From: Kiritimatiellia bacterium
GTDB lineage: Bacteria > Verrucomicrobiota > Kiritimatiellia > RFP12 > UBA3636
Assembly (NCBI GenBank): GCA_017424105.1
Contig: JAFPBK010000010.1
Location: 1-44,358, forward strand
Direction: 5' to 3'
Length of the DNA: 44,358 nucleotides
Below the pieces are notes generated by a model, which was given only the letters and a program-made list of their open reading frames with translations, did not search any database and had not been told where the DNA came from. The position numbers and the translations under genes were made by a program. How positions within the stretch are numbered: the first letter of the stretch is position 1; each line of letters opens with the position of its first letter. This document shows, in pieces, positions 1-44,358 of this stretch.

Positions 1-1
1 A

Positions 2-2215
2 TTTCAGCTCGTTAACGATGCTGAAACTCCAGAAACATTGTGGACAGAGACTGGTTCATTTCTTGTTGAAGCATCAACAGTCGTATCTGATGCATTCTCT
101 GTAACTACAGAAAATTGCAAATTGTCAGTTTCTGCAGAAGTTTTGCAATGGGGTATAGGAGCAACTAAGGTAGAGCTTTTGATAGGTTCTGCCGATGATA
201 GCCTTGAGGTTGTACAAGCTTTTGACGGGCTAACAGAAATGCCAGAAAATGGTATGATTACTTTTGACTCCTTAATTTTGAATCCTGGTAGCTATAGCTG
301 TGCAATTAGAGTAACAACTACATATAATGATATTGTTTGGGTAAATGAAACACCAGTAAAAAGTATTTCCGTGTCAGACACAGCCACATATACTTGGATT
401 GGCAACTCTGGTAACTGGAGTGATAAATCAAAATGGAATACAACAGAGGATGGCTCTGCTGGCTATCCATCAGATGGCTGCTCAATTATAATTGGAGCAG
501 AGGATTGTGAAATTACTCTTGATTCTAGTGTTAAGCTATCTAATATCACAATATCTTCAGCTGGTAAGCACATATTCCGTAGTTCCTCATTACGTTCTGC
601 AAGAATAATCTCTGGTGATGTCACTTTGTCAGGAGAGGGTGGCGGAACACTTGTTCTTGATTCGGTTGTTTTTGAAAGTAAGATAAAAGATCTTGCAGGG
701 CTTAAGCAGCTTGTTCTTCAGCATGAGGCAAAGGCAGAACCTGCATCCTCAGAAGTAACAGACATTGTTCTAGTGTCTGGTGCAACACTTTATTGTGGTG
801 CTATTTATGGTAACAATGATGAGCTAAAGCTAGGTAAATTAAAGCTCGTCGGTGGACCAAACCTTGTCGCACATAGCCAGTACACACAAAAAGGTGTTCG
901 TTTTGCGTCATTTGAGGCAGTAAATGGTTCTGGTGTACCTGTTGTTGCAGTAAGGAGTGGGTATGTAGCATTTGATGATGTATCAGGAATTGAGATGGTA
1001 GGTGGTGACGCTTCTCTAGAAGACGGTACTTCAAAGATTCCTGTCCTCACAAATTTCCAAATTGGTGGAGGAAGAAATAGCGATCAAATGTACGGCAAAG
1101 GAGCTTGTACATTAGAAAATGGTGTAATAATGCGAATTCCTGAGTCAACAATGAAGGATACATTTGTTGATGCAGAAGAAACAGATAATGTCTGTATTAG
1201 TGCAAGCACAACGCTAGAAAATGATGTAACAGTTAATGCTTTAATTGTTAGCGGAGCAAGTCTTGACTTGGGTGGTCATACAATAACGGTTAAGTCTGGT
1301 GTTTTCCGTGAGGGAGATAAAAATCTTTGGAGTTGCGAGGTAAAAAATGGTGTTATTAAATTCGCTCGTCCAAATGTACTTAGTGATCAAACCAATAATG
1401 CAGATGTTCGCGTTAAAGTTGATTTTGCCACAGAAGGCAATGCTGATATGCTAAAGCCTATGCTTTCTCATGAATCACAAAACTTAGGTTGGGCACATAA
1501 ATCACATTATTCAAATTTTGTTGGCATTGTATCTCTAGAAATTGGTAGAGATTTTTACATTAGAAAAACGATGTCTCCAACTGCCGTTATTGAGTTAAAG
1601 GGAAATAAAGTAACCTCTGATACAACTTCTATAAAAGCTAATTATGGTGGTATCGCTGGTGTTGGTTATGTTGATTACAACTACAATGGTCAAAATAAAT
1701 GGAACTGTAATATTTGGCTAGGCGAGATGAGCGAGGAAGATTATCTCTCAGTAACTAATGACACAGTAACAGGTTCTGTAGTTGTTGGAAATAAAGGTAT
1801 CTTCTGCCCTGGTCTTGTTGAATATGATGGTGCTCGTAGAGGTGAAATTAAGCTTTCTTACCAGGCACAGGGTGACATCAAAATGCTTAATTCCTTTGAA
1901 ATTAGAGAGGGAGGAACATTTATTGCCTCAATTAATTCAGATGGAACATCAACCTTATTAAATGCAACAGAAACTGCTGTAGCAAATAAATTCCTAAAGG
2001 TGAACCTTGCTGGAAAGCTAGAGGTTGATAATTCTGGTGTGATTGAGACAGGTAAGTATTTCCCAATTATTACATATCACGAGGGAATGTTGGCGGGAGA
2101 ATTCTCAAGTGTATCAGATGGCTATAAGGTTCAATATAATGTTCCTCAGGCAGATGGCTCTTATGCTGTCACAGTAACAAAGCTTCCTCTAGGAACACTA
2201 CTTATTGTTCAATAA
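2..2215 (+). CDS. Large secreted/surface protein, 5'-truncated by the window edge. It has an autotransporter-associated beta-strand-repeat-like region and an unusual C-terminal tail, LPLGTLLIVQ.
   Basis: The frame is open from nt 2, and the track start at 38 is an internal TTG. The motif YTWIGNSGNWSDKSKWN..GYPSDG..IIIG..ITLDSSVKLSNITISS matches the style of PVC-group autotransporter-associated beta-strand repeats. The ORF is long and uninterrupted. Confidence 0.6.
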   Translation, partial: FQLVNDAETPETLWTETGSFLVEASTVVSDAFSVTTENCKLSVSAEVLQWGIGATKVELLIGSADDSLEVVQAFDGLTEMPENGMITFDSLILNPGSYSCAIRVTTTYNDIVWVNETPVKSISVSDTATYTWIGNSGNWSDKSKWNTTEDGSAGYPSDGCSIIIGAEDCEITLDSSVKLSNITISSAGKHIFRSSSLRSARIISGDVTLSGEGGGTLVLDSVVFESKIKDLAGLKQLVLQHEAKAEPASSEVTDIVLVSGATLYCGAIYGNNDELKLGKLKLVGGPNLVAHSQYTQKGVRFASFEAVNGSGVPVVAVRSGYVAFDDVSGIEMVGGDASLEDGTSKIPVLTNFQIGGGRNSDQMYGKGACTLENGVIMRIPESTMKDTFVDAEETDNVCISASTTLENDVTVNALIVSGASLDLGGHTITVKSGVFREGDKNLWSCEVKNGVIKFARPNVLSDQTNNADVRVKVDFATEGNADMLKPMLSHESQNLGWAHKSHYSNFVGIVSLEIGRDFYIRKTMSPTAVIELKGNKVTSDTTSIKANYGGIAGVGYVDYNYNGQNKWNCNIWLGEMSEEDYLSVTNDTVTGSVVVGNKGIFCPGLVEYDGARRGEIKLSYQAQGDIKMLNSFEIREGGTFIASINSDGTSTLLNATETAVANKFLKVNLAGKLEVDNSGVIETGKYFPIITYHEGMLAGEFSSVSDGYKVQYNVPQADGSYAVTVTKLPLGTLLIVQ

Positions 2216-2255
2216 TCATGCAATAAATATATTAATTAACTGAAAACTTAAAATT

Positions 2256-5200
2256 ATGAAATCGTTTTATAGAAATTTGTCTGTAGCTTTTGTTCTAGTT
2301 AGTGGTGCAGCTCTTTCGGCAGAAATGCCAAAGAGCGACCCATTTATCCCTTACAATGAGATTCCAAGCTCCGAGCTTCTTCCTAAGGGTAAGGGCTTCT
2401 CCATTGCAAAGGATGGCTCTCTTCTTGTTGATGGTAAGCCTAGATATTTGCCAGCAGTGTTGTGGTATGGTGATACACAGTGGGGAGTAAACAATGCAAA
2501 GGAGAATTTCGGTCCATTAGAGTGGCTATATAATCGTATGCCAGATTATGAAGCAGCACAGCGCCTTGGTGTGGATGCAGGTGGCTTCTATGCACCTCTA
2601 AATTGGATGAAGCGCTATTATCGTCCTTGGACAAGAGGTGATGTTTGGGCAAAGCCAGATCCTCTTTATGGCATTACTATCGGTAATGGACTATCAATGT
2701 ATGTTGATATCACAGCTTCAGAGTGGGCTCATGGTTCAATTTGGCATGCTGACATACCTGTAAATCCAGATAGTAAGGTGAAGCCAGAGCCATGCAAAAA
2801 GCAAGGTGCCAATGGTAGCATATGTAATCATGCAGAATGTGGTGCAAAGCTTGGTGCTCCAGGACGCTTGTCTAGTGCAGCTTGGACACAAGGCTCACAG
2901 CATTGGGTGCCTTGGAGTATTGTGCATCCAGAGGGACGTAGTATTTGGAAGCATATGTGGGAAGGAGCATGTATTGATTCCTACAATTGGGCTAAGGCAG
3001 TAGGTGCTCGCCCTTGGTGCTATGAGCTAATGAATGAACCTGCTTGCTGGGATGAGTCTGAATATACAAAGAAGGCTTTCGCAGCTGCAATGAAGAAAAA
3101 ATATGGCTCAATTGAAAAGCTAAATGCTGCTTGGACTAAATCTGAATTTGGTACAGAAAAACGTTATGCATCTTTTGATGAGGTTGCAGCAGCTTATGGC
3201 AAAAATGATAATCCTACAGCATTTTTAGTAGAGTACACAAAGTTTATGGAGAAGGCTTTTGCTTCGCTTCTAACAGAAGGTGCAAAAATTGTTCACACAA
3301 AGGTAGATTCAGAGGCTTTAGCAACCTTCCAGCCTACAACTATTCGTACTCGTGGAATTGATTTGTATACAGCCTATAAAAACATGGATGTTGTTTGCTC
3401 TCATACAGGTGGTCGTGGCATCATGGAAGCACATATGCTTCGAGGCCTAGCAGATGGTAAGCCAATTGTTGACTCAGAAATGTATATTGGTTGTAGTGAA
3501 AATTCAATACGAAATTCATATCTAGATCAGTTCCAGCGTGGCTACAATATTTCATATGCATTTAAGTGGAATCGTCTACAAAAGTCATCATATAATTTCT
3601 TAAATCTAAATAATGTTCAGCCAGAGGCTCTTCGTGGAATTCGTGAGGCAAAGCTTGATGCACTAGATGTTGCTGAGCTTTTTGCTCCACGTGATAGAGG
3701 AGTGAAGCGTGAGGTTGCTGTCTTATTCTCCTCATCAACAGAGCGTCTATCACAATGCGCTGGTCACCAATCATATCGTTTGTTTGATCAAGCAATTGTA
3801 GGACTTGATTTTGCACAGCTTTTGCCAGATGTAATTTGGGAGGATCAAATTGTTGAAGATGGTGCAACAGGACGTTTAGGTCGCTACAAGGTACTTGTTG
3901 TAGCAGGAGTAGATGCAGTTCGTCCAGGAGTCAATAAAGCAGTAAAGGCTTGGGTAGAACGAGGTGGTGTTCTAGTGCTTGTTGGCGAAACAATGGGCTT
4001 AAACGAGTATGGTGCAGCAAATAGCGAGTCATTTGTTGATATTGAACTTGGTAAGCGCATTGAGAGTGAGGTCTCAGAGGTAACAATAAACAATAAAAAG
4101 CTTCAGGCTTCAGCATGGAGAGAGGCTCAAGCTTCTGCAACCTGGAAGACGCTCGCCACAATAGGTGATAAGCCTGCTTTCTTTGAGAAAAATTATGGCA
4201 AAGGAAAGGTTGTTTTTGCTTCTGCAAAGATGTCTGGCGGGTCAATTGGTACATTGGTAGCTAGCTACGGAGCTGCAGTTAATGTTACACCGAGCTCTTT
4301 AGTAACTGATGCATTGAGCTCAAGCACTGAACCAATTCAAGGTATTGAAATATCCCCAGCAAAGCGTGGAGATTTGGAGGGTTGGATTATTTCTCCTCGC
4401 ACAATGGGTGGCAGAGTAATTCGCTTTAAGCCAGCTTCTGTAGCGAAGCCTGGGGATGCCTTAATTCGCGTTTGGAATCGTCCAGATCCAAATATTAAAG
4501 AAGGCTATGCACCATTTGTTGCATTTAGACAAGTGATAGAGCCAGCAGCTGATGGCTCATATGTAATTGACTTAACAGAGGGTGGTACTCAAATCTTTGT
4601 TCGCGGAAATCTTGAATTACTAAAGAAGCGCTTTGGTGATGCAAATTCTCGTTGGTTAGCCCCTATGACAGCTGATCAAGCAATTGCAGCAGGTAAGGAG
4701 CGCATCGAAGCAGAAAAGGCAAGACGTGAAGCACTAAAGCCAGCATTTACAGTAAATCCAGATAAAATACATCAGCTTGATTTACGAAAGGTAGTGAACC
4801 GTAGGTTCGTAGATAAGGTTGCTCGTGATGGAAGAGATGGCTGGACAGACCAAGGTGCTCAGCAGTCACTTATGGATACTCCTTGGGGTATAACAATGTG
4901 TAATGGTGTGCCAATGGACTTTATTCGTTATGACCAGAATGGCTTCCGTGATTGCCTAGTTATGAAGTCAACACGCATTGGAGAAGCACCTGCTGATGAA
5001 ATGCCTTACCCAGCAAAGGTAGAGGGAATTCGTGTAGACCAAAAGGCAGGTAATATTTATTTCCTTCATGCTATTGCATGGGGTGTTATGAATAGGGTTG
5101 AAACTGCATTTACATATGTCATCAATTATGGCGACGGAACAAAAATTGAGTTACCAGTACGAAACTTCCATGAGGTATGGGATTGGGGTTATATTGCAAC

Positions 5201-5879
5201 AACAGATGACATGACAAAGAGCAGCTGCTTTAAGGGCTGGGCTAATGGCTCCAATAAGGGTCTATACCTATGGCGTTGGACAAATCCTCATCCTGAAAAG
5301 CAGATTTCTTCAATAGATATTGTTTCAGCATGTGGTTCACAAATTCCACTTATTGCTGCAATCTCTGTTGAAGAGCCAGATACAGCAGTAAAGGTTGATG
5401 GTGCACCTCATACGCTTTTTAGCCTTGGTGGCTCAGCAGGAGTAAAACCATTTGTAACAAATGGTATATGGAAGGTTGTGCTTGAGGAAAATGCAGGCTC
5501 TTGGTGTTGTGCAAACGCAGATATTCGTCCTGGCATTCGTTTAGATAGCGCTAAGCCATTTAAAAACCTTGTTTTTGAGGTAAATCGTCTACCTGACGTA
5601 TGGGGTGAATACCAAGATCATGCAACACCTCAATTCCGCGTAAATGGACGTGGAGCAGATGGAAAACTACGCTTCGGCCATTGGCGTGTGGCACGTTATG
5701 GAGATGGCTCGCATTTCTACCGTACAGACACTGATCCAGAAACCTGGCAGACTGTTTATATCAGTATGGATGGCTTTGTTGGAGGCGATTGGACGCAAAT
5801 TATTTCCTTTGCACTTCAATTCCAGCAGATGCCAACAAAGCACTCAGGCTTAGAATTTAGAAATATCCGCTTTGAGTAA
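2256..5879 (+). CDS. Secreted clan GH-A glycoside hydrolase, GH42-like (beta-galactosidase family), with a C-terminal extension of about 450 aa of unknown function.
   Basis: Signal peptide MKSFYRNLSVAFVLVSGAALSA. TIM-barrel acid/base signature WCYELMNEPACW followed by KKKYGSIEKLNAAW. A GATase-like trimerisation-type segment YKVLVVAGVD...GGVLVLVGE. Confidence 0.55.
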   Translation: MKSFYRNLSVAFVLVSGAALSAEMPKSDPFIPYNEIPSSELLPKGKGFSIAKDGSLLVDGKPRYLPAVLWYGDTQWGVNNAKENFGPLEWLYNRMPDYEAAQRLGVDAGGFYAPLNWMKRYYRPWTRGDVWAKPDPLYGITIGNGLSMYVDITASEWAHGSIWHADIPVNPDSKVKPEPCKKQGANGSICNHAECGAKLGAPGRLSSAAWTQGSQHWVPWSIVHPEGRSIWKHMWEGACIDSYNWAKAVGARPWCYELMNEPACWDESEYTKKAFAAAMKKKYGSIEKLNAAWTKSEFGTEKRYASFDEVAAAYGKNDNPTAFLVEYTKFMEKAFASLLTEGAKIVHTKVDSEALATFQPTTIRTRGIDLYTAYKNMDVVCSHTGGRGIMEAHMLRGLADGKPIVDSEMYIGCSENSIRNSYLDQFQRGYNISYAFKWNRLQKSSYNFLNLNNVQPEALRGIREAKLDALDVAELFAPRDRGVKREVAVLFSSSTERLSQCAGHQSYRLFDQAIVGLDFAQLLPDVIWEDQIVEDGATGRLGRYKVLVVAGVDAVRPGVNKAVKAWVERGGVLVLVGETMGLNEYGAANSESFVDIELGKRIESEVSEVTINNKKLQASAWREAQASATWKTLATIGDKPAFFEKNYGKGKVVFASAKMSGGSIGTLVASYGAAVNVTPSSLVTDALSSSTEPIQGIEISPAKRGDLEGWIISPRTMGGRVIRFKPASVAKPGDALIRVWNRPDPNIKEGYAPFVAFRQVIEPAADGSYVIDLTEGGTQIFVRGNLELLKKRFGDANSRWLAPMTADQAIAAGKERIEAEKARREALKPAFTVNPDKIHQLDLRKVVNRRFVDKVARDGRDGWTDQGAQQSLMDTPWGITMCNGVPMDFIRYDQNGFRDCLVMKSTRIGEAPADEMPYPAKVEGIRVDQKAGNIYFLHAIAWGVMNRVETAFTYVINYGDGTKIELPVRNFHEVWDWGYIATTDDMTKSSCFKGWANGSNKGLYLWRWTNPHPEKQISSIDIVSACGSQIPLIAAISVEEPDTAVKVDGAPHTLFSLGGSAGVKPFVTNGIWKVVLEENAGSWCCANADIRPGIRLDSAKPFKNLVFEVNRLPDVWGEYQDHATPQFRVNGRGADGKLRFGHWRVARYGDGSHFYRTDTDPETWQTVYISMDGFVGGDWTQIISFALQFQQMPTKHSGLEFRNIRFE

Positions 5880-5974
5880 GCTTAAATTTGGCAACTCAAC
5901 TTATCTTTTGGCTTGCGTGGTACACGAATGCGATTTTTTCAAGAACACGAATACGCACGGATTCGCACGAATGA

Positions 5975-6080
5975 GTTTGTGGTTAGGTGCTGTGTGTGCG
6001 TGGTGTGCATGATTCGTTATATCGTAGCATACCAGGCTCTGCCCTGGTATGAGCACTAGGATAATTTCGCAGGATTAACC
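5975..6080. repeat. Intergenic repeat element, copy A (about 106 nt, GT-rich 5' part, internal hairpin, ends CAGGATTAAC).
   Basis: Aligns at roughly 75-80% identity over its length with 23596-23700. The hairpin is 6028-6036 / 6043-6051 (CATACCAGG..CCTGGTATG). Confidence 0.7.
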
Positions 6081-6249
6081 TATTGAACTATATTTTTAAT
6101 TTTCCTATCCAGTTTCTGAATAAGTTAATTTAATTCTCTAATTTTTAAGAAAATGAATCTGAAGTATAGCAATACATAATTTTTTTTGCTACAATAGTTC
6201 CATCGTGAGTGTGAATTTTTGTTTCTTAACTTTAATCAGAGAATAAATT

Positions 6250-7605
6250 ATGTGTAAAAAAGGCTTTGCAATAGCCGCATTTGCTAGTTTACTAAGCTTT
6301 GCAGGTGCAGAATCAATGGTTCCTAGTGTTCCTGTTCCTGTTGATGAGGAGATGAATCAAGCGCAAGGATACCCAACTTGGTCAGGCGACTGCTTTTGGG
6401 CGTTTGATGGTGATACATCTACATTCCCAAATAATATCAGTTCCAATTTGTTGAAATTTGATGCTGGTGTAGCTCGCTCTATTTCTAAAATCAAATTCCT
6501 GCCATGGAATAACTCTGCTGCAAATGGAAGATATAATAATTTAGCCATTTATGGTTCTGCTGATGGATTGACATGGGATAAATTAGTTGATAATGGCGGG
6601 CAAGCTCAAAATATCAGCACATGGTTTGAATACACTCCAGAAAATGGCGAAAGCTTTGGTTCTTACAGATATTTTGAAATTAGAAATTGCTATTTGGGTT
6701 GGGCTAAAGAAGTAGAGTTTTATAGCAATGATTTAATGGTTGAGACATATCGCCCACGTGTATGGGGTGAGTCAGATAATAGAACACTTGGAGCTGCTGA
6801 TGACGCTGATGGTGTATATTTGTCTGGTAAGCTAATCAACGTCGCAGGTGCTGATGATAATGTTGTGCTTTATGTTGCTACAAAAGATTGTGGCACAAAT
6901 GAGCAAGATTGGATAGAAAATGGTGCCGTCTATGAAATTGACGATATAGCAGCCGATGGAAAGTGGAGCACAAAAATTAAGCTCAATAGAGGCCTATGGT
7001 ATGTAAGAGCATTCGCAAAGTCCGGTGCGATAAGCTCTGCTTCTCAACGTACAGAATCTTTTCTTGTTGATTCAACTCCATTGTATCCTGTCGGATATTC
7101 CAATTATGGCTCAAGCAGAGCAAATCTAATGTATGATGGAAGCACTGATACTTGTGGCGATTCTGCAAATGCAGGAAAATTCCCTTTAATTTTAGATGTA
7201 AGAAATCTATCAGACAGCAATGGAAAACAGGTTTGGCCTGCATCTGTTAAGATGTGGTCAGCTAAATCTGCACAAGCTTTATATTTGGCTTGGACATGGT
7301 CCAGAGGTACAATCATTGATGCAACTTGGGATGATCTTGATTTAAGCATGGAAACACTGAATACAAACGTGAAGGGTCGCACAGTTTATACTTGCACATT
7401 GCCTTCAGCAAATTGGGTCCGAATTACAGATGCATCTGGCTTTATTGAGAAAAATGGACCTGTTTATGAAATGACTTTGCCAAAGTCATTTAAAGCAAAT
7501 CCACCTAAATATTTGCGAGTACGCGGTGCTCCGCTAAATTATGTTGCTGAGCTGGAGGTTAGAACACTTCCTCTAATTGATGGATTGGTCATAATAGTTA
7601 AATAA
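6250..7605 (+). CDS. Secreted F5/8 type C (discoidin/CBM32-like) domain protein with C-terminal tail LPLIDGLVIIVK.
   Basis: Signal peptide MCKKGFAIAAFASLLSFAGA. FDGDTSTF...KIKFLPWNNSAANGRYNNLAIYGSADGLTWDKL is typical of discoidin domains. An extended -10 (TGcTACAAT, 6188-6196) lies upstream. Confidence 0.55.
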   Translation: MCKKGFAIAAFASLLSFAGAESMVPSVPVPVDEEMNQAQGYPTWSGDCFWAFDGDTSTFPNNISSNLLKFDAGVARSISKIKFLPWNNSAANGRYNNLAIYGSADGLTWDKLVDNGGQAQNISTWFEYTPENGESFGSYRYFEIRNCYLGWAKEVEFYSNDLMVETYRPRVWGESDNRTLGAADDADGVYLSGKLINVAGADDNVVLYVATKDCGTNEQDWIENGAVYEIDDIAADGKWSTKIKLNRGLWYVRAFAKSGAISSASQRTESFLVDSTPLYPVGYSNYGSSRANLMYDGSTDTCGDSANAGKFPLILDVRNLSDSNGKQVWPASVKMWSAKSAQALYLAWTWSRGTIIDATWDDLDLSMETLNTNVKGRTVYTCTLPSANWVRITDASGFIEKNGPVYEMTLPKSFKANPPKYLRVRGAPLNYVAELEVRTLPLIDGLVIIVK

Positions 7606-7644
7606 TTTAATCTATAAAAAAATATATATTCAAAGGAGTTTAAT

Positions 7645-8721
7645 ATGAGCAGTAATTTTGAAGAAAATTTCAAGTTGAACCAAATTAAAGGTGTAAATAT
7701 TGGTGGTTGGCTTGTGCTTGAGTCTTGGATGAAGCAAAGCCTGTTTAAGGGTCTTCCTTGTTGGGATGAAACAACATTCTGTGCATATTTTAGCACCGAA
7801 GAAGGTTCTCGCCGTTTGCGTGAGCACTGGGATACTTTTATTACAGAGGATGATTTTGCATGGATTGCTTCTCATGGCTTGAATGCAGTGCGAATCCCTG
7901 TTGGTTTTTGGATTTTTGGTTCAGCATCTGGCTATCCATATCATCCAAAATACAATGGTAAGCCACACCCATTTGTAGACGGCGGAATTGAGCGTCTTGA
8001 CCGTGCTTTTGATTGGGCAGAGAAATACAATTTAAAGGTTTTAATTGATCTGCATTGTGCACCAGGTTGCCAGAATGGCTTTGATAATGGTGGTATCTCA
8101 GGTGTGTTTGAGTGGCATACAAAGCAAGAGTATATTGATTTCACGGTGCTTACACTTGAGCGCTTGGCTGAGAGATATTGCGATAGAAAAGCTCTATGGG
8201 GTATTCAGACACTTAATGAGCCTCGCTGGGATATTCCTGATGATATTCTTGTTGAATTTAACAAGCGTGCTTATCATGCAATCCGTAAGCATTGTTCATA
8301 TGAAAAATGCGCAGTAGTATTTCATGATGGTTTCCGTGCAGATAGAATTTGCGATGTCTTTGCAGGCAAGATGGCTCCACCAGAGTACCAGAATGTTGTA
8401 ATGGATGCTCATCGTTATCAATGCTTTGATGATTTTCATAAGTCACTTGATAATAAAGGCAATATAGCTGAGGTTGAAGGCCCTTTGACCAATGAGTTGC
8501 GTATGCTTCAAGAAAAGGCATATTGGACAATTGTTGGTGAGTGGAGCTTTGGCACAGGTGGCGAAAGAACAATGGAAGAGCATCAGGCATTTTACGACGC
8601 TCAGATTAAGGCATTTAGCAATGTGCTAGGTTACTTCTTCTGGAGCTACAAAGTTGAGTCTGGCAGGGTGGCATGGTCATTGCGTCATGCAGTAGAGAAT
8701 GGCCTTGTTTTGAAGGATTAA
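7645..8721 (+). CDS. GH5 family glucan exo-1,3-beta-glucosidase-like hydrolase (cytoplasmic; no signal peptide).
   Basis: GVNIGGWLVLESWM N-terminal motif. Acid/base motif TLNEPRW. Nucleophile motif IVGEWSFG. SD AAGGAG lies upstream of the ATG. Confidence 0.7.
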   Translation: MSSNFEENFKLNQIKGVNIGGWLVLESWMKQSLFKGLPCWDETTFCAYFSTEEGSRRLREHWDTFITEDDFAWIASHGLNAVRIPVGFWIFGSASGYPYHPKYNGKPHPFVDGGIERLDRAFDWAEKYNLKVLIDLHCAPGCQNGFDNGGISGVFEWHTKQEYIDFTVLTLERLAERYCDRKALWGIQTLNEPRWDIPDDILVEFNKRAYHAIRKHCSYEKCAVVFHDGFRADRICDVFAGKMAPPEYQNVVMDAHRYQCFDDFHKSLDNKGNIAEVEGPLTNELRMLQEKAYWTIVGEWSFGTGGERTMEEHQAFYDAQIKAFSNVLGYFFWSYKVESGRVAWSLRHAVENGLVLKD

Positions 8722-8742
8722 AAATTTAATTAGAATTTGATT

Positions 8743-10017
8743 ATGAAACAAATAGAAATACCATATGGAAGAACACACCTTTTGGCAAATGTTGCTGAGG
8801 TGAATTTATTAGGTGTTTACGAATCTGAGGTGCCTCAAGCAGCTGCAGATCCAATTGCAGAGGTAGAGAATGCTCTTGATAATCCGATTGGTTCACAAAA
8901 GCTTGAAGAGCTGGCTGTGGGTAAGAAAAATTGTGTGATTATAGCAAGTGATCATACACGCCCAGTGCCTAGCAAAGTTCTTATGCCAGCAATGCTTAAG
9001 CGCTTAAGATCAGGTAATCCAAATATTGATATTTCTATTTTGATAGCTACTGGATGCCATAGAGAAACATCACGTGCTGAGCTTGTTGAGAAATTTGGAG
9101 AGGAAATCGTTGATAACGAGAAAATTCTTGTTCACGATTCCTCTGACAGGTCTCAGCTTTGCTTTGTAGATATTCTTCCTTCCGGAGGTGAGCTTGTTTT
9201 AAATAAAATGGTAATGGAAACTGATTTGTTAGTTTCTGAAGGTTTTATTGAACCACATTTCTTTGCTGGTTTCTCAGGTGGCAGAAAGAGTGTATTGCCT
9301 GGTGTTGCAGCACGTGAAACAGTGCTTGCAAACCATTGCTCAGAATTTATTCAGAGCCCATTTGCACGTACAGGTAACCTTGCAAATAATCCAATTCATG
9401 GAGATATGGTTTTTGCAGCAAAGAAGGCAAATCTTGCATTTATTCTCAATGTTGTAATCAATGGAGAGAAGAAGATTGTAAAGGCATTTGCAGGTGACAG
9501 AGAGGCTGCTCATGAGGCTGGATGCGCATTCCTTAAGAGCGTATGCCGCGTAGCAGTACCTACTGCTGATATTGTGATTACAAGTAATGGCGGTTATCCA
9601 CTTGACCAAAACATTTATCAAAGTGTTAAGGGCATGACAGCTGGTGAAGCAGTTTGCCGTGAGGGTGGTGTAATCATACTTACAGCTTGCTGTAATGACG
9701 GACATGGAGGAGCAGCCTTCTACAAAGTATTGTCAGAATGTGCTTCTGCACAGGCCCTTTTAGATTCTATTGCAGATATTCCTCGTGACAAGACAACACC
9801 AGATCAGTGGCAGTATCAAATTTTGGTACGAATTCTCACTAAGTACAAGGTAATAATGGTTACATCTGATTGTGATCATGAGATGATTCGCAATATGAAG
9901 ATGGATGCAGCATCAACAATAGATGAGGCATTGCAGCTTGCATATCAATATGTAGGATTATCAGCAAAGGTAGCTGTTATTCCAGATGGCGTATCAGTTA
10001 TAGCAGAAAAAGCATAG
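8743..10017 (+). CDS. larA: LarA-family nickel-pincer-cofactor-dependent 2-hydroxyacid racemase/epimerase.
   Basis: DUF2088-type N-terminus (ASDHTRPVP). IATGCHRE, IEPHFFAGFSGGRKSV and LANH correspond, from memory of L. plantarum LarA, to His108, His174/Lys184 and His200. The track start 8737 is a TTG, and the first ATG is at 8743. Confidence 0.75.
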   Translation: MKQIEIPYGRTHLLANVAEVNLLGVYESEVPQAAADPIAEVENALDNPIGSQKLEELAVGKKNCVIIASDHTRPVPSKVLMPAMLKRLRSGNPNIDISILIATGCHRETSRAELVEKFGEEIVDNEKILVHDSSDRSQLCFVDILPSGGELVLNKMVMETDLLVSEGFIEPHFFAGFSGGRKSVLPGVAARETVLANHCSEFIQSPFARTGNLANNPIHGDMVFAAKKANLAFILNVVINGEKKIVKAFAGDREAAHEAGCAFLKSVCRVAVPTADIVITSNGGYPLDQNIYQSVKGMTAGEAVCREGGVIILTACCNDGHGGAAFYKVLSECASAQALLDSIADIPRDKTTPDQWQYQILVRILTKYKVIMVTSDCDHEMIRNMKMDAASTIDEALQLAYQYVGLSAKVAVIPDGVSVIAEKA

Positions 10018-10192
10018 GCTTATAAAACGAAAATTAATCAATGGTGTTTTGCGCTCAATCTATATGAAAGAGGGATGTGTGTTGGCAATAGTGAAATACA
10101 CATTCCACATATTAGGCTAATTTGTTTAAATCGAACTTCTGAATTTAAGCTTAAACATATTTGTGAAAGATTATTTTTTGAAAAATTTTGGT

Positions 10193-11395
10193 ATGCAAAT
10201 TAAAAATCATTTTTTGTTAATAATAGCTTTTTCATTTATGTCATTTATTTATTGTGCAGAAATGCCACAAACTAAAGAGAAACGCGTAGATACTGCCTAT
10301 GATGCATATAATCGCTCTTTGCGTTGGTTAAAAGAAAAACAAAATCCTGATGGTTCGTGGGGTGATAAATATCAAACAGCCATGACAGGATTTGCCCTTT
10401 TATCATATTTTGTAGCTGGAATAGCACCTTCTAGAGAAGAAGAGGAATTTGGTGAAACAATAAAAAAAGGAATGTTTTGGCTAGCTGATAATGTTCAAGA
10501 AAATGGAATGTTCAAACAATCAGACTCTAAGCTATATTCGCAATTGATAGGATCTTTAGCATTGTCGCAAGCATATGAGTTTACTAAAGTTCCTAAAATA
10601 AAAGATGCCGCAGAGAGAGCAGTTCGCGTAATAATAAATGGACAACAAAAAGGTGGTGGCTTTGATTATGGGCTAAATCCAAATTCTTCACGAAATAATT
10701 TGTCGTTTTCTGTTTGGGCTGTTCATGCACTAGTTGTAGCGCATTCTGCTAAACTAGAAATAAAAGAGACGCTACCAAATGGCAGGAATCTTCTAGAACA
10801 GGCTTGCATTAGAAGTAGGGATGGTATTAAAGCAAATGCAATAGGGAATACTGCAATAAATGGTTTTAGTTATGTTGCTGCTGATGGGAGTTCTCATGTT
10901 GGTTTGACTGGTGCAGCTGTATATTGTTTATATCTTTTAGGCGAGAGTGATTCTATAGAATATAAAAACGGGCAACGTTTTTTAGAGAAATGTACTTTTT
11001 CTTTTGATGACTGGGGTAATCAACCATATCCAAAGGAGGATAATCCAAGTCCTCTTTATTATTGGTATTTCATAACTAATGCGAAATTTAATAGTATGGG
11101 ATGGGCTGATTGGAGTCGTAAGTGTCACAAAGAATTAGTTTCTAGGCAAATTATAATGCCGCAATCAAATCCAGGTTCAGATGGGAAAGTAAGGGAAATG
11201 GGATTTTGGCGTAGCCCTTCAGAAAATGAATCATATCGAGGTGTTGGTCCTGCGTTATGGAAGGATATTATGGATACAACATTATGTTTACTTCAATTTG
11301 ATCGTATATATCATATTTATCCAGCGTTTAGAAATGCATTAAGTATCTACCCTGTTATAGACGAAGATGAGGATGAGATTACTATTTCTTTTTAA
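10193..11395 (+). CDS. Secreted prenyltransferase / squalene-oxidase (terpene cyclase-like alpha/alpha barrel) repeat protein.
   Basis: Signal peptide MQIKNHFLLIIAFSFMSFIYCA starts from the ATG at 10193 (the track GTG is at 10163). RSLRWLKEKQNPDGSWGD and QQKGGGFDYG repeats are typical of this fold. The gene is visibly AT-richer than its neighbours. Confidence 0.55.
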   Translation: MQIKNHFLLIIAFSFMSFIYCAEMPQTKEKRVDTAYDAYNRSLRWLKEKQNPDGSWGDKYQTAMTGFALLSYFVAGIAPSREEEEFGETIKKGMFWLADNVQENGMFKQSDSKLYSQLIGSLALSQAYEFTKVPKIKDAAERAVRVIINGQQKGGGFDYGLNPNSSRNNLSFSVWAVHALVVAHSAKLEIKETLPNGRNLLEQACIRSRDGIKANAIGNTAINGFSYVAADGSSHVGLTGAAVYCLYLLGESDSIEYKNGQRFLEKCTFSFDDWGNQPYPKEDNPSPLYYWYFITNAKFNSMGWADWSRKCHKELVSRQIIMPQSNPGSDGKVREMGFWRSPSENESYRGVGPALWKDIMDTTLCLLQFDRIYHIYPAFRNALSIYPVIDEDEDEITISF

Positions 11396-11679
11396 TTCAA
11401 TTCGACAGTTGTAATAAACTTGGTGGCAAAAAGTGTGAAGAAAAGGTACTGAGTACCAAGATTTTACAAAACACATTTTTTCAAGGTTGTAGATTGCGAA
11501 AGTTAACGCACCATTGCGAAAGTAAATCACATGGCAGAAATTTATGTGATGTTTTTTCACATTTTGTTTGTATAACATCTTAAATTAAGTTAAAATTATA
11601 GCATAATAAAAATCAAATAGTCTTATTGATGGCTATTTTATTGTGTATTGTCTATTTATTTATTTATAAAGGGTGATTT

Positions 11680-13296
11680 ATGAACGAAATGTTTATTGTT
11701 TCCAGTTTGGCAAATGTAATTGCAGGTGCAAAGCTTAAGCGCGAGACAAAGGGCTCTATGCTAAAGAACGAAGTGTTTTCGTTTCAAGTGGTTTATCGTT
11801 ATGATTGGTGTGCAAGAGAAATTGACGTAACAATTGATAGCCCTATTAAGAAATTTGTTTCTGTTAGGATGGAAGAGATAGTTCCTGTCACTACACCTAA
11901 TACTTGGGCAGGCGATGATTTTGTACTATCAAAAGAACCATTTCTGCTTCCAGATGTGCTTGTGCCAATTGAGAAGCGCCGCCCAACCGGAAGATATAAT
12001 ACGTATAGCGTATTGTGGTTTACTGTTAAGGGTGATTTACCTGTTGGCACTCACGACATTGTTATTACACTTGATTCTGGAGGCAATAAGCAAACCTGCA
12101 AGTATAAGCTAACAGTTGTTGATGCTAAGCTTGAAGAGGTAGATTTTAAATATACACGCTGGTTCCACTATGATGGCATAGCTCAGTATTATAATTTGCC
12201 AGTATTCTCTCCAGAATATAATAAAATAATGGATAATTTTATCAAGTGTGCAGTAAATCATGGTCAAAATATGCTTCTTGTACCAATGTTTACTCCTCCT
12301 CTTGATACAAGAATAGGAAGTGAGCGCTTAACTGTGCAGCTTGTTGATGTTGAGGTTAAGAATGGAAAATATGTATTTGATCTTGATCGACTAGTTGCCT
12401 TTATGAAGCATATTAAAAAGCTTGGCATAAAATATTTTGAGCTTAGCCATTTATTTACCCAATGGGGAGCAAAGGCTGCGCCTAAAATTATGGCAAAGAA
12501 AAATGGTAAGCTTGTTCAAATAATGGGCTGGGATACACCAACAACTGGAGCAAAGTATAAAAAGTTTTTGAGTGAATTTTTGCCAACACTTAGAGCTCGC
12601 TTAATCAAGGAAAAGCTTTTCAAGAGTTGCTATTTCCATTTATCTGATGAACCAAGTGATAAAACAATAGAAGATTATTCAATTGCGAGAAACATTTTTA
12701 AACAGTATGTTCCTGATGGAATAGTAATGGATGCATTGAGCCATTATGATTTTTATGAACGTGGACTAGTGGATAGACCAGTATCTGGAACAGACGCTGT
12801 TATAAGAGAGTTTATTGCTAATAATGTTCAGAATATGTGGGTATATTATTGCTGTGGACAATGTGGTGGTAATTTATCAAATGTTATTATGGCATTCCCA
12901 GCTTATAGAAATAGAGTGTTAGGTGTTCAGCTTTATATGAACCAAATTAACGGCTTCCTACAATGGGGCTACAATTTCTATAATTCTGTTCTATCTGATG
13001 AACCAGTTAATCCATATTTTATCACAGATTGCGGCGGTGGTTTGCAGAGCGGTGATGGATTTATCGTTTATCCTGGTAAAAATGGTCCTTACGACTCAAT
13101 TCGTCACGAAGTGTTCTTTGAGGCACTTCAGGACTTCTATCTTTTCCATACGCTAGAGAAGAAGATTGGCAGAGTTAAGACAGAAGCACTATTGGAGAAG
13201 TATGGCTTCAAGAAGAGCTTCACCGAATATCCTCACGAGGAAGAGGCTCTTATGAAAGCACGCAGTGCTGCTCATCGCTTGCTTGGTAAGAAATAG
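11680..13296 (+). CDS. DUF4091 / GH123-like glycoside hydrolase.
   Basis: The size, the YFHLSDEP motif and the LQWGYNFY segment resemble DUF4091 proteins. SD-like GGGTGA lies upstream. Confidence 0.45.
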   Translation: MNEMFIVSSLANVIAGAKLKRETKGSMLKNEVFSFQVVYRYDWCAREIDVTIDSPIKKFVSVRMEEIVPVTTPNTWAGDDFVLSKEPFLLPDVLVPIEKRRPTGRYNTYSVLWFTVKGDLPVGTHDIVITLDSGGNKQTCKYKLTVVDAKLEEVDFKYTRWFHYDGIAQYYNLPVFSPEYNKIMDNFIKCAVNHGQNMLLVPMFTPPLDTRIGSERLTVQLVDVEVKNGKYVFDLDRLVAFMKHIKKLGIKYFELSHLFTQWGAKAAPKIMAKKNGKLVQIMGWDTPTTGAKYKKFLSEFLPTLRARLIKEKLFKSCYFHLSDEPSDKTIEDYSIARNIFKQYVPDGIVMDALSHYDFYERGLVDRPVSGTDAVIREFIANNVQNMWVYYCCGQCGGNLSNVIMAFPAYRNRVLGVQLYMNQINGFLQWGYNFYNSVLSDEPVNPYFITDCGGGLQSGDGFIVYPGKNGPYDSIRHEVFFEALQDFYLFHTLEKKIGRVKTEALLEKYGFKKSFTEYPHEEEALMKARSAAHRLLGKK

Positions 13297-13331
13297 AAGA
13301 TAAAAATAGAATTATATTTTAGGGAAATCTC

Positions 13332-15248
13332 ATGAAGCCATTTGAAAAATCAAAGTTTATCTGGTTTGAAAACGAAAGCCATGTAAATACATATGCTGAG
13401 TTTATTGGTGCATTTTCTCCTAATGGGAAAAATGCATCCATTCGCTTAAGTTGTGATGGTGATTATACACTTTATATCAATGGAAAATATGTTGCATCAA
13501 ATCAGTACGGCGATTTTGAACATTATAAGGTTTATGATGAGATAGATGTCTCAAACTTTCTTCAAGAAGGGGAAAATGAGTACTTTTTTGTGGTATGGCA
13601 TTTTGGTGAGGATTCCCAGCGATATGTACGATATAAGCCTGGACTGATTTTTGAAATTGAGTCAGATGGTGAGCTTATTGCTTATAGTGGTAATCATATT
13701 CGTTCCCGAAAAAGTAAAGCATTCAAGAGCGGAGAATTTAGAAAGATTTCTGATCAATTAAGCTTCAGCTTTTCCTATGATGCAACAGCAAGCTCTCTTC
13801 CTGTACGTTTATTAGATGCATCTGATTTTGCTGAAAGTGTTGAAGTAGAGAAAGAATGTACATTCTTCCCACGCCCAATCGCGAAAAGTTGCTTAGGCAC
13901 ATATTTGGAAGCAAAATGTATTTTTGCTTCTGAAGATTCTAAGCGTTTTCTTTTTGATTTGGGTCGCGAATATGTGGGACTTTGCTCCTTTGAGCTAGAA
14001 GCATCAGAGAAGACCTTAATAAATGTTTCATATAGCGAACATCTTAGAGATGGAGCCGTTCCAAGATTTATAGGTAACCGTGATTTTAGCTTTGATTATG
14101 TAGCTCGTTCAGGTACTAATATCTTTACTAGCTATATGCTTCGTTATGCTTGTCGCTATCTTGAGGTAAATTCGGAAAATCCAATAAATATTAAGACTAT
14201 TGGTATTGTTCCTCAATTCTATGATGTAAAGGTAAAGCCTTTTGAAATCAAAGATGCGACAGATAAGGCAATTTATGATGCCTGCGTAAGAACGCTTGAG
14301 CTTTGCATGATGGAGCATTATGTGGATTGTCCTTGGAGAGAGCAGTGCTTATATGCTTTTGACTCGCGTAATCAAATGCTTTGTGGATATTATGCTTTTG
14401 AGAAAGGGAATTGGGAATATGTACGCTCAAATCTACGCTTGCTAGCGGAATCAAGGCGTGCAGATGGTATTTTGCCTATTTGTTCCCCATGTGGCTTGTG
14501 CTTTACAATCCCATCATTTTCACTTCACTTTATTACAGCAATATTTGAGTATTATTCTCATACATCAGATGTAGATTTTGTAAGAAGTGTTATGCCTAGA
14601 ATTGAAGAAATTCTTAAAGGATTTCTTGTGAATAAACGTGATGGCTTGATTTACAAGTTTACGGCTCCTGAGCATTGGAATTTCTACGATTGGTCTGATG
14701 GAGCAAATGGACGCACTGAAGTAGAGAAATCTTCTGACATAGATCCAATGATTAACCTATTGTTTGCTCGTGCATATAGATTCTATTCAAAGCTATGTGA
14801 GATTTTAAATCGTGATATGGCAATAGAATTTAATGTAGTGGAGTGCTTCCTAAAGCTAAAAGACTTGTATTTTGATAGTAAGGCAAGGCTTTGGGAAATG
14901 TCTGGAATTAAGACAGAGCTTGTTAATTCATTGGCTATTTTGACTGGTGCCTCACAAGGTGAGGAGGCGGAGCAAATTTCTCAGATATTAGCTAATGGCT
15001 CATTAGCAGAATGTTCTTTAAGTATGAAATGCTTTAAGTACGATGCGCTTTTATCTGTTAACAAAGAAAAGTATCGTAATGCAGTGCTTGAAGAAATTCG
15101 CAAGACTTATAAGCCAATGCTTGAAACAGGCACTGTATGGGAGACCGCTATTGGCCGAGATGATTTCTTCCTGGCAGGAAGCTTATGTCATGGCTGGAGT
15201 TCTATCCCAATATACTATTTCCATCAATTAGACGTTGTGCTGCAATAA
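13332..15248 (+). CDS. Alpha-L-rhamnosidase-like (GH78-type) six-hairpin glycosidase.
   Basis: VDCPWREQCLYAFDSR matches the D-x-P-x-R-E signature of the GH78 catalytic domain, within a long N-terminal beta-sandwich plus (alpha/alpha)6 architecture. Confidence 0.5.
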   Translation: MKPFEKSKFIWFENESHVNTYAEFIGAFSPNGKNASIRLSCDGDYTLYINGKYVASNQYGDFEHYKVYDEIDVSNFLQEGENEYFFVVWHFGEDSQRYVRYKPGLIFEIESDGELIAYSGNHIRSRKSKAFKSGEFRKISDQLSFSFSYDATASSLPVRLLDASDFAESVEVEKECTFFPRPIAKSCLGTYLEAKCIFASEDSKRFLFDLGREYVGLCSFELEASEKTLINVSYSEHLRDGAVPRFIGNRDFSFDYVARSGTNIFTSYMLRYACRYLEVNSENPINIKTIGIVPQFYDVKVKPFEIKDATDKAIYDACVRTLELCMMEHYVDCPWREQCLYAFDSRNQMLCGYYAFEKGNWEYVRSNLRLLAESRRADGILPICSPCGLCFTIPSFSLHFITAIFEYYSHTSDVDFVRSVMPRIEEILKGFLVNKRDGLIYKFTAPEHWNFYDWSDGANGRTEVEKSSDIDPMINLLFARAYRFYSKLCEILNRDMAIEFNVVECFLKLKDLYFDSKARLWEMSGIKTELVNSLAILTGASQGEEAEQISQILANGSLAECSLSMKCFKYDALLSVNKEKYRNAVLEEIRKTYKPMLETGTVWETAIGRDDFFLAGSLCHGWSSIPIYYFHQLDVVLQ

Positions 15249-15764
15249 GTTAAAAGAATTGCATTGTGCTGCAATGTGCACGTGGTGGCTAGCGTGCAAA
15301 GAAAGGGACGCAGAGAGCTCAAAGGACGCGTAGGTGCGAAACTAGTGAATAGATAAGGTAAAAATTATTTGAGGTGCACGCTTAACTGGGGTGCGGTACG
15401 TCCTCGTGCTGCACAAGCTACTACGTAAGCGTATTTTGGGCTCTATACTTATATTTAACTGTTGAATTAGTGCTAACTACGTCAGGTACAAGAATATAAG
15501 CAATATTTTGAAGTTTAGTTGTCGATTTTTGGGCTAAATTGGGTATTAGATTTATGCCAAAACAAGGGCAAAAACAGGTTTAATTTATTGCTATTATTGA
15601 TGTGTTTTGGTAGTATTTTCGTGCTTTTTTTAAGTGTAGTCGGTTTTATCTAATCTATACATATTTTTAGTGCAATCTTCTATACTTATTATATAAGCAC
15701 AACAAAATATATGATAAATATATTATTAACAACTAAACAAACAACAAAATATTGAGGAAAATAT

Positions 15765-18700
15765 ATGTTCTCAAAACTATCCAAAAAGATATTGGTAGTT
15801 GCAGGAATTGCAGCAATGACTACTGTTATGGCTGGCAAAACCTCTCCTTGTGGAATATCAATTTTGATAACTATACCCAGGATGCTAAGGTATCTGCAAC
15901 AGAAGAATCCCAAGGTAAATGGGATCAACACGCTGATGACGAGTCTATCGTTACAAACAAAGCGCTAAGCCTAAATACACAAGGCGAAGACCTAAAATGG
16001 ACACCAAAAGCTCCAACAGATGAAAAATATGATTCTGTTATCTTTGACGCAGATGTTACATTTGTTGCTTCTGATATTGTTCCAACAACAGATAAGGATA
16101 TGCAGACAGCCCTTTATCTAAAGGCTACTGATGCAGGTAATGTTCTTTCTGTATGGTCACAAGAGAATGGTGAGCCAACTTGGGTTGATATTGAAAAAAT
16201 TACTATTGCTGATAACACAGAAAAGCATGTTACAATAACAATTAACTACAATGCAAAAGAATCTGCTACACCAATGGTAACTCTACAGATTGGTGATGAT
16301 ACAGTAGAATATCCAGTTGCAGTAGTTAAAGAAGAAGTTACTAGTGTTGCTTTCCGTGGTACTGGTACAATTGATAACTTCGAAGCACAGACAAACATTG
16401 ATGCAGTTGCTTATGTTGGCACAGAGCCATTCACAACTTACGAAGAGGCTTTTGCATATCTAGCAGAAAATGGTGGTGATTTCACATTTGCTGTAGATCC
16501 AACAGAAACTCTAAAGTTTGGTGAGTATACTTTCTCAAAGAATACAACAATCGATTTGAATGGTAACATTATTGAGGCAGCATTCGTTGTTGATGGTGGT
16601 GCTGAGCTAACAATCAATAATGGCACAGTTAATGCTCCAATGGGTTATGATGTTATTTACATCAAGAATGGTAAGGCAATAGTTGGTGCAACAGCAAATC
16701 TATATGCATCTGATAATTGCGTAGTGTTCATGAAGAATACAGAAAATGCTGATGCAGATCTAATTCTTGATGTTCAAGGTAAGCTATATGTAGAGAACGA
16801 CACAGGCTACGCAGCTATCCAGGGCAATGGTATCAATGTAACAGCATCTGAAATCACAATTTTGGATGGTGCAGTTGTTTCTCACAAGTATGATACAGCA
16901 ATCTATCACCCACAGAATGGTACTCTAACAATTGGTGCAGCTACAATCAAAGGTACAACAGGTATTGAGATGCGCGCAGGCTCCCTAGTTGTTGATGGCG
17001 CAACAATCGTTGCTACAGGTACACCTGCAAGCACAGATGAAAATAACGATGGTACAACAACAGTTGGTGCAGCTATCGCTCTATCACAGCACAGCACAAA
17101 GCTTCCTACATCTGTGACAGTTAATGCTGGTGCTCTAACAGGTGAATATGCTTTCCTACAGTACAATGGAAATGAAACTGCTTCTGAGAATATCTCTGCA
17201 ACAATCGGCTCAGGTGTAGAGCTAAATGGTGCTGTTGTAGTTACAGAAACTGGCTTTGCAATGCCAAAGGCTGACGATGGTTCTTATACACTTGCTTCAG
17301 GTGTAGCAATCGTTGGTAATAACGTTTATGAAACACTAGCTGACGCAGTAGCAGCTGCAGCAGCAGGTGATACAGTAACTCTTATCGCTGATGCAACAGC
17401 AAGCGAGATTGTTACAATCAACAAGGCAATCACACTTGATGGTAATGGCTTCGCTCTAACATCAACAGCAGCTCGCGCAATCAATGTTGATGGTGCAGAT
17501 GGCTCAACAATCAAGAATCTAAAAATCGTTACAACAGGTGAGCGTGGTATCAACATCATCAATGATGCAACAAATGTTACAATTGCTAATGTTGACGTTA
17601 CAGCATTTAACTATGCAGTTAACGTAGCTGGAACAGCTCCAGATGCAGTTGTTACAATCACAGGTTCAACAATCACAGGTCTAAATGCAGTTAACGTTGC
17701 AGCAGCAAATTCTAATATTACAATTGCTGATTCAACAATCAATTGCAATGACAATGCTCCAACAGAAAAGTATGGTGCAATTTCATTACACCAGAATGCA
17801 GTAAATGCAACAGTTGCAGTTACAGGTACAACATTTAATGTTGCTGGTGATTCTAAAGTTGCAATCAATGGCGCAGCAGGTGCAACAGTTACAATCAATG
17901 GTTCAACAGATTCTGTAGCAAACATGGTTGCAGCAATTAACTATGCTGATGGTTATAGCTACATGTTTGCAACTCTTGAAGATGCAATTGCAAAGGCAGA
18001 GGCTGGTGAGACAGTTAAGCTTCTAGCAGATGTTACAGCAACAGAAATTATCACAATCAATAAGGCAATCACACTTGATGGTAATGGTAAGACTCTAACA
18101 TCTACAGCTACACGTGCAATCAATGTTGAGACAACAGGTGAAGTTGTTATCAAGAATATCACTATCGATGCAGCTGAGCGCGCTATCAACATCATTAACG
18201 AGCCTGCTACAGTAACTCTAACAGATGTTACTGCTACAGCAGATAACAACGCTGTTATGATCGCTACATCAGCTGGTGCTGCTAAAGTAACTGTTGAGAA
18301 TTGCGACTTCACAGGTTTGGCAGTAATCAATGTTGCAGGTGCAGATGCACAGGTAACAGTTGCTGATTCAAAGATTACTAACGTTGATGCTAACTCAGAC
18401 GAGAACTATGGTGCAATCACTGTATGGACATCTGCAGAAGGTGCAACAGTAGAAGTAACAAACAGCGAGATCGTTGTTGCTGACGATTCATATGAGGCAT
18501 TTGTATTCCCAGGTGAAGCAACAGTTACAGGCGTAGATAATGTTACTTACTGTGTTGCTACAGTTGGTGATGCTGGTTATGATACTATTGAGGAAGCTCT
18601 TGAAGAAGCTAAGGATGGCGATACAATCGTTCTACAGCGCGATGTTACAGCAAGTGATATTGTTGTAATCAACAAGGCAATCACACTTGATGGTAATGGT

Positions 18701-20332
18701 AAGACTTTGACATCTACAGCTGCACGTGCAATCAATGTTGATGGTGCAGATGGCGCAACAATCAAGAATCTAACAATTGTTACAACTGGTGAGCGTGGTA
18801 TTAACATCATTGGCGGTGCAACAAATGTTACAATTGACAATGTTGATGTTACAGCATTCAACTATGCAGTTAACGTAGCTGCTTCAGCTTCTGGTGCAGT
18901 TGTTACAATCACAGATTCTACACTAACAGGTCTAAATGCATTTAATGCAGGTGCTGCAAATGCAGAAGTTACAATTGCTGATTCAACAATTAACTGCAAT
19001 GACAATAGAGCAGGCGAGAAATTTGGTGCAATCTCCTTGAACCAGAATGCAGCTGGTACACAGGTTGTTGCTTCAAACGTAACATTCAACCTAAAGGATG
19101 ATTCAGTTGTAGCAATCAATGGTGCAAGCGATAAGGGTGCAACAATCATAATCAACGGCTCAACAGAAGCTGTTGAGAACATGGTTGCAGCAATTGACTG
19201 CGCTGGTGGTTACAGCAAACTATTCACATCATTAGCAGCTGCTATTGAAGAAGCAGAGGCTGGTCAGACAGTTAAGCTTCTAACAGATGTTAAAGCAACA
19301 GAAATTATTACAATCAACAAGGCAATCACACTTGATGGTAATGGTAAGACTCTAACATCAACAGCTGCTCGTGCAATCAATGTTGATGGTGCAAATGGTG
19401 CAACAATTGAGAATCTAACAATTGTTACAACTGGTGAGCGTGGTATTAACATCATTGGCGGTGCAACAAATGTTACAATCGACAATGTTGATGTTACAGC
19501 AGCAAACTATGCAGTTAACGTAGCTGCTTCAGCTTCTGGTGCAGTTGTTACAATCACAGATTCAATACTAACAGGTCTAAATGCATTTAATGCAGGTGCT
19601 GCAAATGCAGAAGTTACAATTGCTGATTCAACAATTAACTGCAATGACAATAGAGCAGGCGAGAAATTTGGTGCAATCTCCTTGAACCAGGATGCAGCTG
19701 GTACACAGGTTGTTGTTACAGGTTCTCAGTTCTATATCAAGGATGACTCTGTTGTTGCAATCAATGGCGCAAGCGGTAAGGGTGCTACAATCACAATTGA
19801 TGGCTCTTCTGACGCTGTTACAAGCATGGTTGCTGCAATCGATGAAGCAAATGGCTACAGCAATCTATTCACTACATTAGCAGGTGCTTTTGCTAAGGCA
19901 GATGCTGGTGAGACAGTTAAGCTAATCGCAAATGCTACAGAGGATGTTGCAATCGCAGCTACAACAATTCTTGACCTAAATGGTTTTGCAGCTACAGGTA
20001 CATTCACAATCACAGATGCAGCAGCTAAGTTCTATGCAGCTGAGGGTCTAACTGTTGCATCTGGCGTAGAGAACTACGTTGTTGTATATGCTGATGGTTG
20101 CTATTATGTAGAAGAGAAGATTGTTGAGTTCGCTCCAGTAGCAGTTGCTGCTATCGCAATCAATGGTGATACAGCTGAGCTAACAATCGCTGGCGAGTAC
20201 ACAGAAGTTAAGGTTTACTTCTGTGAGAACCTAGGCGATGAGTGGGCAGAGGTTTCTGCTGATTTTGATGGTAGCGTTGCAACAGTTTCTGCTACAACAA
20301 CTACAGGCTTCTTCAAGGTTGAGGCTCGTTAA
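15765..20332 (+). CDS. Giant secreted right-handed beta-helix repeat protein (adhesin/polysaccharide-binding-like). It is frame-shifted: the signal peptide is in frame 3 and the body is in frame 2.
   Basis: SD GAGGAA lies 7 nt before the ATG at 15765, which encodes MFSKLSKKILVVAGIAAMTTVMAG. The long ORF (track 15752) starts at a TTG inside that SD. One extra A in the A4 run 15837-15840 would join the two frames. NxxIxN/ITLDGNG beta-helix motifs are present. Confidence 0.7.
17326..19945 (+). repeat. Four and a fraction tandem coding repeats of about 612-645 bp inside the beta-helix gene.
   Basis: The landmark AAGGCAATCACACTTGATGGTAATGG recurs at 17423, 18062, 18674 and 19319. Units 3 and 4 are about 96% identical, with identical runs longer than 100 nt. 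Confidence 0.9.
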
Positions 20333-20370
20333 TCGTTGCTAAAACTTTAAGATAGAGCTTAAATAATAAA

Positions 20371-20405
20371 AGGCGTGGGCTTCGGTCCACGCCTTTTTAA
20401 TTTTT
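20371..20405 (+). terminator. Rho-independent terminator of the beta-helix gene.
   Basis: AGGCGTGG-GCTTCGGT-CCACGCCT stem-loop followed by TTTTTAATTTTT. Confidence 0.85.
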
Positions 20406-20583
20406 GCGAAGCGATTATTTTAAAGCAAGCTAGTTGGGGCTCGCATAAGATTGTACAAAATGTCTTAATTTTGCATCATAGCAGGACCTCTTATCTTGGA
20501 GCGTTAACAAGGTTTCATAAATTCATTCAGTTTCTAAATTAAAATAATACTGAATTTTACATTGTTAAAATGTGAAATATTTC

Positions 20584-20613
20584 TAGACAATTTTTTGATA
20601 AAATTGTTATAAT
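20584..20613 (+). promoter_or_regulatory. Sigma70-type promoter for the hldD operon.
   Basis: TAGACA, an 18-nt spacer, then TGtTATAAT (extended -10), about 45 nt upstream of the hldD ATG. Confidence 0.6.
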
Positions 20614-20657
20614 CGCTACATAAATAATTCATAAACCTTTTTTAGCTATTTTTTAAT

Positions 20658-21626
20658 ATGAAGACATATAAATTTATTGTTACAGGTGGTGCTGGGCTTA
20701 TTGGCTCAAATATCGTTTCTTTATTGAATGCACGTGGTGAAACAGATATCCTTGTTGTTGATCACCTTAATCACCCTGAAAAGCAAAAGAATCTAGATAA
20801 ACTTCAATTTGCAGATTATATGGATCGCGATGCATTCCGTGCTGCATTTATGGGTAATGAGATTGGCCCTGCATCAGGTGTGTTCCATTTAGGTGCATGC
20901 AGTTCCACAACAGAAACAAATCAAGCATATCTTGATGATAACAATACAGGCTATACAATTGATTTATGTAATTGGTGCTTGGCTAATGGAGCACGCTTTG
21001 TATATGCTTCAAGTGCTGCAACATATGGTGAGGGAGAATTTGGATATAGCGATTCTGATGAAGTTACACCTAAATTACAGCCATTGAATCTTTATGGTTG
21101 GTCCAAGCAGAAGTTTGACCTTTGGGCTATGGAGCATGGTGTTCTCAATAAGATTGCTGGCTTGAAATATTTCAATGTTTTTGGTCCAGGCGAAAACCAC
21201 AAGGGAGACATGCGCTCTGTGGTTAATAAGGCATATAAACAAATTGGCGAAACAGGTAAGATTTCTCTATTTAAATCTCATAGAGAAGGCTACGAGGATG
21301 GTGGTCAAGATCGTGATTTTGTTTATGTTAAAGATGCTGCACGCGTAACAGTATGGCTTTATGATCATCCCGAGGTAGGTGGTATTTTCAATTGTGGTAC
21401 AGGAAATGCACGCACATGGGTTGATTTGGCAAAGGCAATCTTCTTAGGTATGCACAAAGAGCCAAATATTGAGTTTGTAGATATGCCAATGCATTTGCGT
21501 GATAAGTATCAATACCATACAGAGGCAGAAATGCAGAAACTACGTGCAGCAGGCTGCGATATTGAATTTACAAAGCTAGAGGATGCTGTCGTAGATTATG
21601 TAAGAAATTATCTTGATAAGGAATAA
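20658..21626 (+). CDS. hldD: ADP-L-glycero-D-manno-heptose 6-epimerase.
   Basis: FIVTGGAGLIGSNIVSLLNARGETDILVVDHL...FADYMDRDAF closely parallels the HldD/RfaD N-terminus. The SDR YxxxK (YGWSK) is present. Confidence 0.85.
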   Translation: MKTYKFIVTGGAGLIGSNIVSLLNARGETDILVVDHLNHPEKQKNLDKLQFADYMDRDAFRAAFMGNEIGPASGVFHLGACSSTTETNQAYLDDNNTGYTIDLCNWCLANGARFVYASSAATYGEGEFGYSDSDEVTPKLQPLNLYGWSKQKFDLWAMEHGVLNKIAGLKYFNVFGPGENHKGDMRSVVNKAYKQIGETGKISLFKSHREGYEDGGQDRDFVYVKDAARVTVWLYDHPEVGGIFNCGTGNARTWVDLAKAIFLGMHKEPNIEFVDMPMHLRDKYQYHTEAEMQKLRAAGCDIEFTKLEDAVVDYVRNYLDKE

Positions 21627-21631
21627 TTTGC

Positions 21632-22411
21632 ATGGATTGGAAAGGAATACCCTTTACGGAAGTATTCAAACGAGATGCACATATCCATCTTCAGGAATAC
21701 AGCCATCTGCAATTAGATTTAGCAATAAGCAGAGCAATTGCTTGCGATATTGTTCGGTTTGATTGTTGTGGTACTGAGCCTGGAGATTGGAACCGCGTTT
21801 CCAATCTTGCAAAGCAATATCCTGATAATGTATTTCCTTATTTTGGTGTCCATCCTTGGTATGCAGAAGAAAGTGCTATTGATATAGAGTCTGATTTCTC
21901 TTTCCTTCGTTCAATGCTAGAGAAAATTCCTTATGCTGGCGTTGGAGAAATTGGACTTGATGCTAAGGTAGAAAATACAGATTATCAGGGTTTTATTTTA
22001 GACCAACAGTTAGAGCTCGCAAAGGAGCTTTGCCGACCTGTTGCAATACATAGTGCGGGTTTAATAGGTGAGTTATATGAGCATTTAAAGCCATATGCAG
22101 GTTGCTTCCCAGAGCTACTGATTCATTCTCCTTCTATGTCCTATGAGATGGCAGAGAAGTTTTTGAAGCTTGGAGCAGTTTTCTCTTTTAATCTTTTTGT
22201 TTTAAATGAGGATTTTGTGCGTATGCGCGAGATTGCTGCGCGTGTGCCTCCTGAGGCAATTCGCTTTGAAACAGATTCCCCACGTCGCATCTTGTCTGGC
22301 TATGAAGTGGCAGAGTTAAATGGACTTATTGGACCTGAGTGCATACCAGAGGTTCATAAAGAGGTGCTTGCGATACGTCGCCGCTATGCCTCACGTGGAG
22401 TATTGTCCTAA
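21632..22411 (+). CDS. TatD-family metal-dependent hydrolase.
   Basis: DAHIHL (HxH) at the N-terminus, GEIGLD, and later His/Asp motifs typical of the TatD/YcfH amidohydrolase fold. Confidence 0.7.
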   Translation: MDWKGIPFTEVFKRDAHIHLQEYSHLQLDLAISRAIACDIVRFDCCGTEPGDWNRVSNLAKQYPDNVFPYFGVHPWYAEESAIDIESDFSFLRSMLEKIPYAGVGEIGLDAKVENTDYQGFILDQQLELAKELCRPVAIHSAGLIGELYEHLKPYAGCFPELLIHSPSMSYEMAEKFLKLGAVFSFNLFVLNEDFVRMREIAARVPPEAIRFETDSPRRILSGYEVAELNGLIGPECIPEVHKEVLAIRRRYASRGVLS

Positions 22412-23484
22412 TGTCTTGTGGCAGAGTCATAGTAGGTGTCAGTGGTGGCGTTGATTCTTCCGTCGCTGCATTGCTGTTGAAGGATGCGGGTTATGAGGTG
22501 ATTGGCGTGACAATGAATATACGCCAATTAGGCAAATATCGTAGTGATATCAATAATTCTTGTTTTAGCATCGGAGGAGAGGAGTGCATAGCAGCTGCTA
22601 AGCAGACTTGCGATGCTATTGGTATTGAGCACTACGCATTTGATTGTGCTGCAGAATTTGAGGAGAAGATTCTTTCTTATTTTTCAAATGAATTTCTTTC
22701 CGGACGTACACCAAATCCATGTGTCCATTGTAATCGTCATATAAAATTCGGACTTTTGCCCGAAGCAGTGAAAGCTAGTGGAATAGCTTTTGATTATTAT
22801 GCAACAGGGCATTATGCTCGCCGTAGCCCTATTGGTGCTGCTAAGGTTCAGTTGCTTAAGGGAGCTGACCCACGAAAAGATCAATCATATTTTCTTTATA
22901 ATATTACAAAAGAGCAACTCTCTCAGCACCTTTTCCCATTAGGTGATTATACAAAACCAGAGATTCGTGCTATTGCAGAAAAATATGGTTTAGTTTCCGC
23001 AAAAAAGGCGGACAGCCAAGATTTTTATCGTGGGGATCGCCGTGATTTGTTAGGAATAAAACCTAAGCGTGGTAAATTTATTCTTTCTTCTGGAAAGGTG
23101 ATAGGAGAGCATGCTGGCTATTGGAATTTTACAATTGGTCAGCGTAAGGGCTTGGAGATTGCATATTCTGAGCCACTTTATGTTCTAGAGATTCGTGCGA
23201 AAAGCAATGAGGTTGTTGTAGGCACTGGCAGTGAAGGAATACAACAAAGCTTTACAATTTCAGCATGTAATTGGTTGTCAATTGATGAGCCTAAGGTGTC
23301 AATGACTTGTGGGGTTAAGATACGCTCTGCACAGCCAATAATATCTGGTGCCGTAGTTACGCCATTGGAAGGAGGACGAGCTCAAGTGCAGCTTTCAGGA
23401 GATGGTATCCGTGGAGTTGCACCAGGCCAGGCCGCAGTTTTTTATGATGGCGATGTTCTTCTAGGTGGCGGCACAATAGATTAG
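22411..23484 (+). CDS. mnmA: tRNA 2-thiouridine(34) synthase MnmA.
   Basis: PP-loop VGVSGGVDSSVAALLL, TPNPCVHCN, DQSYFL. TAATG stop/start overlap with the upstream gene. Confidence 0.9.
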   Translation: MSCGRVIVGVSGGVDSSVAALLLKDAGYEVIGVTMNIRQLGKYRSDINNSCFSIGGEECIAAAKQTCDAIGIEHYAFDCAAEFEEKILSYFSNEFLSGRTPNPCVHCNRHIKFGLLPEAVKASGIAFDYYATGHYARRSPIGAAKVQLLKGADPRKDQSYFLYNITKEQLSQHLFPLGDYTKPEIRAIAEKYGLVSAKKADSQDFYRGDRRDLLGIKPKRGKFILSSGKVIGEHAGYWNFTIGQRKGLEIAYSEPLYVLEIRAKSNEVVVGTGSEGIQQSFTISACNWLSIDEPKVSMTCGVKIRSAQPIISGAVVTPLEGGRAQVQLSGDGIRGVAPGQAAVFYDGDVLLGGGTID

Positions 23485-23595
23485 TTGAAGCAGAGCAAAC
23501 ACTGTAGTCCTAATTTAAGCGTGCTAGCTAAAAGTGCGAAGTTTTTGACAGGATTAACAATAATTTTGTTTGGATTTGTGCGGATGTTGTGGCTT

Positions 23596-23700
23596 GTGTT
23601 GTGGCTAGGTGTTGTGTGTGCGTGGTGCATGATTCAATTATCTCGGAGCAGCCAGGCGTCGCCCTGGCTGGAGCACCAAGATGATGTCTCAGGATTAACG
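23596..23700. repeat. Intergenic repeat element, copy B.
   Basis: Collinear with 5975-6080. The hairpin 23649-23656 / 23663-23670 (CAGCCAGG..CCTGGCTG) carries compensatory changes relative to copy A. An extra CAGGATTAAC lies at 23549-23558. Confidence 0.7.
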
Positions 23701-23836
23701 TGTATTGGCTATCGCGGAATTAGTGAATTGTTATGGATATTGGTTATTGGGATTTGGGATTTAGGCTGGACTTTGGTGGAAAAGGCTGGATTAAACGCAA
23801 CTATGTGAGACTTATGTGGGATTTTTATACGAAAAG

Positions 23837-23885
23837 AGGGCTTCGCATTAGCAACTAAGCTGAACGCGAGCCCTTTATTGTTTTT
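23837..23885. terminator. Bidirectional hairpin terminator at the host/prophage border.
   Basis: AGGGCTTCGC...GCGAGCCCT stem. TTTATTGTTTTT follows on the + strand and CTTTTCG on the - strand. Confidence 0.5.
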
Positions 23886-23986
23886 GGGACAATTTCCAAC
23901 GAAATCTGCAAAAGTGCAATGGTTTTGGGAAATATAATGTTTGCGATTTTTGAAATCCGTAAAAATGCAATGTGGCTGGGACGAGT

Positions 23987-24607
23987 TTATTCCGCTAGAT
24001 AAATTACCTCATATTGAGGCTCTTCATCAGCTGGTTCAAAGACTGATTCGTCTGGCGTTGCACAACCTGTGCAGCCTACTAGAATAGATGCTGCAAAGGC
24101 TATGCAAATGAGCTTTCCAGAACCTAGTAATTTATTGTAGAGACCTCCCAATGCACGTACTGCATTATAATAGATTCTTGATACTAGAGAAGCACCCTTT
24201 TGCTTGAAGGAATTTGTTTGTTTTTTAGACTCCTGATAGAGCTTTAATCCGAAAACGTTATCACCTATTTTTCGGAGTTTGTCCCAGTCATAACCGAGGG
24301 CTATGAAGCTTGGGTCTGAAGCCATGTCGTTGAGGTGCTCGTACCACACATCGTGAGGAATGTAACCGCAGGCCATGTCAATAATGAATTTGTCAGGAGC
24401 TTTGGTAGCACCATCAATGCAATCTGCTTCTTTTTTGACATAGAATTGTTTGTTTTTGATATAGAAGTCATCGCAGTCAAAGTCTGGCATAGGTATTTTA
24501 AATGTACCAACAAAGTAATCAGATTTTAGGATGATTTTGTGGTCAGAATCCTCTTTTAGAGCTTTCTTTATATTATATATAATAGGTATAAGGGAATTTG
24601 TGTTCAT
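23987..24607 (-). CDS. Prophage accessory (moron) protein, DUF1353-like, with a C-terminal hydrophobic, lipobox-like segment.
   Basis: First ATG at 24607 (the track TTG is at 24628). ACGYIPHDVWYEH resembles the HD..Y motif of DUF1353. The C-terminus is LICIAFAASILVGCTGC. The gene is flanked by its own non-coding region and a terminator. Confidence 0.45.
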   Translation of the reverse strand: MNTNSLIPIIYNIKKALKEDSDHKIILKSDYFVGTFKIPMPDFDCDDFYIKNKQFYVKKEADCIDGATKAPDKFIIDMACGYIPHDVWYEHLNDMASDPSFIALGYDWDKLRKIGDNVFGLKLYQESKKQTNSFKQKGASLVSRIYYNAVRALGGLYNKLLGSGKLICIAFAASILVGCTGCATPDESVFEPADEEPQYEVIYLAE

Positions 24608-24649
24608 TTTTCGTTGACTTTCATACAAAATTTATGGTTAAATATTTGT

Positions 24650-24789
24650 GCTGGATGAGATTTGAGTAGCGTTATCGTCCATCCAGGTGGCTAGAGGCTA
24701 CACTACTAGTCGCCCCCTGCGTGTAATATGTGGGGCCCATACACTAATGTGAGATGGGGGGGGCTTCCGTCAGGAAGCCCGTTTTTTTT
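24650..24789 (+). ncRNA. Candidate prophage sRNA of about 140 nt (unknown family).
   Basis: Promoter: TTGACT (24614-19), an 18-nt spacer, then TGgTTAAAT. Several stems: 24651-57/24680-86, 24687-94/24706-13, CCCAT/ATGGG. Canonical terminator: GGGCTTCC-GTCA-GGAAGCCC plus T8 (24761-24789). No plausible ORF on either strand. Confidence 0.4.
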
Positions 24790-25486
24790 ATGTATTGATT
24801 CCGAAATGTCGTCTTACATAAGAAGCATCTGCTTTTAGGACACTATTGACTATCCCCGTTTTAGAGTCAATAATTATGTAAATACGTTTGCCATTCATGA
24901 TTTCTTGTCTTGTTTGATAAAGTATTGTCTGGTCTCTATGTGGTTGAATGTTTTTGAATGTAGGTTGCTTTATCAAAGCTAAATAAATTATGTTTTTCCT
25001 TTTCCCCTCTAATGGGTGCTTAACCTCTATTTTTGTTTTTAGAATATTGGTAAAATAACACTTGATACCACAAAAATTCTCTTCAAAGCCTTTCTCTAGA
25101 GCCTCTTCAATAGATACATTCATATCCATAATTACTCGGTCAGCAGTATAATGATCATTAGACGATTTATACTCTTCTAAAGCCCTTGCATAATGCTCTT
25201 CTTTTGAGATTCGTATCTCTTGAGAATGTTCTGGTTCTTTTTTCTCTATAGGTTTTAATCCTTCTGGAGGAGGACCACTATATCCACATTCATTACATTT
25301 TTTGCCATTGTAAAACCTTCCGCATTGACACTTGTAATAAGGGGTGTTCTTATTTGCTAATATTTGCTCGGGAACATATACACGCAGCAATAATCTTAGC
25401 ATGCGTTTCTTTTCTGCTATAGAACAGTCCTCTTTAAGTATGAGTTTTAGGTGTTTATAAGCAAAATAATGAGTTATTGCCTTCAT
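24788..25486 (-). CDS. Hypothetical zinc-ribbon protein (AT-rich accessory gene).
   Basis: The ATG at 25486 overlaps the upstream stop (TAATG). The ribbon is CQCGRFYNGKKCNECG. The C-terminal beta-rich segment is GKRIYIIIDSKTGIVNSVL. GC is visibly lower than in the neighbouring genes. Confidence 0.55.
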   Translation of the reverse strand: MKAITHYFAYKHLKLILKEDCSIAEKKRMLRLLLRVYVPEQILANKNTPYYKCQCGRFYNGKKCNECGYSGPPPEGLKPIEKKEPEHSQEIRISKEEHYARALEEYKSSNDHYTADRVIMDMNVSIEEALEKGFEENFCGIKCYFTNILKTKIEVKHPLEGKRKNIIYLALIKQPTFKNIQPHRDQTILYQTRQEIMNGKRIYIIIDSKTGIVNSVLKADASYVRRHFGINT

Positions 25487-25980
25487 TATAGAGCCTTTTC
25501 TTGGGATATTACATTTGTCCGCCATTTGCCAGACTTTGAAATTATAAGGAAGCGGAAGGCAACAGCCTTGTTTATAGCAGCGGCATCCCAGCCATGGTAA
25601 CCAGTTTCAATATTGTGGAAATCGCGTGTGGTTCTCGTTGTGCTTATCCAGTCGAATTTACCACCAAGCCAGCGGCCGTCAATCTTGCAAAACAAACATG
25701 CTATTGTTTCGCTTGCGTTATGAGCTCCATTCGCACCTAAATTTTCACATCCACCTTTAATCCACGAATAGGATAAACCATTAGATTTGACAGATAAGTC
25801 GGCTATTTCTACTTCGTTTAGATATGTTGCTCCTTCTCCATGGAACCCACCATAAACCCATTCCAACTCGTTGTATGCTTCTTCATCAGAAATTACTCGC
25901 TTATTTGAAGGAAGAGCTTCTTCTAGTTTGTCTTTGATTTTGAAGAGCGATTTTATTGCGTTAATGAGTTTCTTTAGCAT
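25486..25980 (-). CDS. Hypothetical protein (position suggests a lysis or accessory role).
   Basis: A perfect SD, AAGGAGG, lies 6 nt before the ATG at 25980 (the track start 26004 has none). No recognisable motif. Confidence 0.55.
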   Translation of the reverse strand: MLKKLINAIKSLFKIKDKLEEALPSNKRVISDEEAYNELEWVYGGFHGEGATYLNEVEIADLSVKSNGLSYSWIKGGCENLGANGAHNASETIACLFCKIDGRWLGGKFDWISTTRTTRDFHNIETGYHGWDAAAINKAVAFRFLIISKSGKWRTNVISQEKAL

Positions 25981-26386
25981 TTTTTGCCTCCTTAAGGTCT
26001 GCACGCATACCAGCTCCGATAATGTACTCTAGCGTATTGGTAGGTGCTGTTATTTGGTCGGTTGATTTAGTCATTTGGTTGATATAAAGTGCTGCTATTT
26101 CTATGTCAGACATTGTTGCGCATTCAACGATGTTGGAGCGAGTGTCGGATATAATCTGCTGAAACTGTAAAAGCATGAGATTTTCTTTTATGTCTGCCTG
26201 TTTTTTTACTAGTAAGTGTGCTGGCAAAGTTACTGAAGCAGCAGCTGGTGTTTTAGATAGAACTGCATCTAGCTGCTTCTCTGAAAGACCTCTAGCTAAT
26301 GGTTGTGGCGTTACGATTACATAGTCAGCGAAAACGAAATGAAGTATTAAAATAAATACAACACAAACAAGTAATTTAGTTTTCAT
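25961..26386 (-). CDS. Signal-anchored/secreted protein, spanin-like candidate.
   Basis: SD AAGGAG precedes the ATG at 26386. The N-terminus is MKTKLLVCVVFILILHFVFA and the rest is hydrophilic and helical. Confidence 0.45.
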   Translation of the reverse strand: MKTKLLVCVVFILILHFVFADYVIVTPQPLARGLSEKQLDAVLSKTPAAASVTLPAHLLVKKQADIKENLMLLQFQQIISDTRSNIVECATMSDIEIAALYINQMTKSTDQITAPTNTLEYIIGAGMRADLKEAKNAKETH

Positions 26387-26729
26387 TAGTGATCTCCTTG
26401 ATTGTTTCAACAATATTAGTAGAGTCAATCCATTCCGATGTCAGAGGTACGAATTTTCCGTTCTCGTAGCGGCCTATAAGTTTGACTTTAACTCCCTCTA
26501 TCGCCGGTGGTAGTGGCTCGTCTGGTTCGTCCGGCTCTTCCGGTGGGTTCGGTGGTGGTTCTTCTCCTCCACCTCCACCTTTTGAACCTCCATAAGCGAT
26601 CGCAAAGCCAAGCAACATAACCACAATCAAAAAATACTTTTTAGGTATCATCTTTTTAGTGATTCGTTCATGCATTCTAGCAATGCAAAGTGCCATTATA
26701 AAGCAAAGCAGAAATACAAATGTACTCAT
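26376..26729 (-). CDS. Two-TM membrane protein with a Gly/Pro/acidic linker (holin-like candidate).
   Basis: SD GAAGGAG is upstream. TM segments are FVFLLCFIMALCIA and YFLIVVMLLGFAIAYG, followed by GGGGGEEPPPNPPEEPDEPDEP. Confidence 0.45.
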   Translation of the reverse strand: MSTFVFLLCFIMALCIARMHERITKKMIPKKYFLIVVMLLGFAIAYGGSKGGGGGEEPPPNPPEEPDEPDEPLPPAIEGVKVKLIGRYENGKFVPLTSEWIDSTNIVETIKEITNEN

Positions 26730-26733
26730 CGCA

Positions 26734-27651
26734 TTACTCCTTCACTAGTTGTGCCGGTACTCTATATTTTTTGCCGTCTTGCTCAATAATTATCGTTGAG
26801 TCAAATATAATTGGATCTAAAACATTATCAGTTATAACACCACCGGTTGCTTTAATTGGAATTGGTGTTTCAAACCTTGCAGAGGTCTGCACAGACGTTG
26901 TAGCCTTGAAAAAGCCACTCTGTGTGTTAGCAGTGCTGATGCTAACTTGTGCAAAGCCATTACCTAAATCAACCCATGTTGGACTTTCAACAATCGTGAA
27001 ATCATTTGCTAAAGACGTAGAAAAATAAATAATTGGGAAATCTCCTCCGGCATACGGATATTCAATGGTTACAATCTCGTTTTGAGCATCCATATCAATG
27101 CTATTGGCTCTTGCTCCAACGATCACTGAACCGCCTTGCACGATGCTAATATAGTCCGTATTATTAAGTCCCCAACGGATGCTGCCATCTTGGCCATTGT
27201 TCGCAAACGCAACAGCACCATCCGTAACCATTACACTATATGCTCCGGAGGTTTCGAAGTGTATTCCAGAGCCAACAACGAGTGCCGGCTTATTGAGGTA
27301 AACCATATAGTCAGGTTCTGGGTTCGCAGTTCCGTCAGGAGCATAGTTTCCCCAATTAGAGGTCACTCTAGCGATTGCATTCCAGATTGCGTTCGTGGAA
27401 GCTGCATCAGGTGTGCCTTTTGGAAGTGCGGTAGACTGCCACACGATATTGGTAGAAGTAAGGTCCTCGCTCACATTGAACCATGACAGGGTTTTATCCT
27501 TGTCAACGCTGAACCATGCGGTAGGACTAGTCACGTAGGACGAAGGCAATGCGTCAACAGCCTTGGTCGGTTCGCCATAGATGCGATCTGGTTCGTTGGC
27601 AAGGATGGTTGTTGCAAATAGTGCAACTGCCACTAGAGATAGTGATTTCAT
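26734..27651 (-). CDS. Sec-signal-peptide protein at the end of the tail module (receptor-binding or surface moron; function unknown).
   Basis: MKSLSLVAVALFATTILA-NEP is a classic signal peptide. The gene is tightly packed (TAAcATG) behind the fibre-like gene. Confidence 0.5.
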   Translation of the reverse strand: MKSLSLVAVALFATTILANEPDRIYGEPTKAVDALPSSYVTSPTAWFSVDKDKTLSWFNVSEDLTSTNIVWQSTALPKGTPDAASTNAIWNAIARVTSNWGNYAPDGTANPEPDYMVYLNKPALVVGSGIHFETSGAYSVMVTDGAVAFANNGQDGSIRWGLNNTDYISIVQGGSVIVGARANSIDMDAQNEIVTIEYPYAGGDFPIIYFSTSLANDFTIVESPTWVDLGNGFAQVSISTANTQSGFFKATTSVQTSARFETPIPIKATGGVITDNVLDPIIFDSTIIIEQDGKKYRVPAQLVKE

Positions 27652-27652
27652 G

Positions 27653-28747
27653 TTAGTTTTCTCCTGAGAAATTGGTTAGACGGTATGGTGTTAGGTGTAA
27701 TTCTCCGTTTGTAACAGAGATTGTGTAACCTTCACCAGTGGCGGTATCACGCAACAGTCTTTCAGTTATTAACTTATAGTTGCCGCTCATTTGATATTCA
27801 AATGCTTGAGTGAATGACGGCATTGTATCGCCAAACATAGTAATGTTTTGGAATATTTCGGATTCTTGAATCTGTAAGTCTCGCACAGGGCTCACACCAT
27901 AGAATAGAGTTGTGCCCTCATTCTTGTGATTAAGAATTATACAGTAGAAATAGAGTTTATTTTCTCCTTCTGACAATGCTGGTGTATCTGTGAAAAAGCA
28001 TAAGCGACCATTGCTAGTGAAACTCGCTATCTTCCACGTGCCTTGCCATCGGATTGTGTTATTAGCTAACATTATTCCGCCAGCTGGAGGTGCATATGGT
28101 CCGATATTCAATTCTATTTCACCCCCGCCTTCATTGTACATCAGAGGGTCAAAATCAAAGTCGATAATGCCATTAGTGCCTCCGCCGACATCATCAAATG
28201 CTACATATAATTTGCCTGCTGTCTTATCTTTGTCTTGAATCTGACTTGCAGAAATCTCGCCACCATTGAGAGCTGCAATCTCTTCCTTTAGTCGAGTAAG
28301 CTCTGCATCAAGGTAGTCTTTGGTGTAGTATGGAGCATTAATTACCGTAAATGCTCTGAAATCGAGTGTGTTAGTTGGTTTAGGAAGCTGATTAGGAACG
28401 AAACCTGGGCTTTTCTGCATTCTAAATTTGCCATAAACTCTATATGACTGGTCATCTCCTGGTCCTGTTAGTCGGATAAACCAGCGATATAGTTCTGCAC
28501 CAGTATCCATAGAGCCCTTCCAGTCAACTGTAACTGTAGAGCCTATGCGAGACGCAGTTGTAGTGTACCAAGAATCGCCCATGCAAGGGTCTTGCCAAAG
28601 CATTTCAATGGTGTTGCTTGTGCTTGTCCAAGGTTCTCCGTTGATTATGATGTCAATGTGAAGTTCTATAGATTCACCGTGCATCACTGGCAGGTCTATC
28701 GACCGTGGATATGCTAAGTCTATTTGGTATTTAAATTTGTTAATCAT
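27653..28747 (-). CDS. Tail fibre / receptor-binding protein with a BppU-N-like N-terminal domain.
   Basis: The N-terminus YQIDLAYPRSIDLPVMHGESIELHIDIIINGEPW resembles the BppU/tail-fibre N-domain, followed by a coiled-coil (LDAELTRLKEEIAALNG). Confidence 0.45.
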   Translation of the reverse strand: MINKFKYQIDLAYPRSIDLPVMHGESIELHIDIIINGEPWTSTSNTIEMLWQDPCMGDSWYTTTASRIGSTVTVDWKGSMDTGAELYRWFIRLTGPGDDQSYRVYGKFRMQKSPGFVPNQLPKPTNTLDFRAFTVINAPYYTKDYLDAELTRLKEEIAALNGGEISASQIQDKDKTAGKLYVAFDDVGGGTNGIIDFDFDPLMYNEGGGEIELNIGPYAPPAGGIMLANNTIRWQGTWKIASFTSNGRLCFFTDTPALSEGENKLYFYCIILNHKNEGTTLFYGVSPVRDLQIQESEIFQNITMFGDTMPSFTQAFEYQMSGNYKLITERLLRDTATGEGYTISVTNGELHLTPYRLTNFSGEN

Positions 28748-28757
28748 TGTCTTTCCT

Positions 28758-29810
28758 CTAGTTTAGTACTTTAAATTTAAGAGATTCGCTGAAATCAATC
28801 ATCACAGAGTCAATAGCCCAAGAGCAAATGTAATCTCCCTTAGAGCCTCTAACTGTTGGTGCGATGGGTAGTTTTTTTGCTCCCCAACCTTCTTCTGGTA
28901 GTATTGGGATAATATCTCCGAGTTGATGTGTTCCTAGGTTGTTCCATCCGAGTTTAAGTCCTGTGCCAAAATCATAGTACCAAGAATCGTCTTGCTCTCC
29001 ATCTTTGGTTCGAGTCGATGTGCAATGCACATTAACTATGCCTGGCATATTGAAGCTATAAGGTATGCCGCCATCGTTGCAATTCAACTCAAGCTCCTCA
29101 TGTCTGTAACTGTTTGCCGATGCATCGTATCTCCAAAAAGCTTCAACTGCGGATGAATTTGCCTCATCTCGAATCTCTTGAGCCTCTTCCCACGTTGGCT
29201 CGTCTTCTTCTGAATATTCTTCCCAATCTATTCCATATTGAGGCCTGTCTACATCTGTAGCATACACCCTCGAATATACTTTAGTTAGTCTTCCGATTGT
29301 ATTTTTGTACTTTATTAACGCAGCCATTACTGCTTTTAAGTCAATCGTAGAGAGCCTATGGCAAGGAAGAAATTCGTCAAGGTTTGCTAACAGACTGTGA
29401 TGCGTTAATCTTAGATAATCATCATAGTCTTCAAGTGCTTGTGAATGTCCGTCCACATAAGGATAAATAAAGTCATGAGGCATCCAGAAAGATTGATTAG
29501 CAAAAGCCAAGAGTCGATAGTCTGTTCTTTCGTAATCTAGATTGAGGTCTGTGACTTCATCTACGATGTCTTTAAGAATGTCTAGTCTGTTTTTTATTTC
29601 GGATAAAAAATCATTAATCGCAGCAAGAGAAATGCCATTATACTCGAGGACAGGTATTCCCAAAGTAGCTGTATCAATATGTGGAATGTTCGAGGATCCA
29701 GCGAACATTCTTTCTCTTATAGCGAGAATAATCGCCATAAAGTGCGCTCTTGTTGGCTTTGTGGTCTCAGCCCATTCTAAATCCTCGAAGCAAGTAGGTA
29801 ATTTAATCAT
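28758..29810 (-). CDS. Tail/baseplate-module hypothetical protein.
   Basis: Long ORF in the tightly packed tail operon. No recognisable motif. Confidence 0.5.
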   Translation of the reverse strand: MIKLPTCFEDLEWAETTKPTRAHFMAIILAIRERMFAGSSNIPHIDTATLGIPVLEYNGISLAAINDFLSEIKNRLDILKDIVDEVTDLNLDYERTDYRLLAFANQSFWMPHDFIYPYVDGHSQALEDYDDYLRLTHHSLLANLDEFLPCHRLSTIDLKAVMAALIKYKNTIGRLTKVYSRVYATDVDRPQYGIDWEEYSEEDEPTWEEAQEIRDEANSSAVEAFWRYDASANSYRHEELELNCNDGGIPYSFNMPGIVNVHCTSTRTKDGEQDDSWYYDFGTGLKLGWNNLGTHQLGDIIPILPEEGWGAKKLPIAPTVRGSKGDYICSWAIDSVMIDFSESLKFKVLN

Positions 29811-29811
29811 A

Positions 29812-30687
29812 TCATCTCCATGCAGGGGTATCAGCCACCCATACTCGTTGATAATCTGTGCGTAAGTCTTGGCACCCGTCCCAGCTCAAAGTTATATTAG
29901 CAGGTGTTGTCGCCCCTTCAATATTACGCCCAATAGCTATTACAGTGCCTCCTAGAACTAATGCTGAGTCTGGGATTTCGTGCCATCCAGATGGACTGCC
30001 ATACGTGCCAATAATGTAAGCAGCCGCATCCTCATTATAGGATAATCCCTTAGGAGCAATGTTCCCTACGGTGCTGTCGTATGCCGCATTAATCTTAATA
30101 TTCTTGTCGGGAGATTTCCACGTGGGAGTTCCAATGAATCTATATTGTCCTTCGTACTTGCCTTTGCCGAGATAAATACCACAGAGAGAAGGGTCGAACG
30201 ATTGCTGTTCCCACCAGCCAAAGCTTGGATTAGTTACAGTAATAGTAGCTGTAGTATCGCCGTCAACTTCGTTAAGAGTGAACTTCTGTGTACCTCCAGC
30301 GTGATTCAACCAATCAATATTGACTGTTCCTGCCCAATAACGATTGCCTATTCTCGTTCCGTTAAAAAGGCCACAATATGGCTCTCCATAGATGCCATCG
30401 GTTCTCAGCTTCCCATTAATAAGCACATAAAGGTCATCTTTTTCAATAAACGTATTCGCATCAATCTGCTGCAACTTTTTAGTGTGGTTTGACTCGCTTA
30501 ATTTCGCAGTAATCTGATGAGCAGGGAGTTCGTCTAAAACAACGTATTTTTCCCCCATCCCCGGCATTTTAGTAAAGAGGAATAGAGGCTCATTATTATC
30601 CATGAGCAAAATTCTTGCATTGCCGTAGTATGGGTGATGAGACACGCAGAAAGTTGGTCTAATACTTGTGTTTTTAGCTTCCCACAT
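29812..30687 (-). CDS. Tail/baseplate-module hypothetical protein.
   Basis: Long ORF. TAATG overlap with the upstream gene. Confidence 0.5.
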   Translation of the reverse strand: MWEAKNTSIRPTFCVSHHPYYGNARILLMDNNEPLFLFTKMPGMGEKYVVLDELPAHQITAKLSESNHTKKLQQIDANTFIEKDDLYVLINGKLRTDGIYGEPYCGLFNGTRIGNRYWAGTVNIDWLNHAGGTQKFTLNEVDGDTTATITVTNPSFGWWEQQSFDPSLCGIYLGKGKYEGQYRFIGTPTWKSPDKNIKINAAYDSTVGNIAPKGLSYNEDAAAYIIGTYGSPSGWHEIPDSALVLGGTVIAIGRNIEGATTPANITLSWDGCQDLRTDYQRVWVADTPAWR

Positions 30688-31154
30688 TATTCACCTCCAC
30701 TTAATACTTCAGTTGATCCAGAGTCTAAAGGTCTTACAAGAGTCTTGTATACCAAAATGGGGTCGCCTTCGTTGTAGGCGGAAAACTCTATCATATTGTT
30801 ACACACAAACACGAAATCATCAGTCGTTATCTCTTTTGAACCATCTTCGCTTTCTACCTTAATGTTTATGCTGTAGCCAGCACCGTTAGGAGTTGTTCCA
30901 ACGATTGTCCCAACGGTGGCTAGCGTCATTAGAGGCTGAATGTTAATATTGGTAATGGTTATATCACTCGCCTCAATGATTTGACCTTGCTCGGTCTGCG
31001 TGATGCGGATTCCTGGTCCTGCAATAATCCGATTTTTACGAGCAAAATCCGCGATTTCTTGCTGCCGTCCCATTCCTTGTGATTGCCCAACAAAAGGGTC
31101 GTTGATTCCGTGTAGGGCCATTGCAACCTCTGCTGCACCATCTAGTTTTGCCAT
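30687..31154 (-). CDS. Tail-module hypothetical protein.
   Basis: ORF packed within the operon. Confidence 0.5.
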   Translation of the reverse strand: MAKLDGAAEVAMALHGINDPFVGQSQGMGRQQEIADFARKNRIIAGPGIRITQTEQGQIIEASDITITNINIQPLMTLATVGTIVGTTPNGAGYSINIKVESEDGSKEITTDDFVFVCNNMIEFSAYNEGDPILVYKTLVRPLDSGSTEVLSGGE

Positions 31155-31165
31155 CTCTTAGTCTC

Positions 31166-31981
31166 CTAGTTCGCTGGTTGGTATAGTTTTTCTTCGATTT
31201 TAGTGCCTCCTATCCAGCGAAGAGTCACTTGACTTATCCCATTAGCTTGCTGGGCTATCTTACAATCGGTGAGCAGCCACTTCTCTGCATCTGTACGATT
31301 AAGAATGTTGTCCCAGTCGGTAGTACCCATCCTGTGTTCATTAAGCAACGTCACAAGTTCGGAGGTTGTGTATTGTTTGTCTAAATTTTCAAAAAATTCC
31401 CAAGCAGTATTAGGATCTGCGAATGAAGCGGTTACCGATGGAGCGTGTACGGTGTATGAATTAATGCCATTATATATCATCTTAGCAAGTTCTAGTGTGT
31501 TGTCAGTAAGAGATGTAGCTGTGTCGCTGTCATCCTGATATTTAAAGGATTTATAAAGCTCAGGGTCCTTGTCTGCTGTAGCTTCCCACCTCCCTAATAT
31601 AACCAAATCAGGCGGATCACCTTCTTGCGGTTCCCAGGTTCTGATATTCTTTGGAACAGCCAAAGAATCAAGCGAGATAAGCCATTTTTGATGATTAGAT
31701 TTATCGTAGATACCGACGGATATAGTCGCATCGCCGAGGCTCGCTTCTCTGCGTGTGCATTGTGATGCACACACTATTCCTCCTCCAAGTTTGTCTTGAG
31801 GCAATAACTCGCCATCATTCTCGATTGATGTTCCTAGAGGGTATTTTTCCACGCGCTCTTTGACCTTATCAAATAGTCCACTCCAGGAATAAGTGTAGAT
31901 AGTGTATCCATTAGCTTGCTGCACGGAGGCTTTCACTGAAAGCGTCTCTTCGGTAGTTGTGGTTGTGGTTGTATCAGCCAT
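31166..31981 (-). CDS. Distal-tail-position hypothetical protein.
   Basis: Immediately downstream of the tape-measure gene. The call rests on position only. Confidence 0.4.
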   Translation of the reverse strand: MADTTTTTTTEETLSVKASVQQANGYTIYTYSWSGLFDKVKERVEKYPLGTSIENDGELLPQDKLGGGIVCASQCTRREASLGDATISVGIYDKSNHQKWLISLDSLAVPKNIRTWEPQEGDPPDLVILGRWEATADKDPELYKSFKYQDDSDTATSLTDNTLELAKMIYNGINSYTVHAPSVTASFADPNTAWEFFENLDKQYTTSELVTLLNEHRMGTTDWDNILNRTDAEKWLLTDCKIAQQANGISQVTLRWIGGTKIEEKLYQPAN

Positions 31982-31991
31982 GTGTTCTTCC

Positions 31992-33002
31992 TCAATTTAG
32001 TGTTAGTGGAGCAGATATCTCTGTGTATGTGCTAGAGTTTACTTTATTAACCCAAGCTAATAAGTTGTCGTTGATTTTAGTTAGCATATCTAGCTGCTTG
32101 TCTTGGATGTCTGACATATTAACCTCGTTCCCAATCGTTATGCCTTGTTGTGCATAAGAGTCTATAAGCTCTCCAGCTTGATATTCTTTAAATGGTGTTG
32201 TGTTTTTTTCTTCAAAAAGCCTTGCAAAATTCAAGTCATAGATACTTTTCTTACTCTCAAGTAATTTGCTGATACGTTGGAATTCTGAAGTATCTTGTTT
32301 CTTGTCATAAATCATTTGGTTGCGGCGGAATTCTAGGTTATAGATGCCTTCACTTCCAGATGTAACATTCCCAATCTGTTGCTTATAGTGCTCTATTCTT
32401 CTTGAGCGACCCATTCTGTCTAGTGCTAGATTCTCAGCAATCTGAGATATGCCGATATTCTTGCTCATTTGCTCGCCCTCTCGCCCAATCTCAAGAGCAT
32501 TGAAGCTTTTAATGGTTTCCTTTAATTGTTCCATCTTTTTTTCGTAGAATCCATAAGCTCCACCTACCACTGCACCTGCTAATGCACCCCAAGGGCCTCC
32601 TAGCATTGCACCACGAGCAACTCCTTCGGCTGCTCCTGTAGCGGTACTCTCTGCAAGGTCTACTTTTGCATTACCTCCATCGGCACTGCGAAAGGAATCT
32701 GCTATTATGCCAATTCCAGATTTTGATACTTTCCCAATAAATTCGGCCGTAAATAGCTTGCCAGCTGTTTTGCCCCAGTTATGTGGATCAATTCCAGAAG
32801 GAGAAGCAGGTGGTGTAGTGCTACTATTGCCTGAAGGTGTTGAGTTATTGCCATTAGGCATAGATGGAGAACCATTGCTGCTGCCACCTCCAGCGTTGAT
32901 TTTAGCTTCTGCTTCTTTTATCTTAGCCTGAAGCTCTTTGAGTTTTTCTTCAGCTTCCTTGGTATCTGCTGATATGCCAATAATTACTTCATTATCTGCC
33001 AT
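31992..33002 (-). CDS. Tape measure protein (short, 336 aa).
   Basis: Follows the G/GT chaperone pair. Coiled-coil N-terminus and a glycine-zipper segment GGPWGALAGAVVGGAYGFY. Confidence 0.6.
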   Translation of the reverse strand: MADNEVIIGISADTKEAEEKLKELQAKIKEAEAKINAGGGSSNGSPSMPNGNNSTPSGNSSTTPPASPSGIDPHNWGKTAGKLFTAEFIGKVSKSGIGIIADSFRSADGGNAKVDLAESTATGAAEGVARGAMLGGPWGALAGAVVGGAYGFYEKKMEQLKETIKSFNALEIGREGEQMSKNIGISQIAENLALDRMGRSRRIEHYKQQIGNVTSGSEGIYNLEFRRNQMIYDKKQDTSEFQRISKLLESKKSIYDLNFARLFEEKNTTPFKEYQAGELIDSYAQQGITIGNEVNMSDIQDKQLDMLTKINDNLLAWVNKVNSSTYTEISAPLTLN

Positions 33003-33545
33003 TCTGTTGCTCCAGTTCCTTGAAAGATTGTTCTATATATTCTAAATCACCCCATGTAGCTGTCTTATTTCCCATATATGTTTGTACATAAACTCGCCAC
33101 ATTGCGGCTATTTGGTGTGCAGGAATCTCCCATAAGACATAGTCAATATGCCAGGAATATCTAGCACATGCCCATTCTACTAGGTCAATTATTACGCCAT
33201 TGGTTCGTTTGTTGTTTTTTTTTGAGATTCCTCTTGTTTAGGCAATGTCTCGTAATACAGGCAGATTGCATCAACTAATTGATTGACCTCTTTGATGAGC
33301 TCAAGCTTGGTAATGGAATCTAGCCAAATGGTAGCCTCTGCCAAAGCTTCTGTACGGTTAAGTGTAAGTATATGTTTACGGTCTTGCTTGAGAAGCCAGC
33401 ATGCAAAGCCATTTTCTAGCATTGATGAAAAATCACCGTGAATCGCAGAAATCTCAAACTTCTCAAGAATAAGTAGTTCTCCTAACTTGAGAGGAGCTGG
33501 TGTGAGAAGTGCGTCGATTGACTTTGTTGGATTAAGTTCGCTCAT
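32992..33545 (-). CDS. Tail assembly chaperone -1 frameshift fusion (lambda GT analogue).
   Basis: The -1 frame entered at CAA AAA AAA A (33215-33223) stays open for 68 codons across the otherwise ORF-less gap. It stops at 32992, overlapping the tape-measure ATG. Confidence 0.7.
33192..33545 (-). CDS. Tail assembly chaperone (lambda G analogue), 0-frame product.
   Basis: Position between the tail tube genes and the tape measure. Acidic small protein. Contains the A9 slippery run near its 3' end. Confidence 0.65.
   Translation of the reverse strand: MSELNPTKSIDALLTPAPLKLGELLILEKFEISAIHGDFSSMLENGFACWLLKQDRKHILTLNRTEALAEATIWLDSITKLELIKEVNQLVDAICLYYETLPKQEESQKKTTNEPMA
33215..33223 (-). other. 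Slippery sequence (A9) for programmed -1 ribosomal frameshifting.
   Basis: T9 on the + strand, equal to A AAA AAA A in the 0 frame of the chaperone gene. Confidence 0.65.
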
Positions 33546-33880
33546 TATTCAGCCTTAGCCTTCTCGATAGACGTAATCTTCTTCGTGCCTTTGCAAGAAA
33601 TTCTTGCTGTTTGGAAATTCTGGTTGTTCTCAATTTCCTCAACGGAAGATATATATAGGTCTTTGTCGTTAACCTTGATAGTGTCACCCACCTTTGGCAA
33701 CTCTCCTGTTGTTACGATGGTAACAGTTCCTTGGTATTCCTTGTCATACTGCTGCACGCGTATCACTTGACCTATTTCGTTGCGGCATTCTCCTGTTTTG
33801 TGTGTTTCTACAAGGTCTTGAGATTGAATAATGCCATAGGTTAATGTGTCCTTAATTGCCCAGGTTGCTATATCTGCCAT
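33545..33880 (-). CDS. Small tail protein, paralogue of 33884-34285.
   Basis: Shares ATW..I...G(V/I)(V/I)...E.G.V.R...TIVT...LP..GD.I.(I/V)...Y(W/I)...E.N..(W/F)...RIS with the upstream ORF. Confidence 0.5.
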   Translation of the reverse strand: MADIATWAIKDTLTYGIIQSQDLVETHKTGECRNEIGQVIRVQQYDKEYQGTVTIVTTGELPKVGDTIKVNDKDLYISSVEEIENNQNFQTARISCKGTKKITSIEKAKAE

Positions 33881-33883
33881 AAA

Positions 33884-34285
33884 TTATTCCTCCTTAGATT
33901 CCATTGATTTCATTGAATCCGTTTTGTCTAGTTTGTCGCAGTGCTCATACTGTTCAGCTGAAATGCGAACAGATGTCCACTGACTGTTGCTTTCTGTCTT
34001 AGTTATATTGTTAATCCAGTATTTTTCCGAGTCAATAGTGATCTCATCGCCTGTTTCTGGTAGAGTAACATCGTTTTTCGTAACAATGGTAGCCTCAATA
34101 GTCTTGTGCTCTTCGATTATCTTGCGAAGGACTGCTGTACCTTCCTCGTCCTGAACGTATGGTGTCTCTATTGCTTCTGTAGTGATAGAAAAATCAGTTA
34201 CAACACCCTCATTAATTTTTAGTTTGTCACTATCAACAGAAGTGATACCCCAAGTTGCTGTTGTTGCTGTAGTTGTTACTGCCAT
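33884..34285 (-). CDS. Probable major tail (tube) protein.
   Basis: Position directly before the chaperone pair. 133 aa. Confidence 0.45.
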   Translation of the reverse strand: MAVTTTATTATWGITSVDSDKLKINEGVVTDFSITTEAIETPYVQDEEGTAVLRKIIEEHKTIEATIVTKNDVTLPETGDEITIDSEKYWINNITKTESNSQWTSVRISAEQYEHCDKLDKTDSMKSMESKEE

Positions 34286-34289
34286 TTTT

Positions 34290-34697
34290 TTACTCCTTTA
34301 TGTGAATTAAAGTTTTATATTTGCTTGTGGACTGGAATACTCCAGCCTCTAAAATCTCGTTTTCTACGCTTGTTCGGCGTTGCTCGTGGTTGTTGAGCAC
34401 CTTGCCTATCTCAAGCGAAATGTCTAATGCTGACATAAAATCAGCTCGTTGGCGATTGATTGGGACTAATTCAGTGATCAATAGACTAAAATGAACTAAT
34501 TCTGCTGGGTGTTGGTCTTCGATGCGGTCAATAACTATGCAGCAGGTTAATCCGTCTAGCTCGCTAAGCTCTTTGTTGATGAGCTGCAATATGTCGCCTT
34601 CATCTTGGCAGACGACATTGACATTGTGTTGCTTAATGATGTCAAGCTCGTTAAGCTCTCGCTTTATTTTCTCTCTAACAAATTGTGCTGCATTCAT
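34290..34697 (-). CDS. Head-tail joining hypothetical protein.
   Basis: Position only. Confidence 0.4.
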   Translation of the reverse strand: MNAAQFVREKIKRELNELDIIKQHNVNVVCQDEGDILQLINKELSELDGLTCCIVIDRIEDQHPAELVHFSLLITELVPINRQRADFMSALDISLEIGKVLNNHEQRRTSVENEILEAGVFQSTSKYKTLIHIKE

Positions 34698-35266
34698 TGT
34701 ATTGCTCCTAAAATTCTCTCTATCACTGCCAAATATCCCGCTTTTGCTGATTCTATGAGCTCTGCATCAGATGGCAGCAAACTTCTATCTTGTGGCAGGG
34801 TCACACGCTTTTTGAGGGCGTAGAGAGGTGTAAATGTGCCTCCGTGGTCTGTCGCAAGTATACTTTTTACCTTAAAAATATTCATTGTGCGTGCTACCTC
34901 GCTAGCTCTTCTGCCATAAGCCCAGGCGTGCAGAGGAATAGTTAGTGCTTGTGCTTGCTTTGGCTTAATTGTGACTGATCCAAATACACGCTTGAAGCCA
35001 GGACTTTCGATTGATACTCCGTAGGCGTCACCTAATTCAACCTTATGAACCGACGTAGCTGCCTTTTGGAGGTGCCCTGTTGGTGAAGATCCTAATGCAG
35101 AGGCTGTTTTATGGTGAGTTTGGCCTACACCACGAACATGAGCTCTAATATCTGCTGTTAAGCGAGTGGCAGCACCATCAAGTAAGGTCTTTTTGCCAGC
35201 TTCGCCTAAAACACCAAATAATTTAGCTAATTGAGGGCTAACCTCTACCTTCGCTTCTAATCTCAT
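34694..35266 (-). CDS. Virion morphogenesis / tail completion protein (Mu G-like).
   Basis: The size and ..KPKQAQALTIPLHAWAYGRRA.. resemble the Mu G / HK97 gp10-type family. The stop and start overlap by 4 nt. Confidence 0.4.
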   Translation of the reverse strand: MRLEAKVEVSPQLAKLFGVLGEAGKKTLLDGAATRLTADIRAHVRGVGQTHHKTASALGSSPTGHLQKAATSVHKVELGDAYGVSIESPGFKRVFGSVTIKPKQAQALTIPLHAWAYGRRASEVARTMNIFKVKSILATDHGGTFTPLYALKKRVTLPQDRSLLPSDAELIESAKAGYLAVIERILGAIQ

Positions 35267-36039
35267 CCTCTTAGCTCCTTCAGCAATGCACTTTCGAAGC
35301 CTTTGCCAAGCTTTTGCAGAGCATCTGCAATCTCTTGCTCTCCTGGAGAAAGAGTTGGTGCTTTAGGCTGCTTAACTGCTTCATCAGAGCCAAATAAACC
35401 GAGCTTTTGACAGTCTTCGCGACTTACAGGTGTCCAATTTAGACCAGAGCGGAAGGCGAACGGAGGATAAGGATTGTCCAAAGTGTCCTTGAAGCCACCT
35501 GCACCATCTCCCAAAGCTTTCCAGATAGGAGAATCCTTTAGTGCAGTCATCTGTGTCTTGGAAGCACCTTTCCAACCTACTGAATCACCTGCTGCCTTCC
35601 AGCGTGCAGGCCAATCGCTACGAGGCTTAACTCTTCCTTCATATCGCTCTAGTGTCCAGCCAGGATATTGTGCTAAATCTTCAGGTGTTTGACCTTTAAG
35701 TTGAGCAATTGAGTGAGCCATCTGCCTCTGAGTGTCAAGCACTAGGTCTAGTCTAGCTTTAGAAGCTAGATTAGTTAGTCCTGTCTCTTCCGACTGATAG
35801 CCAATGTTATCAAGCATCTTCTGGAGGTGCTTGCGTGCTGTTGCTTGGTCAATGATACCAGTAGCAACCTTGGTGCAAATCTCCTGAAGTTTCTTTAGGG
35901 AGGAAGCATTGTGTGTGGTTGCAGAAAAGAAAGCACGGCGGCGAATTTCAGCTGCGAGCTGCTCTTTAATTTCTGCACTGTTTAAGTGAGTCGGTAAAAT
36001 TACCTTACTTAGAATTGCTCTTGCTGTGTCTGTAGCCAT
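35263..36039 (-). CDS. MuF-like minor head protein.
   Basis: ASKARLDLVLDTQRQMAHSIAQ resembles the MuF/SPP1 gp7 core (R..TE...A). It lies within the head module. Confidence 0.4.
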   Translation of the reverse strand: MATDTARAILSKVILPTHLNSAEIKEQLAAEIRRRAFFSATTHNASSLKKLQEICTKVATGIIDQATARKHLQKMLDNIGYQSEETGLTNLASKARLDLVLDTQRQMAHSIAQLKGQTPEDLAQYPGWTLERYEGRVKPRSDWPARWKAAGDSVGWKGASKTQMTALKDSPIWKALGDGAGGFKDTLDNPYPPFAFRSGLNWTPVSREDCQKLGLFGSDEAVKQPKAPTLSPGEQEIADALQKLGKGFESALLKELRG

Positions 36040-36469
36040 AATCGTCCAGCTTTCTGTGTGGGAAAGGTTCTGCGAATGAAGGCAACGCGTGGCTCTGAGG
36101 CTCTTCTAATGCTTCCTCTTCGTAAGATTCAGGTGTGATCTTATTCTGAGAAACCTTTTCGAAGAGCTCCAAAGCAGATTCGCGTGCCTTGCGTCTGTCC
36201 TCGCCTACAGCGAGAGGCAGACGCTTGAGAATATCAAATGCAGCGTAATCCATCGCTGGAGAAATCAGCGACTCTGGGAGTTCTCCATCAACAGGAGACA
36301 CCTTAATCGCACGATTAGCTCTGCAGTATGAACGCACCATCGCAGCAGTACGCTGAATTAGTGCCTCCACTGGGTCACCTGCCTCAAAGCTAGTGCTAGA
36401 GCGGTAAGCCTCAAGCTCCTTCGATGATAAGGTCGCTGCTATGTCTTCAAGTGTTGGTTTACGCCACAT
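36005..36469 (-). CDS. DUF1320 (Mu gp36-like) head-tail connector protein.
   Basis: SD AGGAGA is upstream. The pattern ..MVRSYCRANR..PESLISPAMDYAAFDILKRL.. is typical of DUF1320. Confidence 0.5.
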   Translation of the reverse strand: MWRKPTLEDIAATLSSKELEAYRSSTSFEAGDPVEALIQRTAAMVRSYCRANRAIKVSPVDGELPESLISPAMDYAAFDILKRLPLAVGEDRRKARESALELFEKVSQNKITPESYEEEALEEPQSHALPSFAEPFPHRKLDDYGYRHSKSNSK

Positions 36470-36489
36470 ATCTAATCTCCTAGCTTAGA

Positions 36490-37377
36490 CTAAGCAGATG
36501 TAACTAGGCGAACGCACTTGTCAGCCTGAACAAGCTCGCAGCCCATAAGCACCTCAAGAGTAGCAAAGTTGTGGCCCTTAGCAGGTGCACCATGACGACG
36601 CATGCCTAGAACTAGACCAGAATTCTCGTCAACCATCTCGCCAATCTCTTCGTAGTTGGCCTTGCTGTTAACAGGAACTTTGCGAGAAGCAACAACGATT
36701 GCTGTCTCTGGGATTATTGCACCAATAGTGCCAGTTGGAAGCTGAGTGCCTTCCATTACAGACTTAAAGCCATACAAGCCATCAATCTTGCCATTCTTGA
36801 TTGCTTCAGCACCGCCATAGACATTAGAGTCTAGCAAAGCTAGAAGGTCTGCAAACTGGTTTGGAGCAAGCAATAGAACAGAATCAGCTGGATCAGCACC
36901 AACCTCTGCACACTTCTTACGAAGCTTTGCAATGTTTGCCTTGTTTACTGTGCCTAGAGAATATGTTGCAGAGATTGCTTCTGCTGTAATCTTCTGAGTA
37001 ACAAACTTCTCAATGCCACGAGCAAGCACCTTACCAGCAATCTTACCTGCATCTGCCCAGATGCCTGTAGTGTTGAACTTAGTAGCCTCCTCATCAGTGA
37101 AGGAGAATGTATGCTTCAAGTGTGTGTCAAACTTGATTGTTACCTGCTCCATAGTGCCATCTGTTGTCTCGTAGTCATTTGTGTCTACATTGAAAACAGA
37201 TGCTTCACCGCCCTTGAATACCTTAACGACCAATGCGTCGCCAATAGAGTTAACTGTCTCATCAGAGAAGTTGGTAGTGAATGCAGAAACACGAGCTAGA
37301 GCACGCTGTGCTCCGATGATTGCTTTACCTGCTGCATAAGAAATGCCAGGAATTTCGGCGATAGATGTGTCAGCCAT
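36490..37377 (-). CDS. Major capsid protein.
   Basis: 295-aa ORF directly after the protease/scaffold gene. The call rests on position and size. Confidence 0.6.
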   Translation of the reverse strand: MADTSIAEIPGISYAAGKAIIGAQRALARVSAFTTNFSDETVNSIGDALVVKVFKGGEASVFNVDTNDYETTDGTMEQVTIKFDTHLKHTFSFTDEEATKFNTTGIWADAGKIAGKVLARGIEKFVTQKITAEAISATYSLGTVNKANIAKLRKKCAEVGADPADSVLLLAPNQFADLLALLDSNVYGGAEAIKNGKIDGLYGFKSVMEGTQLPTGTIGAIIPETAIVVASRKVPVNSKANYEEIGEMVDENSGLVLGMRRHGAPAKGHNFATLEVLMGCELVQADKCVRLVTSA

Positions 37378-37403
37378 ATCTTTTATCCTTTTGTTGTTTT
37401 AGT

Positions 37404-38315
37404 TTAGTGATTGAATGCTGCAGGGTTCTTTTCCATCTCAGCAACAATTGCATGAGCACCCTTGCCAGCGAGTGAATTTTTAATAGACATTACAGGCTTC
37501 TTAGCTGCAGCTGCATTGCATACTGGCTTAGCAGGCTCTGTAATTACTGGCTTAGCAGGAGCGGCGTTAACAACCGCTTTCTTGCAGTTAGCCAAAATAG
37601 CACGAGCAAGTGTTGGGTTAGCACGAAAAGCGTTCTTTAGCTCTTCACGATCCTCGACCATGTCCTCGTTCTCTGCAGCGAATGCTTCTGCTTCAGCCTC
37701 TGCCTCTTTTGCTTCAAAATCGGCAATGCGAGTCTGTAGCTCAGTCACTCCTGCAATAACATCCTCCTCAGTTGCCTCTGGAGCAAGACCGAGAAGTTCA
37801 ATTAGCTTAGTTAGCATAATTTTATTTTCCTCTTTGGCATTGTTGTTGTTAACTACCGTTTTCTGCGAGTTGCCAATCGCTCGCACTGGTAGGTTCGGAC
37901 GGTTTGTTAGTGCAACGGAGACGAGCCTTGTAGGACATCCATCGTTGTCAATAATCCAAACTGGTGAAACGTAGCGATATTCGCCATTGCTGACAAGCTT
38001 CGCTCCGTCCTCTGTAAATTCCATCTTGCCTCTGAGACCGACGCCTTCTTCATGAGCAAGCTGAGTAATCCAAGCCATAGCCTTAGTGCTGCCACCTTCC
38101 TCAGAGGTGTGGTCGCAATCAACAAGTACAGGATTGTCAAAGGCTGCCATCATATTCTCAATGGTTTTGACTGATACATCCTGGATAACTTTATTGCCTT
38201 CATCATCCCATTGAGGCCATTTCCCAATCGGAGCAAGGTGAATCCATAGTTCACTGCCTGCCTCCACGTTTTTGGGAAGGTTTAACTCAATATTTTTTGT
38301 TTTTCGTAAATTCAT
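37404..38315 (-). CDS. Mu gpI-type head maturation protease with a C-terminal scaffold region.
   Basis: The N-terminal half (WIHLAPIGKW...VDCDHTSEEGG...YRYVSPVW) resembles the Mu-like prophage I protein. The C-terminal half is Ala/Glu-rich coiled coil (EAKEAEAEAEAF). Confidence 0.65.
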   Translation of the reverse strand: MNLRKTKNIELNLPKNVEAGSELWIHLAPIGKWPQWDDEGNKVIQDVSVKTIENMMAAFDNPVLVDCDHTSEEGGSTKAMAWITQLAHEEGVGLRGKMEFTEDGAKLVSNGEYRYVSPVWIIDNDGCPTRLVSVALTNRPNLPVRAIGNSQKTVVNNNNAKEENKIMLTKLIELLGLAPEATEEDVIAGVTELQTRIADFEAKEAEAEAEAFAAENEDMVEDREELKNAFRANPTLARAILANCKKAVVNAAPAKPVITEPAKPVCNAAAAKKPVMSIKNSLAGKGAHAIVAEMEKNPAAFNH

Positions 38316-38535
38316 AGTTAATTTTTTGTTGACAAGTTGTTAATAAAAGTGGTACTTTGGTGTCGTTTTGAGAGCAACAGAGGTAGGACTACACAACTGA
38401 AAGCCCCTCAAGTAGATATGGTTGGGAAGTAGCGGACTGAATCTGCGGAGACAGCGTGAAATGTCTTAAGAACACCCCATGGCGCAACCCGCGAGGACTT
38501 GCTGTTTAACAGCAGGGTAGAAAATTTGCTCATAT

Positions 38536-40611
38536 TCACCTCTCTGAATTATACAAGGCGGTCTTCTTTCTGTAGAAGGCTGCCTGTTTTTCTTCCATCA
38601 AATAAGCAGAAATCACAGTAAGGTATTTGTCTTTACGTCCTAAAATTACAGCCTTATTGGAGTTTTTATCTAAAACAACTATGTTGCTATTCGTTGTGTC
38701 ATAATATTTTCCGTAAGCAAGAACCTTTGCTATGTTGTTATCTTGTAACATAATCTCGTGGTCAGTTCCTTGGTCCGTAATGTCTTGGCTTGAGTGTTTA
38801 ATTTTGTTTTTTTCATCCTCAATACGTTTTAATATGTGCTTATAGCCATAATTTTCATTGCCTTGGTCAAATTCGATATGTCCAAAAATCCAATTATCCA
38901 TAAAGTTTTTAGAATCTTTGCCTGCAAAGACATTTTCTAGTTCTGCTATTGCGTGGACTTCCTGTTTTTTGCGATATTCTATCTTTTCTTGTTTTGTTGT
39001 TGGTTTGCATCTGCAAGTCTCGGCAGACTTGGCTTTGCAATCGTTGTCGCCAAAGCTATTCTTCACACTCTTTTCGCCAAGAGTGTCAGCGACCTCATGT
39101 GCGATGTCTGCTTCAATCTCTGCAGCAAGACCATCTGCTTTAAAGCCTAATTCCTCTGGAGAAGCTTCAGCCATTGCCTTAGCTTTAGCTAAAAACTCCT
39201 CATCATCTGCTGCCAATAAGTCTTGAAGTGACTTGGCTGTTCCCTGCATATCTCGAGAGAAGCCCAAAATCGCGCTCTGGAGCGTTTTTTCACTATTGGC
39301 GAGTATTTTATCGTCTTGTTTCGGAAAATCGTTTTGCAACGGGTTCGCAACGGCTTCTCGCGTGTCTTCTTGAGAGTTCATCATCCCAAAACCACCCATT
39401 GCGGCATCTTTCTCCAGAATAAAGCCAGTTCTCTCCTCAAGTTGTCCCTTTTCGACTACGTATCCAGCAGTCTTTGCTTTAGCTGCTAAGTCAAAGACAT
39501 CTCCAGCAGATTGTTCCTCTTCATGTCCAAGCTCAAACTTAACTGCTACAGGCTTGCCAGGAAAGTGTAATCTCAAGAATGGAACAACAAGTGCTCTGTG
39601 GATAGCATCGCCAATAATCTCTGCATCACGTGCAACAATCTGCTGCCAAACATCCATCTGAGCGTTTCCTGCCAATGTACCAGCACCGCTTTCTGCCAAG
39701 CTAGTTAATGTGCCACCAGTTGCTAGAAGTACAATAAGCTTCTCTTGATGTTCAATAAATGCTGAAAATGGATCCGTTCCTCGTGCCTCAGTGCCATAGC
39801 TAACTTGCGAGCCTGCTGGCAAAGCACCTGAACGAGCTTCAGCAATAGCCACCGCTGCCTCCTGAAAAGCCTGGACCTCAGCAGGTGAAATGTTGTCTGG
39901 CATAGTGATAGTACAAGGAGGAATGCCATATCGCTCCAAGAATCGTCCCCAATCGCTCTCAGCTAGGTTGTGCCTTAGGAATATTGATAGTGCAGGATAG
40001 TCAATCGCTCTAGGACGCTCAACAGTTATAAGCTCGCATTTAGGTATTGCTGGCAAATCCCATGGCTCAAGAACTGAATCTGCTCCCTCATTCCAATGCC
40101 ATGTGCCTGTTTCGACATTGCGACAAAAATTCCAGCTATTTAGCTTGTCAATGTGGGCGACATAACCCTCCGCAGTCCATACAGGCAAACAATGGCTAAA
40201 GCCTCGGAAGAAAGCAAGCGATAAGTGCTCAATGGCTTCTGATAGGTTGTCAATCCCATCAATGAATCTCTCTACTGCGTTAATCTGTGCTTCTGCTGCT
40301 GCATCATTATGTCCGCGGCCCTTAACAATCTGCCAACCTAGAGAAGCTAGAGCAGATGCTCTACGCTCTACGCACGTAAGCAGCACAGGGTCAGCTCTCT
40401 CCACTTGGTCGTATAGATACTGCAAGCGTGCATAGTTACCTCTGCGTGCTGCATCATAGATGTTGCGTGCCTCAGTGATTGTGAGGCTTCGTAATGGGTT
40501 GGTATTCTCAAGCCAGGAATGCGAGCTAGTCTTTTTAGGTTGATTAACTCGTATAGTAGCAATCTGCTTATTTTGTACTTTGACAGTTCCTTTAGTAGTC
40601 TTAGTTGCCAT
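38536..40611 (-). CDS. Portal protein (DUF935 / Mu gp29-like) with an extra C-terminal domain of about 170 aa.
   Basis: Directly downstream of the large terminase. YDQVERADPVLLTCVERRASALASLGWQIV is a DUF935-style segment. 691 aa versus about 510 aa typical. The last 500 nt or so are AT-rich. Confidence 0.75.
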   Translation of the reverse strand: MATKTTKGTVKVQNKQIATIRVNQPKKTSSHSWLENTNPLRSLTITEARNIYDAARRGNYARLQYLYDQVERADPVLLTCVERRASALASLGWQIVKGRGHNDAAAEAQINAVERFIDGIDNLSEAIEHLSLAFFRGFSHCLPVWTAEGYVAHIDKLNSWNFCRNVETGTWHWNEGADSVLEPWDLPAIPKCELITVERPRAIDYPALSIFLRHNLAESDWGRFLERYGIPPCTITMPDNISPAEVQAFQEAAVAIAEARSGALPAGSQVSYGTEARGTDPFSAFIEHQEKLIVLLATGGTLTSLAESGAGTLAGNAQMDVWQQIVARDAEIIGDAIHRALVVPFLRLHFPGKPVAVKFELGHEEEQSAGDVFDLAAKAKTAGYVVEKGQLEERTGFILEKDAAMGGFGMMNSQEDTREAVANPLQNDFPKQDDKILANSEKTLQSAILGFSRDMQGTAKSLQDLLAADDEEFLAKAKAMAEASPEELGFKADGLAAEIEADIAHEVADTLGEKSVKNSFGDNDCKAKSAETCRCKPTTKQEKIEYRKKQEVHAIAELENVFAGKDSKNFMDNWIFGHIEFDQGNENYGYKHILKRIEDEKNKIKHSSQDITDQGTDHEIMLQDNNIAKVLAYGKYYDTTNSNIVVLDKNSNKAVILGRKDKYLTVISAYLMEEKQAAFYRKKTALYNSER

Positions 40612-40615
40612 TGTT

Positions 40616-41920
40616 TTACCTGCTTCTTCTAAAATAGTTCGTGTTCCGTTTTAACACAAACGGAGTGAAATAGTATCCTTTAGTCTCTGCTGCCTTGATG
40701 GCTAGAGCTAATGATGCACCTCGGTCGCTATGTCCATCTGCTGAACGTGGTGCAGAATAGCTTATGTTGCCACCTACACTTACAAGCTTCTGAATTGCGT
40801 GTAAGTCTTCCCTTAGATTGCGATCATTATTGGGTATCTGAATAGTACGCTCCTCGAACCTCTTACGCATTGCAGAATACATCTCGCCTTTTGCCTTATG
40901 CGAGAAATTGACCGCTTCAATTCTGCCACCATGACGCCTTTTTGCCTCTTCAGCAAACATCATGCCTAAGCCTGTGGCATCAATGCAGCACTTCTGCACG
41001 CCCTTTGCAGAGAGAATTCCAGACAAGACTTCCAGCTGTTCGTTGAATGGCATCTTGTGTAGCTCCTCCTTCTGAACTAGCACAAGCTTGTCTCCATGCT
41101 TTGCCAATACGGAGATTACCGACAAGTCATGGCTGCGACCAATATCCATTCCTACAAATTTAGGTGCATCTGTCTCTGCTACGCATATAGCAGACTCACA
41201 AGCTGCAATCATATCATAAGGAAGCAATACTCCAGATGAATCGATAAATTCACACATGTATTCCTGGAGCCAGATGTCAGAATCATCCACGCCAGCTCGT
41301 AGCTCTTCAACATTGACCTTTAAGCCTTGCTCAACCGCATCAAGAATCGTAAGCTTGTGCTTACTGTAGTTCTCATTCTTGCCCCAGAGGTCTGCGAACT
41401 TATTACCAAGTCCCTTTGGAGTGGACACAATGCGAAGCTTTTTTTCGCCGTTGATAGGATTGGTAATAGATGGGTAGATCGCCGCCCAAATGTCCCAAGG
41501 ACGTTCGTGGATTGCAAACTCGTCAAGGATAAGATTAGCAGAATAACCACGTGCTGTGTCTGGGTTCGCAGGGATTGCCACTATGCGGCTGCCATTATTG
41601 AATCTAATTTCTGCCTTGCTTTTCATAGCGTCAGAACTATGCAGTGTTTCCTCGTAGGCGTCTACCACAAGCTGGAATGCCTCGCTCCACATCTTAGCTT
41701 TCTGCATCCACTCCAACGCCTGGCGTTCACCAGCAGACAATACCACCCAAAGCTGCCCTGGCCTCAATAGACAGTCACGGACAGCCTCGCAAGCAGTGCT
41801 GAAGCTCTTACCAGTCTGGCGAGACCACATGCCAATCTTGAATCTGGCATCGTCTGCGACCCACTTCCTCTGGTAAGGTAGTAGCACTTTATTAAGTATT
41901 GGTTCGTTGGATTTAAACAT
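40616..41920 (-). CDS. Terminase large subunit.
   Basis: Walker A-like MWSRQTGKSFS, Walker B LILDEF, and a C-terminal RNase H-like nuclease region with Asp residues (VGMDIG, CIDATG). Confidence 0.8.
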   Translation of the reverse strand: MFKSNEPILNKVLLPYQRKWVADDARFKIGMWSRQTGKSFSTACEAVRDCLLRPGQLWVVLSAGERQALEWMQKAKMWSEAFQLVVDAYEETLHSSDAMKSKAEIRFNNGSRIVAIPANPDTARGYSANLILDEFAIHERPWDIWAAIYPSITNPINGEKKLRIVSTPKGLGNKFADLWGKNENYSKHKLTILDAVEQGLKVNVEELRAGVDDSDIWLQEYMCEFIDSSGVLLPYDMIAACESAICVAETDAPKFVGMDIGRSHDLSVISVLAKHGDKLVLVQKEELHKMPFNEQLEVLSGILSAKGVQKCCIDATGLGMMFAEEAKRRHGGRIEAVNFSHKAKGEMYSAMRKRFEERTIQIPNNDRNLREDLHAIQKLVSVGGNISYSAPRSADGHSDRGASLALAIKAAETKGYYFTPFVLKRNTNYFRRSR

Positions 41921-41984
41921 TGTTTGGGAAAAGGTGGCTGCTGCGGGAACAGCAGCCTAGTATTTAACAGGAGTTACTAATGTA

Positions 41985-42563
41985 TTAGGTAATATGGAAA
42001 ATCTGCTTTAGGCGTGCTTCACGCTCCTCAGGAGTAATCTCTGCATCTTTAAGTGTCGCACACGCCTCACGCTCCCTTGCCTCCTGAGCCTCAAACTTCT
42101 CTCGGTTAAGTTTGAGCAATTCTCTATCAAGCTCAAGCTTCTCTTTCTTGAGCTCAAGCTCTTCATTCTTGGCAAGTCTTTCAGCAAGCTTAATAGCCAT
42201 TTGGCAGTACTTGCTTGCACTATCAACATCGCCCTTTAGAGCTAAATCTTGAGCCAATGTTTGGTATGCGTCAATCAAAGTCTTATCGTTAGTAACTGCT
42301 GAAACAAGAGCATTTGCCTCTTCACGTGCCACCAACGCACTCTCTAATCGGTGTGCGCTTTCGCATTGTCTCATACTCTTGCACCAACGAAAGAATGCGC
42401 TCTTGCTTGGAGTATCTCCAATTTGAGGATACTCCTGCATCATCCACGCCACAACACTGGCCCAGTGTTGTTTTCTCGTTCTCTCGTAAATCTGCCAACG
42501 CTCCTGCTCGGTTAGGCAGTTATCCCATCGGTCAATGCGAGGTTTAATTATTCGCTCTAACAT
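41985..42563 (-). CDS. Terminase small subunit candidate (DUF3486 / Mu gp27-like).
   Basis: Position upstream of the large terminase. An N-terminal HTH-like region is followed by a long coiled coil. Confidence 0.45.
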   Translation of the reverse strand: MLERIIKPRIDRWDNCLTEQERWQIYERTRKQHWASVVAWMMQEYPQIGDTPSKSAFFRWCKSMRQCESAHRLESALVAREEANALVSAVTNDKTLIDAYQTLAQDLALKGDVDSASKYCQMAIKLAERLAKNEELELKKEKLELDRELLKLNREKFEAQEAREREACATLKDAEITPEEREARLKQIFHIT

Positions 42564-42810
42564 GGTGTTTTGAGATCTCCCTGCCTAGTTGAGTTAAACT
42601 ATATGTTGGTTCATTGAAAAGAAGGTCATGCGACTTAAACACGAGCGACTGCTCAATCATAGATTCCATCGTCTGCATAAAGTCTGTTGTAGTAATTGGT
42701 GTAGCCACCGCAATCTCCACCTCAGAACGTAGAGTTGTTTCGCGAAGCGGTGTACCGTCCAATCGCAATAAAATCTTAATAATTGCTATTCGTAAAGCCT
42801 GGTTAATCAT
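42544..42810 (-). CDS. Hypothetical small protein.
   Basis: The ATG at 42810 overlaps the upstream stop (ATGATTAA). The track start 42864 lies inside the upstream gene. Confidence 0.45.
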   Translation of the reverse strand: MINQALRIAIIKILLRLDGTPLRETTLRSEVEIAVATPITTTDFMQTMESMIEQSLVFKSHDLLFNEPTYSLTQLGREISKHHVRANN

Positions 42811-43171
42811 GTTTAGCCCTATGGTTGTGTAAGTGGTCTTTAAGTAGTTCGTTTGTCGCTGCAAGCTTCTCTGAAACAGGGTCTATTCTGCGGTGTAAGT
42901 GCACTGCACGTTCCTCTGCCTTAGCGTCCGAAACCTGCATCATCTCTATAAGCTTGTCAATCCGTGGTCTAAGCTCATCAATACGAGAGTGCACCGCCTT
43001 TCGGTGTGCCTTACACTCGTCACAAGTAACGTAATTCGGTTGTTGCTTAACCTCAAGCGGCTGTGGCTCAATCTTTGTCTTTGAATATCGTGCTTTAATC
43101 CAACTGCCAATAAGGGTAGCCACTGCACCGATAGCTGAGCCTGACACTATTAAACTAATACCATCATCCAT
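42803..43171 (-). CDS. Hypothetical membrane-anchored coiled-coil protein.
   Basis: N-terminal TM LIVSGSAIGAVATLIGSWI. CDECKAH plus a helical C-terminus. Confidence 0.45.
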   Translation of the reverse strand: MDDGISLIVSGSAIGAVATLIGSWIKARYSKTKIEPQPLEVKQQPNYVTCDECKAHRKAVHSRIDELRPRIDKLIEMMQVSDAKAEERAVHLHRRIDPVSEKLAATNELLKDHLHNHRAKHD

Positions 43172-43556
43172 TGCTGCAACCCTTCTTTCTCTCTCGGTAG
43201 AGTTTCTTTTGAATTGGTGCGTTTATTCTGCATGGTGGAGTTTCTGCACGCAATCTCGCTGCCTCTGCGCTGTAACCGATTGACACTAGAATTTTCTCAA
43301 TTTCTGCATCTGGCACATCAGGGATAGGCATGTGTGGATTCCGCCAAGCTAACTCGCTCAATTGCTCTGAATTACCACCAAGAGCATCTGCGAAATCCCA
43401 TAGGACAATCCCAGCTACGCGTTGAGCGAGGTTCGCTCGCGTACCGCAGAACTTCCAAATGCGATTGATCCACACGTCCTCGGTGCGCTTTAACAATGTA
43501 GGATTCGTGCGAGTTTTGAGCACAGCAGCGGATGATGTTTGTTTTTTACGATTCAT
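43164..43556 (-). CDS. First late-operon protein, function unknown.
   Basis: The ORF starts immediately after a terminator T-tract. No recognisable motif. Confidence 0.45.
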   Translation of the reverse strand: MNRKKQTSSAAVLKTRTNPTLLKRTEDVWINRIWKFCGTRANLAQRVAGIVLWDFADALGGNSEQLSELAWRNPHMPIPDVPDAEIEKILVSIGYSAEAARLRAETPPCRINAPIQKKLYRERKKGCSNG

Positions 43557-43557
43557 G

Positions 43558-43593
43558 AAAAAGAAAAAGGAGCCTGAGACTCGCTCAGGCTCC
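43558..43593 (-). terminator. Rho-independent terminator abutting the late operon.
   Basis: On the - strand: GGAGCCTGAG-CGAGT-CTCAGGCTCC followed by TTTTTCTTTTTC, then the ATG of 43556. Confidence 0.75.
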
Positions 43594-43812
43594 GTAACAA
43601 TTTAACAAAATTTAATAGGAGTAGAGATAATGAAGTCTCCATTTGCTTCCTAGATTAGCACATTTGCTAAAAAACAAAATAAAGCAATAAAGAGACTGAA
43701 TACTTTTGTTACATTTTTTTCATTTTCAAGGTTTAATATTCTTGCAAAATCTCACGTGAGATTTTTAACGAGTGTTGATTTGCAAGGGTTTATATGTGTG
43801 AGATTGGTGTTT

Positions 43813-43826
43813 AAGCAACTAGTTGC
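43813..43826. promoter_or_regulatory. Operator-like palindrome, copy 1 (AAGCAACTAGTTGC).
   Basis: Perfect 12-bp palindrome GCAACTAGTTGC, 4 nt past the repressor stop. The identical 14-mer occurs at 44185-44198. Confidence 0.55.
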
Positions 43827-43829
43827 CTA

Positions 43830-44123
43830 TTATTCATCAGGTGGGAGTAGTAAATGACGTTTAATTAGTTTAATGTCTAATTCCATGTCATCTAGTCGCT
43901 GTAGGATTGTTTGTAATGTTTTTTTATCATCACTTATATCATTACTTTCTATATGTGGTAAGCCATTCTTTATAATGTTGTCTAACTGTGCACTTACTTT
44001 GTCTGTAATTGGTTTAGCACCAGAGTTTAACATATAGATGTAGTTACTGCTTACTCCAAGACATTTAGCCAGTTCTAATTTAGTGATTCCATACGTCTGT
44101 ATTATTTTATCTATTCTTTTCAT
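43830..44123 (-). CDS. XRE/CI-type phage repressor.
   Basis: HTH YGITKLELAKCLGVSSNYIYMLNSGAKPI. Divergent from a Cro-like gene. TATAAT lies 6 nt before the ATG, which implies a near-leaderless transcript. Confidence 0.7.
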   Translation of the reverse strand: MKRIDKIIQTYGITKLELAKCLGVSSNYIYMLNSGAKPITDKVSAQLDNIIKNGLPHIESNDISDDKKTLQTILQRLDDMELDIKLIKRHLLLPPDE

Positions 44124-44143
44124 AAATTTATTATAATTTATTA

Positions 44144-44177
44144 TTGACTTGTTATGATTAGTTATGATAACTTATCA
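44144..44177 (+). promoter_or_regulatory. Early rightward promoter with overlapping operator repeats.
   Basis: TTGACT (44144-49), an 18-nt spacer, then TGaTAACTT. GTTATGAT occurs twice at 10-bp phasing (44151, 44161). The palindrome TGATAAcTTATCA is at 44165-44177. Confidence 0.45.
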
Positions 44178-44184
44178 GCAAATA

Positions 44185-44198
44185 AAGCAACTAGTTGC
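44185..44198. promoter_or_regulatory. Operator-like palindrome, copy 2 (AAGCAACTAGTTGC).
   Basis: Identical 14-mer to 43813-43826, located between the early promoter and the Cro-like ATG. Confidence 0.55.
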
Positions 44199-44234
44199 TA
44201 TTGGTAATAATAACAAATTCAGGAGAAAAAGTAA

Positions 44235-44358
44235 ATGGCAGTAAAAGCAATAGGTGTAGCACAAGCTGCAAAAGCCTGTGGATTTACTAAAAGCCACGTG
44301 TCAAGAGTCGCTACAGGTCAGCGAAAGTCGTCAAACACTTTGATTAAGCGGGCAATAG
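44235..44358 (+). CDS. Cro/Ner-like HTH protein, 3'-truncated by the window edge.
   Basis: SD AGGAGA lies 9 nt upstream. MAVKAIGVAQAAKACGFTKSHVSRVATGQRKS is an HTH-like sequence. The frame is open to the window end. Confidence 0.55.
   Translation, partial: MAVKAIGVAQAAKACGFTKSHVSRVATGQRKSSNTLIKRAI

Follow-up and report, generated by a model that had tools for sequence, protein, structure and literature searches.

The window analyzed here is a 44,358-nt stretch of DNA that includes a prophage. Near the prophage end (~23747) lie two genes on the – strand with a short interval between them. The gene at 23987..24607 starts at 24607 and encodes a 206-aa protein with a hydrophobic segment at its C-terminus; no further phage gene lies between it and the prophage end. 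The gene at 24788..25486 encodes a 232-aa Zn-ribbon protein. A preliminary description of this DNA had given its extent as 24788–25980, but the start is better placed at 25486. The protein has a conserved N-terminal helical part, a Zn ribbon of the form CxxC...CxxC and a low-complexity linker, followed by a C-terminal domain (CTD) of ~140 aa that is variable and is encoded at roughly 24788–25207. On the + strand between the two genes, convergent with the Zn-ribbon gene and ~0.9 kb from the prophage end, is what, judging from the signals and folding described below, is very probably a real gene for a highly folded small RNA (sRNA). This RNA (24650..24789), which we call type A, is ~140 nt long from its predicted start through the end of the T-tract.

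The predicted sRNA promoter (24614..24643, + strand) is composed of a –35 element TTGACT (24614–24619), an 18-nt spacer and an extended –10 element TGg-TTAAAT (24635–24643). The position of this promoter predicts a transcription start at ~24650. TTGACT-N18-TGgTTAAAT has a single match with no mismatches in the 44 kb window; with up to three mismatches allowed there are 3 matches in the window compared to 2.5 expected. The divergent 206-aa gene has its ATG (24607) 7 nt from the –35 element. The promoter is kept as TTGACTTT-N14-TATGGTTAAATA in the related loci L001–L006, L009 and L013, and in a variant form in L016. Five sequence-distinct relatives keep it irrespective of the RNA that lies downstream.

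The unit ends with an intrinsic terminator on the + strand (24761..24789). The stem-loop GGGCUUCC-GUCA-GGAAGCCC (24761–24780) has an 8-bp stem with 6 GC pairs and the loop GTCA, and is followed by a G and then by T8 (24782–24789), which overlaps the TAA stop codon (24788–24790, – strand) of the convergent gene. This hairpin is a terminator on the + strand only, with C-rich sequence following it on the – strand. No – strand terminator was found between the two – strand genes (24788–25486 and 23987–24607). No – strand ORF in the island between promoter and terminator reaches 30 aa, and overall the island has only short ORFs that are not conserved. Readings of the island as a small protein were rejected on both strands. 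On the + strand a 36-aa ORF is out of frame and prematurely stopped in L005. On the – strand an ORF beginning with MGPTYYTQGATSSVASSHL is 22 aa long in the window and 48 aa long in L005, with different tails and a core that contains no synonymous changes. These results agree with the preliminary description, which had proposed this promoter, a canonical terminator that is + strand-only and overlaps the convergent stop codon, and an island free of ORFs. Based on these signals, the sRNA is predicted to be transcribed. The unit is built like a moron, having its own promoter and its own terminator and being inserted between genes that are adjacent in the relatives L014 and L015.

The + strand RNA (24650–24780) has a minimum free energy of –60.3 kcal/mol with a z score of –4.6, and none of 200 shuffled sequences was as stable. 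The opposite strand had a z score of –2.3 in the same shuffle test. Across type-A RNAs the z score on the RNA strand was between –4.6 and –5.0 and the strand asymmetry was strong. The stems had been described before as mutually exclusive; instead, they form four consecutive hairpins followed by the intrinsic terminator. Hairpin 1 (24651..24686, + strand, as are the others) has an outer stem CUGGAUG/CAUCCAG and a large loop that contains the conserved UUGAGUAGC and GUAGC (24666–24670). Hairpin 2 (24687..24713) has a 10-bp stem and a 6-nt loop, GCUACA (24697–24702), that is complementary to GUAGC of hairpin 1. Hairpin 3 (24715..24735) is formed by CCCUGCGUG/UAUGUGGGG and has many G-U pairs, which would become A-C mismatches on the opposite strand. 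Hairpin 4 (24736..24759) is formed by CCCAU.CAC/GUG..AUGGG. A pseudoknot between runs of C5 and G7, also proposed earlier, was not upheld. The G-run is used by hairpin 4 and the terminator, and the changes to CTCCC in L001 and to GGGAGGG in L005 are without compensation.

Homologues of the type-A RNA occur in L001–L004, which differ by 1–3 SNPs, and in L005, which is ~80–86% identical. Comparison of the window with L005 showed structure-preserving substitutions, with four double-compensatory pairs and all helices kept. Hairpin 1 has three pairs changed on both sides (GC>AU, AU>GC and GC>AU) plus one GC>GU, and the terminator stem has one compensatory change from C-G to U-A. Just two pairs are broken, both of them in the inner part of hairpin 1. 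L005 is 100% identical to the window over a 38-nt core that includes hairpin 2. In hairpin 3 there are two one-sided changes that maintain pairing (GU>GC and UA>UG), and in hairpin 4 the stem is invariant and the loop alone differs (UAAU to UGGU in L005). The duplex between GUAGC (24666–24670) in hairpin 1 and GCUAC (24697–24701) in hairpin 2 has an energy of –8.3 kcal/mol, which is matched by at most 0.7% of dinucleotide shuffles. These data support a tertiary contact between the two loops, either a kissing loop or a pseudoknot. Per 50-nt bin, the RNA is 80–86% identical between the window and L005 compared to 50–78% for the flanking coding regions. Conservation above that of the flanking coding regions, together with the 38-nt core, argues for recognition of sequence or shape and not for antisense pairing alone.

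The RNA had been described as belonging to no known family, and our searches bear this out. Rfam 15 gave no match at the gathering threshold anywhere in the window. In a permissive search the best match within the RNA was SBWMV1_UPD-PKh at 16.7 bits, compared to a threshold of 32 bits, with an E value of 1.7, and all E values were at least 0.8. The Rfam library, which includes the pRNA family, also covers C4/CI immunity RNAs, the abiF motif, 6S RNA, ribozymes and riboswitches; none of these was matched. ARAGORN found no tRNA or tmRNA in the window. A BLASTN search against phages had been proposed together with the Rfam search; run with the island on GenBank phages, it returned nothing useful, and neither did tblastn of the CTD against GenBank phages. 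We also scanned IMG/VR, GTDB genomes and JGI metagenomes for exact patterns of the promoter, the type-A core, type-B motifs and the type-D promoter, and obtained no matches, or only chance or coding matches. Locus searches guided by protein, in IMG/VR and, with the whole Zn-ribbon protein, in GTDB, were likewise of no use. Complementarity of the sRNA to the 44-kb window consisted of 9–11-nt matches with E values above 1. Against the mRNAs of its own cassette, z scores were between –1.4 and +2.1, with no complementarity beyond chance. The sRNA contains no tandem repeats.

Comparison of related loci revealed three RNA types (A, B and C) behind one promoter, each with its own + strand terminator positioned at, or within, the region around the convergent gene's stop codon. 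The overlap of terminator and ORF is 3 nt in type A, ~20 nt in type B and ~45 nt in type C. When the window is compared with L006 or with L009, identity is 96–100% as far as the –10 element (~24640), falls to random within the RNA and stays so for the C-terminal three quarters of the convergent gene, and is back to 98–100% from ~25350–25360, approximately 60 codons into the Zn-ribbon gene. L005 and L013 show the same drop and return. Thus, between close relatives the N-terminal codons of the Zn-ribbon gene are 98–100% identical and the CTD is random, while the 206-aa gene, which lies outside the swapped segment, remains 96–100% identical. Because identity is lost and regained at these borders, the RNA and the C-terminal ~170 residues of the protein swap as one cassette spanning ~24640 to ~25350. 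Gain and loss follow the same pattern. Relatives without the Zn-ribbon gene are also without the RNA; in L014 and L015 both are absent and a gene of the 164-aa family abuts the 206-aa gene. Every variant with an RNA has the –10 element; L015, where the RNA is missing, has kept the –35 element and spacer and lost the –10 element. Relatives found via the 164-aa protein (L097–L105) have other downstream genes or a host context and yielded no further RNA loci.

The sample was small: types A and B together contributed six distinct sequences, type C one and type D two. In type B, seven pairs are changed on both sides compared to 2.6 in shuffles, and none of 500 shuffles reached seven. In slid controls there were no two-sided pairs in five of six and one in the remaining control. 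One of the two-sided pairs, a change from U-A to C-G, sits in a pseudoknot between a hairpin loop and downstream sequence. Together with the z score of –4.6, the 200 shuffles and the compensatory substitutions in L005, these changes support the earlier proposal of a structured sRNA. In the shuffle test, the RNA strand of types B, C and D folds no better than the opposite strand, and an Rfam search with these types found nothing. Homology of types A and B was considered, since both have GUGGCUAG and a GUAG/CUAC loop pairing, yet it was not borne out by a covariance model. A model of the type-B 5' domain did not find types A, C or D, and its best matches in the window had E values of at least 0.7 and were all elsewhere. 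B-family CTDs occur with either of two different RNAs, B or C.

The type-A CTD also occurs at the C-terminus of Mu-like portal proteins (647–817 aa) and in small proteins. We examined two such loci from Kiritimatiellae MAGs; L114 encodes a portal-CTD fusion and L115 a 169-aa CTD protein. In these two readable loci (n = 2) there is a conserved TTGCRT-N17-TGnTACACT, an RNA of ~90–110 nt and a convergent terminator directly on the stop codon of the CTD. The RNA unit of L114 lies between the portal-CTD gene and downstream uncharacterized + strand ORFs. The terminator in L115 could belong to an upstream tRNA operon. With a constant N-terminus, an exchanged CTD and a CTD that is found on other carriers, the Zn-ribbon protein appears to be built as a polymorphic effector, that is, a constant N-terminal carrier plus an exchangeable CTD, and the CTD seems to behave as a mobile, effector-like domain. 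There is no conserved ORF for a cognate immunity protein directly downstream in the co-swapped segment; the RNA gene sits there. Searches of Pfam, PHROGs, NCBIfam, PADLOC and PDB sequences gave no match indicating a function for the Zn-ribbon protein and its CTD or for the 206-aa protein. The structural models of both proteins were unusable (pLDDT of 51 for the AlphaFold model of the Zn-ribbon protein and 43 for the 206-aa protein).

The RNA is exchanged together with the variable end of the neighboring protein, which suggests that it is that protein's dedicated RNA partner. We therefore tentatively favor the reading, at a probability of about 0.4, that the sRNA is a cassette-specific partner of the polymorphic CTD, resembling an antidote or regulator, in an independently transcribed unit of the moron type. 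The anatomy of the unit, the conservation of its structure and its co-inheritance with the CTD are observed directly. In favor of this reading, the promoter is kept in front of three unrelated RNAs; folding of type A and compensatory pairs in types A and B support the structure; RNA and CTD are swapped, gained and lost jointly; the CTD behaves as a mobile, effector-like domain; a similar arrangement recurs at L114 and L115; and the type-A RNA is more conserved than the coding regions on either side. The preliminary description had suggested a regulator or antitoxin for the flanking accessory genes. The evidence points to the gene at 24788–25486, with whose CTD the RNA is swapped, gained and lost; a link to the 206-aa gene at 23987–24607, which is constant while the RNA changes, is not supported.

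According to this partner model, 24650–24789 (+) would be transcribed alone as a moron-type phage sRNA from a sigma-70-like promoter to the intrinsic terminator, and would fold into a 5' domain of two loop-complementary hairpins, two further hairpins and the terminator. The RNA would be one half of an accessory module and the CTD of the Zn-ribbon protein (24788–25486) the other half. The prophage would make the RNA constitutively. The CTD would be toxic or otherwise active, and the RNA would neutralize it, keeping it harmless or silent in the lysogen in the role that an immunity protein has at polymorphic-toxin loci. As mode of action we favor one in which the protein would itself recognize the folded RNA, as happens in type III toxin-antitoxin systems. 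Against this model, RNA types A, B, C and D are without demonstrable homology, B-family CTDs go with two RNAs, types B, C and D show no strand preference in folding, the L115 terminator may be that of a tRNA operon, and the sample is small. In addition, no family match was obtained for the CTD, and the RNA, being convergent and non-repetitive, is unlike known protein-binding RNA antitoxins. Co-inheritance could also be plain physical linkage, which is conceivable because the RNA fills the space beside the variable domain. A broader claim, that phages have a class of polymorphic effectors with a structured non-coding RNA as the cognate "immunity" factor and with each CTD, whether on a Zn-ribbon protein or on a portal, having its own convergent sRNA to recognize and neutralize it, is unlikely. 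In a bolder variant, the portal-linked domain would bind the RNA and the RNA would be delivered with the virion.

The same locus could be explained by a cis-antisense safeguard that needs no recognition by a protein, as in convergent type I pairs or lambda OOP and P22 sar. To reach the next gene, the late-operon mRNA would read through the intergenic space and would thus include a perfect complement to the sRNA. Leaky read-through mRNA present in the lysogen would be paired by the abundant sRNA just past the Zn-ribbon/CTD ORF, cleaved by RNase III and degraded. Interference from convergent transcription would contribute as well, and in lytic growth the late promoter would overwhelm the sRNA. 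Full overlap between sRNA and mRNA occurs only with read-through, which is plausible because the interval between the two – strand genes lacks a – strand terminator. The terminators that touch or overlap (by 3–45 nt) a convergent stop codon, the adjacency of the flanking genes in one operon in relatives without the module, and the position of the L114 unit all fit this explanation, which also accounts for unrelated RNAs (A, B, C and D) in one architecture with no extra assumptions. Structured hairpin loops are typical of antisense RNAs such as CopA, Sok, RatA and SR4. However, the type-A RNA hardly overlaps the coding region and the ribosome-binding site is never covered. A purely antisense role does not need the invariant 38-nt core and conservation above that of the flanking genes, and the complementary loops within one RNA, with their covariation, suggest a defined three-dimensional fold. 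A 232-aa protein or a portal fusion also differs from the convergent type I toxins known so far, which are hydrophobic peptides of <60 aa. On balance, we consider an antisense safeguard somewhat improbable.

It is decidedly unlikely that the linkage to the CTD is incidental and that the sRNA acts in trans in lysogenic conversion, either pairing with host or phage mRNAs or sponging a host sRNA. This would leave unexplained the joint swap, gain and loss with the CTD and the recurrence beside distant CTD homologues. The conserved loops (UUGAGUAGC and GCUACA) could be seeds, but both are probably occupied because they are complementary to each other, and the best complementarity within the 44-kb window is 11 nt with an E value above 1, with none beyond chance to the mRNAs of its own cassette. 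The strong predicted promoter, the terminator and the classical moron position near the prophage end are what such an sRNA would have, and base-pairing prophage sRNAs of this kind are well documented (for example, bioRxiv 10.64898/2026.05.13.724894). Finally, there might be no RNA gene, just a terminator that insulates the late operon and the 5' regulatory region of the 206-aa gene, with the + strand "promoter" conserved because it overlaps the translation start region of that gene. The closeness of the –35 hexamer to the ATG, the retention of the –35 element and spacer in L015, and the fact that promoter-like matches are generally no more common than chance are consistent with this. By contrast, at the junction the –10 element belongs to the RNA side, each of three or four unrelated inserts brings a correctly oriented terminator, promoter and terminator are separated by ~110 nt of helices that show compensatory changes, and type-A folding is strongly strand-asymmetric, making this explanation highly improbable.

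Known protein-binding RNA antitoxins are encoded as tandem repeats, upstream of the toxin and on its strand; the repeats of ToxI and CptI are processed by the toxin. RCd22, the partner RNA of AbiF, carries two abiF motifs (PMC12373285). Like type III systems and AbiF/RCd22 (PMC12373285), the locus described here has a folded or pseudoknotted RNA with its own terminator beside a phage-borne protein, which the RNA is proposed to neutralize through direct binding. However, their RNAs are upstream and on the same strand, whereas the RNA here is convergent, downstream, single-copy and free of repeats. It matches neither abiF nor any other Rfam family, and the Zn-ribbon protein has no ToxN, AbiF or other PADLOC match; searches with PADLOC, Pfam and NCBIfam did not place it among ToxN, AbiEii or Abi_2 endoribonucleases. 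The convergent prophage pairs txpA/RatA and bsrG/SR4 and the phage antisense RNAs lambda OOP and P22 sar are closer in layout. As in these, a convergent sRNA with its own promoter and terminator lies at the 3' end of a prophage gene and expression in the lysogen is expected. In contrast to the type I pairs, the partner is a 232-aa Zn-ribbon protein or portal fusion and not a small membrane peptide, the ORF overlap is just 3–45 nt, and there is no conserved small ORF. AgvB, AsxR, DicF and Pas are sRNAs of E. coli prophages. With these and IpeX, our sRNA shares a promoter-RNA-terminator unit in a late or accessory region close to the prophage end; it differs in being far more structured and tied to a protein domain cassette, in having no sequence or Rfam relation to them, and in its host, an uncultivated gut bacterium of the PVC group, probably of the Kiritimatiellae. 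The phi29 pRNA is a phage RNA of similar size with two mutually complementary, covarying hairpin loops, and the partner domain here can be portal-fused. This likeness is a structural analogy only, since our RNA has no Rfam match and lies in an accessory region of a phage that has a classical large terminase and is not phi29-like.

To our knowledge, there is no case where the co-swapped partner of a variable domain is a folded RNA. The MuF toxins are polymorphic toxin-immunity cassettes of temperate phages (Jamet et al., 2017, PMC5576092). They share with our module a constant N-terminal carrier with an exchangeable CTD, a domain common to head- or portal-associated proteins, an adjoining downstream element that is co-swapped, and residence in a temperate phage (PMC5576092). 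Where MuF cassettes have a small immunity ORF as the co-swapped element, our module has a structured non-coding RNA in convergent orientation; a Zn-ribbon protein or Mu-like portal takes the place of MuF as carrier, and toxicity of the CTD is putative. Phage sRNAs and polymorphic effector cassettes are each known already; if the RNA is indeed the partner, a folded RNA in the co-swapped position would be new. Because the predicted transcription signals are well defined, the sRNA is directly testable. On a conservative reading, this is still a new structured RNA family from a barely explored group of phages and hosts. If the RNA is an antidote or regulator of the CTD, it would extend polymorphic toxin and effector systems by an immunity logic that is based on RNA, and would provide a first handle on an uncharacterized domain that phages of rumen and gut Kiritimatiellae-like bacteria join to their portals.

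The candidate RNA gene is preceded on the + strand by the promoter that the preliminary description had reported: a -35 element TTGACT at 24614-24619, an 18-nt spacer and TGg-TTAAAT at 24635-24643. Within the 44 kb window the pattern matches exactly once; at up to three mismatches there were 3 matches, compared with 2.5 expected by chance. A consensus scan found a single strong + strand terminator, at 24761-24780, with 8 bp (6 GC), a GTCA loop and then G plus T8. The T8 runs into the TAA stop codon of the convergent Zn-ribbon gene, which ends at 24788, so that the earlier claim of a canonical terminator lying over this stop codon holds. On the - strand the hairpin runs into C-rich sequence and, because of this, the element terminates only + strand transcripts, also as first described.

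The + strand from the predicted start (~24650) to the terminator stem has a minimum free energy of -60.3 kcal/mol (z = -4.6), a value matched by none of 200 dinucleotide shuffles. The opposite strand gave z = -2.3, and folding is thus strongly strand-asymmetric. Mutually exclusive stems and a C5/G7 pseudoknot had been suggested for this region. The pseudoknot is unsupported, and instead of alternative stems there are four consecutive hairpins (24651-24686, 24687-24713, 24715-24735 and 24736-24759, all +) followed by the terminator. The loop of hairpin 1 holds GUAGC (24666-24670), which is complementary to the 6-nt loop of hairpin 2, GCUACA (24697-24702); this type-A loop-loop complementarity was equaled by at most 0.7% of shuffles handled identically. 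Searches of the window and the RNA matched no Rfam family, tRNA or tmRNA, in line with the initial impression that it belongs to no known family, and no tandem repeats occur in the RNA. It has no coding potential.

Relatives were metagenomic contigs with the same gene order, reached via homologs of the two flanking proteins, and the equivalent intergenic space was read in each. Four of them (L001-L004) carry the same type-A RNA with one to three SNPs. A fifth, L005, where the flanking protein is 54% identical, has a diverged type-A RNA that keeps all of the helices. In hairpin 1 three pairs, and in the terminator one, differ on both sides; three further pairs are altered one-sidedly to G-U or G-C, and pairing is lost only twice, both times in the inner portion of hairpin 1. 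L005 and the window agree at every position of a 38-nt core (AGGUGGCUAGAGGCUACACUACUAGUCGCCCCCUGCGUG), and the RNA shows 80-86% identity per 50-nt bin compared with 50-78% in the coding flanks. In L006, L013 and L016 the same promoter precedes an entirely unlike RNA, type B, that ends in a terminator of its own (GACCAACAG...CUGUUGGUC and a T-run). The RNA of L009 is of a third type (C), and its terminator falls within the 3' end of the convergent ORF. Thus, the promoter-RNA-terminator layout on the + strand is kept in all RNA-bearing relatives read, whatever the RNA sequence, and promoter and terminator are conserved and correctly oriented.

For type B, covariation was scored on a three-sequence alignment with the structure specified by hand. 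Seven pairs had two-sided changes (four in hairpin 1, two in hairpin 2 and one in a pseudoknot) versus 2.6 in column shuffles, of which 0/500 reached seven; slid controls gave 0 in five of six cases and 1 in the other. The pseudoknot joins the hairpin-1 loop GGUAGG (GGCAGGAA in L016) with the hairpin-2 loop CCUAC (UUCCUGU in L016). In type C, the two hairpin regions are complementary over 7 bp (CAUAGAA/UUCUAUG); coming from one sequence, this is not significant alone. The compensatory pairs in L005 and in type B bear on a point raised at the outset: homologs do carry structure-preserving substitutions, and the helices have been kept by compensatory change. The loop pairings indicate that types A and B have a common architecture, in which the loops of two 5' hairpins complement each other. 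Their homology is unproven, since a covariance model built on the 5' domain of type B detected no type A, C or D RNA, the last being that of two distant loci considered below.

Pairwise identity was measured in 50-nt bins across the 206-aa gene (23987-24607, -), the RNA and the Zn-ribbon gene. The window is 96-100% identical to both L006 and L009 across the 206-aa gene and promoter. Identity falls to random precisely at the -10 element and RNA start (~24640), stays random over the RNA and over three quarters of the Zn-ribbon gene on its C-terminal side, and returns to 98-100% from ~25350-25360, about codon 45-60 of that gene. L005 and L013 show the same mosaic pattern. In an alignment, the Zn-ribbon proteins begin with a helical part that is constant, continue through a CxxC...CxxC Zn ribbon and a linker of low complexity, and end in a variable C-terminal domain (CTD). 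RNA type tracks CTD type: type A pairs with proteins P0001 and P0002, type B with those of L013 and L016 and with P0003, and type C with P0004, which has a CTD of the B family. In L014 and L015 the RNA is missing together with the Zn-ribbon gene, and a gene of the 164-aa family adjoins the 206-aa gene. RNA and CTD are therefore swapped, gained and lost jointly. The P0003 gene (193 aa; L006 1937-2590) appears frameshifted, and the rest of its C-terminal coding sequence (…IYVYAYHDTGVVTGWYIP*) runs in another frame to the RNA terminator.

The flanking 206-aa protein is 84-100% conserved across phages with differing neighboring cassettes; its C-terminal hydrophobic segment with LVGC, followed by an acidic tail, may be a C-terminal anchor or lipobox-like motif. 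The 164-aa protein encoded upstream of the module (25486-25980, -; P0012-P0054) belongs to a fairly wide unannotated family of 43 clusters, seen also outside phage context beside nrdD (L104). Its gene follows two small membrane-protein genes and so may be a lysis-cassette member.

Host genes on the + strand, the last being mnmA, occupy 1-23484. From 23987 on all genes are on the - strand and belong to a tailed phage with a large terminase (40616-41920), Mu-like portal (38536-40611), protease (37404-38315) and major head protein (36490-37377). Homology with related phage contigs ceases at ~23747, which places the prophage end there and the RNA ~0.9 kb from it. Prophage ends are the usual place of morons. 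Between the mnmA stop codon and this boundary lie ~260 nt (23485-23746) that are non-coding, rich in G and T and strongly GC-skewed, with no tRNA or Rfam match; a 107-aa ORF at 23485-23808 looks spurious. The host intergenic stretch 15282-15414 is 78-87% identical to sequence just beyond the prophage end in L001, L006 and L013. Possible identities are a dispersed host repeat and an attachment-site-like element; the contigs concerned may stem from other integration sites or from joined phage ends. Host MnmA (22411-23484) has at most ~47% identity to anything among GTDB species representatives, pointing to a poorly sampled, deep lineage; other matches suggest Kiritimatiellae or the PVC group. 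Homologs of two phage proteins occur in Kiritimatiellae MAGs from ruminant guts, and the phage itself is absent from GenBank phages and IMG/VR.

The CTD (~140 aa; 24788-25207, -) has conserved DHPS..D, KGFE, VFFT and D..TG motifs. Searching 1.8 billion representatives with a type-A protein profile placed the domain at the C-terminal end of Mu-like portals (647-817 aa) and also in proteins of 169-423 aa. Further occurrences are P0057, P0058, P0060, P0061 and L114 32-1681; the window's own portal lacks the domain. The CTD had no match in Pfam, NCBIfam, PADLOC or PDB sequences, and for neither flanking protein did AlphaFold give a usable model. The CTDs of families A and B are at best distantly related (hhalign E = 7.7e-4, probability 25%, 90 co-linear columns). 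A genome scan found two distant CTD homologs in Kiritimatiellae MAGs, a portal-CTD fusion (L114) and a 169-aa protein (L115). Both have a convergent unit directly on the CTD stop codon, with a common element TTGCRT-N17-TGnTACACT, a partly conserved RNA of ~90-110 nt (UGCGGCG..., GCUGAAAWAAUGCC-N-UCGCC) and a hairpin plus T-run over the stop codon. The layout is therefore seen in both readable distant loci (n = 2), whose neighborhoods are otherwise unlike. In L114 the unit is flanked on one side by the portal-CTD gene and, downstream, by ORFs of unannotated function; in L115 it adjoins five same-strand tRNA genes, and the terminator could belong to the tRNA operon. These tRNA genes (L115 966-2030, -) are Asn, three Leu and one more by Rfam only.

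We consider this a real RNA gene with a probability of roughly 0.8, by kind a prophage moron sRNA; next to the compensated helices, it is unlikely that there is only a terminator and a 5' region. The RNA would be transcribed from the prophage and would serve the CTD, and we favor by a small measure a functional tie between the two. Our preferred reading, at somewhat less than even odds, is that the RNA would act as a cognate partner that renders the effector-like, polymorphic domain silent or innocuous during lysogeny. The main rival is that the RNA is a cis-antisense safeguard on read-through late mRNA, which matches the convergent layout and the occurrence of unrelated RNAs in one architecture. 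We lean slightly toward direct recognition of the folded RNA by the protein, by analogy to type III systems, because the type-A RNA is conserved above its coding flanks and types A and B both keep internal tertiary pairing. A trans-acting, host-directed sRNA is possible, but no targets were found within the window or cassette mRNAs.

Type III systems and AbiF/RCd22 (PMC12373285) are alike in the proposed logic, but this RNA has neither their upstream placement on the toxin's strand nor their repeats or abiF motifs, and the protein does not match their toxin families. Convergent type I pairs share the layout but not the toxin. Phage polymorphic toxins, the MuF family among them, are likewise built from a constant carrier and a swappable C-terminal domain found also on head proteins; in the MuF family a small immunity ORF is the downstream element that swaps along (PMC5576092). 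The cassettes evolve alike, but here the co-swapped segment has no conserved ORF at the immunity-ORF position and the RNA sits in its place.

Follow-up and report, generated by a model that had tools for sequence, protein, structure and literature searches.

An exchangeable PBECR1-like domain, predicted to be an RNase, at the C-terminus of a Mu-type portal protein and a candidate convergent small RNA behind it

The window analysed here, i.e. the whole stretch of 44,358 nucleotides from a Kiritimatiellia bacterium (contig JAFPBK010000010.1), carries a gene for a 691-aa Mu-type portal protein on the minus strand (38536..40611). The gene adjoins, on its upstream side, the gene for the large terminase (40616..41920, minus strand; PHROG terminase large subunit, E 7e-47) and is followed by a Mu-like prohead protease/scaffold gene of the gpI type (37404..38315, minus strand; Pfam Mu-like_Pro, E 2.8e-33) and, after the protease in the gene order, by the major head protein gene (36490-37377). 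This order of terminase, portal, Mu-like protease and capsid was assigned with Pfam and PHROG, and all phage genes lie on the minus strand, from position ~24 kb up to the window end. The first ~23.5 kb of the window run in the opposite orientation and resemble flanking host DNA. The portal probably belongs to a Mu-like prophage with a member of the Kiritimatiellia as host. A separate MuF-like gene, which the first-pass annotation had placed at 35263-36039, could not be substantiated, as the respective reading frame did not match Pfam MuF and gave only a weak PHROG match (E 0.005), to 'minor head protein and DNA pilot'.

The portal protein was assigned to the Portal_Mu/DUF935 family both by its Pfam score and by its place between the terminase and the protease/capsid genes. 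The match to Portal_Mu (PF06074) had an E-value of 1.2e-38 and a score of 133.8 bits compared to a gathering cut-off of 23.9, covered profile positions 3-335 of 336 and defines a core at residues 66-396 (39424..40416, minus strand). The core is followed by an Ala/Glu-rich tail or linker (residues 397-535; 39007..39423, minus strand) ending with the letters CKAKSAETCRC, which is the counterpart of the C-terminal tail of portals without an additional domain; compared to P0001, the window portal is 95% identical as far as ...ETCRC. The motifs quoted in the first-pass annotation and the Cys-rich segment (C525, C533 and C535) were found in the sequence as written. The remaining residues 536-691 (38539..39006, minus strand) form a C-terminal domain, which we labelled 'family X' together with its homologues. 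The part beyond the core measures 44-182 aa in one half (60) of the 120 best portal relatives and 265-361 aa in the other half (60), and this bimodal distribution argues that the portal extension is real. The annotation of a 691-aa Mu-type portal reading frame with a C-terminal extension was thus borne out by the reading frame itself, the Portal_Mu match and the lengths in the relatives.

The relationship of the extension to the rest of the protein became apparent from the comparison with closely related loci. With L001, the closest relative from metagenomes, the window shares ~97% DNA identity up to the codons for ...AETCRC; beyond this point, the two cannot be aligned until the protease start codon is reached. 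By blastn, the DNA in between was without homology to L001-L004, relatives that are 88-95% identical to the window outside this region. The left breakpoint lies at 38316, the protease start codon (38363 in L004), and the right breakpoint at 39008 in L001 and L003 and at 39056 in L002 and L004. Together with the alignment, these comparisons delimit an exchangeable cassette at 38317..39055, and the exchanged cassettes include the spacer up to the protease gene. At the protein level, the junctions are sharp and located after ...KNS or ...ETCRC. On portals 79-98% identical to the window portal, at least five C-terminal domain types were found, with PBECR1 on P0005, P0007 and P0010, PBECR3 on P0008 and other domains on P0003 and P0004. 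The long tails among the 120 best relatives fell into at least eight clusters of unrelated or distantly related domains, including Pfam PBECR1, PBECR2 and PBECR3. As judged from these sequence comparisons, the C-terminal ~156 aa are a separate, modular and horizontally exchanged domain, and the portal has the make-up of a polymorphic-toxin carrier (Zhang et al. 2012; Jamet et al. 2017): a conserved N-terminal part, unrelated C-terminal domains in close relatives and a sharp junction. Whether the extension is modular or constant had been left by the first-pass annotation to an alignment of related portals, and the answer is modular, with the domain swapped in near-identical portals and missing in half of the relatives. 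For the same reasons, a conserved crown or decoration domain of the portal was ruled out.

The DNA coding for the domain is AT-richer than the remainder of the gene, as claimed previously and confirmed by a windowed analysis: the GC content is 0.342 in 38539-39006 (last 156 codons) compared to 0.468 in the rest of the portal gene. In the phage part of the window, an equally low GC content was found in only 3.5% of the 468-nt windows, which correspond to three regions. The GC content at third codon positions, however, is nearly equal for the domain (0.346) and the remainder of the gene (0.381), which indicates that the dip mostly reflects a protein rich in Lys, Asn, Ile and Glu rather than foreign codon usage. 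The same dip was seen in the variable domains of all relatives, even in those from phages with 66-72% GC. Low GC as proof of foreign origin was therefore rejected; the proposal of a recent graft is backed by the comparative data, i.e. the homology breaks among relatives, but not by the AT-richness from which it had been derived.

In order to identify the domain, we combined sequence, profile and structure searches. Direct Pfam and PHROG scans of the C-terminal domain gave no match, and neither the window domain nor any of 21 family-X members was recognised by the Pfam PBECR models, even at E 10. A sequence-profile search of the PDB with the domain did not yield a meaningful match, and in a word-indexed protein search the domain alone retrieved only the shared linker and the family profile just eight short proteins. 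The search for close-relative loci with the single protein in GTDB genomes and IMG/VR did not find any, and blastn against the INPHARED phages was without a match. When 1.8 billion representatives were searched exhaustively with phmmer, on the other hand, 13 homologues were retrieved, nearly all of them C-termini of Mu-type portals or fragments thereof. In the family-X alignment with 21 members, the columns G29, D31, F35, M36, Q48, H57, I58, H83, M86 and L87 are invariant (family-X numbering plus 535 gives the portal numbering), the portal equivalents of the invariant polar residues being D566, Q583, H592 and H618. Position 133 (S668 in the portal), read off the alignment, is Ser or Thr in 21 of 21 members and is followed by A-Y. 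Profile-profile comparison of family X by hhalign with 14 portal tails, all of which match Pfam PBECR1 (PF18809), gave a probability of 97.2% and an E-value of 3.8e-11, pairing H57 with the His of a G-L-S-H-I motif and S133-A-Y with T-x-Y. The two groups are also bridged by BLAST, with an E-value of 8e-9 between P0039 and the PBECR1-bearing P0120. H592 (38836-38838) and S668 (38608-38610) are candidate catalytic residues.

The AlphaFold2 (AF2) model of the domain, built with the family alignment, had a pLDDT of 88.3 and a pTM of 0.83. It predicts, in this order, a long linker helix, a beta-hairpin, the helix bearing the His, a 17-aa insert, one or two helices and four strands, with the elements H54-66, H91-98, E100-103, E109-112, E118-125 and E128-136 in domain numbering. 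H57 lies in helix 54-66 and position 133 in strand 128-136; the 17-aa insert of the window copy is modelled with low confidence and located between two conserved His residues. The predicted topology matches the order 'extra strands + pre-alpha + alpha + beta1-4' described for PBECR/colicin-like BECR RNases (bioRxiv 10.64898/2026.08.28.747851). The top Foldseek matches in the PDB were almost all RelE, ParE, YoeB or HigB, none of them significant (best E 0.096, TM 0.2-0.4), whereas four phage proteins were retrieved from BFVD at E<=5e-4. The structural check proposed in the first-pass annotation therefore gave a mixed result, with a confidently modelled BECR topology and PDB matches below significance. 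The proposed resemblance to PBECR-type nucleases held up in the hhalign comparison with PBECR1 tails, the His plus Ser/Thr signature and the AF2 topology. Based on sequence profiles and model, we classify the window domain as a divergent PBECR1-like predicted endoRNase of the metal-independent, colicin-D-like type with a BECR fold. We did not find an experimental test of a PBECR domain in the literature searched, and for all members of the class the term 'RNase' is predictive.

Between the portal and protease genes lies a spacer of 220 nt (38316-38535). It contains, 3' of the portal stop codon, a reading frame of 41 aa (43 aa from a GTG start; 38408..38533, minus strand) with a good ribosome-binding site and no Pfam or PHROG match, which had been regarded as a possible partner of the domain. 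A homologous stretch is present behind the family-X domains of distant phages, i.e. in L005-L007, the portals of which are ~38% identical to the window portal, where the DNA is conserved and the frames differ between L005 and L006/L007. We therefore judged the reading frame to be non-coding and rejected it as an immunity protein; the conservation at this site is that of a structured RNA encoded by the other strand. The spacers of the eight close relatives, 165-250 nt in length, are also devoid of a conserved reading frame, and the small immunity protein typical of polymorphic toxins is thus missing from these loci. Some spacers of other lineages (L066) have a small sense reading frame instead. 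In a set of 86 loci, the median gap between the portal gene and the next gene was -4 nt, i.e. an overlap, for domain-less portals (n=46) compared to 120 nt for domain-bearing portals (n=40).

The conserved RNA element is part of a candidate small-RNA gene at 38329..38595 on the plus strand, convergent with the portal gene, which was delimited by conservation, covariation, and promoter and terminator motifs. Promoter-like boxes on the plus strand (-35 TTGACA at 38329-38334 and -10 TACTTT at 38353-38358, separated by N18) precede a conserved structured core at 38372-38484 and an intrinsic terminator at 38556-38595, which lies antisense within the final 19 portal codons. Equivalent boxes are found at other loci in conserved position, and the terminators across loci lie 70-100 nt downstream of the RNA element, inside or abutting the portal 3' end. 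The element is conserved at loci whose portals are ~38% identical (CM match 83 bits) and folds, on the strand opposite to the portal, into four helices with UNCG tetraloops (UUCG, UACG and UGCG); these tetraloops and the G-U pairs fix its strand. In the covariation test, which used the same nine sequences that had yielded the structure, 96.7% of the cells were paired and double changes occurred in 9 of 17 pairs; none of 500 shuffles reached as high a value and slid controls were far lower. The fold of the single sequence, on the other hand, was not unusually stable (z -1.26).

A pattern search retrieved 13 occurrences of this RNA type, termed type A. The upstream sequence was long enough in 12 of them, and in 10 of these 12 the RNA immediately follows a family-X domain; type-A RNA was also found away from family X, in L014 and L016. 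Rfam had no family for the spacer RNA of the window or of eight related loci, the 35 loci retrieved from IMG/VR with a relaxed 17-nt DNA pattern were all chance matches as judged by the covariance model, and the type-A covariance model had no match in 77 Mu-like portal loci of IMG/VR. The eight close relatives have the same layout with a different RNA body, the type of which goes with the domain type, whereas two promoter variants are distributed independently of the body. L001 and L003 share 93% identity in the spacer, compared to 68% in the domain DNA. Among non-redundant loci, antisense promoter-like sites were present in 13 of 25 with long tails versus 4 of 34 with short tails, and the sense strand had such sites in 0 of 25; the corresponding terminator counts are lower bounds, since the simple finder overlooked those of the window, L006 and L007. 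The linkage between domain and small RNA and the lack of a spacer behind domain-less portals suggest a second, overlooked component of the cassettes, and the small RNA is possibly the RNA partner of the RNase domains. A tentative and rather doubtful extension of this idea is that the domain cassettes are two-gene units in which a cognate convergent structured small RNA acts as the immunity or control factor of the BECR RNase.

These data have to be weighed against other explanations of the locus. One of these is that the fusion is an artefact or accident, i.e. that the domain is a separate gene and was joined to the portal gene by a mistake in assembly or sequencing. Two proteins of 454 aa and 239 aa are indeed called for the portal of L001, due to a 1-nt difference in an A-run. 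Because this split falls into the conserved tail and precedes the variable domain by 80 codons, it is the indel in L001 that is anomalous; the in-frame fusion in 60 of the 120 relatives, from many samples, and an identical 691-aa protein (P0002) on three contigs render a joining error highly improbable. Alternatively, the domain could be catalytically inactive, an appendage of the portal that binds RNA or DNA or has a structural role and possibly acts in packaging or as a plug in the capsid interior. An inactive PBECR was inferred at the C-terminus of Mu gp30 (MuF) by Iyer et al. 2017, and the low-confidence 17-aa insert of the window copy between the two conserved His residues would fit such a role. 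We nevertheless consider it improbable, since the His plus Ser/Thr signature and the polar residues D31, Q48 and H83 are kept throughout family X, and a structural part would hardly be swapped on portals that are 92-98% identical or be missing in half of the relatives.

A further possibility is that the cassette encodes a toxin together with an RNA antidote or regulator, i.e. the predicted RNase domain plus the convergent small RNA, the latter expressed from its own promoter, e.g. in the lysogen. The RNA would neutralise or repress the cognate RNase, either as an antisense partner of the portal mRNA at its 3' end or by binding to the protein, and thereby confer self-protection or immunity to superinfecting phages with the same module. 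The covarying structured core, the positional conservation of the promoter-like boxes and intrinsic terminators, the location of type-A RNA behind family X in 10 of 12 independent occurrences and the coupling of RNA body and domain types despite independent promoter variants are in line with this explanation, as are the higher conservation of the spacer compared to the domain DNA in L001/L003, the restriction of the spacer to domain-bearing portals and the distribution of the antisense promoter-like sites. Adjacency by itself, however, also predicts that the spacer hitch-hikes with the domain, and the structure was tested on its own nine source sequences with an unexceptional single-sequence fold. 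In addition, the type-A RNA occurs apart from family X, some spacers of other lineages have a small sense reading frame, and the known type I antitoxin RNAs target mRNAs of small membrane peptides rather than RNase domains. Overall, we regard an RNA antidote as unlikely.

The reading that we prefer, with a probability of roughly 65%, is that of a virion-delivered polymorphic effector module, in which a ~140-aa helical tail and a ~155-aa predicted PBECR1-like RNase are attached to a Mu-like portal. The placement of the domain on a virion protein is consistent with a delivered effector, and fusions joining PBECR with MuF and portal domains, with predicted packaging and injection, were described by Iyer et al. 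2017 (PMC5512222). In phage JBD30, the C-terminus (crown) of the portal faces the capsid interior. If the C-terminus of the window portal likewise points into the capsid, twelve copies of the domain would be built into the procapsid. For Mu gp29, the last 124 aa are missing from the virion map, which its authors see as support for cleavage by protease I (PMC11915804). By analogy, the protease encoded directly downstream at 37404..38315 is likely the processing enzyme of the portal tail; it would cut the tail and free the domains inside the head, and the freed domains would leave with the DNA via the portal and tail channel. Once delivered, they may act at an early stage of infection by cutting host RNA or RNA related to defence, and the fast swapping of modules may be the outcome of an arms race in which the opponents are host targets or inhibitors. 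The EndoU-type label of the first-pass annotation and its placement of twelve copies at the DNA exit channel have to be revised, since the crown-side C-terminus lies inside the capsid and virions lack the corresponding tail of Mu gp29, which was probably removed by protease I. Against delivery, it can be argued that ejection of a folded ~18-kDa domain via the portal would need unfolding, and that an uncleaved tail would leave the domains tethered in the capsid and limit their action to the producing cell.

A portal-borne domain of this kind is not as unusual as had been assumed. Fusions of PBECR domains to portals are explicit in Iyer et al. 2017, and they are common in related portals, being carried by about half of the 120 relatives and by many IMG/VR loci; the portal-PBECR fusion type is thus already in the literature, and the window domain is a new divergent member. 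It shares with the PBECR domains of Iyer et al. 2017 the C-terminal fusion to a Mu-type portal, the setting among virion genes, the His in the core helix, the Ser/Thr in the last strand, the core of a helix and four strands, and the profile match to PBECR1 tails. In contrast to these, family X is not recognised by the Pfam PBECR models, constitutes a small family of its own (13 representatives) and has additional invariant residues (H83, D31 and Q48), and the window copy has the 17-aa insert. The MuF polymorphic toxins (Jamet et al. 2017, BMC Biol) have in common with the window locus the conserved N-terminus of a head protein, the exchangeable C-terminal toxin domains and a site in the DNA-packaging module beside the portal, but their carrier is MuF (1-2 copies in SPP1) rather than the portal (12 copies). 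In addition, 89% of the MuF toxins have a small immunity ORF behind them, whereas the window locus is without a conserved protein ORF behind the domain and has a convergent structured RNA in the spacer. With Mu gp29, the window portal shares the portal family; it also has an adjacent gene for a protease I homologue and a post-core tail (residues 397-535) that is the counterpart of the ~124 aa missing from Mu virions. The Mu tail, however, is without an enzymatic domain, and cleavage of the window portal is predicted by analogy.

As for the candidate small RNA, the window locus resembles type I toxin-antitoxin loci. The txpA/RatA and bsrG/SR4 loci are of this type and have convergent antisense RNAs that overlap at the 3' end. 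Like these, the candidate RNA is convergent, has its own putative promoter and overlaps with its terminator region the 3' end of the ORF for the putative toxin. The differences are that, instead of a small hydrophobic peptide, its partner would be a soluble domain of 156 aa within a structural protein of 691 aa, and that the overlap at the window locus is only ~60 nt.

PBECR domains belong to the predicted effectors found most often in the virion proteins of phages. What is new here is the direct demonstration of cassette exchange on portals, the absence of protein immunity genes behind the portal domains and the link between these domains and a convergent candidate small-RNA gene. The near-isogenic portals with different domains are a ready experimental system, and the findings raise the questions of whether enzymes reach the host by way of portal tails, which RNAs are their targets and why the modules turn over so fast. 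If the doubtful proposal of two-gene cassettes were true, the small RNA could neutralise the enzyme, repress its mRNA or shield lysogens from the effector of superinfecting relatives; it would then play, as an RNA, the part that protein immunity genes have in polymorphic toxins, and stand for a new toxin-immunity logic in phage biology.

Behind the portal gene, and convergent with it, lies a candidate small-RNA gene of about 230 nt (window 38329-38595, plus strand). This span includes a promoter-like pair (TTGACA/TACTTT) and a core of four covarying helices, with a UNCG tetraloop, at window 38372-38484; the terminator is contained within the last 19 codons of the portal gene. No Rfam family matched this candidate small RNA. 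The gene is included in the cassette that is exchanged between near-identical portals.

One of the two recombination junctions coincides with the segment CKAKSAETCRC in the portal linker (residues 525-535, window 39007-39036), which contains three cysteines. At this position, just upstream of the PBECR domain, a CxxC...CxxC zinc ribbon is present in some relatives, as seen in the tails of the PBECR1-bearing portal protein P0120 and of locus L016; the segment may be a degenerate remnant of such a ribbon. In the close metagenomic relative L001, the portal was called as two proteins of 454 aa and 239 aa because an A-run at about 2460-2532, aligned to window positions of about 39240-39310, differs by 1 nt (GATAAAATAC vs GATAAATAC). 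This split is not the domain boundary; the 1-nt difference probably reflects either a genuine frameshift in L001 or an error of assembly.

The first-pass annotation had described window 35263-36039 (minus strand) as MuF-like. The 258-aa ORF had no match to Pfam MuF and gave only a weak PHROG match (E 0.005), to 'minor head protein and DNA pilot'. The ORF is positioned after the capsid gene and not directly after the portal gene.

With regard to the extent of the prophage, GC content is 39% in window 1-23500, which has large plus-strand ORFs, vs 43% in 23987-44358, where the phage late operon occupies the minus strand; the strand polarity shifts here as well. The prophage probably ends near 23.5-24 kb of the window, with its early region outside. 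The phage part contains two further AT-rich stretches (468-nt windows with GC <= 0.36), one at the end of the tail region (24198-25581) and one upstream of the terminase region (43445-44357), and these may be additional mosaic modules.

At locus L016 (Kiritimatiellia MAG JAZQOS010000025.1, region 4157-6153), a stand-alone 218-aa ORF (4374-5030) consists of portal tail, zinc ribbon and PBECR1-like domain without the portal core. Host genes (kinase, signal peptidase) lie beside it, and two RNA elements flank it, one type-B-like (4157-4253, minus strand) and one type-A (6044-6153, minus strand). The region could be an orphan cassette or what remains of a prophage. A further type-A element (92 bits) was found at locus L014 (1779-1892, plus strand) with a PD-(D/E)XK (PDDEXK_4) gene on one side, an unknown ORF of 215 aa on the other and no phage context visible around it. 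Locus L066 belongs to another lineage, and the C-terminal domain of its portal is a different one; its spacer (about 5316-5494) carries a sense ORF of about 59 aa with a ribosome-binding site. This ORF is possibly a protein immunity gene, so partners may vary by domain type.
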